Origin: Octopus vulgaris
Lineage: Eukaryota
Assembly: GCA_951406725.2 (NCBI GenBank)
Contig: OX597828.1
Span: 73,222,001-73,286,000, forward strand
DNA: 64,000 bases
Direction of reading: 5' to 3'
The notes under the pieces: model-generated
Seen by the model: only the letters and a program-made list of their open reading frames with translations
Database searches by the model: none
What the model was told of the DNA's origin: nothing
Program-made: the position numbers and the translations under genes
In this document: one piece after another, positions 1 to 64,000 of the stretch
How the letters are laid out: each line of letters opens with the position of its first letter
Position numbering within the stretch: the first letter of the stretch is position 1

Positions 1-25
1 CATTTATATGTGCATACGCTTACAT

Positions 26-90
<65 letters not shown>

Positions 91-684
91 TATAGCTATA
101 TATATAGATATATATATTTGTATATATATGACGGACTTCTCTCAGTTTCCGTCTACCAAATCCACTCACAAGGCTTTGGTCGGCCTGAAACTATAGTAAA
201 AGGCACATTTGCCCAAGGTGCCTCACAGTGGGACTGAACCCGGATCCATGTTGTTAGGAAGTAAGATTCTTACCACACATTGCTACTGATATAAACATCA
301 TCGATCCCACATAGTCAGTATATATTCCGTTTGTTCGCCGGAGTCGTGGCTGAATAGCGATTATGGACGACCCCTGTTAACGCTAGGTTTTAAAACACCT
401 GAAATTCATAGAGAGGCGGGAAGGTTCCATTCCGGTGCGTGATGTTGATTAACCACAAAATTGGTACAACATCAATATCCATCAGCACTGTATTCGGTCC
501 GAGGTGAGCTGTTCACCCGTCTATGACTTTCCGGCGCTTTAACACCAAGCATTAACAGAGGTCGACCCCAAGCGATCTATCGCAGCAAACCCTGCGAACA
601 AACATAACCCGTACAGTGTGTATGTGCGATGTATATTTATATATACATATGTATAGATATATATCTATATGTATGTATGTGCAT

Positions 685-779
<95 letters not shown>

Positions 780-788
780 TGTGTGTGG

Positions 789-1132
789 AGGCGCAATAGT
801 CCAGTGGTTAGGGCAACATACTCGCTGTCGAAGGGTCGCGTTTTCGATTCCCAGACTGGGCGTTGTGAGTGTTTTCAATAAACACCTAATGGTCCACGGG
901 GCTCCGGCATGGGGTAGTGGCGAATCCTGCTGTACTCTTTCATCACAACTTTCTTTCACTTTTTCTTCCTGTTTCTGTTGTACCTGTATTTCAAAGGGCC
1001 AGCCTTCTCACTCTCTGTGTCTCGCTGAATTTCCCCGAGAATTACGTTAAGTGTACACGTGTCTATGGAGTGCTCAGCCATTTGCTACTTAATTTCATGA
1101 GCAGGCTGTTCCGTTGATCGGATCAACTGGAG
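789..1132 (+). mobile_element. tRNA-derived SINE, family C
   Basis: Head ggcgcaatagtccagtggttagggc..ttcgattccc; body shared with 57968-58230 (tacctgtatttcaaagggccag). Confidence 0.7.
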
Positions 1133-1178
<46 letters not shown>

Positions 1179-1649
1179 ATATATATATTTATATTTATAT
1201 ACTTACACGTATATATTCTTTTATTCTTTAATCCTTTTACTTGCTTCAGGTTGCGGTCATGCTGGGATCGCGCCTTAAAGAATCATTTTGCCGAACGCAT
1301 CGACCCCAGTACCTAGTTTAGCAAGCCTGGTAATTATTTTATTGCTCTCTTTTACCGAAACGCTATGTTACAGACACGTAACCACACCATCACCGATGTG
1401 AAGCGGTTGTGGCGGTGGTGGGGGGAGAAAAATATAGACACAAGGACAAACACACACACACGTATATAAACATATACATACTCTTGATTTCTTGCAGGTT
1501 CCTTCTACCAAATCCATTCGCAAGTCTTTGGTTGGCCCGTGGTTATAGTAGAAGCCACTTGCCTAAGTTGCCATGCAGTCGGATTGAAACCGGAACTACA
1601 TGGTTTGGAAGCAAACATGCCTATATATATATACATACATACATACATA

Positions 1650-1724
<75 letters not shown>

Positions 1725-1780
1725 GTATATATATATGCATATATACATACATGTATATATATGTATATATACATATCATT

Positions 1781-1825
<45 letters not shown>

Positions 1826-1917
1826 ATAAACATAGATACATATGTATATACATTGAGGTAGATACTTGTATATGATGTTTGTTAAATAAGAAATGAATGA
1901 ACACCGAACTCACTCAC

Positions 1918-1944
1918 CGATTTGACGGCCAACCAAGGACTCAT
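1918..1944 (-). CDS. Possible first coding segment (MSPWLAVKS) of a gene continuing off the left edge
   Basis: caacaacATG start context, 9 codons, strong donor TCG|GTGAGT. Preceded by about 1.2 kb of CAC/CAT-rich sequence resembling a 5'UTR. Confidence 0.35.
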
Positions 1945-3225
1945 GTTGTTGTTGCTTTTCCTCTTCCGGTCGACAACCCAAATGTGGGGCAGCAAAAGCC
2001 CCAATTATTTTTGCACGACATCCACAAAAACGGGATATTGTGAAACTTACCGTTTTAGGGGTTGAATATAAATTCTTGTTATTTTGAAACGTGAAATATG
2101 AATAAGGAAAATGGTGGTGCCAATGTGCAGATCTAACTAAAACTATATCAAACAAGGTGAAGAATAGTGCCAAGAGAAGAAAAAAAGCACAAGAGCAGTG
2201 TGAGTGGTGTACAGTGAATAGAAAACTCTAAAACTATTTGAAGACAAAGATTGGAACACAAAGTGCGTAGTTGCAGTGAAGTGTGAAGATAAAGGAAGTA
2301 GGTGGTGCATGGTGGCAGAACATGTGGGGGGATTAAACAAGAAGGTTGTACATATTCGCCGTAAAATGAGAAGATGGCAAAAAAGAAAAATGATGTGCAT
2401 GGCGGTAGAAGGAGAAGACAAACATGATGAATAAAAAGAACATGAAGGGACCACGCCCCCAGGGTTTATCTCGTGTTGAATGATTGCTTGTTATGGTGGA
2501 GGCGGTGGCGTGGTGGTGGTGGTGGTGGTGATGGTGGTGGTAGTGATGCTGGGGATGGTGGCGATTGTGGGTTTGTTCGGTGATGTCGGAAGCAGCGAGT
2601 GAAGGTGGTTATGGATGCTGTGATAATGATATCGACGACGGCGACGATGTTGATGCTGATGAAGATGATATGCCGGTGGTGGACATCAATGGAGAGGATG
2701 GTGAAGGCAATGAGGCAATGATAAACAGTCGATGATGTGAGGTGAGGGTTAGCGGTGCTGAGGATGACAGCGATGGAGACGGGCGACATGACAGTGAGAG
2801 ACAAACAGATGCAACGAAGATATTGGTGCAGCTAAACGGTGGTGACGGTGGTGGTGGTGCTGGTGGTGGTACTGGTGCAAGTTGTGTGGTGCTGATGGCT
2901 TCGGTGCTAGTAGTACTGGTGCTGCTACAACTGGTGAGAGTGCGAGAATTATAAACTAGTGTGGGTGAGAGTGATGCGATTGTTAGTTGCTAGCCTATAA
3001 GGTCGGTTGGTTGGTTGGTTGGTTGGTTGGTTGGTTAGATGGTTGGTGAGTAGGTGCAGGCTGGTTGAGTGAGGGTGATCTACAGCTACAAGTGTGAGTG
3101 TGAGTGTGGGATGGACCATCATGCAGTGCAAGTGAATGTTTAATCTCCTAAGGTAACGGGTGCAGCAGTTTCAAACATTCTCTCACGTGACACATTCTTA
3201 CAATAGTTTCCCTACAACGCAAAGT

Positions 3226-3271
<46 letters not shown>

Positions 3272-3588
3272 GCTACTGCTATTACTACTACTGCTACTGC
3301 TACTACTACTAGTAACACTTAAAGTAATATTACTATTCACTGTTAATTACCAGAAAAATCTTCTGAAACTGATTGCAGTGTAACTGACCGTAGCAGAGTA
3401 TACAACTGAACATAACCTATTATTACTAAGTATAGCCGAGTATAGCAGCGTGACGTGCAGTTTTAATATTTTTATTAATTAATGTCAAATATATTTATTT
3501 TAAGTATTCAACTATGGGTAAAATGTAATTTTCTTTGACTAATCAAATAATCTTCATAACAAGACATATGCACGCTTTTCTTCCACCC

Positions 3589-3733
<145 letters not shown>

Positions 3734-3995
3734 ATATATAATATATTTATATATATAATGCGTCTACAGTTAACCAAGTTTCATTGACTTTCATTTGCGT
3801 ACAATACGTGTTATTCTCGGTGATTCTAAGGTACTAAAAGTACTTTAGCGTCTATTTCTAGCAGCGCGTGGTGATGAATCATGCTGACCCCTTGTTTTAA
3901 TTATGTATATAAGTATAAAATGATATATATACATATAATACATACGTACATATATATATACATGTATATATATATAAAAGTTTTCGAAATTTGTT

Positions 3996-4046
<51 letters not shown>

Positions 4047-6160
4047 GCTAATTTTACAGTGAAATAATATTAGAATATGAAATAGATAGCTTCTGTTAAC
4101 TAATTCTGTATTTTATAAAAAGGAATAAAAATTTAATCGTAATTATTAACCCAATAATATAAGTTCTGATGCATTCTGCGATTTAGACTTATTAATTAAT
4201 TAAATTGTTTCGTTCGTTTGGAAAAACAACTAACAATTTAAACATTTATTAAAGTTAATTTATAATTGTTTTCTTTTAAAAATCACTGTAAACAGTTAAA
4301 TATTTACGTTTTTCTTTTGCAGTGCATCTAAAGTGTCGGAAACAGAAGAAACCTTTCTCTTTAAGAGATATTTTTATAACAGCTAATTGGTGCCTTGGTG
4401 CGTATTCGTGCTACTTGCCTCTGCAGATCACTACAGACTTTCATGCTACTCTTGTGCATTTGGTTTGTCATGCGTCTGGTGAATTGAATTTCATGCCAAC
4501 CTAACACAGTTAGTGCAAGAAGATTGCGTTTAGCATATATAATTTTCTTAAATTGTCCGGAATACACGATGCGAGAATCCTTTAAGAAATATTCTATTTG
4601 AAATACTTTCCCTTAGAGAATTAGCAAAAAAAAATTAATTTTATGATGACATTATTTAATGTATTGATTAATTATTCACAATAATTAACATAATAATCAT
4701 TATTTAATTACATTAAATTTTTCTATGACATATTTTATAATTTTCTTCTACAAACTTTGCTTCAAAAGAAATAATATGCTCAACGCCCCTTGGTGAAAAT
4801 TGTGCTGAACTACGATATCGACAAAGTGCTGATGCAAATATAATGGACCCTTGTTGAGAAGATAGGCACAAGGTTAGAAATACATAAGCTATGGTTGCCT
4901 TGATATATTTATTAGTTAGTAATAAATAGAGACGATCCTGTAGCTTTCTATTGATATTAGCTAAACTGTTATATAATCATTCAAAAATGTTTGTGTACCT
5001 TCAAGAAATATATATCTAATATGCATTACGCTTTGCAATAAATGCACTGTATATGAGTTATATATTTAATATGATGTATCATTATAAATTTTGATATTAT
5101 TACATTATAAATTATAATACTACCATATTATCCAGTGTGTCCTTTTGTAAATACGAAACGATAAGCACTATGTATGGAATGTGCAGCTACCATTTACTGC
5201 ACATAATAAATTTGTAATATATGAAATTCATATCTTATTGCGTATACTATATTTTCCCCACATGCTATCCTGAAATTATTAAGACATAGCATATTTTCAT
5301 ATTTGATATCTAGAATGTACTAAACGTAGTATATTTCCATGCATAAAGATGGAATTTATTGCATGAAATATATTTTCATTTTGCATATATGTAATTCATC
5401 TCTTCAGGGAATATGAAACATCCAGCGGAGAACATTTCGGAATTAAAAACGCAGTTGTATCCAACTCGATACCTGAAAACGCCATCTTGATTACATTTGT
5501 GTACCATGTTAATTTAAAGTTGTATTTTTAATTATATGTGTTTTATTATCGATCCGACGTGTGCTAAAAGACACAAACAAGTACATATGCTAGCAGTGTA
5601 TATCTAATAATATTCATGGCTATACTTTTGCACTCCTTTATAAAAAAAGTGTCGTTATGGATAATAATAATTATTTCACTTTGCAAGAAAATTCGTTGAC
5701 TTCATTCATAACTACGTCTTTCTTTTGTTTTAGTTGTTACTGTCATTGGTTTCAGGATACTTGAAAGATATTAAAATACGCGATATGTTTATAAACATTA
5801 ACCCTCATGCTATATTATGAATAAGGTTTTTGAAAGAATTTTTACTCCACTTCAACTCATTAAATTTAAATTAAACTAATTAAAAAATTTCCAGTCAACA
5901 TTGAAATTAAGAATCTTTGTTATATTAGAAATACTTTACCGCTATCAAAAGTTGTTCACATTTTTTCATTCTATGCCGGTTTCTTTACCATATAGAATGA
6001 TAAATGCCATTTTATATACAATATACCAATATACATAGAGTTTGAACTATGTCCATACTAAATACGAAATAATTTTGCTAATATATATATATATATATCT
6101 GTGTATATATAGATATATACATATACGTGTATATTTATTATATAGGTATATACATATGTG

Positions 6161-6195
<35 letters not shown>

Positions 6196-6254
6196 TTACA
6201 TATATGTATACACATATGGGTATATACATGTATATATATATATGAAAGAAGGTT

Positions 6255-6446
6255 TGAAAATGCAATTTTGAAGATGTTTATTCACTTGACCGGTTTCACT
6301 TTTTTAGAAAAAGATTGTCAAAAATATAATGTAAAGCTTTGTTGTGTTGGGTACTTAACACAACAAAGCTTTACATTATATTTTTGACTTTTTTCTAAAA
6401 AGTGAAACCGGTCAAGTGAATAAATATTTTAAAAATTGCATTTTCA
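6255..6446. repeat. About 190-bp near-perfect palindrome
   Basis: Arms tgaaaatgcaatttt..ctttgttgtgtt and aacacaacaaag..aaaattgcattttca surround a loop of a few nt. Confidence 0.9.
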
Positions 6447-6524
6447 CTTTCCATTGTACTATATCTTATCGCTTATTCTTCTACTTGTCTATGAGCTGGT
6501 TATTATTATTATTATTATTATTAC

Positions 6525-6575
<51 letters not shown>

Positions 6576-6692
6576 GACTCCACCTGTACTTCTATAACTT
6601 ACATCTCACATTCGTTATTGTATGTATCATAGTGTCATCTATGTACTTCCCGTCGCTAACGATTTGTGTCATTCTGTCTATCTATCGACCTG

Positions 6693-6762
<70 letters not shown>

Positions 6763-6822
6763 ATGCATACACACACACGCATATATATACACATAAATAT
6801 ATATATATATATATATATGTAG

Positions 6823-6893
<71 letters not shown>

Positions 6894-7463
6894 TATATAC
6901 ATATATATATATACACACATGTATATTTATGTTTGTATGTGTGAAACTTTGTGAATTACTTATATCTGTTTAGGTGTATTTGTTACACTTATTTAGTATC
7001 GAAATTGGATTTCGGTGAATCAATGCTTCAGATACAATAAATAATTTCATATTTTCTCCAACTCATTTCATTTCAGTTTTAATATTTAAAAAAAAAATGT
7101 GTTGTTTGCTAAAAAAACCCCAAAAAACTAATAGTTCCATTGATTTCGTTGCCGTTTTATGCAATGTTTTTCGTTGTCACACTGACGATCGTGGGAAACT
7201 TATGAGTTCTCGTTTCTGTTGTTACTGGAATTAATAGTTTCGTTTGTTTCTTGTTAGGATCGAATAGTTCCTATGATGTTCGTCAGCAAGGTGTGGTGAT
7301 GTGGAGAGGGAGTGGAGAAACTTATTTAAATACACTAAATTGCATCTTCTCACTTGTTTCGTTTCCTTTTTTAATATCTGTAAATATTTTATATTTTCTT
7401 AGATATTGTTTACAGAAACTGGTTTTTGTTGGTTTGGGTTGTTACTGTTGCTGTTATTGTTGC

Positions 7464-7497
<34 letters not shown>

Positions 7498-7960
7498 AAT
7501 ATCTGAGGTAATGTTTTTTGACATGGAGGTTATGAACTTTTTTTTTTGTAGTTTAATTGTACATTGATAATATTTAAATATGCAATGAAAAAAATATGGA
7601 AAAAAATTTTTTTACTTTTAGTATTCTAATGTCTTCTGTGATGATTTCGAAAAACTAATCTAATCAATGCTGAATGGCTTTTGAAGAATATTCAAACACA
7701 TAAACACACACACACACACGAGCACAACAATACACAGGCGCACATATACTAGTTATATATATATAAATATATGCATGTATATGTATACATAATAAATAAA
7801 TATATAAATACATATATACACATATATCTATATTTTCGTCTCTCTCTATATATATATACAAATATATATATATATATATATATGCATACATATATATATA
7901 TATGCATAGATATATATATATGCATACATATATATATATGCATACATATATATATATATG

Positions 7961-8011
<51 letters not shown>

Positions 8012-8786
8012 GTATATATATATGAATGTATGTATGTATGCATGTAAGTACTTGTATAACTGCGCACTAAACCTGTTTACAAGTGCACTTGTGTCCGTAT
8101 ATATACTCGAACATGTGTGTATTTGTGCTTATAAAATATTTTCGTGTACGTCTGTATCACTAACAACAGTATCATTATGTATTCCATCTCCCGGGTATTT
8201 TATAAATACTCAATGTTTATGTCTACTTCTGGAGTAATGTCAGCCGGTTAATTACGGTTGTAATATCTATATAGATTAGCATCTTTTTAAAAACACTTTT
8301 TTCTCGATGTGTTTTATTTTCTGTTATTTCTTTTATTATACTTTATTTCAGAATGTAGGAAAGAAAACGTTTCAATAAGGATGTTTGTTCTATAAAAAAA
8401 TCTTTGAAAAAACTAACTTTATACGAATTTTAAAAAAATATGATGATTTGTGTATCGTAAGAGGATCGGGGTTAATATTTCGTAGGTGAAATATTGATGA
8501 GTATTATTGTTATTGTTGTTTTTGTTTGTTTATTTTTTTTATCTGGTACGAAGTAATGTTTGGAGCAGAGAGGATTTCTGCTCTCAACGTTATATTTTAT
8601 AATTAAATCGGACGAAGATTCGAAGGAAATTACAACGATGGAAAAAATGCCTTGCAGTATTTCTTGTTTCACTTTATATTTTGTGTTCAAATCCCAACGA
8701 GATCAGTTACGATTTTTATCCCCTCTAGAATTGATAAAATAAAGTCTCAACTTAAAACTAAGGTTCATAATTGCAGGCCGTGTGCG

Positions 8787-8838
<52 letters not shown>

Positions 8839-8844
8839 TTATTC

Positions 8845-8952
<108 letters not shown>

Positions 8953-9510
8953 TTGAGTGAAAGAGCAGCGCATGCCATCAAAGTGATACTGGGGTACAAT
9001 TATACGAAGCCCAATATACTCATCATGACTACCCGTCTGATAAGGGTACACCAGGCACATGCATAACAACCACATATGCGTGACATGCTGATCTTATAGC
9101 GCATGGCATTGCAGGTGGGCCCAGTTACACTTGTTTTCATGTTGAGTAGCCCATCCCGTTCAAAAGCTCCCTGAATAAGGTTTGTTTAAGGATGATGAAC
9201 GAAACACCCATGTTTCCAGTGGTGTATTATTCAAAATTCCTCTCAACACATGGCTATGATGCTCCCCCATTACTTCTGCTCGTGATCAGAGATGCACATA
9301 TCATCAGCCACCAACTGGTTAAAGTCAAACAACTGACAAGCAAATCTGTGGTATTGAGCAGAATATTTGCTGTAGCCCATCTTTTATAACAAGACAAAAA
9401 AATGTACATGATAACACTTCCAATCAGTTAAGATCAGAAGCCATGAGAACTAGTGCCTGGTATTACATCAGGGCAGTTATGGTATTGCATCAGCGCTTTC
9501 ATATTGCATT
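8953..9510. repeat. Interspersed repeat embedded in (AAT)/(ATT) microsatellites
   Basis: Higher-GC non-coding block bounded by AAT/ATT runs. It resembles a common octopus repeat, but I could not assign a family. Confidence 0.4.
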
Positions 9511-9564
9511 ATTATTATTATTGGTGGTGGTGGTGGTGATTTTTTCGTTGTTTTTGTTGTTGCT

Positions 9565-9613
<49 letters not shown>

Positions 9614-10461
9614 ATGTAGTTGTTGCCCTGTGCTAAATTCGCTTTTTATCTTTGAATCTGAACTTCGGCTCGAAAGAGTCGAGGCTATATGTTGCAAAAC
9701 GTTTGTTCGATAAGTGTAACATTTGTACAAAATCACCATTGTATTTTACGAAAAAGAGATATATTGATTTCTAACGAGAAAAGTAAGTCTGATCGAGTAA
9801 ATCGATCTAATACTTGAATGAAACTTTGTTTTATCGAACTTCACGATAAACAATATTTATGTTGTAGTTTCATATTTGTATGACTACAAAATTATTTCGT
9901 TTGTAAATATCAGGTTTATACAGTAAAATATGTGCAAACTATATCTTTGTTGAATGTGAGAGTGATACCTGACATGATCGCAAGACCAGAACATTTTAGG
10001 GAAGGGATTTACCGATGAAACCGGCCTGATACTTGATTGACACTCTGTCATCTACCCGGGATGCAATTTGGCCTTAAGGGGATTTGAACTCAGAATGTAG
10101 AGATAAACTAAATACTGCAATTCATTTGGCACTCAACTATTTCTGTCAATTTACCAAAATGTTGTTAAATATAGTAAGAAACCGTCTGACAATATAATAT
10201 AAAGTTTAATTATTTATAAAGCTATTTAAGTGTATATTCCTGGAATTATTAGTTATGAGTTGGGGATAAGACGTTTGTTTGATTGTTTGAAGAGATATTA
10301 AAAAAAATTTCTGCTGTTCATGTTGTTGTTTTGCTGTTAGCATTTTATGGAATATTTCATCAATTAAAATTTCAAAAGCTTAAGGACAAAAGCACGTAGA
10401 CTTGCCTGCATTGGATCGACCAGGGCTATTCATTGTGAAATTCATTTTGATGAAGCCGTTT

Positions 10462-13400
10462 TCATCGCACTGGAATTTCAACGTCTCTCAGATCAGTTTT
10501 ATCACCATGATTGTCTTCTTTCGCTGTTGAACTCATTAATCTTTGAGAATTCTCAATGGCATCACCAGAATGTGACAATGTGTCAGCATGTTTTTCGTAC
10601 GGGTTCTCGATTTTTCCTTTATTAACACGGACAGCGTTAATTTTTCCTTCTTTGAACTTATGTGAAGAGGGTTGTGACGAAGATCTTCGCGATATCACTT
10701 TGGATGTGAGATCGGTTTTACTCAACCCTAGTGAATTCTGTTCTCCATAATCAGTTCTATTTGTGTCTTTAAAATTATTAATGCTATCACTTTTCATCGG
10801 TAAAGTATATAAAACATTTAACGGCATATGAAGATTTTTTTTAGATAATTTCTTAGAGGGCTTAACTGAATTTGAGGGATTATGGGCATTTGGTAACTCT
10901 ATGACTGGGGACGATGGATCTTGAATTCCTAAATACCGTTTCACTAACATTGTATGGCTGAAGTTCCGTTTATGTAGAGAAATCGTATTAGAAGGTTTTG
11001 CTGCCGTACGTTTAAACTTTTGGCGCCTTTTAGCAGCAAACTTACGATTAGCAGTTAAGTAATTTCTACCTACAATTCGTTTACCAACAAATAAGGGATC
11101 CTCATCTCGTTTATCTGATAACAAGGTATATCGACTCTGGGGATATTTAATTGTTTTACTTACAAAAGAAGGCCCTGGATATCGCTTAATCCCAAGTAAA
11201 AAATTTGACCGCGAACGCGAAATTTTATCTGCAGAAGATTCTTCATTTCTTCTAAAAATAGGTTTATTTCTAGTTACAGATTCTAACTCCCGTTTGTCCT
11301 TAGATACTTGATGATCGACTTTTAGAGAATTTTTGTTGTGTGTAACTAAATTCATAAGGCGCAATTTTCGTTTTCTTACAAGACCAGGATTGTACTTTGA
11401 CTTACCTATAACATGTTGGTAAGGTCTATTTTCAGAATGGGTCCCACTAAACCCTCCTTTACTGAGTAATTCTGTGACGTGCTCACGTTTGCCAACGAAC
11501 AAAGGATTTTTCTCTCGTTTACCAGAAAACATAGCATCTCTCTCTCTTTTACCGACAAACATGGGATCCTCTCGTTTACCGACAAACACAGGATCTTCTC
11601 TTTTACCTATAAACATGGGATCCTCTCTTTTACCGACAAACATAAGATGTTCTCTTTTACCAACAAACATAGGGTTTTCTCTTTTACCCACAAACATAGG
11701 ATCTTCTCTTTTACCAACAAACATAGGATTTTCTCTTTTACCGACAAACATAGGCTCTTCTCTTTTACCTATAAACATGGGATCTTCTCTTTTACCGACA
11801 AACATGGGATCTTCTCTTTTACCGATGAACATGGGATCTTCTCTTTTACCAACAAACATGGGATCTTCTCTTTTACCGACAAACATAGGCTCTTCTCTTT
11901 TACCGATAAACATGGGATTTTCTCTTTTACCTATAAACATGGGATCCTCTCTTTTACCGACAAACATAGGCTCTTCTCTTTTACCTATAAACATGGGATC
12001 TTCTCTTTTACCGACAAACATGGGATCTTCTCTTTTACCGATGAACATGGGATCTTCTCTTTTACCAACAAACATGGGATCTTCTCTTTTACCGACAAAC
12101 ATGGGGTCTTCTCTTTTACCGATGAACATAGGATCCTCTCTTTTACCTACAAACATAGGATCTTCTCTTTTACCGACAAACATGGGATCTTCTCTTTTAC
12201 CAACAAACATGGGATCTTCTCTTTTACCAACAAACATAGGCTCTTCTCTTTTACCAACAAACCTGGGATCTTCTCTTTTACCGACAAACATAGGCTCTTC
12301 TCTTTTACCGATGAACATAGGATCTTCTCTTTTACCTATAAACATGGGATCTTCTCTTTTACCGATAAACATAGGATCTTCTCTTTTACCGACAAACACG
12401 GGATCCTCTCTTTTACCGACAAACATGGGATCTTCTCTTTTACCGACAAACACGGGATCTTCTCCTTTACCGACAAACATAGGCTCTTCTCTTTTACCGA
12501 TGAACATGGGATCTTCTCTTTTACCAACAAACATAGGATCTTCTCTTTTACCTATAAACATGGGATCTTCTCTTTTACCGACAAACATGGGATCTTCTCT
12601 TTTACCGACAAACATGGGATCTTCTCTTTTACCGACAAACATGGGATCTTCTCTTTTACCTATAAACATGGGATCTTCTTTTTTACCGATGAACATTGGA
12701 TCTTCCCTTTTACCAACAAACATGGGATCTTCTTTTTTACCAACGAACATAGGATCTTCTCTTTTGCCAACGAACATAGGATCTTCTCTTTTACCGACAA
12801 ACATAAGATCTCTTTTACCAACGAACATAGGATCTTCTTTTTTACCGACAAACATGGGATCTTCTCTTTTACCTATAAACATAGGATCTTCTCTTTTACC
12901 GACAAACATAGGATCTCTTTTACCAACGAACATAGGATCTTCTTTTTTACCGATAAACATAGGATCTTCTCTTTTACCAACAAACATGGGATCTTCTCTT
13001 TTACCAACAAACATGGGATCTTCTCTTTTACCAACGAACATAGGATCTTCTTTTTTGCCGATGAACATGGGATCTTCTCTTTTACCCACAAACATGGGAT
13101 CCTCTCTTTTACCGACAAACATGGGATCTTCTTTTTTACCGATGAACATAGGATCTTCTCTTTTACCGACAAACATGGGATCTCTTTTACCAACAAACAT
13201 AGGCTCTTCTCTTTTACCGACAAACATGGGGTCTTCTCTTTTACCGATGAACATAGGTTCCTCTCTTTTACCTACAAACATGGGATCTTCTCTTTTACCT
13301 ATAAACATGGGATCTTCTCTTTTACCTATAAACATGGGATCTTCTCTTTTACCGACAAACATGGGATCTTCTCTTTTACCGACAAACATGGGATCTTCTC

Positions 13401-15500
13401 TTTTACCGACAAACATAGGATCTTCTCTTTTACCGACAACCATGGGATCTCTTTTACCGACAAACATGGGGTCTTCTCTTTTACCGATGAACATAGGATC
13501 CTCTCTTTTACCTACAAACATAGGATCTTCTCTTTTACCGACAAACATAGGATCTTCTCTTTTACCAACAAACATAGGATCTTCTCTTTTACCGACAAAC
13601 ATGGGATCTTCTCTCTTACCAACAAACATGGGATCTCTTCTTTTACCGACAAACATCGGATCTTCTCGTTTACCAACAAACATAGGCTCTTTCTCTCGTT
13701 TACCAACAAACATATGACTTTCTCTTTTACCGACAAACATGGGATCTTCCCCTCGTTTACCCACGAACATAGGATCCACCCCTCGTTTGCCAACGAATAC
13801 AGGATCTTCCTCTCGTTTACCGACAAACACTGGATCCTCCTCTCGTCTTCCGATAAACATAGGATCTTCTCGTTTCCTGACAAACATAGGGTTCTTCTCT
13901 CGTTTACCCACAAACATTGGATCGTCTCGTTTACCTACAAACCTAGGATTTCTTTTACCGACAAACATAGGCTCTTTCACCCGTTTACCGATAAACATTG
14001 GATCTTCACGTTTACCAACAATCATAGGCTCTTTCTCTCTTTTACCAACAAACATTGGATCTTCATCACGTTTACCAACAAACATAGGTTCTTTCCCCCG
14101 TTTCCCGACAAACATAGGATCTTCTCGTTTACCGACAAACACAGGATCATCCTCTCGTTTTCCAACAAACATGGGATTTTCCTCACGTTTACCGACAAAC
14201 ATTGGATCCTGCTCTCTTTTACGACCAAATACAGTCTCCCTGGAAAATGGTGCAACGAAAGCTGAGGGAAATGACGCCGGCTTTTGTTTTCCCGTTAAAA
14301 ACGTATCGTTATTTCGTAAAGAACGAAATATTAGATCCGGTTCATGTATATTAGTGTATACAGATCTTGAATTTCGCTTTCTGGGAAATAAGGGATGATC
14401 GTTTTGTCGTTTGCCTGCCGATACAGAATCATAATGAACTCGTTTGCTTATAATAATGGGATCATCTGGTTTGTTTAAAAACGTGTGATCCGGATATTGT
14501 TTTCCTCCAAATAAGGGCTCACCATGGAATGGTTTGCCTGTATATATTACATTATCATCGTATATGGGATCGCCTGGCTTGTTTGATATGTCCTGGTCAA
14601 GATAATCATGTGTAGGTAACTGATTATTATAACCTCTTTTTCCTACAAATAAGGGGTCATCATCTCGTTTGCCTACAAAAAGAGGATCATCATCTCGTTT
14701 GCCTACAAATAAAGGAGTTTCTAGCTTTTGGTCATGATAATTCTGTTTTCTTCTAAATAATGGAACTTGTATACCTGCTAACAAGGGATTTTCCTCCGTA
14801 CGTCGTTTGTTTACAAATAACCGATGGAGTGAATTCTCAACGGAGAGAGGGTATTCACTCCTTTTGCCTACAAACATGGGATCTTCGTCCCTTTTACCTA
14901 CAAACATGGGATCTGGATTTCGTTTACCAACAAAAAAGGGATCTGAATCTCGTTTACCAACAAAAAAGGGGTCTGGATCTCGTTTACCTACAAAAAAGGG
15001 GTCTGAATCTCGTTTGCCTACAAAAAAGGGTTCTGAATGTCGTTTACCTACAAAAAACGGATCTGGGTCTCGTTTACCAACAAAGAAAGGGTCTGGGTCT
15101 CTTTTACCTACAGAAAAAGGGTAAGGATTTCTCTTCCTTATATATAAAGTGTTTGGACCCCTTTTACCAACGAAGATGGGGTCTGGATCCCGTTTACCGA
15201 CAAATAAAGTGTCTGGATCCTTTTTACCTACAAAGAATGGATCTGGAACCCGTCTACCAACAAAAAGGTGGTCTCGACCCCGTTTTCCTACAAAAAAAGG
15301 ATCTTGATCCCTTTTCCCCACAAAAAATGGATCTAGGTCCCGTTTTCCCACAAAAAATGGATCTGGGTCCCGTTTTCCTACAAAAAAAGGATCTGGATCC
15401 CTTTTATCTATAAACATGGGGGCTGGATCTCGTTTATCAACATATAAATGATGTTCGTCGTTCCGATTACCTAACAACATTGAGTCCGGATCCTGTTTAT
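10462..15500 (-). CDS. Giant PXFVamide (Mytilus inhibitory peptide-related) neuropeptide precursor exon
   Basis: Branch-like gctaat followed by actttctttgcag|AT at 15500 (phase 1), in frame with the signal exon (1706 aa product). Contains tandem DPDPFFV-GKR, EDPMFV-GKR and EDPMFI-GKR units with the C-terminal P-x-F-V-amide motif. The ORF itself has no signal peptide. Candidate ATTAAA at 10205-10210. Confidence 0.92.
11490..14220 (-). repeat. Coding minisatellite, mainly 27-bp units (24-30 bp variants) encoding KR-EDPMFVG
   Basis: Plus-strand unit tcttttaccgacaaacatgggatcttc is repeated about 100 times (estimated from length divided by unit size), always in frame. Confidence 0.95.
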
Positions 15501-16816
15501 CTGCAAAGAAAGTGTGGAGAATTTTCGTATTAGCTGATTTCATACCATTACCTTCTTTATATTATCCTTAATTAATCTAGAATATTTCATATTTTTGTTG
15601 ATATTCTTGTAACTAATTATATTCCCAACGTGAAACAGTAACGGAAAAATATTTATATCAACGGATCAGCTTCGACGAATGACAAGGTCTTGGCTATATT
15701 TCTTTTAAGTTCTGCCGCATCACACATTTCATTTTATACTTTCCAGCTTTTCATCGTGTGTTTACAAGTCTTGGTGCTTCGGTGATTTTGGTTGAATCTT
15801 GATATTTGTATCCCAATGCATTATCCACAAAAATTTGAGTAAAATTCTTTGTTAAAAGCATTTTTTCTTAGATCTTTAGCCAGGGAAAAAAGTGGTTTCA
15901 TATGTGCTACTACGTGAAGTATTTAAGCAGAATGCAATAGCTGATTCCCTAATGTAGACTCTGTAACCATTCTAATTGCTATGATGCTATGGACTTAAAG
16001 GCATTAAATCATCTGCGATATTACTTTTGATAAATATATTTGGAATTCCGTGATTATAACTTGTGATATAGTATTGTCTATTACTTTGCACTTACGTTTA
16101 TTGTAGAAAAGAAAATGTTCTTCGCTATAGTTTGAAATGCTTGTCAAGTCGATCTATTATTTTCCCAGTGTTCTTTAGTTATATTTCGAATGAGAAAATT
16201 GTGACAACTATGCCTGTAAACACGAAAAGGATGAGAGATTCCTGCACCTAAGACATCTGTACTAGTATGGTATTTAGGTTCTCCAAATGGATTGTATATT
16301 TGAACATTGCAAGTCATTTGTAAGGAGGCTATCCATTTAAAACAAGGTTTTTTTTTCTTTAAAAGGACAAATGGAGAAAAAATTTGAATAAATTTGAAAT
16401 TGCTATCTTGAGTCGCTGAAACGAATTGTGGAACGAATTTGGATATTGAATCCTATTAGCTAAGAATATATCCTAAGAGCTGGCTGCCAGCAGATTTAAT
16501 TTGATGTTATTGGACATTCCTGAAACATTATTACCATTTGATCCACTCGTATGATGCATTTCAGTTGCACCATTTAACGTTGTTTGGAACGATTGTCACT
16601 TACCATTATTGAAAATTCCCTATAACCTGATATGCCATTTACTGACATTTCTGCCGAAAAAAGGGAGAGCGGTAGTTTACCTCTTCCTCTCTAGATGAAA
16701 TTTTAAATGCTCAGACTAAATTAAATCGCTAGTAATTTTCTGCGAGAAATGTTTTTCCCGCGAGCTTTTCTATCTATATCAGGAATATTAGCGAATCTCT
16801 AGTGTACACACCAATT

Positions 16817-17598
16817 TCACTTACCGATTAATACAAATTGTATACCTTTACGTCTGAAAGTATTCCAAATTTTAAGATCAAGCAGTTTAGCTAAGGTTTC
16901 AGTAGCATTGTGCCAAATTCTCGGGTCCAACATTTCCAAATTATTCTTACCTAAAAATTCCATTGGACGCTTATCAAAGTAATCCAATTTTCTTTTTCCC
17001 AAAAATTCCATGGGGCGCTTTCCTAGGAATTCCATACCTCTTTTTCCAAGGAACTCCATTGGGCGTTTACCTAAAAATTCCATTGATCGTTTTCCAAGAA
17101 ATTCCATTGGTCTTTTCCCTAAGAATTCCATACGCCTTTTTCCCAAGAATTCCATCCGTCTTTTACCCAAGAATTCCATTCTTCTTTTATCATCTAAATC
17201 ATCTGCTCTCTTTCCCAAGAATTCCATAGGACGTTTCCCCAAAAATTCCATAGGGCGTTTACCCAAAAATTCCATCGGTCTTTTTCCTAAGAATTCCATT
17301 GGTCTTTTTCCTAAGAATTCCATCGGTCTTTTGCCAAGGAATTCCATCGGCCGTTTACCAAGAAATTCCATTGGTCTTTTACCGAGAAATTCCATCGGCC
17401 TCTTTTCAAGACCCTCATCTTCGTCATCAGTATAGGCAATGAAAGGATCATTCATTACCGATTCATCTGGTAGCGCTACTTCACCATTATCTTGCGTATG
17501 ACCACTAGGGATGTTCAAATAGGAACTGCCTACAAGTGGCTTCATAACTGTGTCCTTCACTGCGTTTTTCACAGACTCTGAATCAGCGGCATTGTAAT
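16817..17598 (-). CDS. xMEFLamide (EFLamide/TRH-like) neuropeptide precursor exon
   Basis: Acceptor tttctttgtatttctag|AT at 17598 is phase 1 and in frame with the signal exon (287 aa product). An acidic spacer precedes 16 KR-flanked xMEFL-G units (11 PMEFL, 3 RMEFL, 1 SMEFL, 1 GMEFL) and a final PMEFLGK without a dibasic site. Gly-Lys-Arg indicates amidation and convertase cleavage. The ORF-track N-terminus (17680-17599) is intronic. Confidence 0.9.
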
Positions 17599-18093
17599 CT
17601 AGAAATACAAAGAAACACAACAAATCAACACAAGACATCCACACTACACCATAAATACCGGAGGAAACAGCAGCATCCACAGCATCAGCGGCAACAGCAG
17701 CAGCAGAAAGAGCAAAATTAGTAACCAGTCATACAAAACTTAGCAAAACCTTAAACATTCTCTCCTCCATTTTATCTTTCATTCTACATGTCCTCTTTGT
17801 ACGCGGGCGTGCGCATGTGTGCGTGTGTGTGTGTGTTTATGTTTGTAATGTAAATTTGTATATAACAGATTCCTCGAAAATAATCTGACTAAAATGTCCA
17901 GTTAAAACATGGCGACGTAGAAATCAATAACGTGCAGAAATGTTTGTCTGACGATACGGATGTTCATTAGATCTGCTTGAAGCTACGAGTTTGGTTTTCA
18001 GTTGAATGAATTAAATTACTTATATCCAGCCCATGCTACTCAGTACTTTCCTACTTTCCTCCCGTTCGTTTGTATACTTATATTCATGTGTAT

Positions 18094-18154
<61 letters not shown>

Positions 18155-18165
18155 ATATATATATA

Positions 18166-18353
18166 TACCAAATTTAGAGGACTGACCACTAAAACAATGG
18201 ACAGCCTATATACTAGATATAGACTTTTACATTTTGTTTTTTTGCTGAACATTTTCTTGCGAACACATTCTTCGTGGAAAATGGCGATTTTGACGTCTAT
18301 ATCTAGCATATAAGGTGTCCATTTTTTTAGTGGTCAGTCCTCTAAATTTTGTA
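18166..18353. mobile_element. MITE-like inverted repeat (about 65-bp arms, TA ends) in the neuropeptide gene intron
   Basis: aaatttagaggactgaccactaaaa..ctagatatagac and gtctatatctag..ttttagtggtcagtcctctaaattt are reverse complements. Confidence 0.8.
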
Positions 18354-18547
18354 AGTAAAAAAAATTTTAATCTTCGGAATTTTTAAAAATATGCTAGGCC
18401 ACTGGTTTTGATTGATTAATATCCATTTCTACCCTTATTTAATTATATATATATATAGATAGATATGAGTGTTTGTGTGTGTGTGAGTATCTGTGTGTTA
18501 ATGAATACTTTTCTACTTTCCTAATATGTATTTATGTATATATACAT

Positions 18548-18588
<41 letters not shown>

Positions 18589-18629
18589 AAGGCTGGATAT
18601 AAGTAATATATATATATAAAGGTGTGCTC

Positions 18630-18661
<32 letters not shown>

Positions 18662-19288
18662 GTGTGTATGTACGTGAACGAAATGAGAAATAAGGAAAGA
18701 TTCGAAAATTGAAGGAAGTTTATTGAAACTTTACATTTCGGGTGCAAAGGCCCATCTTCACAGGATTACACTAAAGGTAATATGTATCTACATAGACCCT
18801 GCCATACTGGAAAGTCCGCTGCTTGTGCTGGTAGCAGTAGCTCCTCAAATCCTGCTGTAGCTGGGAAGGTAGATGTGGCGCATTCTGCATGATTACAACT
18901 TTTCCTTATTCTTCATTTCATTCATTATTCTATGTCTGGAAAAATTCTGTCATAAAACTGTGTATGTTTGTGTGTGTAATTGAGTGGGTGTGTATTTAAT
19001 TAGATGATATATATTCTATAAAAACACACATACAACACGCATGTATCCATATACGTACACATAGATAAACCCGACACAGGAAATATTTTATCCAGGCTCA
19101 CAGATTCATGCAGAAATAATATGTATATCTATGTATGTATGTATTTAGCTATATATGTGTTTGTATGTATAGATGTATGTATTATGTATGTATGTATCTA
19201 TCTATCTAACTCTGTATGTATGTATCTATCAATCTATCTATCCATCTATCTATCTATCTATCTATCCATCTTTCTATCTATCTATCTG

Positions 19289-19406
<118 letters not shown>

Positions 19407-19874
19407 GTGTATATAAATATATACATATATATATATATACATAATTACATACATACATTCATGTGTATGCACGTATGTATGTATTCCAAGAAGGCACGGT
19501 ACCAATGACGGTCTGTTCTACTTTTGCTTGTAGTAAATAAAAACATTCCTGAGATTTTCAATATTTTGTTTTGTTAGAAGTAATTGCTGAGTATGTAGTG
19601 TGGTAATTTCGGCCGTATCTCGAAATATCACATCAATCTCTCACTCGTACACACACAGCAGCTATCATATTCTCACATATGTGCAACAGAGCATATACAT
19701 ACACATATATATATGTGTGTATAGAAAACAACCGTTGGGTGTAGAAAACAACGTTGCTTTCGTATATACACCTTCACATAGTTACACACGCAAACATCTA
19801 TAAGTAAATACGTGAGTTTGTCAGAGATATATTAAGGAACTATATGGACAGAGAATCACTTTGGAATTACATAC

Positions 19875-19956
19875 CGATGAGATGCCCATTCTTGACCTGT
19901 CCCCAAACTGAGGCAGATAGAATTACCACAATGTACACAGACAAGTAGATCCTCAT
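19875..19956 (-). CDS. Signal-peptide exon of the neuropeptide precursor gene (MRIYLSVYIVVILSASVWGQVKNGHLI + 1 nt)
   Basis: Minus strand has acceptor ttttcttttattgcag (exon starts 19984), ATG at 19956, 27 codons and a phase-1 donor ATCG|GTATGT at 19875. The peptide has a basic N-region, a hydrophobic core and a VWG|Q cleavage-like site. It is too short for the ORF track. Confidence 0.9.
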
Positions 19957-20072
19957 TTCTAATGTAATTTGCTGCTTGAAGCTTCTGCAATAAAAGAAAA
20001 CAAAGACAAGGTAAGTAAATTCATCAATTTCTCAAGTCTATATATGTATATATATATATTTATGTATGTATG

Positions 20073-20128
<56 letters not shown>

Positions 20129-20553
20129 AATATATGTATGTATATATGTATATACGTATACATACATATATATGTGTACATACATATATATATATATATA
20201 TATATGTATATATTTATATATGTATATGTATATCTATATATATATAGTGAATATATAAATAATTCCAGAAGATTGATAGAGAGAATGAGAGAGAGAGAGA
20301 GAAAGAGAGAAAGAGAGAGATGAAATGCTCATTGTATAATAAATATGAAAAGTAATATGTTAAATCTCATGTTCGAAATAATCAACGAGTGTATATATAC
20401 ATACACACATACACACATTCATATATACATATATATACACACACATTCATACATGTATATTTACCTATATGCGTGTATGTATGTTTATATGTATGAATAT
20501 ATACATATATAGATATATATGTATATATATATATATATATATGTAGATATATA

Positions 20554-20614
<61 letters not shown>

Positions 20615-20869
20615 AAGAGGATAAAATCTCTATACGAATTTATCAAGTAGTTAGTGTGAAAAAACCTCATAAGGGAAAATTTATTAATTAATCTCTCTTA
20701 ATATATATATATATATATATACATATATATATGAATCGGTTTCATTACGCAATATTTTAATAAGGAAAAGCAATAGAAAACTCCAGCTGTCACAAGTATT
20801 TTCTCACAATCAACTTTTATTTCCTGTTTTACAAGTGTTCAAGGTGGCCACCACCTGCAACACGGGCAA

Positions 20870-21055
20870 CATCAATGCGATAAGAGAATTCCACCTAGAC
20901 GCGTATCAGCATTTCAAAAACAATTTCATTGTGGAAGTAAAAAATAAATTTGCGTTGTTTGAGGCGATTGCAGAAGATATTGACATAGAAGGGAAATGGA
21001 AAAACTTCGATAAAGCTTTCAAACAGACGGCCAAAGAAGTACTCAGTGGATCGTG
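20870..21055 (+). mobile_element. Degenerate LINE (RTE-like) linker fragment
   Basis: FIVEVKNKFALFE..DIEGKWKNFDKAFKQTAKEVL resembles the linker between the AP endonuclease and RT domains. Confidence 0.6.
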
Positions 21056-21379
21056 ATACGATGATACGCGTCTGGAGTTCTCTTATCGCATTGCTGGTGT
21101 ACCTGCTGAAGAAGACTTCGCCTAGAAAATTATTTTACTTGCTAAAAAGCTCTGAAACCATTGGTCCTGGAGTTAGATGGTGTATGTTTTTATTTATCGT
21201 TCCCTTCAAAATTTTATCCCTAATAGTGGTTTGGAATTTAACTGTTATGGGTGCCTCCTATGTGTTTAAATGTACACTGTATTTATATGAATAATATATG
21301 TCTATTGACTAGATTTTTTCACCCTAGGCCACTGGTAATGGAAATTTCTAATATTTCTGATTACCCTTTTGATATTATT

Positions 21380-21485
<106 letters not shown>

Positions 21486-22926
21486 GTATATATATATGTA
21501 TACGAGGGTTAATTTATTCGACTAAAACTCTTCAAGGTGGTACTCTAATATGGCTGCCATCCAATGCTGGAAACTGAAGGAAAGTAACATCTTTGTTCAA
21601 GGTGAGAAGTGAACTTAAAACATAAAGGTTATATTTAAAAACCACTTGATATTTTGTCCGCCATTCAATGCCATTTCCATTCCCCACCCGCATCTCCTGG
21701 TTTTGTAAACATGGAGACAGTATTCTCGAAATTTTCCAATTATGGTTTATTTCATAATACAAGCTTAATTTGTATTTTATAAGTAGCCGGAAATTCCTTT
21801 TCAAAATCGACTAAAAAATAAATAAAATGAAACAAAAAAAAGTGAGAAAAATATCAAAAAGATTTCGATTTAAGAAAATATTTTTCTCTCAATGAAAAAA
21901 CTTCAATTTTTTTCATTTCAAAAATAAAACAATTTAACAATAGAACGATTAACAGATAATATTCGGATTAAACATCGAACTAAAGAGATATTCCAGTAAA
22001 TTTATAATGCCCCTTAATCATTTTCAATTCAATGTAATAATTCTAAGTTAAGCGTCTATTTAAACTAAAACCCGTTAATCCTCTAATCTCATCTCAGGAC
22101 TATAATCCTACAATATTGAAGAAATCTCTGTCTCACAGAAGTCTTAATTGAGCTCATATTATTTTTATTCATTTAGTGTTTTGTTTATTTTTACTGTCCT
22201 TTTTTTTTAGTTTTCTTTAATAATCAGGTTCGATTCATTTATTTAGTTATACAATTCTACCAATTTTTTTTTATATAGAGCAGTGTGTGGCAACCACTGC
22301 CACTGCCACACATACAGTTAATTGATTTATCTTCGTTCCGGCTCAACTTAGAGCTGGAATGATTTGCTTTTCAGAAAAGTACAGAAATCACTTGTTTACA
22401 CGGAAACGTTCATATTCATGCACAACTATATTATTAAGGAAAAAGGACCTTATTCGAGTTATATAGACTTTAGGGGCCGTTTTCTCAGGGTCTGTTTCTT
22501 GTATATTCCCCAGTGCACAGGACGCCCGTTCGTAGCAGGATTACTCATTTTTGAATTGAGGTGTTTTGCTCAAGAACACAATCTGTCGCCAGCTACAGAA
22601 ATTGAAACCGAAATCTTACGATCAAGAGTCCAACACCCTAACAACTATGCTACACGCCTCCGCTCATTCATATAGATAGAGCATTCGATAGATAGATTGA
22701 AATACCTACTTATATATTAGATATACATTCACACACACACATATATATATGTGTATATATATACATATATACGCACACACAGTCCCCGCTACATACATTA
22801 ATTCTCTATATTTTTGGCATTCCTTGTAAGTCGGTCCATTCTGTATGTAAGTATGTATACACTTTTTGTATTTCATGGATCTTATATACTTAATATATTG
22901 ATATGTCGATATATATACATACATGC

Positions 22927-22957
<31 letters not shown>

Positions 22958-22978
22958 TATGTATACATACATATATGC

Positions 22979-23009
<31 letters not shown>

Positions 23010-23130
23010 TGTATACATACATATATATATATATATATACATACACATATATATGTATATATATATATTAATATTTATATATATATGTATATACATATGC
23101 ATGTAATGTATATATAAGTATGTAATATAT

Positions 23131-23172
<42 letters not shown>

Positions 23173-23831
23173 ATGTATACATCTATGTCTATACATATGT
23201 ATGTATGTGTGTATTCAAAGAGACAGACAGACAGGCAGAGATTGAGAGATTTATTTAAGGACATAACAAGATTATTTATCCCAGCAGATGTGCTTATTGG
23301 GGGAAATTAATTTTTCTTCACGATGCAAACCAGAAATATAAGATCATTGCTTGTAGAGTGAAGTAATTAGGAGTCGTAGATAAATGTTTTGTGGTGAACT
23401 AATATGATATGCTATATATCTGAATGACCTGGTCTTTGTATTGGTCGTCTGCCAATCAGTCAATCATATCTAATTTCACTAATAAAACCGACGCCGCAGA
23501 GGAGCATTCTGAGTAATAGCGGATGTTCATTTCGATAGAAATGATTCAGACCTGAATAGAATACTGAAAGTGTTATGGACGACAAGATCACGCAGATGGC
23601 TTTCACGCCTTGGGGAAACAATAGAATGTGTGAAAATAGCGCAATTGCATTGGAGTAGATGGAAGTCACTTACGACGTTGCCTGAAAGAGTTAAGTGATC
23701 GATGACTATGTCAAGGCAGAGGAGAAAATCGATGGTGTGTGGAAGGGATGAGGGACAAGAAAGTAGAAGCGATTATCTAGTCACCTTCCTTCCTTCCTTG
23801 TAAGAGTACACTAAGTGGTGCTACTAAGGAC

Positions 23832-23865
<34 letters not shown>

Positions 23866-23910
23866 GCATTAATAAATCTCTGAACGAGATATAAACATTA
23901 ACCGCTCGAC

Positions 23911-24227
23911 AACGTAAAGTGCACTAGCCATCTGAATGTGGCTAGCCACTGAGGGTGGGGTGTTACTGATGCTTTTAGCCCCAGGAGATCAACGTCACCA
24001 GCTGGCCTTAGACACAAAATTTCAGTGCCCTTGTGTTATTTGCAAAGGAGGTCATCCTCCTCGAAAACCTAAGTGATACATACGGACTATAGTTTCAAGG
24101 TAATTGCCTCTCGTCAACGCATGTGTCTAAGGCCAGCTGGTGACGTTGATCTCCTGGGGCTAAAAGCATCAGTAACACCCCACCCCCAGTGGCTAGCCAC
24201 ATTCAGATGGCTAGTACACTTTACGTT
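23911..24227. repeat. Inverted repeat with 106-bp arms and 105-bp spacer
   Basis: 23911-24016 is the reverse complement of 24122-24227 with about 2 mismatches. Confidence 0.9.
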
Positions 24228-24318
24228 ATATATATATACTTATATATATATATTCACATACATATAGACACACGCATACACATATATATATATGTATAGA
24301 TATGTGAGTGTATATATA

Positions 24319-24375
<57 letters not shown>

Positions 24376-24576
24376 TGTATGTATATGCACGTGTGAATTT
24401 ATATATATGCAGATCAGAGATTTAACTAAATGTCAGTCCTTCAACAAGCACCTATCAAGATCCTGGAGCAACGTATCACATCGAGATCGAACGAATCAAT
24501 CGTTAGCTTCACAGAAATGAACACCGAAGCAGAAACTAAAATTCCAACTTAACATTTAACCTAATGACATACATAC

Positions 24577-24745
24577 TTTGATCTCATTATATTTTAAAAC
24601 GACGAACACCTTGATAAATTCAAATCTTCTTTTTGTCGCATTTCGATCATGCAAAATGGATCAATATTTGAATATCCAAGTGAAATAATTGCACGTTCTG
24701 TTCTTCGCTTTTAACGCACTAATGCATAATCTTCATATTTTTATA
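24577..24745 (-). promoter_or_regulatory. Candidate TATA box, initiator and non-coding first exon of the neuropeptide gene
   Basis: Minus-strand TATAAAAA at 24745-24738, TTAGT Inr-like motif near 24720, donor AAA|GTATGT at 24577. The signal exon has an acceptor, so an upstream exon must exist. TATA-Inr spacing (about 25 nt) is short. Confidence 0.25.
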
Positions 24746-24961
24746 GTCTATTTTAATTCTGTATTTAAAACCATGTAGTTTCACCTATATAACTTGTGAA
24801 ACATATCTCAGTGTGACAGTTTCCACTTGTTTCTTCCCATTCCACGCTCCCTTAATTATGTCTATGCATGTATGCAGGTATGTATGTAAGCATATGTGTA
24901 TGTATATAGGTATTATGCATATATAAGTATAAATATGCATGTGTATCTATCTATCTATGTA

Positions 24962-25007
<46 letters not shown>

Positions 25008-25237
25008 GCTCAGAGATGATCTTTTTGACAGTTATTCCAACCCATATATATATGTGTGTGTTTGTATAATATATGTATATATACATGTATATAATTATAT
25101 ATATATATATACATACATAATATGATATCTTCAACGGTTCCATAACTCCTGTCTCGGCTTTGACTATGGAGTCCTGGTAATCCGTTACAGCACTTACCCA
25201 GCGTACCTAGTCGTTTAGATCACCTGTGAACTAAACC

Positions 25238-25440
<203 letters not shown>

Positions 25441-26539
25441 TTAGACAGAGGGAGGGAGTGCGAGAGAGCCACACAGAGAGTACAATAATAAATGCCTCAC
25501 AGATGTGAGTATAGAAAGCGTTTTAAAAGAAGATAATTCTCTGAAGCAGATTTGTAAGAAAGTTCGTTTTGCAATCAATTCTTAGTTTTATTTAATTTAA
25601 TTGAAATTAATTTGTGTTTTATGACGTGAACTATAGAATATCGACTGCAATGTTCAAAGTGATGCCTTTCGATACAAATAACTCTAAAATTCATCCACGT
25701 TACACACTTTTCAGGCAATCGGTTTCCATGTATATTTTATAGAAATATAACAAAAATATTTATTGTGTGTAGACAAATCCTGCGTTTTATCGTTATTAAG
25801 TTTTCGATAAACATAAATTCAACTCACGTTTATAGATTTCCCTTCCTATATATGACAATTTTATTTTCTTGTGTCCTTTCGTTTTAACCATAATTATTTC
25901 ATTATATTTATGCTGTAAACATTTAATTAATCAATAGCTATTTATCCTGATTATTCATATGCCATAGAATAATTTACATGAACCACTATGACAACAAAAG
26001 CAACTATATCTTCTACAACAAAATTTATAATATTAACAAGACTAAGAGAGGCAGTAACAACACATTGGAAAGTGCTTGATTTTATATACGTTGTTTTTGC
26101 TTCTAGAGTTAATGTTCCAGTTGTTGTTCTACAGTGTTGTTGATAATACTACTGTTGTTGTTGTTGTTGTTGTTCTTGTTGATTATGTTGTTAACGTTAT
26201 CGTTGGTACAGTTGTTGTGTTCTAAACACACACACACACACATGCGCACACGCACATGCCGATAAATGCACATTCATATACACATGCACACACATACAGG
26301 GTGCGGAGGGTAGAGAGGCTGGTTGAATGGCAAAAGGTAAGAACTTGGGAAAGGGAGAATGAATGAATGAGTGAATGAATGAATGAAAGAGGGAATGAAG
26401 GAAGGAAATCAGAAAGGAAGGAAGGAGGGAAGATAAAACGAAAGAAATAAATGAGGAGAAGGGGAGGAGGAAAGAAGAAAAATATCGAAAGAAGTGAATG
26501 GAAAATCAAATTAAGCTAAGTCATTTATTGTTGTTGTTG

Positions 26540-26610
<71 letters not shown>

Positions 26611-26612
<2 letters not shown>

Positions 26613-26825
26613 GGCGGCAAGCTGGCAGAATCGTTAGCACGCTGGACGAAATGCTTAGCGGTATTTAGCTCTTCGCTAAGTTCTGGGTTCAAATTCCGCC
26701 GACGTCGAGTTTACCTTTCATCCTTTCGGGGCCGATAAACTAAGCACCAGTTGATTAGTGGTGTCGATGTAATGAACTATCCCCCCATCCCCCAAATCTC
26801 ATGCCTTGTGTCTTTAGTAGAAAGG

Positions 26826-26826
<1 letters not shown>
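26611..26826 (+). mobile_element. SINE family A copy between (ATT)n runs
   Basis: Same head and central domain as 49032. Further diverged copies lie near 27670, 27970, 32716, 39490-39860 and 49687. Confidence 0.8.
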
Positions 26827-26914
<88 letters not shown>

Positions 26915-26916
<2 letters not shown>

Positions 26917-27597
26917 CTTCGTAACACAGACTAAGTAAAAATACACTGGATTCTTTAGTCATCTGTCAAGTCACAACAAGGACCTCACACAGATAATACT
27001 TTCCTTAAGATTTTGTCCAATAAGGCTGCTTTTTGCAAGACATCAATCTTGTATGGGATTTCCAGTTGCCTTAAAAAGTCTTGAAGTTCTAATGGTATTG
27101 AGCCCAACGCTCCGATCACCACTGGTATCACTTTTACATTGCCCTCTCGCATTCCACACATTCTTGCCATTTCCACTTTCAATTCGGAGTACTTGGTGTT
27201 TTTTTTCAACCTCTTTACTCACAACATTCATGTCGTTTGGTATGGCTACATCAATGATCTGACAGTATTTGCCTCTCTTATTCAATATGACAATAACCGG
27301 CCGACGGTGTTCGTTTACCCGATCCGTCTGAAAAATCATAGTCGCAGAGTATCGTTACTTTTCCATCCTCCTGCATAATTTACTTGATACATGCTCATAC
27401 CAGTTCTCTGTTACTTAAAATTGGTATTTACGGCATAAGAGCCAATGAAGATACATACAAATTTTATGGTGGCGGTGCTTGTATTCTTTTTGTGCAAGGC
27501 ACGCACATACACTTACCAACTGGGTCACATTTTCCACACTCTTTCCTCAGACTCTACATTTCTGGGTATCAGAAGTTTTGTAGATGTTACTCCTAAA

Positions 27598-27600
<3 letters not shown>
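26915..27600 (-). mobile_element. 5'-truncated R4/Dong-like non-LTR retrotransposon fragment (RLE domain)
   Basis: QTDRVNEHRRPVIV..IIDVAIPND..KYSELKVEMARM..VKVIPVVIGALG restriction-like endonuclease motifs, frameshifted, flanked on both sides by (ATT)n. Confidence 0.85.
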
Positions 27601-27669
<69 letters not shown>

Positions 27670-28590
27670 AGGTGGTGAAAGCGAAGAAAACCGATGTTTA
27701 GCACACCGGACAAAACAGTTCGCGGCAATTCGTTCATCGTTACGTTCCGGGTTGAAATACCGACAAGTCGACTTCACCGTTCATTCTTTCGGGGTCGATA
27801 ACACAAGCACCAGTCAGACACGTCACCAGACTTTGGTGCGTTGGAATGCTTCAGAATATTGTGCATGGGGACTAATCTCTGTATATCCAAGGGGGCACCA
27901 TTGAATAGAGAGGGCGAAGTGCCGTGCAGTGCACCTCCTTTGCGATAGGATTATTACTGTGTTATTAATAGCAGCGAGCTGGCAGAATGGTTAGCATGAC
28001 GGACAAAATGCTTAACGTCATTTCGACTGTGTTTACGTTCTGAGTTCGAATTCCGCCTACGTAGATTTTACCTTTCATCATTTCGAAATCGATAAAATAA
28101 GGAGTTAAGAACTTGGGTTGATATAATCAACTTTTCTCCCCGCACACTTCCACCCCAAATTGCATGCCTTGTGCGTATAAAAGAAAGAGAAAAGAGATAG
28201 TATGTCATTAATTAACGCAATGATTTACATCTATATATGTATATATATATAGATATATATATATTATATTTATTTATTGAGGCAATGTGATATGTATTCT
28301 ATATTTATTCATGCAATATAATACATATGTGATAACAAAATGAAAGGAATAATCCTCGCCTTTCATATTTCCGACATTTTTATGCGAATAAAGAAACAAA
28401 ATGCGTGTTTAATTAAAACTTCCACGCACACTTATCGCCCACATCCTCTCATCGATAACAACATTATCAGCAGTGATATTAATATCGATGATGATAATGA
28501 TGATGATAATGATGACGACGACGACGACGACGATGATGATGATGATGATGATGATGGTGATGGTGATGATGATGATGGTGATGGTGATGG

Positions 28591-28622
<32 letters not shown>

Positions 28623-29119
28623 GTGGTGATGATGATGATGATAATGATGATGATGATGATGATGATGTTGATGATGAAGGTGATCATTCGCTCTGCTGCA
28701 TTGCTATCGCTTAGTATACACATCTCGGTGAGATAATTTTGTCCTATGTCCATTGTTCTCTTTCAAGGCGAAAAACACATGGACATCAAAAAAAAAAAAA
28801 AAGAAAAGAAGGTGCGGCTCTATGTGTGTATGTGTGTGTGTGTGTTTAAAATGAAAGAGGTGGGCGACTGAGAGCAGTGTAATCAATAGAAATAAAATCA
28901 ATAATCTTTCATTTTATCCTTCCTTTGTTTCAACGTCTTTCGTTTCCTTTTTATTATATATATACATATATTCGTTTATACTATCTTTCATCTTTATTTT
29001 AATTATCTGCTTTTCCTTCCCTTTGAGATACGATTTTATTGGATTTTAAAATATGAAACAGAATATAAGTGCATATGTGCGCGTATACGCAAGTATATAT
29101 ACCTATATATAATACATAA

Positions 29120-29234
<115 letters not shown>

Positions 29235-29703
29235 TATATATGTCTGTATGTCTGTGTGTGTATGGTTGTGCAATATTTTCTATATGAAATTATATAGTGA
29301 GAAATGGTAAATATGGAAAGCTTTGATAACTTACAGAGTAAAATTTAATGATGCTTTGTTAAAATAAATTTATGTACAAATGATGTGTATGTTAATTATT
29401 TAGCCGAGTAAACGTTGTGCCTCGTATAGATTAATGGATTAACGGGAGTGACGAGTGAGGTAGGAGGGAATGCGAGGGACAGTCAGAGTCAACCTCATAC
29501 ACACATTAATGTGCGATATATGTTCATATATATATATATATAGAATTATGTACCTATGTATATATTTAGGCTAAAATGTATATATACCCGGTATACATCT
29601 ATATATGCCTTTCCGTCTACTCTCGCAACCTCTCTCCACTTTTCTTTCTTTGTGTGTCTCCTTCTCTCTGCATTTATATATACGTGTATATATATATATA
29701 CAG

Positions 29704-29747
<44 letters not shown>

Positions 29748-29846
29748 TGATAGACAGCTAGACAGCTAGATAGATAGGTAGATAGATAGATATATAGATA
29801 TATAGATAGATAGATAGATAGGTAGCTAGCTAGCTAGCTAGCTAGC

Positions 29847-29909
<63 letters not shown>

Positions 29910-30845
29910 GTAGATAGATACAGAGTATAATTCTGATAAAAACATTCGACCACGCATCAAGGAGCCCATATGCAGTTATTTGGCCACCACATGTCATTCT
30001 ACAGTACAGTATAATCGCCCCACCGGATGAAGGGCTCTCTTATGGCTGTTTAGTGATATTTAGCTATCTAGCTATCTAGTGATTATAAAGAATAATCTTG
30101 TATAGTTGTATGTAAATATAGATTGAGCAACTTCAATCTGGTGTGCTCGTGCAGAAACAAATGCTTTGTACGTCTGTTTAAGCTTGGTATACCCATATAC
30201 CCCAACTTTGTTTTAAGTGTGTGGTGTGTTTGTGTTTGTTTGTGTGTGTGTGTGTGTGTTTGTTTGTTTGTTTGTGTGTGTGTGTGTGTGTGTGTACAAA
30301 GCTAGACTGTTACTCGAGTAGAGATAATCTTATAGGGCCCTCAATCACTATTTCAAAAAACCAATGAATCAATCGAAACAATAATATACAATAAGACGTT
30401 AAAGCAGGAAGTGTCCATTATACTTTATGTAACCGTGAATTCCCTCCAGCTAAACATTGCTCTTTCCATATTCTATATGTTATTTGCCAACTGGGTAAAC
30501 AAGGCAGGTAGATTTAAGTAGAAATACGGTAGATTATCATTTGTATCGTTTAGAGCGATATCTAATTTTAATGAACTGGTATTATTCTTGCAGTCAGTAC
30601 ACGATATGTTCTTGCTCCATCTGTACGGCCATATGAAGCAATAAAGAAGAGAAATAACTCCAATAAAAATGTGCAAACTCAGATGTTTGGGAGATAATGG
30701 TGTTGTAAATGACAATGTATTTTGTTTTTAAGAGCAAGTGGCGAAATAAGGTTCCGATCTTATTGGAGCACTTCAGAGATTCCTATTCTACTCAAGCGAC
30801 GCGGAATGCAAGTGCTCAGTGTATGCACAAACATAAAATACATCG

Positions 30846-30918
<73 letters not shown>

Positions 30919-32662
30919 CGTGTTTGTGTAAGTGTATGTGAATACAATCACATACACACTCCATGAATGTGAAGGAAATATGGGCACAGTATGACTACGA
31001 CAAATAGATTGAAGAATATTTGAACTCAAAACCATATTCGAGAACCTTCTTACGCAGACCTGTGGTTAAAGATAATCGAAGTAGAACCATAATGTCTTTA
31101 TTTCAGAACAATGTGATGCAAGATATGTCGTCTCATGGGCTGTTTCGTGTCTCTAATGTATTTAAACGTGTATTAAAAGGAAATATAACTCTTGTTCGGA
31201 ACACTAAGCATGATTAAGAAGCAATCATTTTCTTTTTCCTGAGTTAAGTTTATTGACCAACGACATGTACATACCCTTGAGTGGCTCATAATTTGAATTT
31301 AGAAAACAAGATTATGACCGCAAACTGATGGTCGCCGACCTTTTGTTGGTCAATGAAGTTGAGGTGGGAGGAACATATTGCGTCGCTGACGGCCGAGTAA
31401 ATATGTTTTAGGTAGAATTCATTGACCGATGTTGACCACAACTCTACACATGCACACACAAACATGGGCATTTTTTAAAGGCAGACTAGCATGTACCCCC
31501 GAATGAATTATCCCTTTATGATGTTTGTCCAAGAAAGAAGCCCCAACCACCATGGGCCGATATAGCTTGAATTCATCTACTTTAGAAACGTTGTCAGAAT
31601 GCAAAATGCCAGAAAAAATACCAGAAGACATCTTACCCAATCCAACAACAATCTGCCGACCTCGGGGCATACTTTCCTTTTCATCGACCTCAAAATGATG
31701 GTGGTTAAAGTTTACTTCGATGGAACTTGAACTCAGAACACAAGAGTCAAAGTACATGCCATGATACGTTCTGATATGCTGGACCCTTACAGAAACTTAC
31801 TGTTTAAAATCGGTTCTATAATATTTTTTTAAAATTAAATATTAATAGTAATTCTATAAAAGGCCTTCTTAAAATACTTCATGTAGTGCAGAGTGTAACT
31901 AATTTATTGCACATAAATTTTAACAACAAAATCTTATATGGACCTTCAAGGGTAGCATTTATCCCCGACGGCCAGCTGGAACCCGATTGAAAACCACTGA
32001 TCTAAAGCATCCACAAATTCGCCGTCATCAATATAGATCGCGAGATGAGCAAAGTTCTCTTGTGATCACTCATTCATTTTGAAACTTTCTTTGTAAATCT
32101 TGAATTGCTTTAGTAAAAACCTGTAAATTGCAGATTACCAGTTCTTTCTTTTCTCACTCACTCATCTCGGGATTTCGCGAGTGTGTATAGCAAACAATAT
32201 GTAACATTTCTTGTTGACAATCAGGATTGGATTCTTTCCTATTCTTCAATTTATTTAGTCAATCAAACCTGTTAATTTGATTTGGTTTTCAATTCGCTTC
32301 TTTCCGGTCTTCTTCTCTTCCAAAATAAAACAAAAGAAGAAGAAAAAAACGAAAGGAAAAAGAGCAGAAGAATGGTCATTCCGTGTTGAGGTCACTTAGA
32401 ATGGACTGATCGTTCTCACAAACGCTTGATTAGTTCTTCATTACAAGAATGCCTGTTTTTGATTTCTGACAACATAAGAAGAATTGTTGAACAAAAGACG
32501 AGGTTTGTGTGCATGTATCGATGTGTGTGTGTGTATGTGCGAGTCTGTGCGTGTGTGCAGGGAGGGGTGCCGTGTGTGTGTGTGTGTGTGCCATTCTTGA
32601 AGTTGATTTATTTCCTCCATACAACTTCGGTGAGCGATGTAAATGCAATTTTTGTAGCGTCT

Positions 32663-32716
<54 letters not shown>

Positions 32717-34065
32717 GCACGTCGGTCGATATGCTTAGCGGTGTTTCGTTTGCCGCTACGCTCTGGGTTGAAATTCCGCCGAGGTCAGCTTTTACGCACT
32801 GGGGTCGATATAGTGGACTAGCCCTCTTCATCCCCAAATTTCAAGGCTTTGTGCCTAAAGTGGAAATAATAATTATTATTATTTGTTGTAAAGTGGAAAT
32901 AATAATAATTATTATTTGTTGTAGCAGCACGCGTCTTTTCTTTTGCTCCCCTTTAAGTGCGAATTTCTATATTTCATGCTTAGTAAAACATCTTAGGTAA
33001 CACTAATTTAGTTGTGACAAGAATTGAATTCTGCACCGAAAACTAATAAATCAATCGTCAATTAGAAAATAAAGGCATTGTCCGCTTTCGAACAGTGGCC
33101 GAGTCGATAATTAAGAGAAGTTAACGGTCGAAAGGTCGGTGGTTCGAGTCGCATGATGAACAACGAAAAAAAATATATAACATCTGAATTTTGTGGTTTA
33201 AATGTTCCAAGACTCGTATAAAACTCCAGAGGTTTAAAATACTTCCAAGTATGTTTCTAAAGTTAATTTTGTAGTGTGTCTAATTAATACAGATTAGAAT
33301 CGCCATATGTATAATCACACCAAATCAGTGAATATGTATCTACCTTTGTATAGCAGTGAGTGTAATTTTAAAGTACAGTAATTATAATATTGTTATATTA
33401 CAACTGCTTTTTGTTGTTTTGAGAGGGAAATGAGTGAATTCATCCATTCTACAGCTAGAAAGTATTCGATTTGTAAACAGCATTTCATTTGTGTTTTATT
33501 GTTTAATTATAAGAGATACATGGAAAGTACATACAAATAAAAATTTATTACGTACAGGCTTCGAATGCCATTTAGACAAAACACAGGGTTAAAAATGATA
33601 CATGACGAGACTTTGAATACTCCCTCACAAAGAAAGCAGTTCGCAAAGAATGCGATCGAAATAAATACAAATAAACAACGGATTTTCCAAAGCAATAATA
33701 AATGAGCCAACCCATAGTACAATACAAATACAAAATACACAAATATACCAAATATCAACTAATTTGATATATACATATGTATATTTAACGGAAGAAGGCA
33801 TTTCTTTATATAAAAATTCTATGTATGTGCTTATGGAAGGGGGAGAGCAGAAATTCTTCGCTTGCATGTTTGAATTTGTTGGCACTGTTAGTTTCGAGTA
33901 GATCTTCGGAGGCGATGGGAAGCCGAAAAGGTATGCTCCTACTTTCAGTGTTTTCAAATCCAAACCAGGGAGTTCTGAGTTGATGATAGAAGTGTCGTTT
34001 TTGACTAATCTTGAAACGTACGTTCTCAAATAACCTTTGCATTTGATTTTTTAATGTTTCTACCC

Positions 34066-34096
34066 TCATACTTTCGTGAGTTGAATTGAGCAAACA
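34066..34096 (-). CDS. Uncharacterised gene, terminal coding exon (NVCSIQLTKV*)
   Basis: Acceptor tctctctcgtatag with phase compatible with exon 3. Followed by about 570 nt of unique sequence and AATAAA at 33500-33495. Confidence 0.45.
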
Positions 34097-34308
34097 CTAT
34101 ACGAGAGAGATTTTCTTTAAGTATTGGAAATAGTTTTAGAAAAGTTTTTTTAGCTGCTATTTCTAATGAGTTCAGTATGCGGCAAAGTAATTTATTTTAC
34201 TAAGCCCTTTTATATAATGTAATAATTTGAATTCGCCTTAAATGGTCCCTTTGCATACTGAATACTTGGTGAAATTGATAAATTAATTAATTTTACCCTC
34301 AATTGTTG

Positions 34309-34482
<174 letters not shown>

Positions 34483-34529
34483 TATCATAAATGAAAAATG
34501 TAGTGTAAATACACAAACAAGCAAAAGCG

Positions 34530-34562
<33 letters not shown>

Positions 34563-34647
34563 CGCACAAATATATTTGATATGCATATATAGGAAATAAA
34601 TTGATATACCTATGCACACACACATACATATAATACAAATGTGTACG

Positions 34648-34696
<49 letters not shown>

Positions 34697-34912
34697 ATAG
34701 ACACAAACCTATCGATAAACCTAATTGGAGTAGCCTCCAAGAATGCGCTGTATATGCAAATTAGGTAATCCAATTTATTTAAGCCCTGTGCAATATTTTG
34801 AAAAAGGGTTGCTAAGCAGTGTAGCCGTAGAGGGTAAAATAGTTCTACTCACTCAATCAACACTCACACAAACACACACACACATCTGTATATATATACA
34901 TACATACATACA

Positions 34913-34948
<36 letters not shown>

Positions 34949-35287
34949 TATATACATATATATTGATAGACAGATAGACAGTTAGATAGATATAATTCAT
35001 ACTGACTTACGCATCAGCGCATACACATTTATACGCGTATGTGTGTGTTAGTCAATGCGTCTCTATATATTTGTGTATAAACAACTTTCATTTACTTTTA
35101 GCGTTAAACTAATACAATATTTGTTAGACGTGTCCCTTCTGTATTTTTTGTTTTTGCTTTTGTTCATTGCCTGACAATATATATATATATGCACATCACG
35201 CACTCTCTCTCACACACACACATATGTATATATATATTTGTATGTATATATATATCTATATCTATATCTACACATGTTTATATATAC

Positions 35288-35385
<98 letters not shown>

Positions 35386-35669
35386 GTATGTATGCATGTA
35401 TGTATGTATGCATGTATGTATGCATGTATGTATATATATGAATATATGTATGTATACCATCCTACTGTATATTACCTGAAAAGTCTAAATTCAAATTACT
35501 ACAATTTTATTCGAAATCACTGCCTGATAAGTGCCTTGGAAGAATGACAACACCATTCTAAAAGTCAGGCATTCTTAGCCAATAAATGAAATTATATATA
35601 TTGAACTTCACGTGTTAAGTTCTATTTCTCAGTGCAATAAAGAACACAACATTACATATATTTAGCAAC

Positions 35670-35715
<46 letters not shown>

Positions 35716-36035
35716 GTATGTATAGATGTTTATATGTATAAGGTATGAATATATATGAGATTGAAAGTCAAAATACTTATATACCTATAGGAGATTGTAA
35801 AGATGTATGTAATAAAATATATAGAGGAAATTATAAATAGTTACAACGCTGTATTAAACTGGTGCCGCTTCAATGTCGATAGTGGACTTGTAACTGAAAG
35901 CTATAAGTTTCATTGAATCAATTTTACGATCGATAAATACAGAAATACTATTTGCGTCAGGTGGTGGATTCTAATTTCATTTCTTACCGACACACGCGCA
36001 CACGCAAACGTAGACGCTATACGGGGCTGCCTGTG

Positions 36036-36126
<91 letters not shown>

Positions 36127-36405
36127 CATATGTATACACACACTCATATATATATGTATATGTGAACGTATATATATACATACTGCCTAAAGAGAGAGAG
36201 ATGTACGAGTGAGTGAATGAATGGATGTGTTCCTATGTTTATAATTATTTTCATATTAAAATGTCACCTGTTGCAAGATTAGTACCGTCTCCTACTTTTC
36301 AGAATTCACCCAGTCTCTCTTTCTCACACACATACATATATATAAATACAGATATACAAATATAGAGACTCATATACAGATACATATATATAGTCACACA
36401 TTCAT

Positions 36406-36485
<80 letters not shown>

Positions 36486-36635
36486 TATAGTTGTATACTT
36501 AAGCATATATATCTGTATCTGTTTATCTAATGACTATCTACTTATCTTTGTATTTGAATATTTCTACCCATCGCTTTCTTTCTTTCCGTCTCTCTCGCTC
36601 TATGTGTTTGTGTATATATATATATATACACACAA

Positions 36636-36734
<99 letters not shown>

Positions 36735-36739
36735 AACAT

Positions 36740-36770
<31 letters not shown>

Positions 36771-37041
36771 CAGACAGACAGACAGCCAGAGACTGAGAGA
36801 AAAGTGAGGGTATGCACAGAGAGATATAGATAGGCTAATATATGTTTGTATCTCCGTGTGCGTGCGTGCATGCGTTTTTCACCGAATGCACATTGCAATC
36901 TCCTGTATATGTGAATACGTATACGCAGCAACGTACGTAATTGCATGCTTGGCCTGCCCTTTATGAAAAGAACAAAATCTACGTAACCTTTTGTATATTT
37001 ATTCATTAATAAATTCTCCTATAATAGTCGTTACTGCTTAC

Positions 37042-37253
37042 TTTAATGTTGTTGGCACAGCAAAAGAAAACACCATAAACGTGCGACCTATCACTGAACA
37101 CGAATTATTTTTGTTTTGGGTGTTTGTTGCAAATTTTCTTTTTTCTTTCAACTGATTTCTCTGACATTGTTCTTGTATCAATAACTTGCCAATTCCTCTT
37201 TTATCTTCGTGTTTCCATTGGCGATGTTGTTTGTGTTGTTTTAACTGAGTTTT
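37042..37253 (-). CDS. Uncharacterised gene, coding exon 3 (KTQLKQHKQ...FAVPTTL)
   Basis: ctaat branch point, acceptor cctttatcacag (phase 0), 212 nt open frame, donor AA|GTAAGC (phase 2). Confidence 0.6.
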
Positions 37254-37618
37254 CTGTGATAAAGGCAATTAGCGTTATGTATTAACCATAAGAAGAAATA
37301 TATACGTACGAAGATGTTCTTCAACGTCATTGCGTATGTTTATATATATATACATATATATATACATATATATATAGGAAGAGTTTACGAAAAAAAAACA
37401 AAAGACGAAGACAGGTGGTGTACAAAACAAACAGATGCATTAGTATAACGCTCAGGAATAGAAAAAGTCTTTTACGTTTCGAGCCTACGCTCTTCTACAG
37501 AAAAGAGGTACAAACATTGAAACGCAACTGCAGTTAGTAAAAATAACAGTCTGTAAATTCAATATGGACGATTTAAATCTGCTTTTTAATCTAATAAATA
37601 AATTTTAGTTCTATGTCT

Positions 37619-37751
37619 GAAGAAGAAGAAGAAGAAGAAGAAGAAGAAGAAGAAGAAGAAGAAGAAGAAGAAGAAGAAGAAGAAGAAGAAGAAGAAGAAG
37701 AAGAAGAAGAAGAAGAAGAAGAAGAAGAAGAAGAAGAAGAAGAAGAAGAAG
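37619..37751. repeat. Pure (AAG)n microsatellite, about 44 units
   Basis: Read directly. It is one of very many (AT)n, (AC)n, (ATT)n, (GAT)n and (GATA)n tracts in the window. Confidence 0.95.
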
Positions 37752-38750
37752 GCAAGTAGCTGGCTACTGTTTGCGGCTATATTAAAGTTGACCTTGGTGG
37801 AGTTCGAATTTAAACAACAAAAATGGCTACTCCGTGTCACAAGGCATTTTGTTCGATATTTTTAAAGATTTTGTCGGACTTTCATGCCTTAAGCTATTTA
37901 CCAACCCGACCATCCTACCGAAGACCGAACCACTTAGTCGTACTTGTACATACATCTGGGAATACAAGATGTTACGATAATACTTCTGTCTGGAAGATTA
38001 TTTGATTGAGGGAGAAAAATTGCTTGTTTCTTCAAATCTGTTATAATACAATACTGAGTGTAAGAGTGTCATTCATATTAATCGACCTTACAATACTATG
38101 ATGTGTACGATTATCACTGAGGAAATATGAGTACGAGACAGCGAGCACATCTGATACAGACCAGTTGTGGGATGAATATTTCAGTTGTGCGGTTGCGTGA
38201 TTAAGAAACTCACTCAGCAATACTTTGCAGCCGATTCAATCCTATTGTGTGTCACCTTGCGAAAATGTTCCCTACCACAGCTTTGTTTTGCTGAGAGTTT
38301 TATGAAAGGAAATTCTTTGTGCCATAATGTATGTGTAGTCATAGGAATAAGAATGCTTCTCTTCATTACTAGTAGGCTAAATCTATTCCCCGGGCTAACG
38401 GCATCTCCTGAATTTGGGTTCTTTAACTTGTTCATTCAGTTGCAAGAAGAGTCATGGCTCAATAATATATTCATCCATTCGCAAATGCTCATATGATTGT
38501 GGACGGCAAATGCTCATATGATTCAATGACTTACATGTCAAGCTCAAATCTTTCATATAAGGTTGTTTAACGTAGAAGATATAATCCCATGTAGATAATT
38601 ACGTTAAAGACAAAAAATTGAGCGAATATGGTGTTGCGGCTTTCATTCATTTTACTTGAGAAAAGTTGGGATTTTTCATTGATGGCTATTGATTAAAACC
38701 CGGGATCGAAATCACGGATTCAGGTTCGTTTGACAGATTTGACCACTCAC

Positions 38751-38919
38751 GATGGCAGACAGCATACCTCTCATTCGCATCTCTTCTTTGAGATTCTTAC
38801 ATTCAACAACTATAAATGTGTCCCTCTGGGAAATATTATCAGACGCTTTTATCTCGAAATCATTCACAAATGATTCCAATGTCCAAGTCTTTTGGTATCT
38901 CGGTGACACGACGCGACGA
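38751..38919 (-). CDS. Uncharacterised gene, coding exon 2 (RRVVSPRYQKTW...RMRGMLSAI)
   Basis: Acceptor ttctttaattatcag (phase 2), 169 nt open frame, donor ATC|GTGAGT (phase 0). Non-repetitive, protein-like composition. Confidence 0.65.
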
Positions 38920-40339
38920 CTGATAATTAAAGAACGGACAAGCGAATAAATGAATAAAAACTGTTTATAGGAATGAATGTGTGTATGAATGGACAAATAG
39001 ATGGATGTAATAGGATGGGATGGTTGAGTGAGCTTTAAGAGCTACTACGACAACATTTTCCAAACATGTATACAAACGAATACTTGTTTGTATTCATTGG
39101 AACTATTCATTCACCAAACTGTCTGCTATTTGATCTCCTACTTAAGTGTCCTTTAAAACCATTTCTTATTGGCACCACAGAGATAAGATTTATTTGATAT
39201 CTTGAATAAATTCAAGTCGGTTGTGATCCTGTTCCAGTGATTTCAATAGAGTATCAATTGAAAACTTGAATTCATACATGAGCGAATGGGAATCATTTAC
39301 CAAATTTTAAAGATATCTATAATGTTTGTTTCTACAAATAAATAAATAAAACAATAACAACAAATAACTTAATAAAACGAAAGAAACCATAAAAACAGTA
39401 TATTTACATTTAGTCACAAATATTTGGTTTCAAATTGAAGAAGGAATTATAAAACATACAGGAATATTTAATATAATACGTTCAATTATTTCGTCTGACT
39501 TTACGTTTTGATTTCAAATTCCGCCGAGGCTGGCTTTACCTTTCGCGGTAGATGAATTAAGTACCAGTTGCGTACTGGGGTAGATCTAATCGACTGGTCC
39601 CCAATCCCAAAACTTCGGGCCTTGTACCTAGAATTGAAAAGAATATTCTAAGGCGGCAAAATACGTAGCCGTATTTCGTCTGTCTTTACGTTCTGAGTTC
39701 AATTTCCGCCGAGGTCAACTTTGCCTTTCATCCTATCGAGAAGGGAGGTCGAAAAATTAAGTACCAGTTGCGTACTGGGGTCGATCTAATCGACTGCCCC
39801 CCCCCCCCAAAAAAAAACAAATAAAATTTTTCGGACTTTATGCCTAGTGTAGAAAAGAATATAATAGGTTTCATTGTAAGAACCGTTTGAGCATCGGTCA
39901 AAATTAGCCGGAGAATTTGGAAGATTCAACAGAGTGTTACAGAAAATGGGCGGAAATTGGAAAAATAGAAAATCGGAGAAATGGGCGGAGAAGCGATAGA
40001 ATAGATAGAGGGTTGGGCAGATTATGCTGCACCGAACGATTCGATAGAGCATCGAAGAAAGTGATCAGTGGTTCGTCGGAATTACTAGATCGATCCACGA
40101 AGTATTTTGCTGTATTTAGTTACATTAGGGGTTTTGAGTTCAAATATCAATGAGTTCGACTTTGTTAATTTCCACTTTTACCATTCTGGATTCTGAATGT
40201 GTTTCAGGAAAATAAAGAAAAATACTCTGTCGTATTTAGCAACTGATATAATCCAGTACCTCCTACATGAATCACGAGGTCAGATACCATTATTTAGCAC
40301 AACATGTAAGGGTATTAAGCTTGAATTCATTCCTTCTCG

Positions 40340-40660
40340 TTCATACATCCTTTCGTGAACATCGCGAAGCGATGAGTACTTTTCCTAAACGTCATTTGTA
40401 GTTATGTGGCCCCTGATGACTATGAAGTCCGAATCTGGAGAGACAGATACGTCCGCAGTCTCGCTGTTGTTGACCTTCAGGTTACTACACGTACCGCCGG
40501 GCACGGCGTGCCACTTTACTCAGCAGTAGATCTTGGGGTTTGGTGGCGCCAGTCTTGAATGCGTCGCGCCACCTAGTGCGATCTGCTGCCATTGATTCGA
40601 GACTTCGTTGCCCTCTGGAATTGGTGTCTTGAAATCATAGGGTGGGAGTGCCACGAGTGG
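40340..40660 (-). mobile_element. RTE-clade LINE 3' fragment
   Basis: LESMAADRTRWRDAFKTG and the C2H2-like CGRICLSRFGLHSHQGPH are typical of the RTE C-terminus. Confidence 0.75.
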
Positions 40661-40775
40661 AGTGTCGATTAATTATCAGTTGTTGGTGTTTATCTAGTTA
40701 TTGTTATTGTCGGATGATGTCCAGTCTCACACTTTTAGTCAACCAAGACACACATACACACACACACGCATACAT

Positions 40776-40830
<55 letters not shown>

Positions 40831-40992
40831 CACAGTCAATATATGTAAACAAGCATATCTGCTAACTACACCATATAAGAACACGTACATACCTACAATA
40901 TATAAACACTCGTATATACCCATATACAAACAGGAATATATACACACGGAGCATAGAGTAATACAGAATTGTTAAAAAGCCGAACAACATAC

Positions 40993-41054
40993 GGATATTC
41001 TCTTTGTAAATTATTCTTTTTATGTAAGTCGTAAGAACACCTAACGTTTAACAT
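40993..41054 (-). CDS. Uncharacterised gene, coding exon 1 (MLNVRCSYDLHKKNNLQREY)
   Basis: Long pyrimidine tract, tandem AAG/TAG acceptors (exon start 41081 or 41078), in-frame stop upstream of ATG 41054, and phase-2 donor CC|GTATGT matching the next exon. Confidence 0.55.
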
Positions 41055-41324
41055 GGATAAATATTCATTTCGAGGTCACTACTTGGATTTAAGAGAATAT
41101 GGAAGAGAGAAAAAACAACGAAAACAAGTTGAATAAATCGATAACAACAGTGATTGCTATCACAAAATGTTCTAGCACACATACGCAAAAATTTAGCACT
41201 ATATATATATATATATATACACACTTGATATACTGTTGCTTATATACATATACGTATTTGAATGCACACACGCGCGCACAGAAACACACACAAAAAACAC
41301 ACATACACTCACCTCACACATAGA

Positions 41325-42479
41325 GAGGGTGAGTAAAGTATTCGAGGATATACCTTCTTTAGGTCATTGCTGCATTTTTGTTAACTCTGTATAATCTTTA
41401 TTTCAGAAAATAATAATGGAAGACTCTCAGCTTACTCAAGAAATGAAGAGACATGCTGCTTTTGCGGTTATAAACGCTGAGCATAGTGATTTAGAAATAT
41501 CTTGAGTTTGAAAAGTTGCCAGATCTTTCGTCTACAAAGTTTGTAAGGAGCTAGAGACGGAAGATGGAAACATATCACCAGTAACAATGCATAAACAGTA
41601 TTTTCAATGCTCTGAAATCATCTGAACACTTGAATTTATCCAGCAAGTTCAACAGGCCATTGATTGCAACGCCTGAAAGTCCATGATGTCAATTGTAAAA
41701 GATCTCCATGTGTCAGAAGGAACAGTCAGAAATGTTGTCCACGAAGACATCAGATATAAGTCTTATATGATAAGGAAAGGTGAATTTGTTAGAAAAAGCA
41801 AAAGAACATTATTACAATAGATCTGAAATGTTCTTAAAGAAACTGAAAAATCCAGCAGAAGACGATATGATTAAAAAAGTTTCCTGCAACTGTCATCGTT
41901 TTAGGGGTTGTCAGCAATGAAGGATATGTGATGCCTCCATACTTCTTTCAACATGGCCTTAGAGTTAACTCTGCCGGCTACACTGAGGCCCTGGAAATAA
42001 TTGTTAAGCCCTGGATAGACAGTGTATGCAATGGAAGGTCATATATGTTTCAGTAAGATTCTGCACTATCACACATGGCTCTAGTAACACAAAAATGGAT
42101 GGCTGAAGATTCTCATTATCACGTAACCCCTAACATTTGGCCTCTTAATTCCCCAGATCTCAATCCATTGGACTTCTACATGTGGAGCGTTGCTGAGAGG
42201 TCAATGAACACGCCCATAACACCAAAGATTCTTTGAAAGCTGCCATAGTCACAGCAATGTCCAAAATGAACCAGAACCATTTGATTCGAGCATGTAGATG
42301 ATTTAGATCTCATGTAGAAACAGTTGTTGAAGCTGAAGGTGGCTTTTTTTAATAACATTATAGAAATGAAGGTTTTTTTTGTACCCAAAACATGTTTTGA
42401 TAAATAAGTTATTATTTGTTATTATATATATGTTTTTTTTATAAACACAAATCTGTCCTCAAATATCTTACGCACACTG
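41325..42479 (+). mobile_element. Decayed Tc1/mariner superfamily transposon, DD37D (maT)-like
   Basis: Broken transposase frames include HTH-like KDLHVSEGTVRNVVHEDI, KFPATVIVLGVVSNEG, YMFQ*DSALSH and WPLNSPDLNPLDFYMW. Imperfect TIRs gagggtgagtaaagtattcgagga / tcctcaaatatcttacgcacactg. Multiple stops and frameshifts. Confidence 0.85.
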
Positions 42480-43189
42480 TGCCTATCCTACTTCCAAAAT
42501 TGATAATAATGTAACGTATCTGCTTTTTTTTACTGTGTTAGATTTAATCGATGAGTTCCTTTCTAAAAATTATCTCCGGGTCTCTGCTTGAGCACTGGTT
42601 TTTCGCGCATAATTAACCACGGCGACTTGGTTACTTAATTTATAGACATTAGAATGACAAGAGTCTAGGTGAATCTGAGTACAGGACATAAAGCTTTGTG
42701 ACCAGACACTCCAAACTATTTCATCCGTGGCTCTACCTGTCAATCACTCAACACCCTCTTTCTATGATTATATGCCTATAACGTTTATATTAAACATATT
42801 GATCTTCATAGATTCATCTCTAGATCAATCTATGTGCACATTAGATAAATATTATCATTGAGGTTATTCAGCCGTTGAGAAGCATTTGAAGTGGTGTTTA
42901 CATAAGGTCGCCTATATTCTGCTGTCAAATCGACCCAAGTTCGATCTAACCTTTCATCATTCTGTCAACAACTTGGGGTCGATATAATCGAACTCTAGGT
43001 TATTGCTAGGATATCTTCGATCAATTATATCCTCCTCTGCAATCTGACTTGACATTATTTTCATCCTTATTCAGGCGACGTGATAGCTGAATCGTTGGCG
43101 CGCCGGGCGAAGTGCTTAACGGCATTTCGTTTATCACGTATGTCTACTGATTGTACTTATCACGCCTTTGCTGTGCCAAAGGAGCATGC

Positions 43190-43470
43190 TGTATCCGCCA
43201 TTATACATTCACGAAATATTTCATGAAAGATAACGATGTCGAGATGAGAGTGTTCAATATCCTTATCTGTCTGCAATTAACAATCTCGCAGAATCATAGT
43301 AGTTTCATTCTCCATCACCTTCGTGGCCTTCTGGCCAAACCACTTTTCGGAAGAAAGTTGTACTTCTTGCAAATTCTGCATATGCACGACATTCGTACTC
43401 CTATCATGTCTCCAGTTCTCATACTCTTTCTATGCTATTTTGGGGCATTCTGAAACTGTGTGCAATCCTT
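43190..43470 (-). mobile_element. Degenerate R4/Dong-like fragment
   Basis: Minus-strand remnants ECPK..KEYENWRHDR..MENETTMIL..QTDKDIEHSHLDIV, typical of the region between the CCHC motif and the RLE domain. Confidence 0.65.
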
Positions 43471-43492
43471 TTATTTTTCTATAAAAATAATG

Positions 43493-43560
<68 letters not shown>

Positions 43561-43561
<1 letters not shown>

Positions 43562-44026
43562 CCACTTCATTGATATAACTGTCCTAATCGATATAAATGT
43601 ATCTGTCAAGGCCTACCAAAAACTGAGCAAGTATAAAGATCTTAAAATAGAAAATAGCAAAATGTGGAACCTCAAGATTAAAACAATACCTGTTGTCATA
43701 GGTGCCCTATGAATGATAACGAAAGGGACAGATTGCTACCTAAATCAGATACCAGGAAATCCCCAAATGGCAGAAATTCAAAATATAGTGTGCATGAGAA
43801 CTGCCCATATCCTACGTAACGTATTGTGTGTGTAATCTGAAATTTTAAAAAAACTCATAATGTTCTTATTCTTTCTTAAACATTATCTCGAACATTACAT
43901 TGGGCAAAACCAAATATATGACACCCTTGGCATAACACCAACAGGAACTTCTAACTTGTTGTCTCTTGAGGTCTATAGGGTAAGAGTTGGAGCCAGCTTG
44001 TACAAATACAAAGCAAAAGCCAAACG

Positions 44027-44030
<4 letters not shown>
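43561..44030 (+). mobile_element. R4/Dong-like LINE 3' fragment embedded in (AAT)n
   Basis: IDITVLIDINVSVKAYQKLSKYKDLKIE..MWNLKIKTIPVVIGAL motif plus 3'UTR, with (AAT)n on both sides. Confidence 0.85.
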
Positions 44031-44081
<51 letters not shown>

Positions 44082-44729
44082 TCAATAGTGTAACCATAAG
44101 AGCATCACAACAAACCACAGCACGTACCCAAGGCACACAGAGCTGCGCTCGGTAGTGAAGTGAACGCACACTATAAAAATAAAACTACTGAATAATATTG
44201 TTATCGCCATATTAATATGGCAATCTTATAGATATAAGACTAAAAGCTGTCGCTGATTAGCTCCATGAGGCCATCGCCTTAAGATAGCCATTTGACACAC
44301 AAACTGTGTCCATTAGAACCTTCGAACAATTAATTCCCAGTAACGCTGTCGTAATCTCTTTTAGAGAGACTTAGTAATTTTAATATTTCTATTACTGAAT
44401 AATAGTAATAATAATAATAAAGTAAGGACGAGTCAAATACTGCTTCACTCATATCCGGTTAGGCTTAACTTTACATTCCGTTCTATTCTCTGCCCGTGAC
44501 GTCGTAACTGGAGGATAAACTGTGTGTTATCAATCGATCCATTCTCTTAGGCCAACCTCATAATATGTTTTTCATTAGGCCAATCAGAAATCAATATTTA
44601 TTATATATTGTTTCTCTATGAAAGACGTATTAATAGACGTGCACTCACATGTATATACATACATAAATAGTGGTATGTACAAATAAACATACATGCATAA
44701 CATATACCTGTTAACTCATAGTATAGTTG

Positions 44730-44990
44730 TTGTCATGTATCCTACGCTGTTTTGTAGCGCGTTGTTGACGCTACAATGAAAGATTTCCCGATCAATTGCG
44801 AGTTCTCGCATCGAATGAAGCCAGAGAGTTACTTCGTTCTGAGTTTCTTGACAGCAACATTGGCGTGGTTTGCCATTTCCTTCCCCAACTTCATGGCCGT
44901 TGTACCACAATGAGCTCATCCGTCCTTTCAAAACGACTGGGTCTCCATATATTCTCCTCACAGGAGTAGTAAGATATTCAAGGAGGGAAA
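44730..44990 (-). mobile_element. Degenerate RTE-like LINE 3' fragment
   Basis: GKPRQC..MRELAIDREIF resembles the GRPR..W / LA.DR..WR RTE tail motifs. Confidence 0.5.
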
Positions 44991-46286
44991 CCTGTTTGGT
45001 CACCGACCACTCAATCATAGAACCGGTAGTATTCGTTACCATGGTACATGCAGTAGTTCTCTTCAGCCTGTGTTGAGATCCCGGATCTTGCGCACAACAT
45101 ATACATTTAATAGCCGAATGGATCTCCGGCGATTTTGACAAAGAGTATTCAGCCATTCGATCAATTAACAAGGCTACTCATGTAATTAGGGTTTAATAGG
45201 CTGAGTATTCCATGAACGCAGATACTTGAATGTAAACTCAGTTAAAATTTTAGTGCCTCTTTGTGGCAAGTTTGGTGTTTTAGATCACAGATACATTTTA
45301 TCTGACAAGATTCAACACAGTTTCTGCCAATCAGATTTCGCTTACAAAGCTTGGGTCCATACGAAACGATGGTAAAAGGCATTTTTCCCAAAATGATGGC
45401 AATAAGATCGAACTTGGAACCTCGTAATTGCAAATTGATTTTACAGACGATTCGACTGTTTCGTGTGTGCATACATACACAACGCATAAGTACATTCGCA
45501 AATTCACGCTCACACACACGTACGTGCGCGCGCACACACACACATACCCTAACACACACATATATGTAAACACACCCACGTATGATGTAGATAATTGCTT
45601 CATTTTATGAGATGATAACGATCTCATTAATGACACATCTGTAAAACATTGAATTATTGCGATATAGTCTTGTATACCACTCCCCGGTGTATCTATAATG
45701 AAATAACCATTGAGAAGCAGAGGAAAATGACCGGAAACTATGTTAGTTGCACATTTTATATAAGAGAACTAACTCCCAGACATTTCAATAGAAAAACTCC
45801 CAGGGGTCAGTAGGGTTTTGATTTTGTCATTTCCTCTGCTGTGTAAGGCTTTACTGAACTCCCAGAGATAAACCTGGGTATTTTCACGTGTCAGTAATTA
45901 GGTGAGAACTCTTACGCTAGACACAAAGCTAGTTTTTAATTCTGTGGCACACGCAACTCCGGCAGGTTGTCAAGGGAATTCCTTTTAGTTGTCATCATCA
46001 ATCGCACACTGATATAGGATGGCCATAATTTAGTTTCGCCCATACATTTGAAGATGTAATATATCGGTCCCGCAGGGTTTGTAACAACCTGCCTCACTAT
46101 GCTAGTCTTGTGACGGCGCCGGTGTAACGGCGAAGATCAACCGATGCATGTTAGCACTTCTGGATTGAATATTATCACTGGTGCTCAAGAACATCATTTT
46201 GGGTTAATTATTTCACGTCCCTTTAAATAACTAAATTCATATGACGCAAATGATATATATATAGATAGGTAGATAGATGGATAGGT

Positions 46287-46331
<45 letters not shown>

Positions 46332-46606
46332 TATATGCATACATACCAAACATGTATACATGTATGAATAATTAAGTATACATGTATTTATGTACACACC
46401 CACACACCCACATGTATATGTATGTATGTATATGTGTATAAACTTTCAACGGTTTATTGAGAAGGCTGTAAAACTTGCTGGCTTACCTCGTTTGCATATT
46501 AATGTGTTTGCTGCCAGCGTTATTAGAATAACCGACGTAGTTAAATTAGGAATAACGCAATATGCGAGCGCTAAATATGCATGCATAATATCAGAAATAC
46601 AACACG

Positions 46607-46675
<69 letters not shown>

Positions 46676-46738
46676 TATATATATATATGTATATATACAT
46701 ATATATATTTATATATATATATATATATATATACATAT

Positions 46739-46779
<41 letters not shown>

Positions 46780-46797
46780 CATACATACATATATATA

Positions 46798-46833
<36 letters not shown>

Positions 46834-47575
46834 TGTATGTATGCATGTATGTATGTATGTATGCATGTATGTATCTATGTGTGTATTGTCTTCATACCTT
46901 ATACGTATCAAGAATCTATATCATATTAAGCAAAATACCATGAAGTAATCTCAGGTATTTTTTAAAAATCCCTTCTCTTAAGCAAGCTCCTCAAATAGAC
47001 ATTTTATTAAGATGTCATACATATTTCATAATATCTTTCCTACACTCCACGGTTGTTTAGCTCATAATGGATGATGATATATATATATATATATATCATT
47101 TTATTTTTATTCATGTATTTTATTTATATATTTTGCCCCCCCAAAAAATAATAATAATTATACGTGGTCCACTTGTTATACATGTTCATAATCCGTTCTT
47201 ATGTCGATATTAATTTTTCTTACGGCAAAAGAAAAAATGGCAAGCTAGTTGGTAAGGTATATGCCATCATATAAAAAAGATGAAAGACATCAAAATTGCT
47301 GTTGTGCTCATCATTTTCTTTTCCATCCTCTTCATCCTTATTATATGCTTTTATTGATGTGCTTAGTCAAATAAATAATAATATACAAGGCCACTGGAAG
47401 ATTGACAATTTTTTTTTACTTTCTATGGCGAATTATTCACGTAATTTCTCTTCCCTGTTTTCGAACAGCTTGCTCTAAGTACGACTGTCATGCATTATTT
47501 ATTAACTGGATATTTTCTATTGTGTCTCTGGCTCTCGCTCACACTCTCGCCCCAACTCCCTTTTCTCCCTCTCCG

Positions 47576-47612
<37 letters not shown>

Positions 47613-47673
47613 AAATGTATGTACATATATACCTTCATACACAGGTATATTATGTATATGCACAACCATTTTA

Positions 47674-47713
<40 letters not shown>

Positions 47714-48197
47714 TATACATGCATGCATATGAATGCATATATATATACATATATATGTAGAGAGAGAGAGACAGAGACAGAGACAGACAGAGACAGACAG
47801 AAAGGAGAGAGAGAGAGAGACGATGCGAGAGAGATACATATATACACAAGCAGATAGATAGATAAAGGCATATATAAATAGCTATATGCATATATGTGCA
47901 TGCACATAGCCTAGTTGCTAGGCTGTCGCATTTATGATCGCTAGTTCGCGTGTTCGATTCCCGCAAGGGGCGGTATGTTGTGCACTTGATCAAAGTAGTA
48001 TTTCTCGTCGATCTGTGATCAGTTCGACATCTGACATGTTGCACACTTATGCATCTGTAGAGACATTGTTAATTTGACGGAGAGAATGAGCTGACGGACA
48101 GAGCATACATTTGATCACTATAAACGAATTAGGTCTCTCTACAAAACCAGAACATCCCTATGTCGTTTTACACAGGAGATTCCATCATATATGTATG

Positions 48198-48316
<119 letters not shown>

Positions 48317-49031
48317 TGAGAGTGAAATATATATTTATATATATATATATGCATATATATATATATAAATTATACATATATATAATTATACATATATATA
48401 AATTATACATAAATATATAATCAATATAAGTGTATGTATATATATATATGAGCGTATCTGTGGGTGTGCGTTTGTATATGTGTATGTGCGCGCGTGTGCC
48501 TATGTTTGTATTTTGGGATTGTATTCTTGGATTTTTATTGACATTTTGCTGGGACATTCCGCGTAGATAGACAGATATTGATTGTCATCATGAGTCTGGT
48601 GAGGATCATATTATATTTCGTTCTAATTCTGGATTCTAAGTTTGGCACAAGGCCACACAACTCTTCTCCAAGCAGACTGCGCCGTTTCGTAGTTGAAGTA
48701 CATGTTATCCCTCCTCTCGCACCTGATTACAACCTCCGGTATTGATTCCAGAGTTGGTGAGAGGCAAAGTCAACTGCGAGGACGAGTTTTAATTTAGAAT
48801 GTGAAAATATGTCACTCGATGACTTGCAATATTTTCAGTTCACTGTTTTCATTCTTCTGACATGCAGATATCTTTTGTAGATCAATAAATTAAAGTAAGC
48901 TAAGACAAATCCTAAGTTTAGTGAAATATCCCACACAAGGCAAAACATTTATAGCAAAGCCTTTGGGTATAATATGATCCTATCGGTTGCATCGTGACGG
49001 ACGTGTTACTGGTAGAATTATATTGAATCTG

Positions 49032-49267
49032 AAGGCGGCGAGCTGGCAGAAACGTTAGCACGCCGGGCGAAATGCGTAGCCGTATTTCGTCTGCCGTTAC
49101 ATTCTGAGTTCAAATTCCGCCGAGGTCGACTTTGCCTTTCATCCTTTCGGGGTCGATTAAATAAGTACCAGTTACGCACTGGGGTCGATGTAATCGACTT
49201 AATCCGTTTGTCAGTCCTTGTTTGTCCCCTCTGTGTTTAGCCCCTTGTGGGTAGTAAAGAAATAGGT
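49032..49267 (+). mobile_element. tRNA-derived SINE, family A (MetaSINE-like central domain)
   Basis: Head ggcggcgagctggcagaa..gagttcaaattcc (A/B boxes), central gtcgactttgcctttcatcctttcggggtcga, flanked by a tgaatctg direct repeat. Confidence 0.85.
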
Positions 49268-50574
49268 ACTGAATCTGGACTAAAACATAAAGAGAGACAT
49301 CGTTAGACACCGAAATTACACGACTGATTCTGAACCCACTACGTAAATGGTTAAAAGCTTTAAATTGCTTCGTTTACTGTTTCTGTCAAACCCTTGGCCA
49401 TCAAAACAAGACTGGCCTCTCGTCAATCCAGTGGGAGATGAATCTATGTTGTAGCCACCATCGTTGTTACTGCCTGTCCCCGGAACCATCATTGCTATCG
49501 TTATCAATATATCGTTAATATTACTCTTCTTTCTGTACACCCAAAGTTTCAGCAATGAAATGGCTTGTACGCCAGTGACTAATATTAATTGGATGTTACA
49601 AATTTAGGAGTGTGTGCGATGAAGTTTGAGTTTCATTGATTAATGTAACCCAAATATCTTACTGGTATTAATATTTATCGATCTCAAGGCGGCGAGTTGC
49701 TGCTAGAATCGTCAGCGTGACGCACAAAATGCTTAGCAGCATTTAATCGATCTTTATGCTCCGAGCTCAAATGCCTCCAAGGTCTTCTTTGCCATTCATT
49801 CCTTCGGGGTGGATATGATAAGTACCAGTTGTTTGCTGGGGTCGATATAATCGACTTATTCATCCTCTAAAATTTCTGGCCTTGTGCCCCAAAATCTGAA
49901 ACCAATAGTTGTATCCCTCAGATAAATGGAATATGAACAACTGCACAGGCGCCATTTGAACACAGATCGTTGGATGAGGTTTACTAAACATCTCATTCTC
50001 AAGACCTTTAGTTCAGCACTAATGTATTACTGATGTTAGTATTTATCGATGTCATACGAGTGAAACAGGAAAATTTGCACACGTATATCGTGTTACGCTT
50101 ACTAAATACCTTACCCTCAAATTATTTAGTTTAACGCAACTTTAGCTTTACTGCCAACCCACTGCCTTAGAAAGTAATATTGATTTCTAAAATCATTATG
50201 CAATAATACTGATTTCTAAAGTGCTTTTACATTATTTATACATCTGATTATCAGATAATACTGCTGGTTAACAGTTCAAAGTATTGATCCGTCACTTGAC
50301 AGTTGACTGACAAAATTAACCAGTATATATCATTATTATAACTACTTCAGACACAAAGCGACTCGACTGGAAGAAAGACTCCTAGTCTTCTATTGTAATT
50401 GCATTCACATCTAGAATGTTCTATAGGGTATATTTAATGTAGTGTTTAATTAGTCCTTAGCTGGTGTTTTATTTTGTGGGCCTCGGAGGATGACAATCAA
50501 AGCAGATTTCGGTAGGGGTAAACACAATTAATACTGATTAAATACTAAGATCGGTAAACTAGAAATGTTATATT

Positions 50575-50850
50575 CTATTCTACTCTAGGCACAAGGCCTG
50601 AAATTTTAGGGAACGGACAGCCAGTCGATTAGATGTACCCCAGTACACAACTGGTACTTAATTTATCGACCACGAAAGGATGAAATTCAAAGTCGACCTC
50701 GGCGGAATTTGAACTCAGAACGTAACGGCAGACGAAATACGGCTGCGCATTTCGCCCGGTGTGTCGTAGAGACAGACGAAATGCCGCTAAGCATTTCGCC
50801 CGGCGTGCTAACGACTCTGCCAGCTCGCCGCATTAATAAACATCCTTTCT
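50575..50850 (-). mobile_element. SINE family A copy with duplicated head and 17-bp target-site duplication
   Basis: actagaaatgttatatt occurs at both 50558-50574 and 50851-50867. Confidence 0.85.
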
Positions 50851-52461
50851 ACTAGAAATGTTATATTACCCACGACATAAATGTGCGTGGACTTGCGCCT
50901 ATGCCTCCGACTCTTTACTTACTGTGTTCAAACCCTGCCGAAGTCAGCTTTGCCTTTCATTTCTTTAGGACAGTTAAAACAAAGCAACATTCAGACACTT
51001 GGTTGAGTGATATTCACTAAACTCCATCACGTCAAAATTGTTGGTATTGTGCCTCTCGAGCAGATTTGCAATCAAAGGTATTCCATCTGTGAACATCGCA
51101 CCTTTTTTCCTATATGCGCGTGATCCAGCACATTATTTTTTTTTAAAGACGTTAGGTTGTGAGTTGACTGCGATCAGTAATCTCCTTATTTACCCATTAA
51201 TAGGCAGTTATTTACGAGCTTATTGACATTTACTAACACATCATCGTTTAATAGCACACTATCCATTGTCGAAATAATTGTTGTGAAAATCAACAAGGAA
51301 TTTGAATCTACAATGCTAGTGTATGTCATTAAATAACCTAAAATATTTTTAGTTCGCCATTTCGACTTTTTTGTCACGCAGCTATCTTTATTGTCGATCA
51401 ATACTTTAAGCGTAGAGCCATCTTAAGATTAGGTGAATTGTCTTACATTGGTATTATACGAAGCTAAACATTTTGTAGGAAAATCGTAAAAAAAATCATT
51501 GTAAAAAATCACTCAGTTTATTCAATTATTTGATAATTTTCCGTTCCAAGTGTAGATAAGAGAATTGATGTTACCAGCAAAGATCTTAAACAGAAAGAAG
51601 AAAGAGAATAGTGATGGAGTGTTTCTATAACAACTTCAGCTTTTTTGTCTCGATACGGCATATATACACATATTCAAATTTGGAAATTTACTGAACTCAG
51701 GTAGTTCGTTGCTTTCGTTTATATGTTAACATTGTATTGTGTCCTACTGTGATCGATAGTTATGAATAATGTTGTTAACTAATATCACTATCTTTATCCC
51801 ACAAAATATGACCCTGTTTCACTATCTAGGAATCCGGTGTGCTATTAAAAAGAAAGACTTTCACTCTTAAATACATATTCTTTCATTGGTATTCACACAT
51901 TTTTTAATGTTTTTCCAGTTGGGGTTTTTGTTTTTCCGAATATGCTATTTAGATCGAAACCAGCCTTGAACTATTTTGAACTGGAATATTTTATTGATAG
52001 ATTTTCGTTTCAAATTTAATCGATAATTCGATCACAATATGCAGGTGTCAAATATGAATTCTAATGATGGAGTAAAAAGTCCTATTTTCATACATACATT
52101 AACAACCTTTTTCAAGTTCTCTTCAAATATATTCCATTTATGATCTTTTTTTTTATAGCTTTATTTGTTCGATAATGTTTATAAAAGTGAATTTATTATA
52201 ATATATATTTCTTAGTATAATATATTACAACAAGTTACCATACATTATTATAATTACATCTAATAACTTTCTTATGATATGCATCTTAAAATGTGATGAT
52301 ATGTGTGGCTGTGAGGTTGAGAAGCCCGCTTCAGACAAACCAATACCTTGCCTGTATATTTGGTTGGAGAAGGCTATATGGAGACCTGTATGTATGTATA
52401 CATACATATAAATATACATATACATACATGCATACATACATATAAATATACATATACATAC

Positions 52462-52567
<106 letters not shown>

Positions 52568-53112
52568 CACTCGTGAATCGTTGGGTCACCAGGAAACTCT
52601 GAGTCTCCTAGCAACGGAATTTTGTTTTCTTTTCCACGTTATTTCGCATGCTTTGAACGAATGTGACATCGAGATCATGTGTAAACGGCTCCTTTCCCCA
52701 GAAAAGGAAATATTTGGCTCCTATTTCTTACACACCCTGCAACTACGTAACAGGTATTTCAGGTCCTTTATCGCAAATAGCTGCTATGTGGTAGCAGAGC
52801 GTTCTAGAATTAGCAGCCAAATACATTGAATGCACTCGAAAAAAATTAAGTCCAATAGAAAGATAAGAATTATTTCCCTTTCATGGTGAAAATTATTTTC
52901 GGAACATGTTCCTATTATGCACGGTTTGGGTATTTATACTCTGAAAATATTTAATATATTGAGAATTTCTCTACCGATTTACGCGTAACTCGTTTCATTC
53001 GATTCGTATTAACATTTCAAGGTAAACTTAATCCATGGCATTTTTCCATTATGCGCCAGTTTTGTGGACTAACATTGCAGGCAAGCAGATTGCAACTGCC
53101 CTTTAATGTATG

Positions 53113-53213
<101 letters not shown>

Positions 53214-54861
53214 TATATGTATGTATGTATGTATGTATATGTATATATACATACATATAATGTGTTTGTGTGTCTTTGCGTGTAACATATGTGTGTCTTT
53301 ATGTTTGTCTCCCACACCACTTGATAACACTTGTTGGTTTGGTTACGTACCCGTGAATTAGCAGCTCCATCCAAAAAGACAGAATAAGTACAAGAACCTA
53401 GTCGATTTGTTCGACTAACCCCTCGGAGGGTGTGCCTCAGGGTAGCCGTAGTCCAATAACTTATATTTCTCATCGTTCGCTTGTTTCAGTCGAATTATAA
53501 GAGATAAATGCTAATGCAAAAATTTACTTTGTTTCCTTCAGCTTGAAGGATTAATATTTTAAGGGATCAGTATCAATGAGTTGCGAAGTTTAAAGGGCGC
53601 AAATAGGTAGAAATTAAGAGAGATGGGTTGAAAAAGGATTTGAAATCAATTCCTTTAGGTCTGTGATATTTTTCATCGGTAATGAGAAGATTATCAGAGG
53701 AATTCATCTTCTAATCCCCAAACACGCCGTGAGAATTTATTTTACAAAGCAAAAGAATATCCCAAATATACAGCAGGGGCGTGGCTGGAGTCTATCGAGA
53801 CCAACTATGAAATGGGAGAATGACCAACTATGTTGGCCATTTAGGTTAGGAATATAGTTCTTGAAAGTGTGTAATATGAAACCTAAGGTGAGTGACTCGA
53901 GTGAGAAGGAGTCTGCTTGATTTGATCATAGACAGACTGGAGTGGAGTGTAGGTGATAAATTATTATAGTTGGCTTAGAGTAGTGGGAAGTAAGGAGAGG
54001 TTATAAAATAAAGTAAGGTTAAAAGAGAGATAAATCGAAAGTAAAGATGAAGGAAAAATAAAAGCATACAAGCCAATTAGACATAAGGTCGGGGTATAGA
54101 AATATCTAGCTAATGCTATATGACCAGGGAAGGGGGGACAAAGATAGCCAGAATTTAGGGTTATTCCGTGGATATTGGTTGAAAGGTGAGGGAGAGAACG
54201 TATGCATTGAAATAAGATCTAACCTTTTTTTGGAATTGAAGTTATAATAAAGTAGAATGCTATCTGTCAATAAGGAGTTTGAAGAGGGACAGAGTTATAT
54301 AATGAACTAAACCTAGTAAGGAGTTAAGAGGAAATAGCAAATCGGATATCAAAGAAAGCCAGCAGTTGGGAGTAGTCTAATGATTAACAGTATGGAACGT
54401 TAAACGGGTGGTGATGATATAAAAATTGGATGGTACAATTACATGTGAGTGATTTAGGTGAAGCAATCGCGGCTAAGATGTTTAGCTAGTGTGTTCAAGT
54501 TACTATTTAACAAAGTGTGCTCAAAGCACTGTATCATAGTGTAAGGAATACATACCTAGAGGAGACCCCTTTCAATCACGAATGACCATGGGATTGCACC
54601 TAGAAAGTTACCCACCGAAGCACAAGTCCGGGCAAGGTTGTTTGTAGAATACCAGCAGTCGCCCATGCATACCAGCTCCCACCCTCTTCATACCACTGAT
54701 TTTACTATTCAATAGTCGACGGTAAGAGGTTTGTATAGTGTGTCCTATCCATTATTTAGCAAGGAATGCTAAAAATTGTATATGTATGTATGTATGTATG
54801 TATGTATCTATGTATGCATATATGTATGTATGTTTATATATATAAATATATATATATATAT

Positions 54862-54892
<31 letters not shown>

Positions 54893-55280
54893 CGCAGGAG
54901 TGGATGTGTGATAAGTAGCTTGCTTACCAACTACATGATTCCAGGTTCATTCCCACTGCGAGCTACCTTGGGCAAGTGTCTTCTACTATAGCCTCAGGCC
55001 AACCAAAGCCTTGTGAGTAGATTTGGTAGGCAGAAACTGAAAGAAGCCCGTCATTAATATGTATATATATATATGTATGTGCGTGTATTTGTTTGTGTCT
55101 GTATTTGTCCATCAACACCGCTTGACAACAGTAAGTTAGCGGTTCGGCAAAAGAGACCGATAGAATAAGTACTGCGCTTACAAAACAATAAGTCCTGGGC
55201 TCGATTTGCTCGACTGAAAGTGGTGCTCCAACATGGCCGCAGTCAAATGACTGAAGCAAGTAAAAGACTAAAGAGTAAAG
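54893..55280 (+). mobile_element. SINE family B copy
   Basis: Colinear with 56948-57350. Other copies lie at about 130-280 (-), 1230-1615 (-), 62484-62587 (-) and 63086-63237 (+). Confidence 0.8.
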
Positions 55281-55282
55281 AG

Positions 55283-55328
<46 letters not shown>

Positions 55329-56490
55329 ACTTTCCTATCGTCTTGTAGGTTCCGCAAAAACCGATAGTAAGTAATGAGAAAGAAATTTAATGCATAATTT
55401 GTGTCGTCAATAACATCATCACCATCATCATCGTCGTCATCATCATCATCATCACCATCATCATCATCGTCATCATCATCCTTATAACCGTCGTCATTGC
55501 CCTTATCGTCATCGTCGTCACGCCTGATGTTAGTATACTTCTGATACATTTAATTATGCTAATGACGTAAGCAATTCAGAGACTTTAGTTTTACACTATT
55601 TTTTAAAATTTTCTGTTAATCGTTATTTTTGAGTGGTTTCAGATTTTTTTTTTTCCCCCATCAAAGAATCTAAAATAAAATAAATCTCTTTAGATTAATT
55701 GTTGCTGAAACCAGCTAAATTCCTTTCTTTAAACCTCTCGATAATAACCGCCATAATTGTTTCGTATTTGTCTTTTATTTGAAAACGAAAAAAAAAAAAT
55801 TAAACAATATGAATATAAAACAAATAAATAAACTGGCATAAAAGAAGAAACATAAAAGTCAACTAAAAACAAAAAAAATTACAAAATGAGAGCAGAATTC
55901 AAATATCTCAACAGACAACATACCTTTTCAAAGTTTACAACAGTTGAACTCTTTTGTAATAAAGGTGTAATTATTCTGCATTTCCTTTTGACACCGAAAG
56001 CTTTAAAAACATTAAAGTAAAAAAAAAAGAAAAGAAAAGAAAAGGAAAAAGAAAAAGAAAAAAGGAAGAACTAAACAACAAAAAGAAAACATAAACGAAA
56101 TAAAAAAATAACAACCATAAAATATAAGATCAGAATTTATTAACATCACCCCCCTACCACCACCAGCACAACCGATACCCCCCCCACCACCACCACCACC
56201 ACCACCAATGCCTTTCTGTTTTTAATTACGATTATTCAGTAACTGAATTTGAATTGTTTGCTTTTAAAATCTACAACTAATTTTCATTCATTGCCCCCCC
56301 ACCACCACCACCAATTCCAAACGATTCCCTTGTTGTCGGTTTTTCTCTTTTCTCGAAAGAATTACTAAAAAAAATCGAATACGCATCGTTTGGAACATTA
56401 CAACCGAAATACTCAGGTTTAATTTCGAACATTCTCAACGTCGAAAGCTAACAGGGTAATGCTATATTGTACTTGTTTATCCATTTATTA

Positions 56491-56560
<70 letters not shown>

Positions 56561-56853
56561 CATTATTATTATTATCATTATTATTATTATTATTATTGTT
56601 GTTGTTGTTCTTCTTCTTCTTCTTGTTCTTCTTGTTCTTGTTCTTCTTCTTGTTCTTCTTCTTCTCCCTCTCCTTCTTGATTTTAAGATTTTAAGATTCA
56701 AATATTCATTTATTTCGGTTGATCCTAAAAACAGCCAAAGAACAACAAAACCTAGATTCCTCAACATTTTATTTTCGACAGGAATCGGTTCTACCTTATT
56801 TGCCATACACAAATCACTTTCCTTCCGCGTTGATTCACGCTTATTGCTAAATC

Positions 56854-57925
56854 TTATTCTCTGGAAAAATAACCTCGGTGACAAATCCACACTTGGAGCC
56901 AAATTGCCCTCAGTACCAAACCACCATTAATAATAAAATAGACATAGGTGCAGGAGTGGCTGTGTGGTAGGTAGCTTGTTTACCAACCACATGGTTCCGG
57001 GTTCAGTCCCACTGCGTGGCACCTTGGGCAAGTGTCTTCTGCTATAGCCTCGGGCCAAGCAAAGACTTGTGAGTGGATTTATAAACGGAAACTGAAAGAA
57101 GCCCATCGTATATATGTATATGAATATATATGTGTGTGTGTGTGTGTCTGTGTTTGTCCCCCTAGCATTGCTTGACAACCGATGCTGGTGTGTTTGTGTC
57201 CCCGTTACTTAGCGGTTCGACAAAAGATACCGATAGAATAAGTAGTGGGCTTACAAAAGATTAAGTCCCGGGGTCGAGTTGCTTGATTAAAGGCGGTGCT
57301 CCAGCATGGCCACAGTCAAATGACTGAAATAAGTAAAAGAGTAAAAGAGAATAGGGACTTCAGGGCTCTGGATAGCAATAACACCTTGAATCTAGCACGT
57401 TACTTCCTTCCTGATAGGGTGAAGGTATCACCACTTCCGCCTTCACTGATCCTGTAAATCTCTTAGGTGCTGGTTCCAGTGATTGCTGACACGTTTTTTT
57501 TTGTTGTTCATTCTTCGATTCTAATGCATATCTACCCGCTTAAAGATGAACAAATTACGGCCATCTTTGCTAAACAGCTACACACAGCCTTTGCTTTAGG
57601 TGCAGCTCAACATTTACGGATTAACCAATCGGAGCACTTTTAATACATAGCTATTACATTACGTCAGTAAACGAGATTTTATATATATATATGTATTTCT
57701 TTACTACCCACAAGGGGCTAAACACAGAGGGGACAAACAAGGACAGACATAGGTATTAAGTCGATTACATCGACCCCAGTGCGTAACTGGTACTTTATTT
57801 ATCGACCCCGAAAGGATGAAGGGCAAAGTCGACCTCGGCGGAATTTGAACTCAGAACGTAGCGGCAGACGAAATACCGCTAAGCATTTCCCCCGGCGCGC
57901 TAACGTTTCTGCCAGCTCGCCGCCT

Positions 57926-57969
<44 letters not shown>

Positions 57970-58233
57970 GGCACGTGGCTTAGTGGTTAGGGCATTAGAT
58001 TCACGATTGTAAGGACGCAATTTCAATTCCCGGCGTCGCCTTGTGTCGTTGAGCAAGTCTCTTTATTCCGTGTTGCTCCAGTCCACTCAGCTGGCAAAAA
58101 TGAGTAGTACCTGTATTTCAAAGGGCCAGACTTGTCAAGGGTACATGTGTCTGTGGAGAGCTCAGCCACTTGCACATTAATTTCACGAGAAAGCTGTTCC
58201 GTTGATTGTAAACAGCGTGCTATTTGCATTAAG

Positions 58234-58307
<74 letters not shown>

Positions 58308-59284
58308 ATATTGGGAGTAAATCCAAACTTACAGGGAAAAATTAGATTTAGGATTAAATCTAATTTTATAGTATAAATATATATATTAAATTTAAATCCA
58401 AACTTACAGGGGGAAATTAGATCTAGGATTAAATCTAATTTTATAGTATAAATATTAATAGTGGTTTTATCTCTAATTTAATATATATATATAAATATGT
58501 ACATACATATATATAACATATATATACATATATATATATATGTATATGTATATATATAAATATATATATATGTGTGTGTGTGTGTGTGTATATGTATATA
58601 TATAAATATATATGCGCGTGTGTGTGTTCGTGTGTCTGTGTCTGTGTGTGCGCATTTATATATATATATGTATGTGTGTCTCCGTGTTATGTTGTGTCTC
58701 GCCAGCATCACTTGACAATCGCTGTTTGCCTACGTCCTCGTAATATTTGTATTTCATTAAAAGAAACGATGCATCGAGTACCAGACTTTAAAAAACTTGT
58801 ACTGATGTGTATCTGTTCGTTCATAACACTCGCAGATGCTGCTCCAGCATGGCTGGGGTTTCATTGACTGAAACAAGTAAAAGATAAAACACTCTAAATG
58901 GTTTTTTTCGTCATCAGCAATGTTGGGTTATGAAACCTGATTGGTTAAGCCTCTCACACCTCTCGCTCTGTCTATCTTCTCCCCCTCCCCTTTTTTCTTT
59001 CGTCTTTTTACGATATTATTCCGCATGTAATCAACTCTTCACAGACACCCGGCTGTTCTATCTTTTACGCGTCTATAATTAACATAGCGACTTTTGGAAA
59101 TCGATTCGATAATTATCAGGCAAAACCTAGGGTGATGTAATTAGATTTGCTACACCCCACCCCCAATATCCACAAAATAATAATAATAATAATAATAATG
59201 TTGTCTCTTGAGGTCTCTGGGTGAGACTTGGAGCCAACTTGTACAGACATAAAGCAAAAGTCAAACAGAATAATAATAATAATC

Positions 59285-59346
<62 letters not shown>

Positions 59347-59443
59347 TCAATATATGTCAGAATTAGATTTCAGGTACGTGAATTCTATAGGGTACCTTAC
59401 AAAATGCTTTGCACTATTTGTTCACGGATCTCTACGTTTTTCG
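56854..59443 (-). CDS. Possible last two coding exons (59443-59401 and 56860-56854; ...KNVEIREQIVQSILE*) of a gene entering from the right
   Basis: Acceptor ctttactgcatttcag, 43-nt exon, donor TT|GTAAGG; then acceptor ttatttttccag with compatible phase and a stop. A U-rich 3'UTR-like stretch follows to about 55560. Confidence 0.3.
56948..57350 (+). mobile_element. tRNA-derived SINE, family B, full length
   Basis: gcaggagtggctgtgtggta..ggttccgggttcagtcccactgcgtggcaccttgggcaagtg.., internal TA/TG microsatellite, tail gtaaaagagtaaaaga. Confidence 0.85.
57695..57925 (-). mobile_element. SINE family A copy
   Basis: Reverse complement closely matches 49032-49267. Confidence 0.85.
58318..58456. 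repeat. Tandem duplication of a unit of about 62 bp
   Basis: aaatccaaacttacaggg..aattaga..ggattaaatctaattttatagtataaatat occurs twice. Confidence 0.8.
59200..59270 (+). mobile_element. Extreme 3' end of the same R4/Dong-like family in (AAT)n
   Basis: ttgtctcttgaggtctctgggtgagacttggagccaacttgtaca... matches 43958-44028 and is flanked by (AAT)n. Confidence 0.7.
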
Positions 59444-59875
59444 CTGAAATGCAGTAAAGATCAACTTTGGTCGATAATTTAGAATTGTATTGTGGATCAG
59501 AAACCGAAGATATACAAATATCCAAAACGTTCGTTCGTTGTAATTTTCTCACTTCTCATAGGAAATCGAATTTGTATAATTCTTCGATTATCAACAAACA
59601 TTTATGATATAGGTTTAGCCAAAGTATACCGCCTGTTTGTATCTTAGTTTGAAAACTTAAGCGAAATATTAAATTAGAGACAGAATCTTTAGATAACAGA
59701 TTAGAATTGTAATCTCCGAAACGGTAGAAATGAGATAAGACAGGGAAAGATAACATGAAATAAACTGATGATGCAAAATATAATGAGACAGATGTTTAAA
59801 GTTTCATCTTTAATGTTTGTAATGCCGCTTAGTGTGATTCTGTATTTACCACATTAGCATTTTACCAACGCATGG

Positions 59876-59910
59876 TGTGACGTCTATATGACGTCAACGT
59901 TGACGTCACA
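59876..59910. promoter_or_regulatory. Cluster of cAMP response elements
   Basis: TGACGTCA at 59889-59896 and 59901-59908 form the 20-bp palindrome TGACGTCAACGTTGACGTCA; a near-CRE TGACGTCT lies at 59878-59885. Confidence 0.6.
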
Positions 59911-60387
59911 TTACTAACTAGTGAGTTTGTTATGAACTTAGTAGCGTTATTGAAATATGTGCTGGAGTGAAAGACTGTAAATGTGCGTGTGAGAGTGTTC
60001 ACCTGTGACTCTGTGTGTGTGTGTGCGTGTGACGAATGTGTGAATGTGTGTGCGTGTGAGTGAATCGTTATAGATAAATATATGCATGTGGACTTTACGT
60101 AAGCGCGTGTTTGCTATTGTTGATGAGGGAAGAAGTGAATGTAGTGTGTGTGCGTGTGGATGTGTGAGTGAGTGTGTGATCGATTAAGGATGTGTATGTA
60201 TCACTGAGCGTTCAGTTAATATCTGTATGCATGCGTACCTGCTTGAGTGCGTGTACGAGTGTATATGCGCGATTGCGTGTGAATGAGTGTACAGGTAAAT
60301 TAGCCTGCAAGTGTATGCATGCATATGTGTATGTAAGTGACTGAAAGGTGTATGTATAAATATGAGTTTATAAGTATATATATTTAT

Positions 60388-60430
<43 letters not shown>

Positions 60431-60803
60431 GTATGTATGTATGTACGTATGTATATATATGTGTGTGTGTGTGTGTATCTATGTCCATATTTATATCTAT
60501 ACATTGGTGTGTACTGATGACAATAATGATACAAGAACGGTGAAGAAAGGGGCGTGTCTCATAAAACGGGCTGGTTGCGTGGTTTGTTGGTAGGTTGGTA
60601 GGCTGGGTCAACCAATTGCGTAATGAAACTGTTAAACCAATTAGGCGAAACAGTTTAAACACACATAAATATGAGCGAGAACATAGACACATACGCGCAC
60701 GTATACAATCGTATATACACATGTGCACATACATGCATAGACACGAAAATTGTCAGTCGATCGAGTACTCAATAATATAGAATTTCGTATTAATACACAC
60801 ACG

Positions 60804-60842
<39 letters not shown>

Positions 60843-61120
60843 ACACACACACACATGCTCATACGTACTAAACATTTCCAACCTTGCTGTGTGCTTGTGT
60901 GCTTTTCCTCTGCATGGGTATTTGTGTGTTTATGTGTGTGTGTATCTACGTGTGTATGTGTGTGTGTGTGTGTGCGTGTGTGTGTGTATTTGTGTGTCTC
61001 TGCGTACCAGTTTCGTGCTGCGTTCTCAGAATCTATACATTGTCACTAACGTGCAATAAACGCAGGCTATGTTCGAAATTTTTGAATATACCTTGCGTTG
61101 TATAGCCATGACCATACGTA

Positions 61121-61165
<45 letters not shown>

Positions 61166-61635
61166 TATATTATGTATTTATGTGTATATGGGTGTATGTG
61201 GTGCAGATCTCCTTTAAGGCTACTGCAAACGTGTAACCCAGTACATGGCTGGTCACTTGGGGACTAAACCGACAGCTCTGTCAAGCCTGCTTGGCAAGGA
61301 GCGTGGTTCTTCATTGGACACCATGTACGAAAGAACAAAACTGTGAGAACTGTTTCTCATTGTTGAGATGTCTTTGTTCAGACATCACACTTGAAGAAGG
61401 AAAACTGTACTAACGTCTTCCATTTTGTTTGCCTCCAATGACGCAGGTAAATTCTTCTTCGGGCCAATGCAAACGCCGTACATGACCATTCCTCACTTAA
61501 AACATCTCCGGAATTTTTGGAGCATGTGTTGCGCAATACAGCTTGTTGAAGAGAAAATATAATGCTTTACAGGCACATGTCAAAGTGTGCATTACCTCTC
61601 TGAACATCTGCTGCAAGAGGCGTGCAGTATTACGA

Positions 61636-61802
61636 CATCTGAACCAAATATTGCGGGTCTCTTACAGGATTGTAAAGCTACATCCGGGGCCTTTAAGAGA
61701 ACACTCGATTTCGAGTGTTCTCTTAAAGATGAAGCGATCATGTATGCATGTATGTGTATATGTGTGTGTTTGTGTGTTTCTGTGTGTGCATGTGTGTGTA
61801 TT

Positions 61803-61843
<41 letters not shown>

Positions 61844-62335
61844 TGAAATGGAAAATGAATTATCTTGTTACGGATTATTCAAAATTTAACCGATACCTGG
61901 GTAGCAAAAATCACAACAGAAAAAACACGGTTGAGGTTACGACCATGGGGTGTCGCAACCGTGCCTTAGCGTGGATAATTGAAGGTTTTATATATTTAGT
62001 GAAGGGAAGAAATGGAGCTGAACGAAGATTCTACAAAATTCCTTTTATTATTTTCTACACATGTTTCAAAGGCTGCAAATTTCCAAATTCGGATTGAATA
62101 AGGAGACCATTTTGCAGCCTTCTCTTCAGGAAAATCCAGGAATTTAAATCTCCAAAACCAATGCGCAGCAAGCTATTCGAACGAAACGCTCCCTAGGAGC
62201 CCATGGTATGGCACCTGAACCAAATATTGCTGGTCTCTTACAGGATTGTAAAGCTACATCCGGGGCCTTTAAGAGAACACTCGATTTCGAGTGTTCTCTT
62301 AATGATGAAGCGATCATGTATGCATGTATGTGTAC
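61636..62335. repeat. Direct repeat of about 125 bp (61636-61760 and 62211-62335), each copy containing a 16-18-bp-arm palindrome
   Basis: ctgaaccaaatattgc..ctttaagagaacactcga-tt-tcgagtgttctcttaa..gatgaagcgatcatg occurs twice. Confidence 0.85.
62050..62135 (-). ncRNA. Minimal type I hammerhead ribozyme, Penelope-like-element type
   Basis: Minus strand reads ATTTTC-CTGAAGA-G-AAGGCTGCAAA..TTTGCAGCCTT-T-GAAAC-ATGT-GTA-GAAAAT: 6-bp stem I, CUGANGA and GAAA core boxes, 11-bp stem II, tiny stem III and a GUA cleavage triplet. Confidence 0.7.
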
Positions 62336-62354
62336 ATGTGTGTATTTGTGTGTC

Positions 62355-62420
<66 letters not shown>

Positions 62421-63306
62421 TATATATTTATGCGTCTATATATACATTCACACACACACACATACACACACATATATATATATACGACGGGCTTCTTTAA
62501 GTTTCCGCGTAGTAGATCCACTCCTAAGGCTTTGGTTGGCTCGTGGCTATAGTAAGGGACACTTGCAGAAGGTGCCACGCAGTGGGAGTATTGTTGGGGA
62601 AGGAGTTTCCTTTGAAAGAATTGGTATATATTGAGCATATAGTTCATATCCAGTTAAATTAAGAAAAGAAAACGGAGAGTTGAAAAGTAACAATTATTTA
62701 TCATTAACAATTAGGTAATGTTCACTCCTTACAGCCGTTTCCATTAGTACTCAATAATTAAATTACAAATGTTATGAGCATAGTTTCATCCTTAAGATGT
62801 TATATGTCGACCTATCAGTTCATAGCAGCAGACTAAATATGATTTATTGTTTTGTTATTATTGTGCGAGGGGTAAGGGGTTGATAAGAATATAATGATGA
62901 ATATAGTAAAATAAAGAAAAATAGAAAAGTAAAAATAGAACTAAACGATAATATAACTAAAAATATACAGTGTGTTAAAAGAATTGAAATATTCATTTAT
63001 GACCTATAAATAAAGAGTATAAAGCACACACATGTATGTGTGTGTGTATATATATATATATCGAATTAGATATATATATATATAGATGTGGTAAGTAGCT
63101 TGCTTACCAACTATATGGCTCCGGATTCAGTCCTACTGCGTGACATCTTGGGCAAGTGTCTCCTACTATAACCTCAGTCTGACCAAAGCCTTGTGAGTGA
63201 ATTTGGTAGACGGAAACTGAAAGAAGCCCATCGTATATATATATACATATTTCGTTTTTCTTGTTTCAGCTCAGAGCTGCGGCCATGCTGATGCACCGCC
63301 GTTGTA

Positions 63307-63338
<32 letters not shown>

Positions 63339-63558
63339 CATAGAGAGAGAGAGAGAGAGAGACATATGTGTGTGTGTTTGTGTGTGTATCTGTATGTGTG
63401 TATATAGACAGAGAGAGCGAGAGAGAGAGAGAGACCACGAGGCAGTGAGTGGACGGTGGTTTGGCTTCTACTTCTGATGTGGTTGAGGTCTCATGGATGT
63501 TTCCGGAATCGATTTGGGTGGCTCCCGTCATCAAAAATATCAAACCCCTTTATAGAAT

Positions 63559-63611
63559 TGCCGAGATGCAGTTTTATGCAGTTAAGTACTACGTAAAACT
63601 GCATCTCGGCA
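63559..63611. repeat. 53-nt hairpin
   Basis: TGCCGAGATGCAGTTTTATGCAGT-TAAGT-ACTACGTAAAACTGCATCTCGGCA forms a 24-bp stem with 2 imperfect pairs. Confidence 0.8.
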
Positions 63612-64000
63612 CTCAAGGACTGCATCAAGTATTTCTTGTGACGTAGTATTTTTCTCCATTGTTCTCTGTATTTACTTATCTTTATGGACTACTTATACCA
63701 CATAGTATAATTAAAAAGATGTTTTGGAACACGTGGTTACGTTTAGTTAGAGCACAAATTGATTAACAGCTACAACATAACATTGTAACTTTAAGAGAAC
63801 TAACAAATAATAAATGTAATAAATATTTCATTGGTCGTCGGGAAGAGATAAAAAAAAAGTTTGTAAGATTCCCATCAATCAACATATGTGCTGGACATGG
63901 TGTGCCTGATCTTTAGCAGCCGAAAGCCACTACTCTTTCTTAAACAAATTATAATGTCTTTAGAGATTTAGATAAGTTCGTCTTACAGAAGTAAATGTCG

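Follow-up and report, generated by a model that had tools for sequence, protein, structure and literature searches.

In the oyster Crassostrea gigas, separate Mytilus inhibitory peptide (MIP) and fulicin precursors are made from one gene, LOC105328755, by exon skipping, and the fulicin coding part is contained, in another frame, within the 3' UTR of the MIP message; MIP therefore comes first (PMC8398477). The FVa/EFLGa gene of the annelid Platynereis also has FV first, with EFLG after a stop for which read-through was proposed, and a Capitella FVa/EFLGa gene is cited in the same part of that work (PMC3890597) and is also known as a gene model. EFLGa is stated in PMC8398477 to activate a TRH-receptor orthologue. 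From cephalopods, Idiosepius notoides transcript 288058 joins a like signal peptide to a like EFL region (PMC6425005, supplement), and PMEFLamide of Sepia is cited second-hand as a mature peptide in cuttlefish haemolymph (PMC5736919).

The locus described here is the cephalopod form of this fulicin/EFLamide and PXFVamide (MIP) gene known from oyster and annelids, and its source is probably an octopus. Within the window, i.e., the whole stretch of 64,000 nucleotides analysed, all parts lie on the minus strand in the order signal peptide, EFL, FV (Table 1), and an exon scan of the window gave no second FV or EFL exon. It is likely that one signal-peptide exon is spliced to either the EFL or the FV peptide exon, with EFL-only and FV-only precursors as the main outputs. 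The locus would then resemble C. gigas LOC105328755, where alternative splicing from a shared start yields a PxFV/Iamide precursor and, separately, a fulicin (EFL-core) one, as well as the Platynereis and Capitella genes with their FV and EFL-type peptides in one gene, as far as the cited parts of these papers describe them. The either-or arrangement itself is already known from oyster and worms, and the difference lies in EFL being upstream of FV and internal. Unlike the oyster gene as described there, FV is skipped and its coding part extends over 5 kb, with 118 predicted amidated peptides, most commonly EDPMFVamide (38). In contrast to the Platynereis EFLGamide with its extra Gly (EFLGG-KR; PMC3890597, text as available), the octopus units read EFLG-KR, predicting EFLamide, and are made by splicing.

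Table 1. Features of the locus (positions in the window).
Feature	Position	Strand	Remarks
Shared signal-peptide exon	19875..19983	-	Scan; ATG 19956, 27 codons + 1 nt, phase-1 donor TCG/GTATGT
EFL exon	16951..17598	-	648 nt, phase 1 at both ends, 17 xMEFLG units
5' splice site GTAAGA (TTAG/GTAAGA after 16951)	16945..16950	-	Formed by the Gly-Lys codons that close the final peptide; in use
Open tail, 44 codons, ending Gly-Lys-stop	16817..16950	-	Low-depth or unspliced contigs only
Second donor-like site GTAAGT (ATCG/GTAAGT after 16825)	16819..16824	-	Sequence scan
EFL-FV intron	15501..16950	-	1450 nt; ATTAAA at 16500, AATAAA at 16102
FV exon, coding part	10462..15500	-	5039 nt, phase-1 acceptor, 111 PxF[V/I]G motifs
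Donor-like site ATAG/GTAAGT	11400..11405	-	Best score of region, phase 1, directly after FV repeats; candidate

Relatives and exon order

The EFL exon encodes PMEFLamide and variants, and 16 of its 17 EFLG units are followed by KR. The E-[L/F]-[L/F/V] core and the amidation signal, given as signature in the available text of PMC8398477, are both present, and the EFL product, as a putative TRH-type PMEFLamide precursor, shares its gene and probably its signal peptide with the FV precursor. The Idiosepius transcript, which breaks off within the repeats, is by the supplementary sequence a direct orthologue of the signal peptide-EFL product. MEFLGKR repeats are likewise found in a mussel-like bivalve locus (L001, one locus from a metagenome scan with 211 pattern matches) and in Mytilus coruscus CAC5401040.1, the EFL repeats having 61% identity over 93 aa to protein P0038, and the bivalve locus also has an EFL exon with a phase-1 acceptor and a similar N-terminal spacer. 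The FV coding part has its PxF[V/I]-Gly units set between basic cleavage sites, as in a PXFVamide precursor, and matches its counterpart in the M. coruscus model at motif level (BLASTP). In L001, the FV exon is followed by a 1.28-kb intron and a terminal EFL exon ending in Gly-stop, and its FV donor is phase 2, so that FV-to-EFL splicing meets a stop at once and gives no in-frame fusion, whereas the octopus donors are phase 1. This bivalve and annelid layout is not that of the window, although a further EFL remnant could lie beyond its end, and the exon order is likely reversed compared to other lophotrochozoans. Four of the 196 proteins compared carry both motif types, all with FV before EFL, two of them (P0030 and P0098) being of unclear orthology. 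Protein searches (29, 1, and 1 matches, and the best 150 of 407 in a further one) yielded neither a relative named as a cephalopod protein nor a protein with EFL ahead of FV.

Among domain and family searches, Pfam TRH did not match the EFL exon at E 0.1, the Pfam matches to the EFL and FV exons were rejected as repeat artefacts in which no stretch passes alone, and no Rfam family was matched. Atlas gave only general neuropeptide precursors, all under 0.9; it lists a pro-TRH cluster at 0.82 for the EFL product, which we take as a lead only. The orcokinin B-like FLGamide of cuttlefish was set aside, as its FLGamide/PYY ends, compared by their description in the available part of PMC9410093, differ from the EFLamide and PXFVamide units.

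Splice sites and reading frames

The 5' boundary of the signal-peptide exon was set from an acceptor at 19984, and its coding part (19956-19875) comprises 82 coding nt ending in phase 1, with a hydrophobic leader detected by a simple scan and predicted to be a signal peptide. The EFL acceptor lies at 17598, and a further acceptor, a pyrimidine tract with GCAG, lies just before 15500, 1450 nt downstream of the EFL exon and in the same phase. The preliminary description had noted that the last EFLG unit lacks KR exactly at the 16951 donor, that this donor, the one after 16825 and the 15500 acceptor are all phase 1, and that a fused EFL and PXFV precursor of 1922 aa could thereby be read. All of this was confirmed: the seventeenth unit is the one interrupted by the donor, the frames agree, and the joins are open for 1922 aa via 16951 and 1964 aa via 16825, as are a 1706-aa signal peptide-FV product and a 287-aa product reading through the tail. 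However, the phase match is automatic, because each donor consists of GGT AAG, encoding Gly and Lys of the amidation signal, and every such codon pair yields a phase-1 donor; judged from these codons the agreement with the 15500 acceptor is not beyond chance.

By a rough weight matrix, 16 and 17 of 3500 minus-strand GT sites score equal to or better than the 16951 and 16825 donors, and three sites in 10400-17800 (11405, 16603, and 14522) outscore both. The 14522 site is crossed without a break by contigs in all four runs (see below). Beyond the 11405 site, 314 codons stay open (chance ~1e-9), and one isoform or more must therefore have coding sequence downstream of the site. Within the FV exon, GGTAAG is rare among Gly-Lys pairs (2 of 104 GGT-Lys; Fisher p 7e-6, with non-independent repeats), and since the repeats are not independent we make no claim of selection against cryptic donors.

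Contigs across the exon joints

The RNA evidence consists of contigs from four runs (X1, X4, X7, and X14) of 24 listed, none of them recorded as RNA. Negative results from the contigs concern the alignments listed, with 57 contig pieces and 4 loose ends outside that listing, and minority junctions get lost in contigs. Mapping of the FV exon covered 14200-15500, and uncovered stretches (16499-16861 in X14; 15531-15651 and 16257-16377 in X7) were not used as evidence. In all four runs, contigs join the signal-peptide exon (19983-19875) to the EFL exon, with loose contig ends at 17599 matching 19876-19905 and, in X4 and X7, at least 255 letters continuing beyond the joint; the runs therefore contain spliced RNA.

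One contig per run spans the EFL exon, from 17599 to 16949 in X1, where it branches, or to 16941 in X4, X7, and X14. The latter three, from three studies under two organism labels, depart from the genome at the 16951 donor into an identical set of 18 loose letters, and use of this donor is strongly indicated. The 18 letters have no exact match in the window, where four matches with one mismatch are ordinary microsatellites, and the 28-letter form has no window match within 5 mismatches. At 28 letters the extension falls below the 31-letter rule for calling a bridge. The partner exon of 16951 probably lies more than 16.9 kb downstream and is mostly untranslated, judging from a CA-type repeat that begins some 10 nt past the joint. 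Eight of the first 10 letters after the joint agree with the intron start, which is unexpected for a plain splice to an unrelated exon.

A direct splice from the signal peptide to FV is suggested by one run and supported by a second. In X14, 27 loose letters stand at both 17599 and 15501, their identity at 15501 being inferred from their number, and a de Bruijn simulation with EFL-only and FV-only messages reproduces this pattern. The alignment of the X4 FV-start contig ends at 15501 with two letters left over, so that at -2 this contig carries a letter other than the A found in the 16951 donor. The joint is not visible in X1, and the simulation with EFL-only and unspliced RNA reproduces this run (29 loose letters at 17599, break at 16949, and a contig from 16978). 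One X1 contig (15365-16978) spans the EFL-FV intron unspliced, with fragments in the other three runs. In X4 and X7, where FV has coverage too, the EFL contig nevertheless enters the signal-peptide exon unbranched, indicating that the contigs lose real minority junctions, possibly also a fused one.

Of the three outputs envisaged earlier, EFL-only thus stands in all four runs and FV-only through the X14 pattern, from which we infer it, while no joint was listed for the fused form. The EFL exon was likewise right to be seen as internal with an active 16951 donor, but the joint to 15500 expected of a cassette is not among the alignments.

Proposed splicing and alternative readings

In the first of two routes that we propose, the signal-peptide exon is spliced to the EFL exon, as the contigs show, and the message would then exit at the 16951 donor, skip the 5-kb FV exon and join the further exon outside the window, so that the last EFL unit would end as PMEFL-Gly plus residues supplied by that distant exon. 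In the second, the signal-peptide exon would be joined to 15500 with the EFL exon skipped, presumably giving the 1706-aa PXFVamide precursor. The choice between the two acceptors may be made by cell type. Recognition of the very long FV exon may require that it be the final exon, in coupling with its own poly(A) site, and EFL-including cells would therefore bypass it. Among the 25 longest of 1267 inverted repeats, which are microsatellites, no selector or docking-type pairing was seen. The reading frame does not enforce exclusion, so a rare fused form is possible as a by-product.

A different matter is whether the EFL exon serves as a frame-preserving cassette in a substantial, regulated fused precursor of 1922 aa (say at least a tenth of FV messages in some tissue), which we consider unlikely. 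The frame is open and the donor active, and the X7 FV contig, starting exactly at 15501, fits an added fused path as well as an added unspliced one and so permits a second entry, in contigs that lose minority junctions; some of the FVa neurons of Platynereis are EFLGa-positive as well (PMC3890597), a precedent for co-production within one cell. Yet the junctions 16951-15500 and 16825-15500, proposed for a search at the outset, are not listed in any of the four runs, nor is the signature of a fused path (break at 16951, alignment to 15502), and the EFL contigs are unbroken at 16951, although a rare form may exist. The letters entering 15500 in X14 and X4 suit the signal-peptide exon but do not suit the 16951 donor, the agreement in phase follows from the Gly-Lys codons, and the search for longer relatives gave a single protein, from a snail gene model whose order is the reverse, which is weak evidence. 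No joint or break at the 16825 donor was found among the contig alignments listed from the four runs, and X1 record 6 and X7 record 26 cross it unbroken. The fused mega-precursor as a main output is thus not borne out, the partner of 16951 being absent from the window and not 15500, and a regulated fused precursor of any kind appears improbable.

Similarly improbable is a history in which a copy of the EFL exon, ancestrally terminal, arose upstream of FV and is now spliced to the decayed old copy, surviving as the distant last exon, with fused 1922-aa co-production in some neurons. The AG/GT inside the last Leu-Gly-Lys unit of the new copy would then join the matching AG/GT of the decayed copy, which would explain the like letters after the joint through an intron born from a peptide repeat, and the swap would render EFL and FV frame-compatible, unlike the bivalve locus. 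That the distant exon is a remnant of the old EFL exon is, taken by itself, a tentative idea that we find doubtful.

The same letters could suggest that the EFL message derives mainly from another, almost identical EFL copy in the genome, e.g., downstream of FV, and that the divergence at 16949 is a duplication edge. The chance of 6 of 7 letters agreeing is ~0.1-2%, a post-hoc figure, the off-window letters have no match in the window, and the ancestral order is FV then EFL. We nevertheless think this quite improbable: the X1 contig equals the window over 16949-17599 and no differences are listed over 16951-17599 in the other three, even for organism B, which differs at six places in the FV contig; moreover, the contigs depart at a strong canonical donor, and the window copy has its own acceptor and a transcribed upstream intron (X7 record 28).

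Finally, a mainly terminal EFL exon, with the tail read through (287 aa, Gly-Lys-stop) and the message ending at 16500 or 16102, could appeal to the open tail ending as in the gastropod EFL-type precursors P0001, P0003, and P0022, to the poly(A)-like hexamers downstream and to the read-through contig of X1, but it is very improbable, as the EFL contigs exit at the donor in three of four runs, contrary to all EFL transcripts reading through to a poly(A) site, the X1 contig continues unspliced into the FV exon instead of ending, and tail/EFL depth is 0.044, 0.001, 0.005, and 0 (no more than a hint, as parts cannot be ranked by contig depth). The KNNLEML...IGK tail, suspected earlier of being intron read-through, is indeed mostly intron, and its staying open over 44 codons is not unusual (P ~0.06 from local intron composition).

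The gene model is hereby corrected in that the TRH-type PMEFLamide and the very large PXFVamide precursors would both arise, as alternatives, from a single cephalopod gene, and the C-terminal tail, although it looks annotated, is not the true end of the EFL precursor. In expression studies of cephalopods, two signals may be mixed in gene-level counts and under 'PRQFV-amide' labels. A fused mega-precursor, if true, would be of interest as a curiosity and not as a new principle. The ancient pairing of both peptide families under one signal peptide has outlasted a rearrangement, and its survival through the reversed exon order suggests that the layout is less important than the shared promoter or start.

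Reading frames and the weight of the donor sites

The preliminary description proposed that two donors in the exon encoding the PMEFLamide-type units (EFL exon) allow its fusion to the exon encoding the PXFVamide units (FV exon), giving a mega-precursor. Both donors and the FV acceptor are present with matching phases, and the last EFLG unit lacks its KR as described, 16 of the 17 units in the EFL frame being followed by KR and the 17th interrupted by the donor after 16951. The fusion length of 1922 aa via 16951 is also arithmetically correct with an open frame; frame computation further predicts 1964 aa via 16825 with all joins open, and open frames of 1706 aa for signal peptide to FV and 287 aa for read-through. 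The EDPMFV/EDPMFI-amide peptides of the FV exon are acidic at the N-terminus, and the predicted 1706 aa precursor far exceeds the PXFV precursors of the bivalves and gastropods compared. Within the FV exon, 11543-14222 (minus strand) carries about 98 tandem 27-nt copies, a number that is possibly assembly-dependent, mostly encoding EDPMFV/EDPMFI-amide.

Features of the gene on the window, with splice joints marked by a slash
Feature	Position	Strand	Remarks
Donor TTAG/GTAAGA	after 16951	minus	phase 1, seen in sequence
Donor ATCG/GTAAGT	after 16825	minus	phase 1, seen in sequence
FV acceptor	before 15500	minus	phase 1, seen in sequence
Signal-peptide exon	ATG 19956, donor after 19875	minus	phase-1 donor; found in this analysis
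EFL acceptor	17598	minus	phase 1
Candidate poly(A) signals for FV	ATTAAA 10210, AATAAA from 8795	minus	hexamers
Top-scoring donor-like site	after 11406 (11400-11406)	minus	phase 1, directly past FV repeats

The phase match means little, since each donor is a GGT AAG codon pair, i.e., the amidation signal Gly-Lys, and every such pair gives a phase-1 donor. GGTAAG occurs in 2/18 Gly-Lys pairs of the EFL frame, namely these two donors only, and in 2/126 of the FV exon (13620 and 11406). Across the FV exon (10462-15500) Gly-Lys is written GGT AAA 102 times versus GGT AAG twice, with AAG making up 15 of the 61 remaining Lys codons; this scarcity possibly reflects cryptic-donor avoidance, or merely repeat homogenisation. 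Using a rough weight matrix, three sites in the region outscored both donors. Since the higher-scoring donor-like site at 14522 was traversed unbroken by contigs in all four sequencing runs, score and phase are uninformative on use or partner. We argue that the site after 11406 is at most optional, because 314 open codons follow it.

Entry to and exit from the EFL exon

The RNA test covered 14200-17800 in four of 24 listed runs, none of the 24 being recorded as RNA. The four (X1, X4, X7, and X14), all available as assembled contigs, came from four studies with two organism labels. In all four, a contig departs from the genome at 17599 into letters identical to 19876-19905, showing that the signal-peptide exon is spliced to the EFL exon and, therefore, that the runs contain spliced RNA. 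At the other end, the EFL contigs of X4, X7, and X14 aligned to 16941 with two differences and continued into the same 18 loose letters, and X1 broke at 16949. The loose letters past 16951 resemble a CA repeat and had no exact match within the window. This strongly indicates that the donor after 16951 is used, with an off-window exon starting with GT as partner and FV skipped, the exit being indicated rather than demonstrated because the extension is 28 letters against a 31-letter bridge rule.

Eight of the first ten letters past the joint are the same as the intron start, which exceeds expectation for an unrelated exon (post-hoc chance figure for 6/7 letters alike, about 0.1-2%). This likeness would be explained if the distant exon is what remains of an EFL exon that was ancestrally terminal, with the splice made at a repeated AG/GT. 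A second EFL copy would likewise explain it, but is unlikely, as no differences across the EFL exon were seen in either organism label. The intronic tail beyond the donor ends (16817-16830, minus strand) in Gly-Lys-stop, as do the gastropod EFL-type precursors P0001, P0003, and P0022, and may be a relic of a period when the EFL exon was terminal. Tail and intron were covered by fragments, in X1 by a single unspliced contig from 16978 into the FV exon; tail/EFL depth was 0.044, 0.001, 0.005, and 0 in the four runs, a hint only, since contig depth cannot rank gene parts.

Transcript-sense A>G differences (plus-strand T>C) were shared by all four runs at 15274, 15304, and 15920; a further site, 15305, had this change in three runs, and 14900 had the reverse change in one. 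A-to-I editing, known from cephalopods, is one candidate explanation of the A>G differences; allelic variation and mis-assembled repeats are others.

Entry into the FV exon and the fused precursor

In X14, the FV-start contig aligned to 15501 with 27 loose letters, as many as at 17599. A contig-pattern simulation with 31-letter words, testing mixes of splice paths, gave this pair of ends as the exact outcome of signal peptide to EFL to another exon together with signal peptide to FV, because the EFL and FV exons start with the same two letters, and it accounted for X1 (29 loose letters, 16949 break, contig from 16978) by a mixture of EFL-only and unspliced RNA. For a fused path it predicted a contig aligning as far as 15502 and another broken at 16951, a pattern in none of the rows listed. 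The FV-start contig of X4 has two unaligned letters past 15501, and its -2 letter therefore differs from the A of the 16951 donor. Hence, we infer a signal peptide to FV splice, the X14 letters being identified by number alone. The X7 FV contig begins exactly at 15501, compatible with a second entry path, unspliced or fused, and in X1 no spliced FV entry was visible. Since the signal-peptide exon ends without a branch in X4 and X7, though FV is covered, the contigs demonstrably drop minority junctions.

Neither 16951>15500 nor 16825>15500 was among the four joints listed for the four runs, all of which lie inside the FV repeats. The fused mega-precursor was thus not found, and it is unlikely as a major product; what stands of the earlier interpretation is the EFL-only output, probably the FV-only output, and the indicated use of the 16951 donor. 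A rare fused form may occur, given the dropped minority junctions, the ambiguity of X7, and the 57 pieces and four loose ends that the contig rows seen leave out, whereas the 16951 donor can no longer be held to serve mainly for fusion.

One route runs from signal peptide to EFL and very probably leaves at 16951 for the off-window exon, bypassing FV; the other would probably join signal peptide to FV directly. We conjecture that the choice between acceptors 17598 and 15500 is made per cell type, the 5-kb FV exon being treated as terminal and ending at a poly(A) site of its own. Among the 25 longest of 1267 inverted repeats in the window, all microsatellites, no pairing capable of enforcing exclusion was seen.

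A reversed exon order in a known gene family

The products fit two known families, fulicin/EFLamide and PXFVamide (Mytilus inhibitory peptide, MIP). According to PMC8398477, a single oyster gene is alternatively spliced to give three precursors, two for MIP and one for fulicin; in the MIP message the fulicin coding falls within the 3' UTR, out of frame. For Platynereis, FV coding, a stop, and then EFLG coding are outlined, with read-through proposed (PMC3890597), and insect EFLa is likewise made by alternative splicing onto the start of another precursor (PMC7294237). The signal peptide to EFL form has a direct orthologue in an Idiosepius transcript that stops within the repeats (PMC6425005); among 22 of the 37 FV-motif places in the supplement of that paper, no cephalopod FV sequence was met. 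PMEFLamide is reported second-hand from cuttlefish haemolymph (PMC5736919). Both finds point to a coleoid cephalopod as the source of the window, and its microsatellite-rich DNA fits octopus. Among the proteins compared, the nemertean model P0007 (Tubulanus polymorphus XP_074644156.1) combines REFLG/xDFLG amidated repeats with a prokineticin domain, and the 533-aa precursor P0098, of uncertain orthology, carries PPSFVG units interspersed with RDFVG units in a single frame, a natural combination of peptides of PxFV-like and DFV-like type.

In the octopus, EFL precedes FV and is internal, and no further FV or EFL exon was found in the 64-kb window. In contrast, the mussel-like bivalve locus L001 has FV coding, a 1.28-kb intron, and a terminal EFL exon (phase-1 acceptor, Gly-stop end). 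Across this intron (313-1592) a phase-2 FV donor meets the phase-1 acceptor, giving an immediate stop, in agreement with the out-of-frame fulicin coding of the oyster. Gene models of Mytilus coruscus, Physella acuta, and Capitella also place FV before EFL, their in-frame fusions being predictions. No description of an EFL-then-FV layout was found in the open literature, which excludes most subscription journals. In conclusion, this is a known alternatively spliced neuropeptide gene, here in reversed layout. If the site after 11406 is used, FV could splice to the distant last exon of EFL, making the two true mutually exclusive cassettes, and if that distant exon is indeed a remnant of an ancestral terminal EFL exon, it would be the novel case.
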